From a bacterium (GTDB lineage: Bacteria; Krumholzibacteriota; Krumholzibacteriia; LZORAL124-64-63): a stretch of DNA of 33,481 nt. Each line of letters begins with the position of its first letter. The stretch's first letter is position 1. Below the pieces are notes generated by a model. That model was not told where the DNA came from, did not search any database, and saw only the letters and a program-made list of their open reading frames with translations. Location of the stretch: positions 1 through 33,481 of the forward strand of contig JANOEP010000068.1 in the NCBI GenBank assembly GCA_031441465.1, given 5' to 3'. Position numbers and translations under genes: made by a program. Of this stretch, positions 1 to 33,481 are shown one piece after another.

Positions 1-386
1 GCGCGAAGGTTCAGCAGCACGGCCAGGTTCTTGCCGAGGCGCAGCGCCTCCCGCGCGACGAAGGCTTCGACGTCGCTCTGCTCCGAGGCGAAGGCCTGGC
101 GGGGATCGACCACCAGCGCGACGAGGTCGCATTCCTCCAGCGCGGCCAAGGTCTTCTGGCGCTTCTTGGCCCCGAGGTCCGCGCCCTCGTCCAGGCCCGC
201 GGTGTCCAGGACCTTGCAGGGGCCCAGGGCGTGGATCTCCATGAGCGCGTCGTGGACGTCGGCGGTGGTGCCGGGCGCGGCGTCGACCAGCGACGTGGGC
301 TGGCGGGTCAGCAGGTTCATCGCCGTGCTCTTGCCGGCGTTGGTCCGTCCGAAGAAGCCGATGATCGTGCGCGGAACCCTGGCCAT
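1..386 (-). CDS. hydF: [FeFe]-hydrogenase maturation GTPase HydF-like (5' part, truncated by window edge)
   Basis: Manual translation from ATG 386: MARVPRTIIGFFGRTNAGKSTAMNLLTRQPTSLVDAAPGTTADV...MEIHALGPCKVLDTAGLDE. G1 (GRTNAGKS), G2 (GTT) and G3 (DTAG) motifs in HydF-like context; GGAGG RBS upstream. Not in the ORF track. Confidence 0.75.
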   Translation of the reverse strand, partial: MARVPRTIIGFFGRTNAGKSTAMNLLTRQPTSLVDAAPGTTADVHDALMEIHALGPCKVLDTAGLDEGADLGAKKRQKTLAALEECDLVALVVDPRQAFASEQSDVEAFVAREALRLGKNLAVLLNLR

Positions 387-450
387 GGTCGCCTCCCGGT
401 CGAGCTTCAAGATGTGAGGGAACGCGCCCGGGAGCCAGTCCGTGAACGAT

Positions 451-1926
451 TCACGGGCGGGGATCGCCCGCTTCCGCCGCGTTCAGCGGCACGACGCCGG
501 GCATCACCCCCGGCGGCACCAGCAGGCTCTTCTCGTGCGTGCAGGCGGCCAGGCCCGGCGGCGAGCGGCGCGGTTTGCGCACGTGCTTGCGCAGGGTGTA
601 GACGACCGGAACCAGACCGGAATTGCGCGCGCGGCAGTACTGGGCGGCGAGCGAGGCGGCCTTCGCCAGGACCAGCCCGGGCACCTGCTCTGGCCGGCCG
701 CCGGCGCGCAGCACGACGTGGCTGCCGGGCACGCCCTGTGCGTGCAGCCACCAATCGTCGGGGGCGGCGGCCTTGTGGGTCAGCTCGTCGTTCTCGCGGT
801 CGTTGCGCCCGATCCACACTTCCCAGCGCTCGTCGATCAGGAAGCGGCGGAACGGCGGCGTCTCGGGCGCGATCTCGCGGCGACCCGCGACCACGCGCTT
901 GCCGGTCCCCAGCAGCGGCGCCTGCGCGGCGCGCCACGCCAGCACGGCGGCCAGCGGGTCTTCGGCGCTGGTCAGCCCGTCCAGCTCGCTCTGCAGGTCG
1001 CGGCACCTCTGCTGCTTGCCTTCGGCCTCGGCCAGACGCCGCACGATGTGCTCGCGCCCGCGCACGGCCTTGCGCGCCCGCTGGAACAGGCGGTCGAGGT
1101 TCTCGGCCGGGCTCAAGGTCGGGTCCAGGACGAGGCGGCACATCTCCCCGGCGGCGTCGGGCAGTTCGATGTCGGCGGTGCCGCGGCGCAGGGCGTGCAG
1201 GTGGATGGCGAGGGTCTCGGCGGCGTGCCGCACGGCCTCGCCGCCGTCGGCCGTGGCCAGATCGCGCGCCAGGTTCTCGCTCAGGCGCCGTGCGGCGTTG
1301 GCGACGCGGCGCAGGGCGGTGCGCGCCTCGGCGAACGCCTCGTCGCGCAGCAGGGGGCCGAGCGCCGAGAGGCCGAGTTCCCGGCAGTTCGCCGCCACGG
1401 CTTCCGGGTCCGGATCGTCCGGCGGCGTGATGGGCGCCGGCGGCGTCGCGAGCGTCGCGGGGTGGGGCGAGGCGTGGGCCGACCACAGCCGGCGGCCGTC
1501 GCGATCGGCGAGCACCAGGTTGCCGCGCTGGCCGAAGAGCTGGTGCGCGAGCACGAACCGCTGCCCGTCCGGGTCGGCGAACGACAGCAAGAGGATGGCG
1601 TCGCCCGCGGGTGTCGTGACGGATTCCAGCGTGCACCCGAGCAGCTGCGCGGCGGCCAGCCGCTTCTGCGGCACCCAGCCCAGGGCGTCGGTCCAGGCGC
1701 GCGGCAGGGGCGCGGCGTCGTCCCAGGCCATCACGGCGCCCGCGCGCGCCAGCAGGAAGAGCTGCGCCGGGGGAGCGGATTCCTCCCGCGTTTCCAGGGT
1801 CAAACGCAGCCAGCCGGGGCCGCCGCCGACGCGGGTCGCCTGCCGACCGGCCAGTCGCCGATGCCAAGCGGCGGCCAGGGCCCCGAGGGACTCCGGCCGC
1901 CGCCAGGGTAGAGAGACGCGGTCCAC
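451..1926 (-). CDS. NFACT family protein (RqcH/Rqc2/FbpA-like)
   Basis: C-terminal NFACT-R motifs IGRNDRENDELT, WWLHAQGVPGSHVVL, VPVVYTLRKHVRKPR; coiled coil with LDPTLSPAENLDRLFQRARK. Start chosen at GTG 1926, just past the upstream gene's stop. Confidence 0.85.
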   Translation of the reverse strand: MDRVSLPWRRPESLGALAAAWHRRLAGRQATRVGGGPGWLRLTLETREESAPPAQLFLLARAGAVMAWDDAAPLPRAWTDALGWVPQKRLAAAQLLGCTLESVTTPAGDAILLLSFADPDGQRFVLAHQLFGQRGNLVLADRDGRRLWSAHASPHPATLATPPAPITPPDDPDPEAVAANCRELGLSALGPLLRDEAFAEARTALRRVANAARRLSENLARDLATADGGEAVRHAAETLAIHLHALRRGTADIELPDAAGEMCRLVLDPTLSPAENLDRLFQRARKAVRGREHIVRRLAEAEGKQQRCRDLQSELDGLTSAEDPLAAVLAWRAAQAPLLGTGKRVVAGRREIAPETPPFRRFLIDERWEVWIGRNDRENDELTHKAAAPDDWWLHAQGVPGSHVVLRAGGRPEQVPGLVLAKAASLAAQYCRARNSGLVPVVYTLRKHVRKPRRSPPGLAACTHEKSLLVPPGVMPGVVPLNAAEAGDPRP

Positions 1927-1934
1927 GCCGCGGT

Positions 1935-2417
1935 CTAGAAGAACGTCAGGCCGACGGTGAACTTCATGTCCGGCGCGTAATCCGAGATGCCGATCTTCAA
2001 CTCGAACATCAGGGCCTTGGACTCGTCGAGGTTCTTCTCGAGGCCGCCCAGGATGCTGATGCCCATCTTGGTGTACGAGTCGTCGAAGCCCGCCGGCACG
2101 TTGTCGAACGTGAACATGTGCATGCCGATCTCGGCGCCCGCGTAGGGGGTGTAGCCGCCCAGGTCGGCTTCCTTGAAGCTGTAGTTGGCGTCGGCGGCGA
2201 AGGAGTAGAGGCTGAGGCCGTCGAAGAAGGCGACTTCGACGTTCGGGACCAGGGCGATCTCGGGCGTGATGTTCAGGCCCTTCACGTGGCCGCCCACGAA
2301 GAACCCGCCGTCGCCGGCGTCCGCGTAACCGCCGCGCACGCCGAAAGCCATGGGGCCGGCCGCCGCGACGCCCGCGACGAGAACGAGGGCCGTGGCCAGG
2401 AACAGGATTTTCTTCAT
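1935..2417 (-). CDS. Small outer-membrane beta-barrel protein
   Basis: Signal peptide MKKILFLATALVLVAGVAAA, amphipathic strands, TPYAGA motif, C-terminal Phe, GGAGG RBS. Confidence 0.8.
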   Translation of the reverse strand: MKKILFLATALVLVAGVAAAGPMAFGVRGGYADAGDGGFFVGGHVKGLNITPEIALVPNVEVAFFDGLSLYSFAADANYSFKEADLGGYTPYAGAEIGMHMFTFDNVPAGFDDSYTKMGISILGGLEKNLDESKALMFELKIGISDYAPDMKFTVGLTFF

Positions 2418-2631
2418 CGTGTCTCCACCTCCAGCAAGTTGGGTCGGTTGCGAACCGTTGGCGATCCGGCCCATTTCTAGTGCATCCCGGCACTATCGTC
2501 AATCCTTGCTTGCGGCGATCGGGGAGTGTCCCGCCGCGGTTTCCGGTCTTGCCGCCGCCGCCGGACTTGCCTAGACTTGGCCCCCGGCTCGGCTTCCCTG
2601 GCCGGACCATCCCTCACGGATCGGAGACCCC

Positions 2632-3513
2632 GTGCTCAGCATGACCGGATACGGCAACGGCGAGGCGGTCGCGGGCGGCGCCACCGTCACGGTGGAACTG
2701 CGCGCCGTGAACCACCGCTTCCTCGACGTCGCCCTGAAACTGCCGTCGGCTCTGGCCTTCTGCGAGATCGACATCCGCGAGGTCTTGAAGAACCGCGTCG
2801 CGCGTGGCCGCGTCAGCTGCACCCTGACGCTGGAGCGTGGGACCGCGGCGACCGTCGCCGCCCTACAGCCCGCGCGCGTCGAGTCCGGTCTGTCCGCCCT
2901 GAACGCGATCGCCGACGCCGTCGCCGCCCGCGGCCTGCCGCGGCCGGAGATCCGGCTCGAACACCTGCTGGCGCTGCCCGGCCTGTTCGACGGCGGCCAG
3001 CCGGAGGACGACCGCGAGGCCCTGCAGGCGGCCGTGACGGCGGCCCTCGACCAGGCCATCGCCGGTCTCGAGGCGATGAAGCGCAAGGAGGGGGACGAGA
3101 CCGCCGCCGAGATGCGCGCGCGGACCGTGGCCATCGACCGCCACCTCGGCACGGTGGCCGCACTGGTGCCCGGCGCCCTCGAGGAGGCCCAGAACCGTCT
3201 GCGCGAGCGTCTGGCCCAGCTGCTGGGCGACGCCATCGACCCGCAGCGCCTGGCTCAGGAGGCGGCGATCCTCGTGGACAAGGGCAACATCAACGAGGAG
3301 TGCGAGCGCCTCGCCAGCCACCTCGAGCAGGTGCGTGAAGCCCTGGCCGAAGGCGGTCAGGTGGCCAAGCGCCTGAACTTCCTGTTCCAGGAGATGCACC
3401 GCGAGGTCAACACGATGGGTTCCAAGACCCAGAACCTCGACATCACGCACGCGGTGATCGCGATGAAGGAAGAGATCGAGACCCTGCGCGAACAGGTCCA
3501 GAACCTGGAGTGA
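2632..3513 (+). CDS. yicC: YicC/YloC family endoribonuclease
   Basis: SMTGYG, ELRAVNHRFLD, KRLNFLFQEMHREVNTMGSK, LREQVQNLE; directly upstream of gmk. Confidence 0.95.
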   Translation: MLSMTGYGNGEAVAGGATVTVELRAVNHRFLDVALKLPSALAFCEIDIREVLKNRVARGRVSCTLTLERGTAATVAALQPARVESGLSALNAIADAVAARGLPRPEIRLEHLLALPGLFDGGQPEDDREALQAAVTAALDQAIAGLEAMKRKEGDETAAEMRARTVAIDRHLGTVAALVPGALEEAQNRLRERLAQLLGDAIDPQRLAQEAAILVDKGNINEECERLASHLEQVREALAEGGQVAKRLNFLFQEMHREVNTMGSKTQNLDITHAVIAMKEEIETLREQVQNLE

Positions 3514-3520
3514 CCCGGCG

Positions 3521-4132
3521 ATGATCCTGCTGATCAGCGGCCCCAGCGGCGCGGGCAAGACCACCTTCGTGCGGGCCCTGCTCGCCGACGATCCGCGCGT
3601 GCGCTTCTCGGTGTCGACCACCACGCGCCCGATCCGTCCCGGGGAGCGGGAGGGCGTCGACTACCACTTCGTTGACGACGCCGAGTTCGACCGGCTCGTC
3701 GCCGCCGGCGCCTTCGTGGAGTGGGCGCACGTCCACGACCGCCGCTACGGCACGCGCCGCGACCACGTCCGGGCCATGATCGACCGGGGCGAGGTGCCGC
3801 TGCTCGATCTGGACGTCCAGGGCGGCAAGAACGTGATCGACCTGTACGGCGACGACCTCGTCTCGGTGTTCGTGTTCCCGCCCTCGTGGGAGGTGCTGGA
3901 GGCGCGCCTGCGCGCCCGGGCCACCGATGGTCCCGAAGTCATCGCCACCCGCCTGCGCAACGCGCGCTGGGAGGTGGGTTTCGCGCCGTGCTACCGCTAC
4001 TGGATCGTCAACGGCGACCTCCCGGACGCGCTGCGGCGTATGTCGGCGATCCTGACCGCCGAGCAGTGCCGGCGCGAGCGCTTCGCGGCGCCGCCGCTGG
4101 CGCCGACGCTGCAACCACCTGTCGGACAATAA
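3521..4132 (+). CDS. gmk: Guanylate kinase
   Basis: SGPSGAGKTT P-loop, SVSTTTRPIRPGEREGVDYHFV, EWAHVH..YGT, DLDVQG. Confidence 0.95.
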   Translation: MILLISGPSGAGKTTFVRALLADDPRVRFSVSTTTRPIRPGEREGVDYHFVDDAEFDRLVAAGAFVEWAHVHDRRYGTRRDHVRAMIDRGEVPLLDLDVQGGKNVIDLYGDDLVSVFVFPPSWEVLEARLRARATDGPEVIATRLRNARWEVGFAPCYRYWIVNGDLPDALRRMSAILTAEQCRRERFAAPPLAPTLQPPVGQ

Positions 4133-4147
4133 ATTGTCGATTTCCGG

Positions 4148-4176
4148 TTGATGGCGGGCCGGAACGGGGTTACATT
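4148..4176 (+). promoter_or_regulatory. Putative sigma70 promoter for rpoZ-coaBC-udg
   Basis: TTGATG-N17-TACATT in the gmk-rpoZ spacer. Confidence 0.5.
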
Positions 4177-4250
4177 GTTCCGTTCGCGATCCGCCGGCGG
4201 TTCCCGCGCCCCCGGCCCCCGACGACATGGATATTCCACCGAGGTGTTCG

Positions 4251-4490
4251 ATGACCTATATCCAGCGCAAGGATGTCACCAACAGGATCCCGAACAAGTT
4301 CGAAGCCATCAAGATCGCCGCCCTCGAGGCGCGCCGTCTGAACGACCGGGCCCGCGCCGTGAGTGCGAACCTGCCCGGCAAGCTGACGACCATCGCGGTC
4401 CAGCGTCTGATCGACGGCCAGATCATCTACTACGACAAGCGCGAGCGCGCTGCCGCCGCCCTCAAGGAGCGGGAGAACGCACAGGAGTAG
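4251..4490 (+). CDS. rpoZ: RNA polymerase omega subunit
   Basis: NKFEAIKIAALEARRLN...KLTTIAVQRL omega-like pattern; lies between gmk and coaBC; GAGGTG RBS before ATG 4251. Confidence 0.85.
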   Translation: MTYIQRKDVTNRIPNKFEAIKIAALEARRLNDRARAVSANLPGKLTTIAVQRLIDGQIIYYDKRERAAAALKERENAQE

Positions 4491-4493
4491 TCC

Positions 4494-5741
4494 ATGACCC
4501 GGTCGCGCGTCCTGCTGCTGGTGACCGGCGGCATTGCCGCCTACAAGAGTTGTCTGCTGGCCCGTCTGCTCGTGCAGGCGGGCTTTTCCGTGCGCGTGGC
4601 CATGACCGGCGCGGCGCAGCGCTTCGTGGGCCCGACCACGTTCCGCGCGCTCACCGGCCACGGCGTCGCCACCGACCTGTGGGGCGAGGGCGACACCGAC
4701 CCGCTGGATCACGTGGAACTGGCCCGCTGGGCCGACATCGCGGTGGTCGCTCCGGCCACGGCCAACCTGCTGGGCAAGGCCGCCGGCGGTCTCGCCGACG
4801 ACATCGTGACCACCCTGCTGCTGGCCTGGGAGCGCGACCTGGTCCTGGCCCCGGCGATGAACGACGCCATGTGGCGCCACCCCGCCGTGCAGGCCAACCT
4901 CGCGACGCTGCGCGGGCGCGGCGCCCATGTCGTGGACCCCGGTCGCGGCTGGCTGGCCTGCGGCACGGTCGCCGAGGGGCGGATGGCCGAACCCGAGGCG
5001 ATCTTCGCGCGGATCTGCGAGCTGGACGACGCCCTGCCGCTTCGCCCAGGCGGCGCGGCGGAGCTGCCGCTCACCGGCTGCCGCCTGCTGGTGACGGCCG
5101 GACCCACGCGCGAGCCGCTGGACGCGGTGCGCTTCGTCGGCAACCGCTCGACCGGAGCGATGGGCTTCGCGCTGGCGCGGCAGGCCGCCGGGCTGGGCGC
5201 CGAGGTGACCCTGATCCACGGCCCGGTGCCGTCGCCGCCGCCGCGCGGGATCGGGATCGTGGTGCCGGTGGAGACGGCCGCCCAGATGGCCGCCGCGGTG
5301 CGCGAGCGCCTGCCGCGCGCCGACGCCTTGATCATGGCGGCGGCCGTCGCCGACTTCACGCCCGAGAACGTCGGGCACGGGAAGCTCAAGAAGGAATCGC
5401 TCGGCACTTCCTGGTGCGTGACCATGACCCGCACGACCGACATCCTGGCCGACATCGTCCTCGACGAACGGCCCGCCGGCCTGAAGGTCGTCGGCTTCGC
5501 GCTCGAGACCGAGAACCTGATCGAGCGCGCCACGGCCAAGCTGCACGCCAAGGGCATGGACGCCGTGATCGCCAACGACCCGATCGCCGACGGCACCTTC
5601 GGCGAGGGGCTGCACCGCGTCACGCTGATCGCCGCCGACGGCGGCAGCGAGTCGATCGGTCCGCTGGACAAGCGCGACCTCGCCGCCGATCTCCTGCAGC
5701 GTCTCGTGCCGTTGCTGCGGCCCGCCGGAGGCGCGGCATGA
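4494..5741 (+). CDS. coaBC: Bifunctional phosphopantothenoylcysteine decarboxylase/ligase
   Basis: TGGIAAYK, APATAN, PAMNDAMW, LACG..GRMAEP, TAGPTREPLDAVRFVGNRSTGAMG, AAVADF, VGFALET. Confidence 0.95.
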   Translation: MTRSRVLLLVTGGIAAYKSCLLARLLVQAGFSVRVAMTGAAQRFVGPTTFRALTGHGVATDLWGEGDTDPLDHVELARWADIAVVAPATANLLGKAAGGLADDIVTTLLLAWERDLVLAPAMNDAMWRHPAVQANLATLRGRGAHVVDPGRGWLACGTVAEGRMAEPEAIFARICELDDALPLRPGGAAELPLTGCRLLVTAGPTREPLDAVRFVGNRSTGAMGFALARQAAGLGAEVTLIHGPVPSPPPRGIGIVVPVETAAQMAAAVRERLPRADALIMAAAVADFTPENVGHGKLKKESLGTSWCVTMTRTTDILADIVLDERPAGLKVVGFALETENLIERATAKLHAKGMDAVIANDPIADGTFGEGLHRVTLIAADGGSESIGPLDKRDLAADLLQRLVPLLRPAGGAA

Positions 5742-6691
5742 CGCAGGACAGCCCCGAGCGTCTGGCCGCCGACCTGGCCCGCTACCTCGTCCAGCAGCAG
5801 CAGGACGGGACCGCCTGGTACTACGACGAGGGTCCGGTCGCCGCGACCGCCGCCCGCGCGGAGAACGAGGAGACCGCGACGCCCGTCGCACTCCAGCCTC
5901 CAGCGCCCGCCGGTCCGGATGCCGACGCGGCGGCGGCCGCGAAGCAGGCGCGCGAGCAGGAATTCCGCAGCGAGTGCGAGCGCTTCGTGCGCGAGACGCT
6001 GGCGCAGATCCGCAGCCGCCCGCCCGCGTCGCCGCCGCCGCCGCCGCCGGCTCCCGCCGCCCCGAACCTGTTCGCCGCGACTGTGAGCGCGGCGCCGGCC
6101 GCGGCGCCGGTCCCCGTGTCGAAACGGCTGGCGCTGGAGGCGATGGCCGCCGAGGTGGCCGTCTGCACGGCCTGCAAGCTGCACCCCACGCGCACGCAAA
6201 CGGTCTTCGGCAGCGGCAACCCCGACGCGCGCGTGCTCTTCATCGGCGAGGCGCCCGGCCGCAACGAGGACGAACAGGGGCTGCCGTTCGTCGGCCGCGC
6301 CGGCCAGCTGCTGACCGACATCCTGCGCGCCATCCGCTTCGAGCGCGACGAGGTCTACATCTGCAACATCCTGAAGTGCCGCCCGCCCGAGAACCGCGAC
6401 CCCGAGCGCGACGAGGCCGACGCCTGCGAACCCTTCCTGCGCCGGCAGCTCGCGATCATCCAGCCGCACCTGATCTGCTGCCTCGGCCGCCACGCCGCGA
6501 TGACGCTGCTGGACAGCCGAGCCAGCCTGCGCTCCCTGCGCGAGAGCGTGCACTTCTACCAGGGCATCCCCGTGCTGGCGACCTTCCATCCCGCCGCGCT
6601 GCTGCGCAACCCGCACTGGAAGCGCGACACCTGGGAGGACGTGCGCAAGCTGCGCGCCCTGCACGACGCGCTGCTCGCGGGCGCCTCCTGA
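5738..6691 (+). CDS. Uracil-DNA glycosylase family 4 (Fe-S) with long Pro/Ala-rich N-terminal extension
   Basis: [54 protein letters not shown] overlap with the coaBC stop. Confidence 0.92.
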
Positions 6692-6695
6692 CCCC

Positions 6696-7577
6696 TCACC
6701 GCCGGGAAATCAGCATCGCGAATTCGTGCCGGGCGTCCACGCCGGTGATCGGCGGCAGGAAGACGCCGCCGCCGAGGCCGGCGGCCGCGCACAGGGCCGC
6801 GAGGTCCTCGTCGCGCCAGGCGCGCCCGCTCTGCGCGTAACGCTCCACCGCCCCCGTCGCGGCGTCCACGATCCAGTGGACGTTGATCTCGGACTGCGAC
6901 GCGTCGTCCCAGTGGTATTCCTGCAGCCAGAAATGGGGACGGTCGGCGAACGGCGAACGGTCGCACGCCCGCCACTCCAGTAGGTCCTCGCGCGGGTAGA
7001 GTTCCCAGGGCTGGTATTCCAGGACCATCAGGCCGCCGGGACGCAGACGCTGCGCGAGGTCGGTCAGCGCGGCGAGCATCGCGCCGGGCGGGTGGGCGTG
7101 GACCTCGCCGTACCACAGCGTCACCGCGTCGAGATCGGCGACGTCGTCGGGCAGCGGCGGGACCGGAGCCTCGACGTCGAGGTCGAGGAACACACACGTC
7201 AGGTCTTCGGCGGCGGCGGACGCGCGCGCGTGGCGCAGCGCCGCCGGCGCCACGTCGCCGCCCCAGGCACGGTGGCCGCGGCGCGCCAGTTCGAGGCAGT
7301 AGAGGCCGGGACCGCAGGCGACGTCCAGCACGCGGCGCGGCGCGGCGGCGCCGAAGACCTCGGACAGCCGGGTCTCCAGCCAGCCGACGTGGGCGGCGAT
7401 CACCGGCAGGGTGCGGCTCGCCATGTGCGTCGACTGATCCAGGTGCAGGCGCAACATGCGCTCGCTGAAGGCGGGATCGGCCCAGGGAAACGCGGCCCCG
7501 TCCCGCCAGGGTTGCGCGGGGCGCGGCTCGGCGGCGATTCGGGCCCAGGTTTCGCTGAGTTGTCCACCGTCGGGCAT
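6696..7577 (-). CDS. Class I SAM-dependent methyltransferase
   Basis: VLDVACGPG motif I, FSERMLRLHL..ASR N-terminal pattern, LRPGG; GGAGG RBS before ATG 7577. Confidence 0.85.
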   Translation of the reverse strand: MPDGGQLSETWARIAAEPRPAQPWRDGAAFPWADPAFSERMLRLHLDQSTHMASRTLPVIAAHVGWLETRLSEVFGAAAPRRVLDVACGPGLYCLELARRGHRAWGGDVAPAALRHARASAAAEDLTCVFLDLDVEAPVPPLPDDVADLDAVTLWYGEVHAHPPGAMLAALTDLAQRLRPGGLMVLEYQPWELYPREDLLEWRACDRSPFADRPHFWLQEYHWDDASQSEINVHWIVDAATGAVERYAQSGRAWRDEDLAALCAAAGLGGGVFLPPITGVDARHEFAMLISRR

Positions 7578-7650
7578 GGGAGGCGCCTCCTGGAGGGTCT
7601 GGTCCGTCAATGTGTTGGGCGGGAACCGGTTGGATCTCCCGTGCGCCCGG

Positions 7651-7809
7651 TGTCGCCCAGCTTATCCACCTCGGATGCGATTTGTCCACAACATGTCCCG
7701 GAGTTGTCCCGCAGGGCGGGCCGAAGCGGGGCGCGACGGGCCGGTCGCCGCCGCGTCGTCCCCAGCTCGTCCACCGGTCGTCCACGGGTTTATCCACGCC
7801 CGGTCCCCA
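7651..7809 (+). repeat. Cluster of co-oriented DnaA-box-like 9-mers
   Basis: TTATCCACC 7662, TTGTCCACA 7682, TCGTCCCCA 7756, TCGTCCACC 7767, TCGTCCACG 7778, TTATCCACG 7790, CGGTCCCCA 7801; weaker copies at 7651, 7693 and 7704; mostly 11-bp spacing. Confidence 0.7.
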
Positions 7810-7914
7810 GGTATTCAGCGGGGAGGAGAAGTCGATCTGTCTCGGGTTGCGGCCATCGCTTACAATGAGCGTCTTCGCCTCGCCCCGTCACACCGAGCCC
7901 CGAGGAACGGTCCC

Positions 7915-9279
7915 GTGGAACCCGAACTCAGCCCCCTGCCCAACGAGATGCGGCGCGCCGCCGAGACCCGGCAACCGCCCCAGAACCTCGACGCCGAACG
8001 CGCCATCCTCGGCGCGGTCATGCTCGACCGCGACGCGCTGGGCGTCGCGCTCGAGTCGATCCGGCCCGACGACTTCTACCGCCGCGAGCACCGCATCATC
8101 TTCGGGGTCATGTGCGACCTCTACGAGAACGACCAGGCCATCGACGGCATCACGGTCGCCGAGGAACTGGAGCGCCGCGGCGAACTGCTCAAGTGCGGCG
8201 GCAACGACTACCTCGCCGACATCATCGCCGCGACCGCCACGGCCGCGAACGTCGCCTACCACGGGCGCATCGTCCGGGACAAGTCGGTGCTGCGGGGGCT
8301 GATCCACGCCTCGGGCGAGATCACCACCGACGCCTTCGCCGCCCGCGAGGAGACCGACACCATCCTCGACCGCGCCCAGACGCGCATCTACGCCATCGCG
8401 GAGAACCGCGAGACGCAGGCCTTCGCGTCGGTCCGCGACGTCGTGCCGGAGGCGTTCCGGCGCATCGACGAGGCGTCGCGCTCCAAGAGCGACATCACCG
8501 GCCTGTCCACCGGCTTCGTGGAGTTCGACCGCATCACCGCCGGCCTGCAGCGCGGCGACCTGATCGTGCTGGCGGCGCGGCCGTCGATGGGCAAGACGGC
8601 GCTGGCGTTGAACGTCGCCTACAGCGCCGCGGTGAAGGAGAAGGTGCCCGTCGCGATCTTCAGCCTGGAAATGGCCAAGGAGCAGCTCGTCATGCGCATG
8701 ATCTGCGCCAGCGGGGGCTTCAACAACCACGAGCTGCGCAAGGGCCAGATCAAGGCCGAGCAGTGGCCCAAGCTGACCGAGGCCTGCAGCCGCCTGTCCG
8801 AGGCGCCCATCTTCATCGACGACTCCAGCGGCATCGGCGTACTCGAGATGAAGTCCAAGGCGCGCCGGCTCAAGCAGCAGCACGACGTCGGCCTGATCAT
8901 CGTGGACTACATGCAGCTGATGACGTCCACCTCGCGCGCCGAGAACCGCCAGCAGGAGATCTCGCAGATCAGCCGCAACCTCAAGGGCATGGCCAAGGAC
9001 CTCGATGTGCCCGTCATGGCGCTCAGTCAGCTCTCGCGCGCCGTCGAGTCGCGCGGCGACCACAAGCCCATGCTCTCGGACCTGCGCGAGTCGGGTTCCA
9101 TCGAGCAGGATGCCGACGTGGTCATGTTCATCTATCGTGAGGAGTACTACAAGCCGGACGACGAGACCGTGCGCAACAAGGCGACGGTGATCGTCGGCAA
9201 GCAGCGCAACGGGCCCATCGGCCAGTTCGACCTGCACTTCCACAAGTCGTTCACGCGTTTCGCCGACCTGCAGCACTGA
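7915..9279 (+). CDS. dnaB: Replicative DNA helicase
   Basis: PPQNLDAERAILG, AARPSMGKT Walker A, IFSLEM, IVDYMQL, LSQLSR, SDLRESGSIEQDAD, KQRNGP; GTG 7915 with GAGGA RBS (ATG 7948 is an alternative start). Confidence 0.97.
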   Translation: MEPELSPLPNEMRRAAETRQPPQNLDAERAILGAVMLDRDALGVALESIRPDDFYRREHRIIFGVMCDLYENDQAIDGITVAEELERRGELLKCGGNDYLADIIAATATAANVAYHGRIVRDKSVLRGLIHASGEITTDAFAAREETDTILDRAQTRIYAIAENRETQAFASVRDVVPEAFRRIDEASRSKSDITGLSTGFVEFDRITAGLQRGDLIVLAARPSMGKTALALNVAYSAAVKEKVPVAIFSLEMAKEQLVMRMICASGGFNNHELRKGQIKAEQWPKLTEACSRLSEAPIFIDDSSGIGVLEMKSKARRLKQQHDVGLIIVDYMQLMTSTSRAENRQQEISQISRNLKGMAKDLDVPVMALSQLSRAVESRGDHKPMLSDLRESGSIEQDADVVMFIYREEYYKPDDETVRNKATVIVGKQRNGPIGQFDLHFHKSFTRFADLQH

Positions 9280-9314
9280 GCGCGGGCGGCCGGACCGCAG
9301 GGGATGCCGACGCG

Positions 9315-9923
9315 ATGACCGCTCCCGAGCTGCGCCGGATCACGGGCCTGCCCCTGTTCCCGCTGCCCGACACCTTCCTGTTCCCGGGCGCCCTGGTGCC
9401 CCTGCACGTCTTCGAGCCGCGGTACCGGCAGATGGTCGGCGACCTGCTGGACACCGCCGGACGCCTGGCGCTGGGCTGCCTGGACCCCGCCGGCGTCCCG
9501 CGACCGGTGGGGCCGGCGGTACTGCCCGTGGCCGGGCTGGGCGAGATCGTCAGCCACCGGCGGCTCGACGACGGCCGCTACCTGATCTGGCTGCTGGGGC
9601 TCGACCGCCTGCGGATCGCGGAGGCGCCGAGCGACCGCCTGTACCGCCGCGTCTTCGCCGACGTCCTGGACGACGAACCCGGCGACGCCGAACTGAACGC
9701 GAGGCTGGCCCCGCGGCTGCGCGACGCGGTCGCCTCGCGCATGCTGCCCGGCGTGCAGCTGTCCGACGGCCTGGACACCGGGCTGCTCGCCGACCTCCTC
9801 TTCCAGCACCTGCCGTTGCCGCGCGAGCGCAAGGCGTGGGCCATGGCCGAGCGGAACGTCACGCGACGAGCCGAGACGGCCTTGGCCTGGCTCGCCGGTC
9901 TCGCCGACGCGGCCGAAGCCTGA
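9315..9923 (+). CDS. Stand-alone Lon protease substrate-binding (N) domain protein
   Basis: LPLFPLP..LFPG..VPLHVFEPRYRQMV, DDGRY; no AAA+ or protease domain. Confidence 0.85.
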   Translation: MTAPELRRITGLPLFPLPDTFLFPGALVPLHVFEPRYRQMVGDLLDTAGRLALGCLDPAGVPRPVGPAVLPVAGLGEIVSHRRLDDGRYLIWLLGLDRLRIAEAPSDRLYRRVFADVLDDEPGDAELNARLAPRLRDAVASRMLPGVQLSDGLDTGLLADLLFQHLPLPRERKAWAMAERNVTRRAETALAWLAGLADAAEA

Positions 9924-9940
9924 GCGCCGACGGGAGCCCC

Positions 9941-10861
9941 ATGGACGACCTGACCCTCATCGATCTCGACCAACCGCGCCCCGGCTACCGCAAGTTCATC
10001 AGCTGCTGGCTGCGCCGCCGCGGCGCCGAGACGTACGTGGTGGACCCGGGTCCGGCGAGCACGATCCCGCACCTGGTAACGGAGCTGCGCCGCCATGGCG
10101 TGACGCGCCTGGATCGGATCCTGTTGACTCACATCCACCTCGACCACGGCGGCGGCGCCGGCCACCTCGCGGCGGCCTTCCCTGAAGCGCGGGTCGTGGT
10201 CTGGGAGGAGGCCGCCCGCCACCTGGTCGATCCGCAGCGGCTGTGGGAGGGCTCGTTGCAGGTGCTGCGCGACCTGGTGCCGCTGTTCGGGCGCCCGCTG
10301 CCGTTGCCGGCGGACCGCATCGACCCGCCGTCGTCGCTGGAGCCGCTGGGCATCCGCACCTTCCACACGCCGGGCCACGCCGCCCACCACCAGTGCTACC
10401 TCGACGACGGCACGCTGTTCGTCGGCGAGGCGGCGGGCATGACCTGCCCGACCCGCGGCGGCGCGCCGTACCTGCGGCCGGCCACGCCGCCCCGCTTCCA
10501 CCTGCCGACGGCGCTGCGGTCGCTCGACCTGCTGCTCAGGCTGGAGACGGCGCCGGCCCGCCTGGCCTGGGGGCACCACGGGACGTGCGGGGAGCCCGGC
10601 CGCTTCCTCGCGGCCGCGCGCGGCCAGCTGCTGCTGTGGACCGCGACGCTCGGCGAGTTGTGCGCGACGCACGGCCCGGCGTGGTCGCCGCAGCTTCAGG
10701 CGGCGGCGCGGCGCCGGCTGGCCGACGCCGACCCGTGGTTCGCGACCTTCGCGGACCTCGACGAGGATCTGCAGGCGCGCGAGGCCGACTTCCTGCGCAA
10801 CACGCTCGAGGGGATGCTGGGTTACCTGGCAACCGTGGAGGGGGCCGCCGCCGGCCGCTGA
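9941..10861 (+). CDS. MBL-fold metallo-hydrolase
   Basis: VDPGP, LTHIHLDHGGG (HxHxDH), TPGHAAHH, PATPP; GGGAG RBS before ATG 9941. Confidence 0.88.
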   Translation: MDDLTLIDLDQPRPGYRKFISCWLRRRGAETYVVDPGPASTIPHLVTELRRHGVTRLDRILLTHIHLDHGGGAGHLAAAFPEARVVVWEEAARHLVDPQRLWEGSLQVLRDLVPLFGRPLPLPADRIDPPSSLEPLGIRTFHTPGHAAHHQCYLDDGTLFVGEAAGMTCPTRGGAPYLRPATPPRFHLPTALRSLDLLLRLETAPARLAWGHHGTCGEPGRFLAAARGQLLLWTATLGELCATHGPAWSPQLQAAARRRLADADPWFATFADLDEDLQAREADFLRNTLEGMLGYLATVEGAAAGR

Positions 10862-10888
10862 ACCAGGCGGCTGATTGAAGTAGCATAA

Positions 10889-11034
10889 ACAGCATATATA
10901 TGCCTACTATGGCATTAATATAATATAATAGGTACATGTGTGCCGATTATAAAAAATAAATACAGTTATATTGATTAGGCCAAATACTGCCTATTAATAC
11001 TTGATTTATAATTTAAACGGCATATAATGACCGT
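10889..11034 (+). promoter_or_regulatory. AT-rich hipBA control region: four palindromic operators and a sigma70 promoter
   Basis: ACAGC-N8-GCCTA 10889, TAGGT-N8-GCCGA 10929, TAGGC-N8-GCCTA 10976, ACGGC-N8-ACCGT 11017; TTGATT(11001)-N16-TATAAT(11023). Confidence 0.7.
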
Positions 11035-11355
11035 ATGTCACAGACATCATATAGCACCCCGAACGAACTCCAGCACCGCTTAGGGGAGCGGCTGAAGCGG
11101 CTGCGCCTCGATCGCAACCTGGACCAGCGCACCACGGCCGAGAAAGCCGGGATCTCGGAACGAGCTTTGCGCAATCTTGAATCCGGGCGCGGTTCGACGG
11201 TCGAGACCCTCCTGCGCGTCTTGAAAGCGCTCGACCACCTGCAAGGCCTCGAGATGCTCGCGCCGGAAATCAGCGTCAACCCTCTCGACCTGCTGCGCCG
11301 CTCCAAGGCGCCACAACGCGCCCGGAGAGCCGCCAAACAGGTCCCGGAAAGCTGA
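11035..11355 (+). CDS. XRE-family HTH antitoxin/regulator (HipB-like)
   Basis: LGERLKRLRLDRNLDQRTTAEKAGISERALRNLESG HTH; 3 nt upstream of a HipA-family gene. Confidence 0.88.
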   Translation: MSQTSYSTPNELQHRLGERLKRLRLDRNLDQRTTAEKAGISERALRNLESGRGSTVETLLRVLKALDHLQGLEMLAPEISVNPLDLLRRSKAPQRARRAAKQVPES

Positions 11356-11358
11356 TCC

Positions 11359-12648
11359 ATGAACACCCCGGTCATCGAAGTGCGCATCTGGGGCCAACGC
11401 GTCGGCGCCGTGGCTCCCGATCCGCGCCTTGGCTGTTATGTGTTCGCCTACGAGCCCGCCTGGCGGCGCACGGGCATCGAGTTGGCGCCCTTGACCATGC
11501 CGCTGGACGACGCGCGCTCGAGCTTCGCCTTCCCCGAGCTAGCCGAACCGGGCTTCAAGCGCCTGCCGGGGCTCCTCGCCGATGCACTGCCGGATGACTT
11601 CGGCCATGCCCTCATCGATGCCTGGATGAGCGCCAAGGGCGTCGAGAAAAACGCCGTCACCACCCTCGACCGTCTGTCCTACATGGGCAAACGCGGGATG
11701 GGGGCGCTTGAATTCAAGCCCGCGCGGGGCGCCCACCGGGAGAGTGCCGAACCCCTCGAAATGAAAACACTGGTGGAAGCCGCGCGCCAGGTCATCCACG
11801 GCGACTTGTCCGGCGACATGCAGGCACAGGCCGCGTTGGCCAACATCATCCGCGTCGGCACCTCCGCCGGCGGCGCGCGCGCCAAGGCCGTGGTCGCCTG
11901 GAATCCGCAAACCGACCAGATCCGCAGCGGCCAGTTCGACGCCGCGCCCGGCTTCGATCCCTGGCTGCTCAAGTTCGACGGCGTCGGCAAGGACGCGGAG
12001 CTGGGCGGGGGCGCTCACTACGGCCGCGTCGAGTACGCCTACCATCTGATGGCCGAAGCCGCCGGCATCCGCATGTCCCGCTGCCGTCTGCTCGAAGAGA
12101 ACGGGCGCGCCCATTTCATGACCCGCCGCTTCGATCGCGACCTCGCGCAGAGCGGCACCGTCAAGCATCACGTCCAGACACTCTGCGCCATGAGCCACCT
12201 CGACTACAGGCAGCGCGCCACCCACGCCTATGCCCAACTCTTCATGGCCGTCGGGCGACTCGGATCGGGCGACGAAGCCCTCAGCCAGGCGTACCGCCGC
12301 ATGGCCTTCAACGTCATGGCCAGGAACTGCGACGATCACACCAAGAACTTCGCCTTCCGCCTCAAGCAAGGCGGAGCCTGGGAACTGGCCCCGGCCTACG
12401 ACGTGACCCATGCCTACAACCCGAAGGGTGAATGGACCGATCAGCACCAGATGAGCGTCAACGGCAAGTTCAGCGGCATCACCCGTGCCGATCTCCTGAC
12501 CGAAGCCGACCGTTTCGGCGTCCGCCGCCCGCTGGACGCCCTGGCCGACGTGCGCGCCGCGCTCGAACAATGGTCGGAGTTCGGCCGCGAAGCCGGGCTC
12601 GGCCGGCAAGTCATCGACGACCTGCGCGCCGACTTCGCAGCGGTCTGA
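11359..12648 (+). CDS. hipA: HipA-family Ser/Thr kinase toxin
   Basis: HipA N-domain (GLLADALPDDFG, GMGALEF), GTSAGGARAK P-loop, WLLKFD, VEYAY, RRFDR, RNCDDHTKNF catalytic loop, LAPAYD. Confidence 0.92.
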   Translation: MNTPVIEVRIWGQRVGAVAPDPRLGCYVFAYEPAWRRTGIELAPLTMPLDDARSSFAFPELAEPGFKRLPGLLADALPDDFGHALIDAWMSAKGVEKNAVTTLDRLSYMGKRGMGALEFKPARGAHRESAEPLEMKTLVEAARQVIHGDLSGDMQAQAALANIIRVGTSAGGARAKAVVAWNPQTDQIRSGQFDAAPGFDPWLLKFDGVGKDAELGGGAHYGRVEYAYHLMAEAAGIRMSRCRLLEENGRAHFMTRRFDRDLAQSGTVKHHVQTLCAMSHLDYRQRATHAYAQLFMAVGRLGSGDEALSQAYRRMAFNVMARNCDDHTKNFAFRLKQGGAWELAPAYDVTHAYNPKGEWTDQHQMSVNGKFSGITRADLLTEADRFGVRRPLDALADVRAALEQWSEFGREAGLGRQVIDDLRADFAAV

Positions 12649-12677
12649 AGGCGGTCCACTCCCGCGAACATCTCCGG

Positions 12678-12920
12678 TCAGGCCCACTCGTCGAGCAGCA
12701 GGCCGGTCAGGCGGTCCGCGGTCCGCAGAACCGCGGCGTTGGTCTCGAAGGATCGCAGGGCCTGTTGGGCCTCGATGACGTCGCGCACCAGGTCCGCCGG
12801 CGCGGGACCCCGGGGGGAATCGGTGGTCCGCCACCGCGCCACGCGCTCGGCGACGCCGGCCAGACGGTCCTGCTGGGCCATCATGGCGGACATGGCGTTG
12901 GCGACGGCCTGGATGCTCAC
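12678..12920 (-). CDS. Small protein with flagellar basal-body rod/hook C-terminal-like domain
   Basis: DLVRDVIEAQQALRSFETNAAVLRTADRLTGLLLD resembles the Flg_bbr_C pattern; GTG start with GGGAGG RBS; sigma28-like promoter upstream. Confidence 0.7.
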   Translation of the reverse strand: MSIQAVANAMSAMMAQQDRLAGVAERVARWRTTDSPRGPAPADLVRDVIEAQQALRSFETNAAVLRTADRLTGLLLDEWA

Positions 12921-12940
12921 GGCAGAACCTCCCGCCTACG

Positions 12941-12967
12941 CCATCGGCACCTCGGGCTGTAACTTGA
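12941..12967 (-). promoter_or_regulatory. Putative sigma28 (FliA) promoter
   Basis: Minus strand reads TCAA-N15-GCCGATGG, close to TAAA/TCAAG...GCCGATAA, 20 nt upstream of the GTG. Confidence 0.6.
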
Positions 12968-13059
12968 GCAGATTGTGCCCGGCTCCTCAACTCGTTGCCC
13001 TGAAAGAAGAAACCTCTGTCGTCGTCGATGGCGGGGCTTTCCGGCCGGGTTGGAATCGC

Positions 13060-13085
13060 TGCAACATCCGGCCGTTTGGGACGTA
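13060..13085 (+). promoter_or_regulatory. Putative ECF-sigma promoter
   Basis: TGCAAC-N16-CGTA, similar to the SigW-type TGAAAC-N16-CGTA. Confidence 0.4.
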
Positions 13086-13191
13086 GTTGCCCAAGTTGGT
13101 TCCGCTCGATCGCCGTTCATGACGATGGTCGGCACGATCGACCAAGGTGGAGCAGGAATCACCGCCGTACCCGAGAGGAGTGAACACGACC

Positions 13192-13329
13192 ATGGCCAAG
13201 AAAATCCTGATCGGCATGCTGGCTGTCTTCACCGTCATCGTGATCGCATCGGCCGGCTACGAGTTCGGCACGCACCTCGCCAAGACCAAGACACCCAGCG
13301 CCGACGTTGGCAATTCGGGATCGGCCTGA
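13192..13329 (+). CDS. 45-aa single-pass membrane or exported mini-protein
   Basis: MAKKILIGMLAVFTVIVIASAGYEFGTHLAK...; GAGGAG RBS; GC3-rich codons; GC hairpin downstream at ~13343-13361. Confidence 0.65.
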   Translation: MAKKILIGMLAVFTVIVIASAGYEFGTHLAKTKTPSADVGNSGSA

Positions 13330-13543
13330 CGATTTGTTCCAGCCGGCCCCGAGCGGGGCGGCGCAACTCAATCTGCGGTCTCCATCAGAGCAGGACAGAC
13401 GCGATGGAACGGATTCATGCTGGATGGATGGCGATCTCAAATGGCTCCGGTCGCGTGGTCAAGGATGCCGACGACCTGATCGGCGGTCTGCGTTAGCACG
13501 GCCGGCAGCCGCGTGCGACCGTCCTCGCCGGTCGGGACGCAGG

Positions 13544-13572
13544 TGGACACTCGGCCGAAGTCCGTTTATATT
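13544..13572 (+). promoter_or_regulatory. Putative sigma70 promoter for mlaEFD (near-leaderless)
   Basis: TGGACA-N17-TATATT ending 9 nt before ATG 13582; no SD sequence. Confidence 0.45.
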
Positions 13573-13581
13573 CGGGCCGTT

Positions 13582-14370
13582 ATGACAGCCATCCTCTTCG
13601 GAATCGGCGATTGGACCCTGGCCGCCCTGGCCAGCGCAGGCCGTGGCAGCCTGCTGCTGCTGGAAATCCTCAAGCAATTCCCCCACATCCCGCGGATGCG
13701 CCGGCAGGTGTTCGAGCAGATGCACATCGTCGCCGTGGGGTCGCTGCCGCTGGTGCTGACGACCTCGATCTTCGTGGGCGCGGTGACGGCGGTGCAGGCC
13801 GTCTACCAGATGCAGGCCTACGTCCCGATGAAGTTCCTCGGCACGGTCATCTCGAAGTCCGTCTTCATCGAACTGGGGCCGGTGCTGGTGGCCCTGGTCG
13901 TCGGCGGGCGGCTGTGCGCCAACTACGCCGCCGAGCTGGGCACCATGAAGGTGACCGAACAGCTCGACGCGCTGGAGATGCTGGCCATCGACCCGATGCG
14001 CTACCTGGCGATGCCGCGCTTCGTGGCGACGTTCCTGATGCTGCCGGTGATCACCGTCTTCGCCGACGCCATCGCCATCGTCAGCGGCTACTTCGTCTCG
14101 GTCGCGACCATGGACGTCACCATCAGCACCTTCAAGGAAGGCCTGCTGATGTACTTCGACCTGGCCGACCTGTTCAGCGGTCTGCTGAAATCCTTCTTCT
14201 TCGGCGGGATCATCGCGCTGTCGGGGCTCTACTTCGGCCTGAACACCCGCGGCGGCGCCGAGGGCGTGGGCAACGCGACGATGATGGCCGTGGTCGGCAG
14301 CTGCCTGAGCGTGCTGGTGGCGGACTATTTCCTGGCCACCTTCCTGTTCCAGATCGTCTTCGGAAAGTGA
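13582..14370 (+). CDS. mlaE: MlaE family lipid ABC transporter permease
   Basis: ELGPVL..LVVGGR, AAELGTMKVTEQLDALEMLAIDP..YLAMPR, GGAEGVGNAT. Confidence 0.93.
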   Translation: MTAILFGIGDWTLAALASAGRGSLLLLEILKQFPHIPRMRRQVFEQMHIVAVGSLPLVLTTSIFVGAVTAVQAVYQMQAYVPMKFLGTVISKSVFIELGPVLVALVVGGRLCANYAAELGTMKVTEQLDALEMLAIDPMRYLAMPRFVATFLMLPVITVFADAIAIVSGYFVSVATMDVTISTFKEGLLMYFDLADLFSGLLKSFFFGGIIALSGLYFGLNTRGGAEGVGNATMMAVVGSCLSVLVADYFLATFLFQIVFGK

Positions 14371-14374
14371 CGTG

Positions 14375-15187
14375 ATGACGAGTCCCCTGAGCATCCCCGC
14401 CCCGCCCGATTTCCACGTCGCGGACCCCGCCGCGCGCCAGGGGATCACGATGCAGGGCGTGACCAAGACCTTCCAGGGCCGCAAGGTGCTCGACGGGCTG
14501 GACTTCTCGATCGCGCGCGGCGAGACGGTGGTGATCATCGGGCGCAGCGGCGAGGGCAAATCCGTGTTGCTGAAGCACATCGTCCGGCTGCTGGAGCCCG
14601 ACGCCGGATCGATCTGGATCGACGGCGCCGAGATCACCGCCCTGCCGCGCGAAGGGCTGTTCGAGCTGCGCAAGCGCTTCGGCATGCTGTTCCAGGGCGC
14701 CGCTCTGTTCGACTCGATGACCATCTGCGAGAATGTCGGCCTCGGCCTGTCCGAGCACTCGGGCCTGCCGCCGCAGGAGATCCGCGAACGCGCCTGCAGT
14801 TGCCTGGCGATGGTCGGCCTCTCGCAGGTCGAGGACAAGCTGCCGTCGGAGCTGTCCGGGGGGATGAAGAAGCGCGCCGGGCTGGCGCGCGCCATCGCCA
14901 TGAAGCCCGACTACATCCTCTACGACGAACCGACCACCGGCCTGGACCCGATCACCGGCGACGCGATCAACGATCTGATCCTGAAGCTCCAGCAGGAGCT
15001 GCACGTGACGTCCGTCGTGGTGACCCACGACATGGCCAGCGCGTTCAAGATCGCCGACCGCGTCGCCATGCTCAGCCGCGGCCGCATCATCTACGCCGGT
15101 TCGGTCGACGAGATCCGCAACACGGACCACCCGATGGTCCGGCAGTTCATCGAAGGCAGCGCGCAGGGGCCGCTGGACGTGTTCTAG
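14375..15187 (+). CDS. mlaF: MlaF family ABC transporter ATP-binding protein
   Basis: GRSGEGKS, FQGAALFDS, LSGGMKKRAGLARA, LYDEPTTGLDP, VVTHD. Confidence 0.93.
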   Translation: MTSPLSIPAPPDFHVADPAARQGITMQGVTKTFQGRKVLDGLDFSIARGETVVIIGRSGEGKSVLLKHIVRLLEPDAGSIWIDGAEITALPREGLFELRKRFGMLFQGAALFDSMTICENVGLGLSEHSGLPPQEIRERACSCLAMVGLSQVEDKLPSELSGGMKKRAGLARAIAMKPDYILYDEPTTGLDPITGDAINDLILKLQQELHVTSVVVTHDMASAFKIADRVAMLSRGRIIYAGSVDEIRNTDHPMVRQFIEGSAQGPLDVF

Positions 15188-15225
15188 TTTCCTGGTCCAG
15201 CGCCGTCGCGGTGCGGGAGGTGCCC

Positions 15226-16125
15226 ATGGGGACGAAGGGTAAGAAGCGGGAAATCCAGGTCGGCGTGACGGTGATCGTCTCGCTGGTGGTGCTGATCTGG
15301 GGCATGCTCTGGTTCAAGCAGGTGCGGTTCGCCGGCGGCGTCGAGCACTACGCCGTGGAGTTCTCCTCGGTGGGCGGCCTGCAGTCCCACGACCGCGTCC
15401 AGGTGCGCGGCATCAGGCTGGGCGCGGTCGAGGACTTCGCGATGATCGGCGACAAGGTTCGCGTCGACTTCTACGTGGAGCCCGACGCCGGGCTCACCCA
15501 GGACTCCCGCATCACGCTGACCAGCATGGGCATCGTCGGCGAGATGCTGATCGAGATCACGCCGGGCACCGGCCCCGCGGCGCCGGCGGGCCACGTCTTC
15601 CGGGGCGAGGTGCTCAAGGACATGGGCGCCATGATGAACGAGGGCGCCGCCACCCTGGAGGAGGCGCGGACGCTGACCCGCGAGCTGACCGCCTTCATGC
15701 AGGAGGTGCGCGAGGGCGACCGCATCGGCGCCATCATGGACGACACCCGGATCACCATGGCGTCCCTGCGCTCCACGAACGAGGAGCTGACTCCCGAGGT
15801 GAAGCACCTGGTCGCGGACCTGAGGGCCACCACCGCGGCGGTGCGCACGGCCGTCGCCGGTCCCGACAGCCTGCTTGCGGGGACCATGCGGAGCGCCGGC
15901 GTGACGCTGTCCCGCGTGGACTCGCTGACCATCCTGCTGGCGCGGACCACCACGTCGCTGGCGGCGCTCGTGGAGCGGCTGGAGTCCGGCGAGGGCACGG
16001 CGGGGCGCATGCTGAAGGATGATTCCTTGTACGCGCAGGCGGAATCGACCATCGTTGCCGTGCAGGACCTGATCGCCGACGTCAAGGCGCGGCCCAAACG
16101 CTACTTCCACATGAGCCTGTTCTAG
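15226..16125 (+). CDS. mlaD: MlaD/MCE family protein
   Basis: N-terminal TM helix, VGGL...VQVRGIRLGAV MCE domain, helical tail ending GTAGRMLKDDSLY...PKRYF; GGGAGG RBS. Confidence 0.9.
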   Translation: MGTKGKKREIQVGVTVIVSLVVLIWGMLWFKQVRFAGGVEHYAVEFSSVGGLQSHDRVQVRGIRLGAVEDFAMIGDKVRVDFYVEPDAGLTQDSRITLTSMGIVGEMLIEITPGTGPAAPAGHVFRGEVLKDMGAMMNEGAATLEEARTLTRELTAFMQEVREGDRIGAIMDDTRITMASLRSTNEELTPEVKHLVADLRATTAAVRTAVAGPDSLLAGTMRSAGVTLSRVDSLTILLARTTTSLAALVERLESGEGTAGRMLKDDSLYAQAESTIVAVQDLIADVKARPKRYFHMSLF

Positions 16126-16162
16126 CCCGGATCCGGAATCCGGCGGAGACCGAGGAGGAGAC

Positions 16163-16672
16163 ATGGACCCCAGACAGCAGCGGATGATCGAGGCCGTCAA
16201 GAACGCCATCATGACCGAGATCAAGGGGCAGCAGCTCTACTCCCACGCCGCCGCCACAACGCAGGACCCCTCCGCGAAAGCGATGTTCACCGCGCTGGCC
16301 CGCGACGAGGACGAGCACGTGGCGTTGCTGCAGGCGCAGCACAAGAGCCTGGTGGAAGCCGGCCGCATCGACCTGTCGCAGGTCCATCCCGCCGAGATGG
16401 ACCACGGCGCCGGCCACGTCATCGATGACTCCTTCCGCAAGTCGATCAAACGCGGCACCTTCGAGATGGCCGTGATCGGCATCGGCTGCGACCTCGAGAA
16501 CAAGGCCATCAACTACTACCGCGATCAGGCCGCCAAGTCCGACGATCCCGACCTCAAGCAGCTCTTCACCTGGCTGGGCGAGTGGGAGGTCGGGCACCTC
16601 GAGCAGCTGGTCGAGCTGGAGAAGATGATGCAGGACGAGTACTGGGCGGATCAGGGGTTCGCGCCCATGTAG
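16163..16672 (+). CDS. Ferritin-like/rubrerythrin family di-iron protein
   Basis: Duplicated E...Y...ExxH motifs (TEIKG..LY..DEDEH; LENKA..YY..WEVGH); GAGGAGGAG RBS. Confidence 0.85.
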   Translation: MDPRQQRMIEAVKNAIMTEIKGQQLYSHAAATTQDPSAKAMFTALARDEDEHVALLQAQHKSLVEAGRIDLSQVHPAEMDHGAGHVIDDSFRKSIKRGTFEMAVIGIGCDLENKAINYYRDQAAKSDDPDLKQLFTWLGEWEVGHLEQLVELEKMMQDEYWADQGFAPM

Positions 16673-16701
16673 GCCGGATCGCCGCCGTTCCATGTCACGA
16701 A

Positions 16702-16729
16702 GAGGGCCGACCCGCGGGGGCCGGCCCTC
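16702..16729. terminator. GC-rich hairpin between convergent genes
   Basis: GAGGGCCG-ACCC...GGGC-CGGCCCTC inverted repeat between stops at 16672 and 16749; no clear U-tract. Confidence 0.45.
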
Positions 16730-16748
16730 ACGCATCCGGGACTCGGGT

Positions 16749-17735
16749 TCACCAGGCAAGTGTCACGCCGGCCATCACCGACGTGAGCGTGGGGTCGGCC
16801 TCGGCCAGGCGCTGGATGTTGCCGTGGCGCCGGTACTCGAGCCGGCCCGCGACGTTGGGGCCGAAGTCCGCCTCGACGCCGCCGCCGAGGCCGCCGCCCA
16901 GGAAATCCTCGCGCCACCAGTAGCCGCCCAGGGAGCCGACGACGTACGGCCGGACGGCGCCGGTCGTGAGGTTGGCCTGCAGCAGCGCCCCCAGCAGATG
17001 GCACGCCGCGTCGCTCGTATACCAGTACCCGCCGTCGGGGCCGGGCAGCGCTGGCTCGCGGGCGTCGAAATGCGCGTACTCCAGCGCGACTGTCCAGCGC
17101 GGCGACAATTCGGACCGCCAGCGCAACCCGACCGCCAGGCCGTCCTTGCCCGGCCACCCGTCGCCGTCGCCGGTCCCGGAGCCCAGCAGCAGTTCCACGC
17201 CGCCGGTGCGCAGCGGCCGGCTCGCGGCGGATCCGCCGCCATCCGCCGGCCAGTCCGGCCGCGCCCAGAGCAATTCCCATTTCGGCAGCGACGAGCCGGT
17301 CACGCCGCCCACCAGCGCGCCGATGCCCGCGCCGGTTCCCGTCAACCCCAGCATCATCGTGACGGCCGCTCTGTCGTCGATCCCATCGTCGTCCATGGCG
17401 TTGAACAGGATGACGAGTCCGGCCATGCTGAGGCTGCCGGCGATGCCGCCGGTCAGGGCGCCGGCTTTGACGCCGCCGGCGGTGCGGCGTTCCCGGAGCC
17501 AAAGCGCGGACGCGTCGCCTTCGACGCAGGACGCCGCGGTGCCGTCCTGCTGGATCAGCTTCAGGCGATCGCCGTCCCAGCCGGCGACGCGGCCTTCCCG
17601 GGTGGTCCCGTCCAGCAGCGCCACCCGGACCGCGGCGCCGTCGGACAGGGCGCCGCAGACCTCGGTGAAATCAGCGGCGGCGGACGCGGAAGCCAGCAAT
17701 ACGGAGAGCGACAGCGCGCAGAGGATGCGGTTCAA
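16749..17735 (-). CDS. Exported protein with glycine-zipper segment and C-terminal outer-membrane beta-barrel
   Basis: TTG start overlapping the upstream stop (TTGA); signal peptide NRILCALSLSVLLASASAAA; GAGIGALVGG zipper; VRPYVVG, terminal VTLAW. Confidence 0.7.
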   Translation of the reverse strand: MNRILCALSLSVLLASASAAADFTEVCGALSDGAAVRVALLDGTTREGRVAGWDGDRLKLIQQDGTAASCVEGDASALWLRERRTAGGVKAGALTGGIAGSLSMAGLVILFNAMDDDGIDDRAAVTMMLGLTGTGAGIGALVGGVTGSSLPKWELLWARPDWPADGGGSAASRPLRTGGVELLLGSGTGDGDGWPGKDGLAVGLRWRSELSPRWTVALEYAHFDAREPALPGPDGGYWYTSDAACHLLGALLQANLTTGAVRPYVVGSLGGYWWREDFLGGGLGGGVEADFGPNVAGRLEYRRHGNIQRLAEADPTLTSVMAGVTLAW

Positions 17736-17986
17736 GCTGCGCCCCTTCGCCGGCGCGCGCGGACGAGGCCCCACAGGCTCAGCACGAGCCAGGCGGACTC
17801 GATCGCCGCGCTCGACAGGTTGAAGTCGTAGAACAGTGAGACCAGGATCAGCCCGGAGCCGATGGCGTTCGCCAGCGAGTAGCGGGGATCTTCCTGGCGC
17901 AGGCGGCCGGACTGCAGCAGCGCATAAGCGGCGAGCGTCAGCGCGACGCCCACCAGGCCGGCCAGGTCCGGCGGCCCGGGGATCAC
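17732..17986 (-). CDS. CBU_0592-like small membrane protein
   Basis: GLVGVALTLAAYALLQSG...YSLANAIGSGLILVSL.YDFNLSSAAIESAW; GTGA overlap with the patatin stop. Confidence 0.75.
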   Translation of the reverse strand: MIPGPPDLAGLVGVALTLAAYALLQSGRLRQEDPRYSLANAIGSGLILVSLFYDFNLSSAAIESAWLVLSLWGLVRARRRRGAA

Positions 17987-18933
17987 GCCGGCGCCTTCGC
18001 GAAGAGGTTGCGCACGCGGACGAGCCAGTTGCCGCGCTCGTCGATCAGGCGGCGCAGCGCCGGCAGGGCGTCGCGGGCCGCATCGTAGCCGCAGCGGCGG
18101 CAAGCCTCGGCGTCGCGGAAGTCGGACCAGTGGTAGGCGCCCACGTCCGGCGTGATCACGAGGTCGGCGGTGCGGATCACTAGGGCATCCAGGCGCAGCC
18201 GGGCGATGGCGTCGCTGCGCAGGATCACGTCCATGCCGGTGCGGTACTCGGTCTTGCCGGGCTCGAACGACGGGATGTCCACGGCGATCACGAGTTCCGC
18301 TCCCAGGTCGCGGCAGGTCTCGATCGGCACGCGGAACGGGGCGCCGCCGTCGACGACCAGCCGGCCGTCGCGGGCCAGCGGCGGGAACACGCCGGGCACC
18401 GCGGCGCTGGCGTAGACGGCGTCGAGCAGGTCGCCCGTGCGGAACACGACGCGTTCGCCCGCCACCAGGTCCAGTCCCACGGCCGCGAACGGCAGCCTGA
18501 GCTGGGCGAAGTCGCGGGCGACGAAAATCTGTGCGAGGGGGTGGCGCAGGCGCGCCTCGTCGACCAGGCAGGGGCGCGTCACGGTCTTGACGGCCAGGTA
18601 CTTCTTGTGGAGCGCGTCGACCAGCTCGCGGAAGCGGCCGGCGTCCTCCTCGGCGCCGGAGCCCTTCGGGACGAAGGGCGCCCAGGTCTCCAGGAACTCG
18701 GGATCCTCGGCGAAACGTGCCAGACGCCGCCAGGTTTCGGCCGCGTCCAGGGTCTCGGCGTACAGCCCGCCGACGATGGCGCCCATGCTGGTGCCGGCGA
18801 TGCAGGCCGGCGCGAGGCCGGCCTCTTCGAGCGCCTGCAGGACGCCGGCGTGAGCCAGTCCGCGGGCGCCGCCGCTGCCCAGGGCGAGGCCGATCACCGG
18901 CGTTGCGCTCATGCGCGGTGGCCTTTCGTTCAT
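17983..18933 (-). CDS. Patatin-like phospholipase
   Basis: LALGSGGARGLAHAGV, GTSMG nucleophile elbow, ASAAVPGVFPP, VDGG; ATGA overlap with the upstream stop. Confidence 0.92.
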   Translation of the reverse strand: MNERPPRMSATPVIGLALGSGGARGLAHAGVLQALEEAGLAPACIAGTSMGAIVGGLYAETLDAAETWRRLARFAEDPEFLETWAPFVPKGSGAEEDAGRFRELVDALHKKYLAVKTVTRPCLVDEARLRHPLAQIFVARDFAQLRLPFAAVGLDLVAGERVVFRTGDLLDAVYASAAVPGVFPPLARDGRLVVDGGAPFRVPIETCRDLGAELVIAVDIPSFEPGKTEYRTGMDVILRSDAIARLRLDALVIRTADLVITPDVGAYHWSDFRDAEACRRCGYDAARDALPALRRLIDERGNWLVRVRNLFAKAPA

Positions 18934-19946
18934 CGACGCGGAGAAGCCAGGCCGATCGCCAGCTGCTTGTTCAGGACGAACCCGAGCACCCCGAGCGAAT
19001 CGTAGCCGCCGACCATGAGGCGGGGCAAGGCCATCCTCGGCGTGACGGGCGTGAACAGGCCGGGGCTCGAGGTCCAGGCGCGCGTGTAGCCGGCCTCCCG
19101 CGTGGCCGCGGCCACGCGCGCGTCCCAGGTGCCGTTGGGATAGGCCAGGTCGGCGGGTGGGGATCCCGTCAGCCCGGCCAGGATGCGCCGCGACTCGGTC
19201 AGGTTCATCGCCAGCGCCGCGTCGTCGAGGTAGGTCAGCAGGACGTGGTCGTGGGAGTGGGAGCCGACCCGCGCCCACGGGCTGCGGGCCAGTTCCCGCA
19301 CCTCGTCCTCGGTGAGGGGGCGGAAGCGCTGCAGATGCCCGGCGGCGGCGGCGCCGTGCAGGCCGGCGATGTGCGCGAGCGCCCCGGCCACCCTGGGATG
19401 GTCCTGGTTGCCGACCCGCTTGAGGTCCACCAGCAGCCGTTCGAGGTCCTCCCAACGGTCGCCGTCATCGGCCGGGCGGAAGCGGTAGTCGGCGAAACCG
19501 AAGGCTGTCAGATCGAGACGCTCCAGGCGCAGGGCCTGCACCGGGGTCAGCACGAGGTCCGGCCAGAAGGGTCGCTGCTCCTGCACCGGGTGCGTGGAGA
19601 CGAAGAAGAGCGCCGGCGCTTCGTGCGCTGCAAGCAGGGGCAGCGCCAGCTTGAGGTTGTTCACGTAGCCGTCGTCGAAGGTCAGCATCACGTTCAGGCG
19701 GTCGTGAGCCAACCTCTCCGGCGCGTCCAGATCCTCGGGCGCGATGAAGCGCGCGACGCGGCCCAGCCACGTCAGATGGCGGTCGAAGTCGGTCACGGAC
19801 AGGCGCAGCCAGTTGCGGAAGTCCCCGTCCTCGCGCAGGTCGTGGTAGCAGAGGACCGCCACCACGGGGCCGCTGCGGCCGCCGACGCGGGTCAGGCTGC
19901 GGGTCAGGACCGGCTGGCCGATCACGGATTTCACGGCTTCCAGCAT
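18930..19946 (-). CDS. Polysaccharide deacetylase (CE4/NodB homology)
   Basis: LCYH, LTFDDGY, VGSHSHDH, LAYPNG, LPRL motifs; start ATG 19946 is approximate. Confidence 0.88.
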   Translation of the reverse strand: MLEAVKSVIGQPVLTRSLTRVGGRSGPVVAVLCYHDLREDGDFRNWLRLSVTDFDRHLTWLGRVARFIAPEDLDAPERLAHDRLNVMLTFDDGYVNNLKLALPLLAAHEAPALFFVSTHPVQEQRPFWPDLVLTPVQALRLERLDLTAFGFADYRFRPADDGDRWEDLERLLVDLKRVGNQDHPRVAGALAHIAGLHGAAAAGHLQRFRPLTEDEVRELARSPWARVGSHSHDHVLLTYLDDAALAMNLTESRRILAGLTGSPPADLAYPNGTWDARVAAATREAGYTRAWTSSPGLFTPVTPRMALPRLMVGGYDSLGVLGFVLNKQLAIGLASPRR

Positions 19947-20055
19947 GGACTCTCGTTTCGAATAGTGGGGATCGATCCCCGCCATTGTAGCTCTCCCCAT
20001 GCAGGATGCCAACCCGGGCCGGCCAGGCGACGGGCGGCTGTCCCGGGACGCGGAA

Positions 20056-20066
20056 TGTGGTACAAT
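20056..20066 (+). promoter_or_regulatory. Extended -10 promoter for the S8 protease gene
   Basis: TGTGGTACAAT about 75 nt upstream of ATG 20141. Confidence 0.5.
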
Positions 20067-20140
20067 GACGGGAATCCGCGGCGCGCCGCCGGGCGCGGCC
20101 GCGATGCACCCTTCGACTCCGCATCCAGCCTGGAGGCTCC

Positions 20141-23100
20141 ATGAGATCCCGTCCGATCACCCTCACGGTCGCGCTGGCCGCGGTTTGCCTCGTCGCGTCG
20201 GCCGTCGCCGCCGCCCCCGCGCCTTCCGCCGCGGTGAGCCGCGCGCTCGCGGACCCCGCTTTCGCCGGCCGTGCCGCCGACGGGACCATCGCCGTCTGGG
20301 TCTGGTTCCAGGACAAGGGTCTGCAGGGGGACGCCCTCGGGCGCGCCCTGGACGCCGCCGAGCGCGGCCTGGGCGAGCGCGCCGCCGCCCGCCGCGCGAA
20401 ATCGGCGGTCGAGGCGAGCGACCGCCTGGCCGACATCACCGACCTGCCGCTGCACCGCCCCTACCTCGACGCGGCTCAGGAGACCGGCGCGCGGTTGCGC
20501 CGCGAATCCCGCTGGCTCAACGCCGCCAGCTTCGACGCGCAGCCGGACCAGGTGCGCGCCATGACGGCGCTGCCGTGCGTGCGCGAGGTGACGCTGGTGC
20601 GGCGCGCGCAGCCCCGACCCGCGCCCGCGGTTCCCGAGATCGCCGCGGCGGTTCCGGCGGACAAGAACGCCGCCTGGTCGATCGACTACGGCGCCACGCT
20701 CCCGGATCTCGAGCAGATCAACGTGCCGGCCCTGCACGAGGAGGGCGTTCACGGCCAGGGCGTGCTGATCGGCATGATGGATTCGGGCTTCCGCACCAGC
20801 CACGTGTCGCTGGCCGGCCTGCCGGTGCTCGACCGCTGGGACTTCGTCAACGGCGACGGCGTCGTGGAGAACGAGCCGGGCGACCCGAGCACCCAGGACG
20901 ACCACGGCACCAAGACGATGTCCACCGTCGGCGGCTACGATCCGGGCAGCCACGTCGGGCCGGCCTATGGCGCCTCGTTCGTGCTGGCCAAGACCGAGGA
21001 CGTGTCGCAGGAGGTGCCTGCCGAGGAGGACAACTGGGTCGCGGGCATCGAGTGGCTCGATACCTTCGGCGTCGACGTGGTCAGCAGCTCGCTGGGCTAC
21101 ATCGACTGGTACACCGTCGCGGATCTGGACGGCGACACCGCCGCCTGCACCATCGCGGCCGACCTGGCCGTCGGCAAGGGCATCGTGGTCTGCAACTCCG
21201 CCGGCAACGAGCGCGGTTCGAGCTGGAACGCCCTGGTCACGCCCGCCGACGGCGACAGCGTGATCACCGCCGGCGCGGTCACCAGCACCGGCGCCCTCTC
21301 GTACTTCTCCTCGCCCGGACCGACGGCCGACGGGCGCACCAAGCCCGACGTCTGCGCGCTGGGCTCGGGCAACCACGTCGCCAACCCTTCGGGCGGCTAC
21401 ACCACCGCCTCGGGCACCTCGTTCTCCTGCCCGCTGACCGCCGGCGTGGCGGCCCTAGTGCTGTCGCGCGTGCCCTCGCTGACGCCCCTGCAGGTGCGCG
21501 AGGCCCTGCGCATGACGGCCGACCGCGCCGCCACTCCCGACAACGATTTCGGCTGGGGCATCCTGGACGCCCATGCCGCCGCGCACTACTTCGGCGCTTC
21601 GATCGCCCACGCGCCGCTCGGCGACACCGAGCAGACGGCGGGCTCGTACGCCGTGACCTGCACGATCACCGACCGTGTCGCCCTGACGCCCGCCGAGCTG
21701 CAGCTGCACTGGCGGGCCGACGCCGGCGTGTGGCAGCAGGTCCAGCTCGCGCCCGCGGGCGGCGACGACTTCGCGGCGGCGATCCCCGCGCAGGCCGCCG
21801 GCGTCGTCGTGAGCTACTACCTGACCGCCGGTGATGTCCTGGGCATCCCGGCGGCGCTGCCGGCCGCGGCCCCGGCGACAGTCTTCTCCTTCCGCGTCGG
21901 CGCGGACGTCACGCCGCCGCAGATCGCGCACACGCCGCTGGGCGACCAGCCGCGGCTGACCTGGCCGCCGCTGGTCCGCGCCACGGTGACCGACAACCTC
22001 GGGCTGGCCGACGTCGGCGTGGCGTTCACCTGGAACGGCGTCCCGCAGCCGGAGTTCGCCCTGGTCGACCAGGGCGCCGGCGCCTACGGTGCCGCGTTCC
22101 CGATCGCCGCCGGTTCGGTCCAGGTGGGCGACACTTTCGTCTACACCGTCGTCGCCCACGACGCGGCGGCCGCGCCCAACACCGCGAGCGACGGACCGCA
22201 CGCCTTCACGGTCATCGACGCCCTGGGCGTGGCCCTGGTCATCGACGACACCGCCGCCAAGGCGGACGACGTCAAGTTCGACGAGCACAAGCGCTCCCTC
22301 GACGCGCCGGATCCGGCCAAGGCCGCCGCCGCGGACCTGGACCGCTGGCTGCGCGAGGCTGGCTACGTCACCGACGTCGTCGACGCCGGCGCCGTGGGCG
22401 CGGACGATTTCACGGGCAAGCAGTTCGTGGTGCTGACCTGCGGCGCCAACACCGCGCCGGTCGCCGACGCGCCGCTGCGGGTCCTGCTGCAGAACTGGGC
22501 CGCGGCCGGCGGCAAACTGCTGGTCGAGGGCGGCGAGGTGGCCTACGACGCGGTCTCTTCACCCGGATACCCCGACTTCGCCGCGCAGGTGCTGCACGCC
22601 GGCTCCTGGCGCAGCGACAACGCCGGCGCCCTGAACCTGGCGCCGGGCATGGCGTCGCACCCGGTGGCGACGAACCCGCACGTGTTGCCCGCGACGCTGA
22701 ACCTGACCTACGTCGGCTACGGCGACGAGGACGCCGTCGATCCCGCCGCCGACGCCACGGTGATCTACGGCACCGCCGGCTACGCCGCGTCCGCGGGCGT
22801 GATGGTCCACGACGACAACCCGGCGCCCCAGGCCGGTCAGATCGTGGTGCTGGCTCTGAACGTCGGCGCCCTGACCGACACGACGGCCGCCAAGCACCTC
22901 GTCGAGAACGCAGCGGCGTACCTGATGGCCGACGAGGGGCCGGCGAGCGGCTCGATCTCCGGTCTCGTGTGGACCGTGGCGGGTGGGGCCTACGTGCCGC
23001 TGGCCGGCGCCGCGGTCGACGCCGGCGCGGGTCACACCGCGATCTCCGACGGCAACGGGCACTTCAGCCTCGACGACCTCTATGCCGGCACCTACGTCGT

Positions 23101-23893
23101 GACGGCCGTCAGCGCGGGCCTGAGCACGGACGTCGCGACGGTGGTGGTCGGGGAGGGCCAGGCCGCGGAGGCCTACTTCCGGCTCGTGCCGGTCACGCAA
23201 CTCGAGTTCGACAACGTCACGCCGGCGGCGATCCCGGACAACAACACCACGGGCATCCTCTCGATCATCCACGTCGGGACGGCCGGCACGGTCGCGGATC
23301 TGAACCTCGACCTGAACGTGACGCACACCTGGCGGGGCGACCTGATCGTCGAGTTGAAGTCGCCCGCCGGCACCGTGGTCCGCCTGCACAACCGCAGCGG
23401 CAGCTCCAGCGACAACATCCTGGGCAACTACCCGGGCACGCTGGTGGTGGAAGGGCCGGGGGCGCTCGCGGACTTCGTCGGCGAGTCGATCGTCGGCGAC
23501 TGGACGCTGCGGATCTCCGACGTGGTCAGCACCGACACCGGCACCCTGAACAGCTGGGGCCTGAACCTGATCCTGCCGACGGACCTCACCGCGGCGCCGG
23601 AGACGCCGCACACGGCCGTCCGCCTGCTGCCCAACCGGCCCAACCCGTTCAACCCGCGCACCGAGATCCGCTTCGAACTCGCGCGCGACGGCGCGCCGCG
23701 GTTGGCCGTCTACGACGTGCGCGGCCAACGGGTGCGGGAACTGCTGGCGGGCGAACCCCTGGCCGCGGGCGCGCACGCCGTGGTCTGGGACGGGCGCGAC
23801 GACGCGGGACGCGAGGTCCCGAGCGGCCTCTACCTGGCGCGGCTGATCGCCGAGGGCGTCCGCCTGGATCGGAAGTTGCTCTTGGCGCGCTAA
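20141..23893 (+). CDS. Secreted multidomain S8 (subtilisin-like) serine peptidase with P-domain and C-terminal FlgD-Ig/T9SS-CTD-like domain
   Basis: Signal peptide; catalytic MDSG, DHGT, SAGN, GTSFSCP; P-domain (IPDN..THTWRGDL..GDWTLRISD..GTLNSW); tail PNPFNPRTEIRF..VYDVRGQRVR..WDGRDDAG..SGLYLARL. Confidence 0.92.
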   Translation: MRSRPITLTVALAAVCLVASAVAAAPAPSAAVSRALADPAFAGRAADGTIAVWVWFQDKGLQGDALGRALDAAERGLGERAAARRAKSAVEASDRLADITDLPLHRPYLDAAQETGARLRRESRWLNAASFDAQPDQVRAMTALPCVREVTLVRRAQPRPAPAVPEIAAAVPADKNAAWSIDYGATLPDLEQINVPALHEEGVHGQGVLIGMMDSGFRTSHVSLAGLPVLDRWDFVNGDGVVENEPGDPSTQDDHGTKTMSTVGGYDPGSHVGPAYGASFVLAKTEDVSQEVPAEEDNWVAGIEWLDTFGVDVVSSSLGYIDWYTVADLDGDTAACTIAADLAVGKGIVVCNSAGNERGSSWNALVTPADGDSVITAGAVTSTGALSYFSSPGPTADGRTKPDVCALGSGNHVANPSGGYTTASGTSFSCPLTAGVAALVLSRVPSLTPLQVREALRMTADRAATPDNDFGWGILDAHAAAHYFGASIAHAPLGDTEQTAGSYAVTCTITDRVALTPAELQLHWRADAGVWQQVQLAPAGGDDFAAAIPAQAAGVVVSYYLTAGDVLGIPAALPAAAPATVFSFRVGADVTPPQIAHTPLGDQPRLTWPPLVRATVTDNLGLADVGVAFTWNGVPQPEFALVDQGAGAYGAAFPIAAGSVQVGDTFVYTVVAHDAAAAPNTASDGPHAFTVIDALGVALVIDDTAAKADDVKFDEHKRSLDAPDPAKAAAADLDRWLREAGYVTDVVDAGAVGADDFTGKQFVVLTCGANTAPVADAPLRVLLQNWAAAGGKLLVEGGEVAYDAVSSPGYPDFAAQVLHAGSWRSDNAGALNLAPGMASHPVATNPHVLPATLNLTYVGYGDEDAVDPAADATVIYGTAGYAASAGVMVHDDNPAPQAGQIVVLALNVGALTDTTAAKHLVENAAAYLMADEGPASGSISGLVWTVAGGAYVPLAGAAVDAGAGHTAISDGNGHFSLDDLYAGTYVVTAVSAGLSTDVATVVVGEGQAAEAYFRLVPVTQLEFDNVTPAAIPDNNTTGILSIIHVGTAGTVADLNLDLNVTHTWRGDLIVELKSPAGTVVRLHNRSGSSSDNILGNYPGTLVVEGPGALADFVGESIVGDWTLRISDVVSTDTGTLNSWGLNLILPTDLTAAPETPHTAVRLLPNRPNPFNPRTEIRFELARDGAPRLAVYDVRGQRVRELLAGEPLAAGAHAVVWDGRDDAGREVPSGLYLARLIAEGVRLDRKLLLAR

Positions 23894-23940
23894 AAGAGCG
23901 GCCGCGACCCGCCGCCGACCCTCCGGTTTCGGGGGCGCCT

Positions 23941-23969
23941 TTGACCGGGCGCCCCCGATCCGCTATCCT
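23941..23969 (+). promoter_or_regulatory. Putative sigma70 promoter for the radA operon
   Basis: TTGACC-N17-TATCCT; the -35 lies in the loop of an 11-bp inverted repeat. Confidence 0.55.
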
Positions 23970-24003
23970 CCCGACGCACCCCCTCCCGGAGAGCGAGCCC
24001 GAC

Positions 24004-25458
24004 ATGTCCCGTGCGAACACCCGCTATGTCTGCGGCAACTGCGGCCACGAGGAACTGCGCTGGCTGGGCCAGTGCCCGCAGTGCCGCGATTGGAATTCCT
24101 TCGCCGCGATCGCGATCGCGGCCCCGGCCGGCAAAGGCAAGGGCGGCGGTTTCACGCGCGCTCGGCCCGAGGCCGCCGCGACGCGGCCGGACCTGGAGCC
24201 GGTCGCCCTGGCGCAGGTCGCCACCACCGCGAACGAGCGGATCCCTGTCGAACCGCAGGAAGTGGCGCGCATCCTCGGCGGCGGCCTGGTCGCCGGGTCG
24301 GTCGTGCTGCTGGGCGGCGAACCCGGCGTGGGCAAGTCCACGCTGCTGACCGGACTCGCCCTGAGCTGGGTCCGGGCCGGCGTGCGGGTCCTGTACATCG
24401 CGGGCGAGGAGTCGCCGTCGCAGATCCGCATGCGCGGCGAGCGGCTGGGCTTCGACCCGCGGGCCGAGGCGGGTTTCCACATCCTGGACGGCGTCGATCT
24501 GGAGCGGCTGTTGGGCGCGCTGTACGCCGACCGCGAGGCCCATCCGGGCCCGTGCGTCGTGATCGCGGACTCGATCCAGACACTGCACTCCGGCGACATC
24601 GACGCCTTCCCCGGCAGCGTCGCTCAGATCCGCTACTGCGGCGGTGTGCTCGCGGACTTCGCGCGCACGACCCTCAGCCCGGTCTTCCTGGTGGGACACG
24701 TCACCAAGACGGGCGACCTCGCCGGCCCGAAGCTGCTCGAGCACATGGTCGACACCGTGCTCTACTTCGAGGGCAGCGGCGGCGGCGGCGCGTTGCGGAT
24801 GATCCGCGCGGTGAAGAACCGCTTCGGCGCGACCGGCGAGCTGGCCCTGCTGGAAATGCGCAGCGACGGGCTCGTGCCGGTCACCGACGCCGGGGCGCTG
24901 TTCCTGGGCGATCGCCGCGCCGGCGAGCCCGGCACCTGCGTCGGCGTGGTGCGCAACGGCTCGCGGATGTTCCTGACCGAGGTGCAGGCCCTGGTGTCAC
25001 CGGCGCGCTACGGCACGCCCCAGCGCGTGGTGCAGGGCGTGGACAGCAAGCGCGTGGCCCTGCTCGCGGCGGTCCTGGAGAAAAGGGCCGGGTTGGACCT
25101 GGCGGGTTGCGACATCTTCGTGAAGGTCGCCGGGGGCGCCCGGCTGGAGGACCCGGCCGCGGACCTGGCCGTGGTCACGGCCCTGGCCTCGTCCCTGCGC
25201 GAGATTCCCGTGCCGTTGGACACCCTGGTGCTGGGGGAGGTGGGCCTCACCGGCGAGGTGCGCGACGTCATCGACCGCAAGAACCGGTTGCGCGAAGCCT
25301 CCCTGCACGGCTTCAAGCGCGTGGTCGCGGCGCGCAGTTCGCGCACGCCGCGCACCGAGCAGGGCATGGCCGTGCTGGCCGCCGCCACCGTCGACGAGGC
25401 GGTCGCGCTGGCACTGCAGGCGCCGGACCGCAGCCGCACCGCCGCGGCGAAGGAGTGA
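24004..25458 (+). CDS. radA: DNA repair protein RadA/Sms
   Basis: CGNCG..WLGQCPQC zinc finger, GGEPGVGKSTL, DSIQT, GHVTK..LAGPKLLEHMVD, KNRFG, GEVGLTGEVR. Confidence 0.96.
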   Translation: MSRANTRYVCGNCGHEELRWLGQCPQCRDWNSFAAIAIAAPAGKGKGGGFTRARPEAAATRPDLEPVALAQVATTANERIPVEPQEVARILGGGLVAGSVVLLGGEPGVGKSTLLTGLALSWVRAGVRVLYIAGEESPSQIRMRGERLGFDPRAEAGFHILDGVDLERLLGALYADREAHPGPCVVIADSIQTLHSGDIDAFPGSVAQIRYCGGVLADFARTTLSPVFLVGHVTKTGDLAGPKLLEHMVDTVLYFEGSGGGGALRMIRAVKNRFGATGELALLEMRSDGLVPVTDAGALFLGDRRAGEPGTCVGVVRNGSRMFLTEVQALVSPARYGTPQRVVQGVDSKRVALLAAVLEKRAGLDLAGCDIFVKVAGGARLEDPAADLAVVTALASSLREIPVPLDTLVLGEVGLTGEVRDVIDRKNRLREASLHGFKRVVAARSSRTPRTEQGMAVLAAATVDEAVALALQAPDRSRTAAAKE

Positions 25459-26207
25459 AGGTGGGCAACCCGCACCGACCGCCGGCGCTTCCCCTGCACG
25501 TGATCGTCGTCGCCGGCGGCGAGGGGCACCGCGCCCGCACCGGCGGCGACGAGGCGCCCAAGCAGTTCCAGCTCGTCGGCGGCCGGCTGTTGCTGCTGCA
25601 CGGGCTGGAAGCCTTCCTGGCGCTGCCCAGCACCGCCTCGGTGACCGTGGCCGCGCCGCCCTTCTGGCAGGCCGTGGTCCGCGAGGCCCTGGCCGCCGCG
25701 ACGAAGCTCCCGGCGACGGTGTGCGACGGCGGCGCGACGCGCACGGCGTCGACCGGCCAGGCGGCCGAGGCGCTGCAGCGTGTGTGCGCGCCGCTCGACG
25801 ACGACCTGGTGGCGGTGCACGACGCGGCCCGCCCCTGGGTGACCGCAGAATTGATCGGGCGGCTCGTGGCCGCGGCCGCGGCGCACGGCGGCGCGGTGCC
25901 CGGCGTCGAGGTGACCGACACGATCGTGGCGTTGGAAGACACAGGCGACGACGGCGCTCGCGGCCTGAGCTACCTGCCGCGCGCCGGCCTGCGCGCGCTG
26001 CAGACGCCGCAGGTTTTCCGTTGGCGGCCTTTCCTGGAGGCGCACCGCTGGGCCCGCGCGACGGGCGCTTCGTTCACCGACGACGGCGGGCTGCTCGCGG
26101 CCCGCGGCCTGCCCCCGGTGCTGGTGCCCGGCGAGACGGGCAACCGCAAGATCACCACCGCCGAGGACCTCATGGCCGCCCGCGCCCGCGCCGAGGGGCG
26201 GCCGTGA
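25455..26207 (+). CDS. ispD: 2-C-methyl-D-erythritol 4-phosphate cytidylyltransferase
   Basis: AGGEGHR..PKQF, GGATRTAS, VHDAARP, LQTPQVF, TDD, NRKITTAEDL; GTGA overlap with radA. Confidence 0.88.
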   Translation: MKVGNPHRPPALPLHVIVVAGGEGHRARTGGDEAPKQFQLVGGRLLLLHGLEAFLALPSTASVTVAAPPFWQAVVREALAAATKLPATVCDGGATRTASTGQAAEALQRVCAPLDDDLVAVHDAARPWVTAELIGRLVAAAAAHGGAVPGVEVTDTIVALEDTGDDGARGLSYLPRAGLRALQTPQVFRWRPFLEAHRWARATGASFTDDGGLLAARGLPPVLVPGETGNRKITTAEDLMAARARAEGRP

Positions 26208-27202
26208 GCGCGGCCTGCACGTACTGCGGCGCCGCCGATGGGCACCGGTTGCACGCGGCCCGCGAGATGATGTTCGGCCTCGGCGGCGCGTTCACCTACC
26301 GCGAATGCGGCGGCTGCGGCTGTCTGGAACTGCTGGACCAACCCGCCGACCTGTCGCCCTTCTACCCTGCGGACTACTACTCGTACCGACGCGCCGCCCA
26401 CCGTCGCCTGGAACGGCTGGACGCGTGGCTGAAGCGCCGCCGCGCCCGGGCTTGCCTCGAGGGCGGCGATCCGCTGGGCGCGCTGCTGAAGCGCGTCTTC
26501 GGCGAACCAGCGCAGCTGCGCTGGTTGCACCGGCTGGGGATCGGCCGCGCGGACTCCGTGCTGGACGTGGGCTGCGGCGCCGGCGAACTGCTGCGCGAAC
26601 TGCAGCGCGACGGCTGCCGGCGCTTGGCCGGCATCGACCCCTACCTCGCCGGAGATCTGGATCTCGGCGGCGGGCTGGTCGTGCTGCGCAGGGGATTGGA
26701 AGAGGTGAGCGAAAGCTACGACCTGGTCATGCTGCACCACGTGCTCGAGCACCTGCCCGATCAGCCGCGGGTCTTCGCCCAGTTGCGGCGGGTCGTGAAG
26801 CCGGGCGGCCGCTTGCTCGTGCGCGTGCCCGTGGCCGACTCGCTGGCTTGGCGGCGTTACGGCGTCGACTGGGTGCAGCTGGACGCGCCGCGCCACCTCG
26901 TGCTGCACACGCGGCGCAGCCTGGAGCGCCTGGCCCGCGGCGCCGGCTTCACGCTCGAGGGGAGCGAGGACGACGGCACGGCCTTCCAGTTCTGGGGCAG
27001 CGAGCAGTACCGCCGCGGCATCCCGCTGCGCGACCCCCGCTCCCACGCGACGGACCCGCGCCGTTCGCCGTTCACCAGCGAGGAACTCGCCGGCTTCGCC
27101 CGCGAGGCGGCGCAGGCCAACCGGGACGGCACTTCGGACCAGGCGGTGTTCTATTTCCGGCACGACGCCGGGGTCGACGGGTCCGCCCCTGCGTCCGGCT
27201 GA
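26204..27202 (+). CDS. Class I SAM-dependent methyltransferase with N-terminal Cys-rich Zn ribbon
   Basis: CTYCG..ECGGCG, VLDVGCGAG, HHVLEHL, KPGG, LDAPRHL; GTGA overlap with ispD. Confidence 0.88.
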   Translation: MSAACTYCGAADGHRLHAAREMMFGLGGAFTYRECGGCGCLELLDQPADLSPFYPADYYSYRRAAHRRLERLDAWLKRRRARACLEGGDPLGALLKRVFGEPAQLRWLHRLGIGRADSVLDVGCGAGELLRELQRDGCRRLAGIDPYLAGDLDLGGGLVVLRRGLEEVSESYDLVMLHHVLEHLPDQPRVFAQLRRVVKPGGRLLVRVPVADSLAWRRYGVDWVQLDAPRHLVLHTRRSLERLARGAGFTLEGSEDDGTAFQFWGSEQYRRGIPLRDPRSHATDPRRSPFTSEELAGFAREAAQANRDGTSDQAVFYFRHDAGVDGSAPASG

Positions 27203-27327
27203 CCCCGCCGTTCTTTCACAACTGCTTCTTTGGCTTGATGTTATGTCGTGTTTTTCCCTGAAGTCAGGGACAGGCGGCACGATGGATCAAATCCGATCCG
27301 TCAGGCAGGGGTAGCCGGGATGGTGCG

Positions 27328-27352
27328 GGAACCTATATCATATAGGATCGTT
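27328..27352 (+). promoter_or_regulatory. Putative ECF-sigma promoter with palindromic spacer
   Basis: GGAAC-N16-CGTT; CCTATAT-C-ATATAGG palindrome at 27332-27346. Confidence 0.55.
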
Positions 27353-27379
27353 AGCATCTTGAATTGCGCAGGGAGAGTC

Positions 27380-27958
27380 ATGCCGCCGATGAAATCGAAC
27401 CACGCGCTAATCGTCCTGTCGGCCCTGGCCGTCGTCGTCGCGGTGCCCGCCGTCGCCCAGACCGGCTATTCCGTCCTGTGCCTGTCGGCCGCGCCCGGGG
27501 CCTACGTCGCGGAGCTGAGCGTGCCCTACGGCGAGGACTTCGACCTCTACGTCATCCTGGCCGGTCCCGAGGTCGGCGTGCCGCTGTCGTGGCGGCTCGA
27601 CACCGTCGACTGGGCCGTGCTGGGGAGTTGCTGCGGCGGTTCACCGGCGTTCCTGATCGGATCGGAACTCGGGGGCGCTCCGCTCGCCCACGACGGGGAT
27701 CCCGTCATCGGCGTGCGCACCACGTCGGCCGGCTGCGTCCAGCAGGACGTGATCACGCTGGCGCGTTTGAGCTTCACTTGGGTCTACGAACCGACCGGCC
27801 CGTTTTTCCTCGGTGCGGCCGCCCTCGCGCCGGCCTTCTCCTGCGACGGTCCGGCGCAGATCCTCGACGGACGTTCGCTGCGGATCGTGCCGACCGGCAT
27901 CACGCCGGCGGCGGCGGCGTCGAGTTGGGGAGAGGTCAAATCGCTCTACCGCGACTGA
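27380..27958 (+). CDS. Exported hypothetical protein with C-terminal SSWGEVKSLYR motif
   Basis: Signal peptide (ALIVLSALAVVVAVPAVA), five Cys, Ala linker then SSWGEVKSLYRD; GGGAGAG RBS (ATG 27389 is an alternative start). Confidence 0.78.
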   Translation: MPPMKSNHALIVLSALAVVVAVPAVAQTGYSVLCLSAAPGAYVAELSVPYGEDFDLYVILAGPEVGVPLSWRLDTVDWAVLGSCCGGSPAFLIGSELGGAPLAHDGDPVIGVRTTSAGCVQQDVITLARLSFTWVYEPTGPFFLGAAALAPAFSCDGPAQILDGRSLRIVPTGITPAAAASSWGEVKSLYRD

Positions 27959-27972
27959 GCCGGACGACCGCG

Positions 27973-28641
27973 TCAGTCGTCGCCGAGCCCCGAGCGGTAG
28001 CGGCCGCTGACGGGATCCTTGTAGACTTTCACCTGGCGGTACAACTTGATGCCGACCCGGCCAGCCGCGACCTCCCGGAAGAGGTGGTCGAGGCAGCCGG
28101 CGAGGTCGTCCATCTGCTCGCTGATGCTCTCGAGGCGCGCGTGCAGGGCGGCTTCGTCCGTGGTGCCGCCGGCGGTGGAGAGTTCCTCGCGGATGTGGTA
28201 GAGCTTGAGGGCGAGGACCGTGATGCGGTCGACGATGCTGCCCGGGGACTCGGAGTTCAGAGGCGCCCCGGCGCGGGGGAGGCCCTCGCGCGCCAGTACG
28301 CCCATGATTTCCACGTCCAGGGCTTCGATGGCCTGCACGCGGCGGGCGTTGGAGGCGTCGATCGAGCGCTTGACGGCGGCCAGCACTTCGTCGCCGGCGC
28401 CGTGGGCGCGGCTGCGGTCCTCCTCGTGCCACTGGTAGGTGTTCACGAGCTGCAGCAGCTCGGAGATGCCCGCCCAGCCGCGGTGTTCGGGAGCCAGGAT
28501 GTCCAGCGCGTTCTGCCACGAGCCCAGCCGCGGCTCGTGGAGGTGCCAGCGGTCGATGACGTGCCACAGGATGGGCAGCAGCGTGCCGGAATTCGGCACG
28601 GCGCCGGGTTGCAGAGTGTCGGTGGTGTCTGGATGGGTCAT
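27973..28641 (-). CDS. DUF4254-like protein
   Basis: NTYQWHEED..R, KRSIDASNARR...IE.LD, NSESPGSIVDRITVLALKLYH, KLYRQVKVY. Confidence 0.8.
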   Translation of the reverse strand: MTHPDTTDTLQPGAVPNSGTLLPILWHVIDRWHLHEPRLGSWQNALDILAPEHRGWAGISELLQLVNTYQWHEEDRSRAHGAGDEVLAAVKRSIDASNARRVQAIEALDVEIMGVLAREGLPRAGAPLNSESPGSIVDRITVLALKLYHIREELSTAGGTTDEAALHARLESISEQMDDLAGCLDHLFREVAAGRVGIKLYRQVKVYKDPVSGRYRSGLGDD

Positions 28642-28685
28642 CTCCGCCCTTCCCGCCGGGGCTGATCCGAATCGTGGGCGCGGTT

Positions 28686-28714
28686 ACTGTAGGGTATGGG
28701 AGCGGGGGCGGCAA
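28686..28714 (-). promoter_or_regulatory. Putative sigma70 promoter for the DUF4254-like gene
   Basis: Minus strand TTGCCG-N17-TACAGT. Confidence 0.5.
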
Positions 28715-28752
28715 GACCGTCTCCTGCGGTCTCCTGAAGATCGGGAGCGACG

Positions 28753-29793
28753 ATGACGCGAACGACGACGATCCCACGGCTCCTGCTGCTCCTGCTGCTG
28801 CTGTCGGCCGCCGCCGCGCCCGCCGTCGGCGCCCCCGCGGAAGCCGCCCGTCCGGACTTGGTGCCGCTGCACCCGGCGGTCGGCGACACCGTCGACGCCC
28901 GCGAGGCCGCCCGTTGGGGTCTGTTCCCCGACCTGCCGGGACTGACGGGAGTCGTGTTCACGCTCGGCCCGCGCGGCGGCTACCTGGCGCGGTTGACGGT
29001 CGCCGGCGACCCGCCCGGCACGACCCGCGAACGCAACGTGCCGCGTGCGCAGTGGGAGCAGTGGCGCCGGAACCTCGACGCGGGTGAAACCGTCACGGGG
29101 GCCGTGCCGGAGGTGAACCGCGAGTCCGCGGTCTGGCCCGAAGTGCCCTTGCCGGACACCGCCGCCCGTCGCCCCGGGCCGCGTCCCGGTCTGCCGCCGG
29201 CCGGAGCCGGACCGCCGGGCCGCTGGCTCCTGATGACGGACCTCGGCTGGAAGCACGCCACCACCGCCTTCGGCGACTACTTCACCGACATGCTGCGCGT
29301 CTCGGTCGCGGTCGGCCTGCCGCTGGGCGAGAATTTCCTGGCCACCGCCGGCCTGCAGCTGGGCCTCGGCGACCTGCAGGACGACTTCGAGGACCTGACC
29401 AACAACGGCCGCTCGGCCCATTACGGGATCGAACTCGGCGGGCGGGCGTTGCTGCCGGTCGGCGAGCGCACGGACGCGGTGCTGGGCGTGCGCGGCGGGT
29501 ACTACCTGCGCTCCCTGCGCTGGGGCGGCACGCTGTTCTGGGGTTACGGCACGGTCTACCAGAGCGGTTCGCTGGTGCGCGAGATGTCCGACTGGGGCGG
29601 CGGCCTCGACGTCGGCCTGCGCCGGCGTCTCGGCGAGGCGGGTTCCCGCCGCTGGCTCACGGCGACCCTGCACGCCGAGACCTACGCCGCCGACCCGGTG
29701 CTCCTGGAGGACGCGACCAACGGCAACCGGCTGATTGCCGACGATCACGACGACTGGATCGGCGTGTCCATCGGTCTGGTCATGGGCATCTAA
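28753..29793 (+). CDS. Exported hypothetical protein, probable C-terminal outer-membrane beta-barrel
   Basis: Signal peptide (LLLLLLLLSAAAAPAVG), Pro-rich linker, amphipathic Gly/aromatic strands; GGGAG RBS. Confidence 0.7.
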   Translation: MTRTTTIPRLLLLLLLLSAAAAPAVGAPAEAARPDLVPLHPAVGDTVDAREAARWGLFPDLPGLTGVVFTLGPRGGYLARLTVAGDPPGTTRERNVPRAQWEQWRRNLDAGETVTGAVPEVNRESAVWPEVPLPDTAARRPGPRPGLPPAGAGPPGRWLLMTDLGWKHATTAFGDYFTDMLRVSVAVGLPLGENFLATAGLQLGLGDLQDDFEDLTNNGRSAHYGIELGGRALLPVGERTDAVLGVRGGYYLRSLRWGGTLFWGYGTVYQSGSLVREMSDWGGGLDVGLRRRLGEAGSRRWLTATLHAETYAADPVLLEDATNGNRLIADDHDDWIGVSIGLVMGI

Positions 29794-29893
29794 AGGCGGT
29801 CGAGTTTTTCCGTGGCGCACCGCCGGAGCGCTCGTTACGATGAACGGACGCGGTCCCGACCGCATCATGTTCCCGTGGAACCGAGGAGGTCCC

Positions 29894-31363
29894 ATGTCCC
29901 CCTGGATGTCCGAACTGGTCGCGATCCTGATCCTGCTGGTCGTGGTCGCGTTCGTTATCGCCCGCCTGCCGAAGATCGACCTGGGCCATGACCCCGGTTT
30001 CCGCGCCCGCCGCGTGTGGAACTGGCTGCCGCTGGGATTGACCTACGCGTTGCTCTACATGGGCCGTTACAACCTGACCGTCAGCAAGGGCGCCTTCGAG
30101 GAGATCGCCGGCGGCACCGGCGGCTCGTTGATGGGCAACACCGATTTCGGCGTGATCTTCGGCGTGGGCACCGTGGTCTACGGCTTCTCGTTCCTGATCA
30201 ACGGGCCCCTGACGGACCGTTTCGGGGGGCGCAAGGCGATGCTCGCCGGCACCGGCGGCGCCGTGATCATGAACGTGCTGATGGGCCTGGCGACGTGGTC
30301 CCTGCTGCATCAGGGGCCCCTGTCCGGGTTCCTGGCCCGCTCCTTCGTGCCGGTCTTCGCGGTGCTCTACGCGATGAACATGTACTTCCAGAGCTTCGGC
30401 GCGGTGGCCATCGTCAAGGTCAACGCCTCCTGGTTCCACGTGCGCGAGCGGGGCGTGTTCGGCGCGATATTCGGCATCCTGATCTCGCTGGGCATCTACT
30501 TCGCCTTCGACGTGGGAAAATTGATCCTTCGGGGCATGGGCTTGGTCTGGGTCTTCATGATGCCGGCGATCCTGCTGGGCATCTTCTGGATGATCGACGT
30601 GTTTGTCGTGCGCGACAAGCCCTCGCACACGGGACATCTGGACTTCGACACCGCCGACGCCACCTCCGGCGAGACCGGGACGGCGCTCGGCCCGATGAAG
30701 GTGTTCCGGATGATGCTGAGCAACCCCGTCATCATGACCATCGCGCTGATCGAGTTCTGCAGCGGCTTCCTGCGGCAGTCCATCATGCAGTGGTACCGCA
30801 TCTTCGCCAAGCAGACCGACCTGGCGTTGCACCTGAACTCCAACTTTGTGACCGAGCACTGGGGCATGATGCTCTGCTGCGCCGGCATCCTGGGCGGCGT
30901 GGTGGCCGGCACGGTGAGCGACCACGTGTTCCAATCGCGCCGCGGACCGGTCGCCGCCGTCCTGTACGGCGTGTTGCTGCTGGGCGCGATCGTGATGATC
31001 TTCACCTACCAGACGCCGCTCGTGGGCTGGCTGGTGGTGCTGATGTCGATGGCTGTCATCGGAGTGCACGGCATGCTGTCGGGTACCGCGAGCATGGACT
31101 TCGGCGGCAGCCGCCACGCCGGCATGGCGGTCGGCATCATCGACGGCTTCGTGTACCTAGGCACCGGCGTGATGTCCTTCACCTACGCGCGGGTCCTACC
31201 CGAAGAGCAGCTCGACGCCGCCGGCAAGATCGTCGGGCCGGCCACCGATCCGGCCAACTGGCTGGTGTGGCCCCTGACCATGGTGCCGCTGGCACTGTTG
31301 GGCCTCGTCCTGGCCACCCGGGTCTGGAACGCCAAGCCGCGCCAGGGCGGCGCCGCGCATTGA
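29894..31363 (+). CDS. MFS transporter, organophosphate:Pi antiporter (GlpT/UhpC-like) family
   Basis: YALLYMGRYN, GPLTDRFGGRK, YFQSFG, WFHVRERG, GTVSD...RRGP, GIIDGFVYLG; GAGGAGG RBS before ATG 29894. Confidence 0.85.
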   Translation: MSPWMSELVAILILLVVVAFVIARLPKIDLGHDPGFRARRVWNWLPLGLTYALLYMGRYNLTVSKGAFEEIAGGTGGSLMGNTDFGVIFGVGTVVYGFSFLINGPLTDRFGGRKAMLAGTGGAVIMNVLMGLATWSLLHQGPLSGFLARSFVPVFAVLYAMNMYFQSFGAVAIVKVNASWFHVRERGVFGAIFGILISLGIYFAFDVGKLILRGMGLVWVFMMPAILLGIFWMIDVFVVRDKPSHTGHLDFDTADATSGETGTALGPMKVFRMMLSNPVIMTIALIEFCSGFLRQSIMQWYRIFAKQTDLALHLNSNFVTEHWGMMLCCAGILGGVVAGTVSDHVFQSRRGPVAAVLYGVLLLGAIVMIFTYQTPLVGWLVVLMSMAVIGVHGMLSGTASMDFGGSRHAGMAVGIIDGFVYLGTGVMSFTYARVLPEEQLDAAGKIVGPATDPANWLVWPLTMVPLALLGLVLATRVWNAKPRQGGAAH

Positions 31364-31392
31364 CCGAACAACGTCGAGAGGTGCACCGCGTG

Positions 31393-33264
31393 ATGAGGGT
31401 TCTGACGTTCCTTATCGGTTGCCTGTTGCTCGCCGCGCCCGTCCTCGGGCGGGACTACGAACGGTTCAAGGTGGTCGCGGGGGACACGATCTGGCAGGTC
31501 GATCCCGTGACGGTGTTCGGCGAGCGCGTGCCGGCGACCCTGTCCGCCGGCGAGCGCGAGGTCGCGCTCCTGTACGCCGGCCAGGCCGTGCACCTGCCCG
31601 TGCGCGCGCCCGCGGAACTGCTGGCCGCGGCGCCCGGCGTGGCCGTCGGGCAGCGGCAGCTCTACGGGACCCAGGGGGATCTCTCGATCCGCGGCTCCAC
31701 CTTCGAGCAGGTGCGCGTGCTGCTCGGCGGCATGGACGTGGGCGATCCCCAGACCGGCCACCACGCCCTGGACCTGCCGCTCTCCCTGACCGACCTGGCG
31801 CGGATCGAAGTGCTGTCCGGGCAGGGCTCCGTCCTGAGCGGCGCGGGCGCGTTCGGCGGCGTCGTCAACGTGGTGCCGAACCTGCCATCCGCCGAGCGCG
31901 GCGGCGCGGCGGCGCTGACCGCGGGCGGCGACCAGACCCGCGGCGCGCGGTTGCGCCTCGAGTCGGGGCGCGGCGTAGTTCTGGGCGCGCAGGCCGCGGG
32001 CTGGCTCTCCGGCGACTGGTTCCGCACCGACGGGGACCGGCCGGGCACCGATGCCGAGAACCTGACCGTGGCCTCACGCAGCCTCGCGCAAGCCGGCAGC
32101 ACCGAATTCGATCTGCTGGCGGGGTTCGCCCGCCGCGAGTTCGGCGCGCTCGACTTCTACGCTCCCTACCCCTCGGGCGAACGGACTGAGACGGTGTTCG
32201 CCGGCCTGACCGTGCGGCGCCCCCTGTCCGGCCGCGTCGGCATCGAGCAGCGGTTGTACGGCCGCCGGCACGAGGACCGCTTCGTGCTGTTCCGCGACGA
32301 CCCGGCCCGCTACACCAACGACCACCTCAACCGGCGCGCGGCGAGCGAGACGCGCCTGACCGTCGATCTGGGCGCCGGCCTGACGGCGGCGGCCGGTCTG
32401 GACGGCGGTTACGAGGACCTGGACAGCCGCGGCGTGCGCGCGGGCGCCGCGGTCGCGGCCCTGGGCCGCCACGACCGGCGTCACGCGGCCGGGGCCTTGG
32501 AAATCGCCTGGCGCCGCGGCGATTGGCGGGCCACGGCCGGAGCCCGTCGCGACGCCTGGTCGCAGCAGGATCCGGCGACGACGCGCACGGCGGCGATCCG
32601 CTGGCAGGTCGACGACGCCGCGGCGCTGCGGGCCTCGGCCGGCACGCTGCTGCGCATCCCCACGTTCACCGAACTGTACTACGTGGACCCCTCCAACCGC
32701 GGCGACCCGCACCTGCGGCCGGAACATGGCTGGGCCTGGGACCTCGGCGCGACCGTAGTCTCGGGGCCGTGGACCCTCGACTGGTCGGTGTTCGAACGTC
32801 ACGAGAAAGAACTGATCGACTGGGTCCGCCCCGCGAACGCGCCGACCCAGCCCTGGCTCGCCCGCAACGTGGCGACGGGTCGCGTGCGCGGCCTGACCCA
32901 GTCCTACGGGCTGACCACGCCCCGCGGCGACGTCCTGGCCCTGCACCACACGCTCTTCGAAGCGGAGCGGTCCCTGCCCGCGGGCGACGTCGCCAAGTAC
33001 GCCTCCCTGGTGCCGCGCCACCTGCTGGCCGCTTCGGCGACGTTCCGGGTCGACCGCGGTATCACGTTCGGCCTCCAGGCCCGCCACCGCAGCCGCCCGG
33101 ATGACTCCGGGCACGTCGTGGTGGACCTGCGCACGACGTTCGACCGGGGGTCCTGGACCCTGGCGGCTGATCTCGTCAACGCCCTCGACGAAACCTACCA
33201 GGAGATTCCCGGGGTGACCCTGCCCGGACGGACGGCCGCGGTGACCTGCGGCCTGTCCTTCTGA
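31393..33264 (+). CDS. TonB-dependent outer-membrane receptor (BtuB-like plug)
   Basis: Signal peptide, TonB-box-like DPVTVFG, plug SIRGSTFEQV..DPQTGHH..DLARIEVLSG...GGVVN, RIPTFTELYY..GDPHLRPE, NALDETY..PGR, terminal Phe. Confidence 0.88.
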   Translation: MRVLTFLIGCLLLAAPVLGRDYERFKVVAGDTIWQVDPVTVFGERVPATLSAGEREVALLYAGQAVHLPVRAPAELLAAAPGVAVGQRQLYGTQGDLSIRGSTFEQVRVLLGGMDVGDPQTGHHALDLPLSLTDLARIEVLSGQGSVLSGAGAFGGVVNVVPNLPSAERGGAAALTAGGDQTRGARLRLESGRGVVLGAQAAGWLSGDWFRTDGDRPGTDAENLTVASRSLAQAGSTEFDLLAGFARREFGALDFYAPYPSGERTETVFAGLTVRRPLSGRVGIEQRLYGRRHEDRFVLFRDDPARYTNDHLNRRAASETRLTVDLGAGLTAAAGLDGGYEDLDSRGVRAGAAVAALGRHDRRHAAGALEIAWRRGDWRATAGARRDAWSQQDPATTRTAAIRWQVDDAAALRASAGTLLRIPTFTELYYVDPSNRGDPHLRPEHGWAWDLGATVVSGPWTLDWSVFERHEKELIDWVRPANAPTQPWLARNVATGRVRGLTQSYGLTTPRGDVLALHHTLFEAERSLPAGDVAKYASLVPRHLLAASATFRVDRGITFGLQARHRSRPDDSGHVVVDLRTTFDRGSWTLAADLVNALDETYQEIPGVTLPGRTAAVTCGLSF

Positions 33265-33286
33265 CCCTCGTAACGCTGAAATGAAG

Positions 33287-33316
33287 ACGGGTCCCGGGAG
33301 CGCTCCCGGGACCCGT
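33287..33316 (+). terminator. Perfect 30-bp palindrome, likely terminator
   Basis: ACGGGTCCCGGGAGC|GCTCCCGGGACCCGT followed by TTC, 22 nt after the receptor stop. Confidence 0.65.
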
Positions 33317-33342
33317 TTCGTCGGTGGGTGCGGCGGGCAGAC

Positions 33343-33481
33343 CTAGTGTCCTGTCCCGGCAATAGCTATACATAACCGTTCGATCTTGGCCAGGATCGAA
33401 TCGGCGGTTGCGGTCCAGGCGAACGGCTTGGTCTCGCGGTTGTACGTCGCGACGTAGCTCTCGATCTTTGCCACAAGGTCC
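33343..33481 (-). mobile_element. IS630-family insertion sequence, 3' end of transposase and right end (partial)
   Basis: Minus frame DLVAKIESYVATYNRETKPFAWTATADSILAKIERLCIAIAGTGH*, typical of IS630 transposase C-termini; stop TAG lies within a CTAG/TA junction at 33343-33346. Confidence 0.85.

Follow-up and report, generated by a model that had tools for sequence, protein, structure and literature searches.

The window, that is the whole stretch of DNA analysed here, comprises 33,481 nucleotides of a bacterium of the GTDB phylum Krumholzibacteriota (contig JANOEP010000068.1). Two of its genes are considered in the following, one for a small exported protein with a short C-terminal tail and one for a large S8 protease:

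20141..23893, + strand: S8 protease of 1250 aa, ending in an FlgD-type C-terminal domain of the T9SS (Pfam)
27380..27958, + strand: gene of the tail-bearing exported protein (ORF list and translation; 192 aa from the ATG at 27380 or 189 aa from the ATG at 27389)
27380..27460, + strand: Sec signal peptide MPPMKSNHALIVLSALAVVVAVPAVAQ of the classic type (sequence reading; hydrophobic-region score 3.17)
27473..27895, + strand: folded core, a predicted cohesin-like beta-sandwich, residues 29-169 from the ATG at 27389 (AlphaFold2, Foldseek)
27896..27919, + strand: flexible linker G-I-T-P-A-A-A-A, which replaces the V-(A/P)-N-E block of other tails (G-I-T-P-A-E in the family alignment)
27920..27955, + strand: tag core S-S-W-G-E-V-K-S-L-Y-R-D (homologue alignment; genome-wide tail HMM)
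27956..27958, + strand: stop codon TGA, one residue past the usual tag end

The tail-bearing gene has a GC3 of 0.82 and its reading frame (27380/27389-27958) ends in R-I-V-P-T-G-I-T-P-A-A-A-A-S-S-W-G-E-V-K-S-L-Y-R-D-stop. As read in the first-pass annotation, a signal-peptide protein thus ends in a TPAAAA linker and a tail; the order of elements is signal peptide, cohesin-like beta-sandwich, TPAAAA linker and finally the tail SSWGEVKSLYRD, and the span singled out initially, 27895-27958, corresponds to GITPAAAASSWGEVKSLYRD plus the stop codon. In the AlphaFold2 model, an N-terminal helix of low pLDDT (residues 4-18) precedes a core with a pLDDT of ~90 across residues 29-169, for which Foldseek returned cohesin modules as top matches (best 2vo8, E = 4.6e-5, TM-score 0.69 (target)). 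No Pfam domain was detected in the 15 homologues of this protein, all of which are "hypothetical" or unnamed, and a protein database search for homologues of greater length was negative. Residues W180, G181 and K184 of the tail are invariant across 13 homologues at a mean column identity of 62% for the family, and T172, P173 and A175 are invariant in the family alignment as well. One homologue carries ~nine additional residues.

Behind the body, the model shows a linker and a short low-confidence helix, with the tail lying outside the fold and the pLDDT dropping to 59 and then 47 in the final two 10-residue blocks; the tail is accordingly predicted to be devoid of a folded domain. The amphipathic helix postulated initially is weakly suggested by a modelled helix at residues 180-186, whose pLDDT is below 50, while the hydrophobic moment of the tail is 0.46 both as helix and as strand and does not discriminate between the two. 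The accompanying claim that the tail lacks a transmembrane helix held true: within the last 45 residues, a 15-residue Kyte-Doolittle mean of 1.6 was reached in only 3 of 67 tails of the genome, and none of the three hydrophobic stretches is placed after the motif.

Tails of this type are abundant in the 3.49 Mb genome from which the window derives, where they follow the consensus V-(A/P)-N-E-x-x-(S/T)-W-(G/S)-x-(V/I)-K-x-L-Y-R. The tag measures 17-20 residues, roughly 18, and consists of a linker motif, V-(A/P)-N-E in this genome versus (V/T)-P-(V/T)-(E/R) phylum-wide, followed by a core with an invariant Lys, (S/T)-W-(G/S)-x-(V/I)-K-x-(L/M)-(Y/F)-(R/K)-COOH. Among six-frame ORFs, the regular expression WG.[VILMA]K..[YF] matched 47 times, and 46 of these matches stopped 0-3 residues before the stop codon, while from composition one would expect 0.6 matches at any position and 0.014 at C-termini; two matches were obtained with the reversed motif. 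An HMM built from the tails and run over whole ORFs retrieved 69 ORFs at 10.6 bits or more, the next best scoring 7.1 bits and the tail of the window protein 26.5 bits, and in 69/69 the tail lies 0-3 residues from the stop. In the sequence logo of 52 tails, K reaches 100% and W/F 99%, position -2 is aromatic and position -1 is R/K; 88% of the tails terminate in R and 11% in K, and the conserved K occupies -5 in 52/52. Beyond the aromatic position, 6 of 67 tails have no residue, 52 have one, 7 have two and 2 have three. A Cys is often found just upstream of the tail (35/67 in this genome, 72/124 public loci), and S or T precedes the W in 113/124 public loci, although this position was absent from the search pattern. 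The tail falls outside all Pfam and NCBIfam models, a literature search found no publication on it, and when the final 40 residues of one tail protein served as query against the protein database, its 6 orthologues were the only matches.

Three findings had been named initially that would speak against a sorting signal, namely confinement to one homologous family, occurrence away from the C-terminus and lack of association with signal peptides, and all three were tested. C-terminal restriction is evident from the counts above. Clustering by BLAST after removal of signal peptide and tail divided the 69 tail ORFs into 52 clusters, and the bodies match unrelated Pfam and NCBIfam families, which confirms that the tail is not the property of one family. 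A signal peptide is visible by eye in 46/46 members matched by the regular expression, and a heuristic flag applied to crude gene calls marked 57/60 tail genes as compared to 818/2070 other genes (Fisher p = 2e-19), in agreement with the predicted association. The carriers are mostly small single-domain proteins with a median of 227 aa. Their bodies comprise cohesin-like (the window protein and a second protein, L181), LTD, CBM, CHRD, choice-of-anchor C/E/J, DNRLRE, TSP3 (MtsC-like) and beta-helix domains, to which GEVED and PMP beta-helix domains are added in relatives. The choice-of-anchor, DNRLRE, LTD, MtsC-like TSP3, GEVED and PMP beta-helix domains bear PEP-CTERM, LPXTG, MYXO-CTERM or T9SS tags elsewhere, and the tail bodies appear to be surface-type domains.

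A DNA pattern of the tail matched in 197/208 genomes of the GTDB phylum to which the window belongs, whereas a reversed-pattern control gave 2 matches in total over the 208 genomes. The matches use all synonymous codons (GGN, GTN/ATH, AAR, TAY/TTY, CGN/AGR) and all three stop codons, a pattern that points to selection on the tail peptide and not on the DNA. A DNA repeat or mobile cassette was rejected as explanation because the matches differ freely at synonymous positions. The tag is therefore real and strictly C-terminal, it is conserved as a peptide on many unrelated signal-peptide proteins, and it is phylum-wide. The first-pass annotation had placed such tails on exported proteins of several phyla; many genomes do carry them, but these fall largely into one GTDB phylum under differing NCBI labels. 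In a neighbouring T9SS-bearing phylum, the pattern occurred in only 4/41 genomes with one match each. PorU was found in 21/21 genomes searched of that phylum and in 208/208 of the window's phylum. Since the neighbouring phylum has PorU yet almost no tails, the T9SS would not be sufficient for the tag, judging from these genome sequences. A "tail-null" negative set was rejected, as the family concerned (f3), empty by the strict pattern, holds W-S tail variants; there is no clean tail-free negative set within the phylum.

The T9SS is represented in the window's genome by SprA, PorV and PorU, and 119 ORFs end in a T9SS C-terminal domain (CTD; median 815 aa); none of them is among the 69 tail-ended ORFs. 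One of the CTD proteins is the S8 protease of the window, for which an FlgD-type end had been claimed: Pfam detects Peptidase_S8, P_proprotein and FlgD_ig (PF13860), the latter at residues 1186-1232, and the protein ends in GLYLARLIAEGVRLDRKLLLAR. By contrast, 0/67 tail proteins matched TIGR04183, PF18962 or PF13860 (Pfam E<=0.01; NCBIfam E<=0.1). That the tail occupies the position of the FlgD/T9SS domain, as also claimed, is shown by the tail protein encoded at C64:54637-55452, which is 67, 56 and 40% identical to three CTD paralogues (on C36, C18 and C40), whose FlgD-type domain begins at the same linker at which the tail stands. Eight tail bodies have non-tail paralogues in this genome, and 10 of the 11 listed matches are CTD-ended by eye. 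A truncated CTD was rejected because the paralogue alignment shows no CTD remnant upstream of the tail. A CTD gene is located at most two genes away from 27/60 tail genes versus 15% of other genes (odds ratio 4.5, p = 9e-8), and nine tail genes are same-strand immediate neighbours of a CTD gene. Hence, tag and T9SS domain replace each other among paralogues, and the tag shows genomic linkage to T9SS cargo.

The two kinds of C-terminus bear a certain likeness, both closing with K/R-...-L-hydrophobic-R/K, which rests on 3-4 positions and is off by one in spacing (K/R at -6 in 82% of the CTDs of this genome versus K at -5 in the tail). According to a study on type A CTDs, these have a near-invariant, functionally important Lys close to the C-terminus that contacts PorV, the role of this Lys itself being unsettled (PMC10994853). 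The T9SS signal is described as a folded Ig-like domain (10.1101/483123), a fold out of reach of an 18-residue peptide, which counts against a T9SS role of the tail.

A reader of the tag was searched for in gene neighbourhoods and by profiling of candidates, and none was found. Among the 332 genes within four genes of tail genes in this genome, CTD cargo is the sole large recurrent family (30 genes), and RND pumps, ABC ATPases, transposase-like proteins, ECF sigma factors and AAA ATPases, with 2-4 each, provided no lead. Ten tail loci in tail-poor genomes shared neither a conserved neighbour nor a common "core" tail protein. Of the six PorV-family barrels in the genome, two were profiled and rejected as discriminating readers: the PorV orthologue was found in 24/25 relatives, f3 included, and a probably PorQ-like barrel (C54), which adjoins a 944-aa CTD protein, is present with 48-64% identity in 5/5 tail-poor versus 48-51% in 5/5 tail-rich genomes. 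Exosortase (PF09721) and sortase (PF04203) had no match in the genome, which is 96.8% complete. Finally, a cluster on C48 encodes a GspF-like protein, four N-methyl pseudopilins, a secretin, an ATPase and a prepilin peptidase, and another export route may exist because this T2SS/T4P-like secretin cluster is present.

Since the tail ends dozens of unrelated exported proteins where relatives carry the T9SS tag, an undescribed address label is the most likely reading. On this comparative evidence we consider it probable that the tail constitutes a new, short tag for sorting to (or docking at) the envelope or surface, which acts in parallel to the T9SS and is probably linked with it. A role in localisation, the cell surface as destination and an involvement of the T9SS are inferred. 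This is in line with the initial proposal of an undescribed minimal secretion or surface-anchoring signal, for which neither a curated model nor a publication was found. The last 17-20 residues would act as a portable C-terminal address tag: following Sec export, the folded body would bear the tag as a free appendage, and a reader specific to the lineage, located in the periplasm or outer membrane, would bind it and either move the protein across the outer membrane or retain it on the cell surface. A tag used in this manner would therefore play the role that the ~90-residue FlgD-type CTD has on the large T9SS cargo in these cells, most probably by working with the T9SS apparatus, e.g. via one of the six PorV-family barrels.

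Possible, though we think it rather doubtful, is a self-contained and undescribed envelope sorting system of the phylum, which would have its own reader and possibly its own chemistry, serve ~2-3% of the proteome and have evolved beside the T9SS. Cleavage would then occur in the V-P-x-E linker and the new C-terminus would be attached covalently to a surface polymer, whereby small binding modules would be placed on the cell surface. If this is true, the tag would be without precedent among bacterial sorting signals, being neither a folded domain nor a tripartite signal that spans the membrane.

The gene neighbourhoods also accommodate a docking peptide that is no export signal, although we regard this as unlikely. 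The tail would represent a minimal dockerin-like ligand that binds non-covalently to a surface or periplasmic hub. An abundant barrel of the outer membrane could serve as this hub, as could a domain of the large T9SS cargo from the neighbouring gene, and small accessory modules would assemble onto the big CTD proteins or ride out with them. Tail genes are indeed found within two genes of a CTD gene more frequently than CTD genes themselves (45% versus 33%), the nine adjacent pairs look co-transcribed, and four tail proteins on C44 are paralogous to the N-terminal domain of the adjoining 841-aa CTD protein. Docking also suits small single modules, the cohesin-like fold of the window protein and L181, which mediates protein-protein docking, and the variable distance between motif and carboxyl end (0-3 residues, and the ~nine extra ones in one homologue), which fits a ligand better than the site of a carboxylate-specific enzyme. 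However, the near-identical tails of 69 proteins would compete for one site, the hub was not found, no tail protein matched a dockerin-type Pfam model, and the clean exchange with the CTD in paralogues suits equivalent targeting better than an accessory role.

A periplasmic tether, in which an L,D-transpeptidase cross-links the invariant Lys to peptidoglycan or the tail adheres to the wall or to the periplasmic side of the outer membrane, is quite improbable. It would leave the tail paralogue inside while the CTD paralogue goes outside, a division between periplasm and surface that is biologically sensible, and it is compatible with a Lys that is present in 100% of the tails ahead of an aromatic-basic pair (Y-R or Y-K) and with four YkuD-type L,D-transpeptidases in the genome. 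Yet the last residue is mostly Arg and the Lys is internal, YkuD enzymes are ubiquitous (matches in 7/14 control genomes) as opposed to a tag of one phylum, and the bodies are domains that bear surface anchors elsewhere. Scarcely more can be said for a cleavable C-terminal pro-peptide or degradation tag devoid of a localisation role, which an S41/Ctp-type protease would remove for activation or timed turnover. The strictly C-terminal position, the two-block layout of linker motif and recognition core, reminiscent of a cleavage site plus handle, and the five S41 peptidases of the genome, four of which have unusually long open frames (1106-1203 aa), are in favour, but S41 peptidases are near-universal (10/14 control genomes), unrelated binding modules and enzymes have no common need for activation, and both the exchange with the T9SS domain and the linkage to T9SS cargo would be left unexplained. 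Most improbable is a signal for a secretin-based (T2SS-like) route or a wholly separate outer-membrane translocon unconnected to the T9SS: the C48 cluster looks complete, the T9SS alone fails to predict the tag, and the GlyGly-CTERM cargo of Vibrio and Shewanella, being T2SS substrates, offers a precedent for a C-terminal tag, but no linear signal is known for T2SS substrates, the cluster may be a type IV pilus, and tail genes are not near it but linked to T9SS cargo.

C-terminal sorting tags decide what reaches the bacterial surface, and each newly defined one (LPXTG, PEP-CTERM, the T9SS domain, GlyGly-CTERM) led to a new enzyme or machine. The address tag favoured here belongs to a widespread and wholly uncultured phylum of soil and sediment. 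It is invisible to Pfam and NCBIfam and therefore almost all carriers are annotated as "hypothetical"; a tag model would mark out a large and coherent group of probable surface proteins across the genomes of the phylum, and a defined tag makes the search for its reader tractable. It further provides a natural test of the minimal sequence by which a folded protein may be routed at the outer membrane of a T9SS bacterium.

Among known systems, the tripartite sortase-type signals (LPXTG, PEP-CTERM, GlyGly-CTERM, MYXO-CTERM and others; 10.1101/2023.06.07.544157) resemble the tag in being short C-terminal signatures that many unrelated exported proteins within a lineage bear, in their occurrence on "choice-of-anchor" domains and in the frequent Cys just upstream. 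In contrast to these signals, the tag has no transmembrane segment after its motif, a single R or K (52/67 tails) in place of the Arg cluster, and no sortase or exosortase found in its own genome, and therefore the usual intramembrane sorting enzyme could not read it. WGxxGxxG-CTERM (NF038039) is likewise a C-terminal motif containing W-G without known sorting enzyme, but is described as resembling the tripartite signals (10.1101/2023.06.07.544157). Neither NF038039 nor another CTERM model of NCBIfam matched any of the 67 tail proteins at E<=0.1.

Braun's lipoprotein ends in Y-R-K, and its C-terminal Lys is linked to peptidoglycan by an L,D-transpeptidase. This end, which acts in the periplasm, resembles the tag in being aromatic-basic, in containing a Lys, essential in the lipoprotein, and in lacking a membrane segment. 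The Lys of the tag is internal at -5, with mostly Arg as last residue; moreover, tag carriers are not lipoproteins, and the tag, unlike YkuD enzymes, is restricted to its lineage. Dockerin and cohesin of cellulosomes provide the example of a C-terminal appendage on diverse secreted modules that plugs into a common receptor, as the tag could do, and some carriers, the window protein included, are cohesin-like. Dockerins are duplicated calcium-binding domains of ~70 residues, however, whereas the tag is an 18-residue peptide without such a repeat, and neither PF00404 nor another dockerin-type Pfam model matched among the 67 tail proteins.

The type A CTD of the T9SS (FlgD_ig-like) differs from the tag in length (70-100 versus 17-20 residues), in its Ig-like fold and HMM match, in its NPFNP and GxY motifs and in the size of its carriers, the tag being found on small proteins; the tag is also confined to one phylum, while the T9SS is far wider. 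As in the type A CTD, the tag stands at the extreme C-terminus of Sec-exported proteins after a short linker and on many unrelated bodies, and the two share genomes and gene neighbourhoods and are interchangeable in paralogues.

The first-pass annotation had singled out the C-terminus of a small exported protein, here called the tail (about 18 residues, (S/T)-W-(G/S)-x-(V/I)-K-x-L-Y-R type), whose gene is:

27380 or 27389 (alternative ATG starts) to 27958, + strand, tail gene, product ending ...RIVPTGITPAAAASSWGEVKSLYRD-stop

The N-terminus is a typical Sec signal peptide. The protein is unrecognised by Pfam and NCBIfam, and its 15 homologues in a large protein collection are all 'hypothetical' or unnamed. 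In an alignment of 13 homologues, mean column identity is 62% and tail positions T172, P173, A175, W180, G181 and K184 are invariant. AlphaFold2, run on the homologue alignment, predicted a confident beta-sandwich for residues 29-169 (pLDDT about 90), followed by a low-confidence linker and a short helix at 180-186 (pLDDT below 50). In this model the tail is therefore an appendage and no part of the fold. By Foldseek, the closest structures to the body are cohesin modules (2vo8, E = 4.6e-5, TM-score 0.69 on target). Convergent to the tail gene, with 15 bases separating it from the stop, is a DUF4254 gene (27973-28641, - strand); beyond it, a 346-aa signal-peptide protein without Pfam match is encoded at 28753-29793 (+ strand).

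Six-frame ORFs of the entire genome (3.49 Mb, 74 contigs, 69.6% GC) were analyzed. The regex WG.[VILMA]K..[YF] matched 47 times, 46 of these ending 0-3 residues ahead of a stop codon; from composition alone, 0.6 matches would be expected over all positions and 0.014 at the ends of ORFs, and the reversed motif gave 2. Searching whole ORFs with an HMM of the tail returned 69 ORFs at >=10.6 bits, including the variants S-W-S and S-F-G, all with the tail 0-3 residues off the stop (next score, 7.1 bits). The logo, built from the 52 tails ending in an aromatic residue plus R/K, reads V(-16) A/P N E x x S/T W(88%)/F G(80%)/S x V/I K(100%) A/S L/M Y/F R(88%)/K, and 35 of 67 tails have a Cys 5-18 residues upstream of the W. 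Without signal peptide and tail, the 69 proteins fall into 52 BLAST clusters (largest, n=5). A signal peptide is visible by eye in 46/46 regex members, and a heuristic flagged 57/60 tail genes versus 818/2070 other gene calls (Fisher p = 2e-19), heuristic and calls both being rough (2130 genes, 77% of the genome). The tag is thus real and abundant, and the annotation's picture of a strictly C-terminal tail without TM helix, borne by many unrelated proteins with signal peptides, holds throughout this genome.

Among the 67 tail proteins of >=100 aa, the majority lack any family match and the remainder are mutually unrelated. Pfam matches above cut-off were LTD (three), CBM20, CHRD, DUF642, TSP3 repeats, cohesin, Temptin_C and Kre9_KNH; PPC, CBM_4_9 and DUF3108 stayed below it. 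NCBIfam added choice-of-anchor C, E and J (two), DNRLRE, an MtsC-like TSP3 region and N-terminal regions of ExeM/NucH, and among relatives one body was a PMP-repeat beta-helix and another matched GEVED weakly. In these 67 proteins, neither Pfam nor NCBIfam had a model that aligned to the tail itself, and no CTERM model, NF038039 included, matched them. NCBI names 'choice-of-anchor' families for domains found with alternative sorting signals, which may bear on the function of the tail.

Of 208 genomes in the window's GTDB phylum, 197 (116 of 125 high-quality ones) contain the pattern W-G-x-(V/I/M)-K-x-x-(Y/F)-(R/S)-stop at the DNA level, the richest with 47 matches and the window's own with 26; the reversed pattern gave 2 over all 208. 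Since the matches draw on every synonymous codon and all three stop codons, the peptide is the conserved object: selection acts on the tag at the peptide level, strictly at the C-terminus and across many exported proteins that are otherwise unrelated. With a stricter pattern and one genome per species, 185,579 prokaryotic species yielded at least 124 loci. Among the 124 listed, 123 have an open frame over 30 codons, 113 have S/T ahead of the W, though unspecified in the pattern, and the upstream consensus is (V/T)-P-(V/T/A)-(E/R). NCBI titles of 80 listed loci read Eisenbacteria (27), Fibrobacteraceae or Fibrobacter (9), Krumholzibacteria (5), Latescibacteria (3), Zixibacteriota, Verrucomicrobiia and 'Effluviviaceae' (1 each) or 'bacterium' only (33).

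Genomes labelled Latescibacteria, Fibrobacteraceae, Krumholzibacteriota and Fibrobacter sp. carry 23, 29, 26 and 27 matches, respectively, and belong to the window's GTDB phylum, because searches centred on them give the same genomes. The label Eisenbacteria is likewise given to genomes of this single phylum, and phylum distributions based on such labels are therefore unreliable. The tail does occur under the names Krumholzibacteria, Latescibacteria and Eisenbacteria, as first proposed, but these labels largely cover one GTDB phylum. A Zixibacteria-labelled genome represents another, neighbouring phylum, where single matches occur in only 4 of 41 genomes. Three genomes of that phylum each have one gene ending in W-G-K-I-K-A-L-F-R-stop (G275:C21:51125-51154, G291:C6:18714-18743, G302:C8:23561-23590), which may be one conserved orthologue with a related tail. 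Seemingly empty families inside the window's phylum (f3) carry the W-S variant, and no clean tag-negative lineage was found within it; as far as tested, the tag is a trait of one phylum.

The genome encodes a type IX secretion (T9SS) set comprising SprA, full-length PorU adjoining a PorV-like barrel, and five more PorV-family barrels. It has 119 ORFs ending in the FlgD-type C-terminal domain (CTD), none with the tail; their median length is 815 aa, against 227 aa for tail proteins. The 271-aa tail protein C64:54637-55452 is 67%, 56% and 40% identical to C36:11387-12715, C18:419-1522 and C40:10312-12645, respectively, homology reaching as far as a common linker. Beyond it, the three paralogues run on as ...YPNPFNP...GVYLARL...LQLVR and the tail protein ends ...VTPNADSSWGEVKAAWR. 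This switch at the same linker bears out the proposal that the tail occupies the place of the T9SS domain: the two are interchangeable and positionally equivalent. Non-tail paralogues exist for eight tail bodies, 10 of the 11 hits listed having a CTD ending by eye (the regex flagged 3). A CTD gene lies within two genes of 27/60 tail genes (odds ratio 4.5, p = 9e-8), compared with 15% among other genes and 19% among the remaining small genes with signal peptides, and nine tail genes are immediate same-strand neighbours of a CTD gene (gaps 9-1002 nt). Anatomy, distribution, swap with the CTD and gene linkage of the tail can all be read directly from the genomes.

Eight tail genes lie inside 36 kb at C44:19883-55687, four of them paralogous (36-61% identity) to the N-terminal domain of an 841-aa CTD protein encoded next to them, C44:21041-23566.

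PorV-family barrels of the window's own genome
C10:157175-158281
C54:18113-19213
C29:42763-44007
C47:about 6040-7166
C72:up to 44000
C49:from 42144

Each barrel directly adjoins a large protein, an arrangement resembling cargo-plus-cognate-barrel pairs. Five of these proteins have T9SS-type C-terminal domain endings; the printed end of the C72 neighbour lacks one, which the next gene upstream has. A tail gene (8920-9705) directly follows the C47 pair. The operon C49:35228-50444 encodes a giant CTD protein, a PorV-like barrel with TPR, ExbB/ExbD/TonB-like proteins and an OmpA-like protein; about 2 kb downstream (C49:52557-54139) are two tail genes, paralogues of each other, whose products resemble ExeM/NucH in their N-terminal regions.

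Several observations count against a simple T9SS reading. PorU is present in 208/208 genomes of the phylum but also in 21/21 searched of the nearly tag-free neighbouring phylum, so T9SS alone is insufficient to bring the tag. Tail-rich and tail-poor genomes do not differ in how well the PorV orthologue and the PorQ-like barrel are conserved. The genome's one secretin, within a T2SS/T4P-like cluster, was likewise counted against this reading. The best-supported reading is that the tail is a short tag by which proteins are sorted to, anchored in or docked at the cell envelope, most likely the cell surface; a lineage-specific partner would read it and probably works with T9SS.

As a rival reading, the tail may be a docking peptide. 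It may also be a peptidoglycan tether via its Lys or a cleavable pro-peptide; the genome holds four YkuD and five S41 enzymes, both families being common everywhere. Finally, it may be a signal for a secretin route.

Unusually large S41 peptidases (open frames 1106-1203 aa)
C69:4590-5057
C9:123475-123903
C8:38284-38751
C9:144968-145441

The fifth, on C66, has ordinary Ctp size (580 aa). A protein of ~366 aa starting ...PPHCPNPNC.. has four copies near tail genes (C11:95253-96353, C39:100473-101573, C64:35001-36098, C67:1-841) and looks like the transposase of a multicopy element.

In a literature collection with few subscription journals, the papers listed on Eisenbacteria/Krumholzibacteriota secretion, C-terminal sorting signals and choice-of-anchor domains gave no account of the tag, and nothing relevant was retrieved with its motif. 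Among known systems, sortase and exosortase, the sorting enzymes for short tags, were not found in the genome; signals of this type are described as tripartite (10.1101/2023.06.07.544157), and the tail lacks their membrane segment. As published, the T9SS signal folds into a domain of seven strands (10.1101/483123), unlike the short tail, a difference also counted against the simple T9SS reading. The extreme ends are alike, R K/R M/L/V x L V/L R/K in the CTD and V/I K A/S L/M Y/F R/K in the tail. According to Flavobacterium translocon structures, conserved CTD motifs specify the fold, with one exception: close to the C terminus, a Lys that hardly ever varies and matters for function makes contact with PorV (PMC10994853); the Lys of the tail may be its counterpart, a parallel that is suggestive only.
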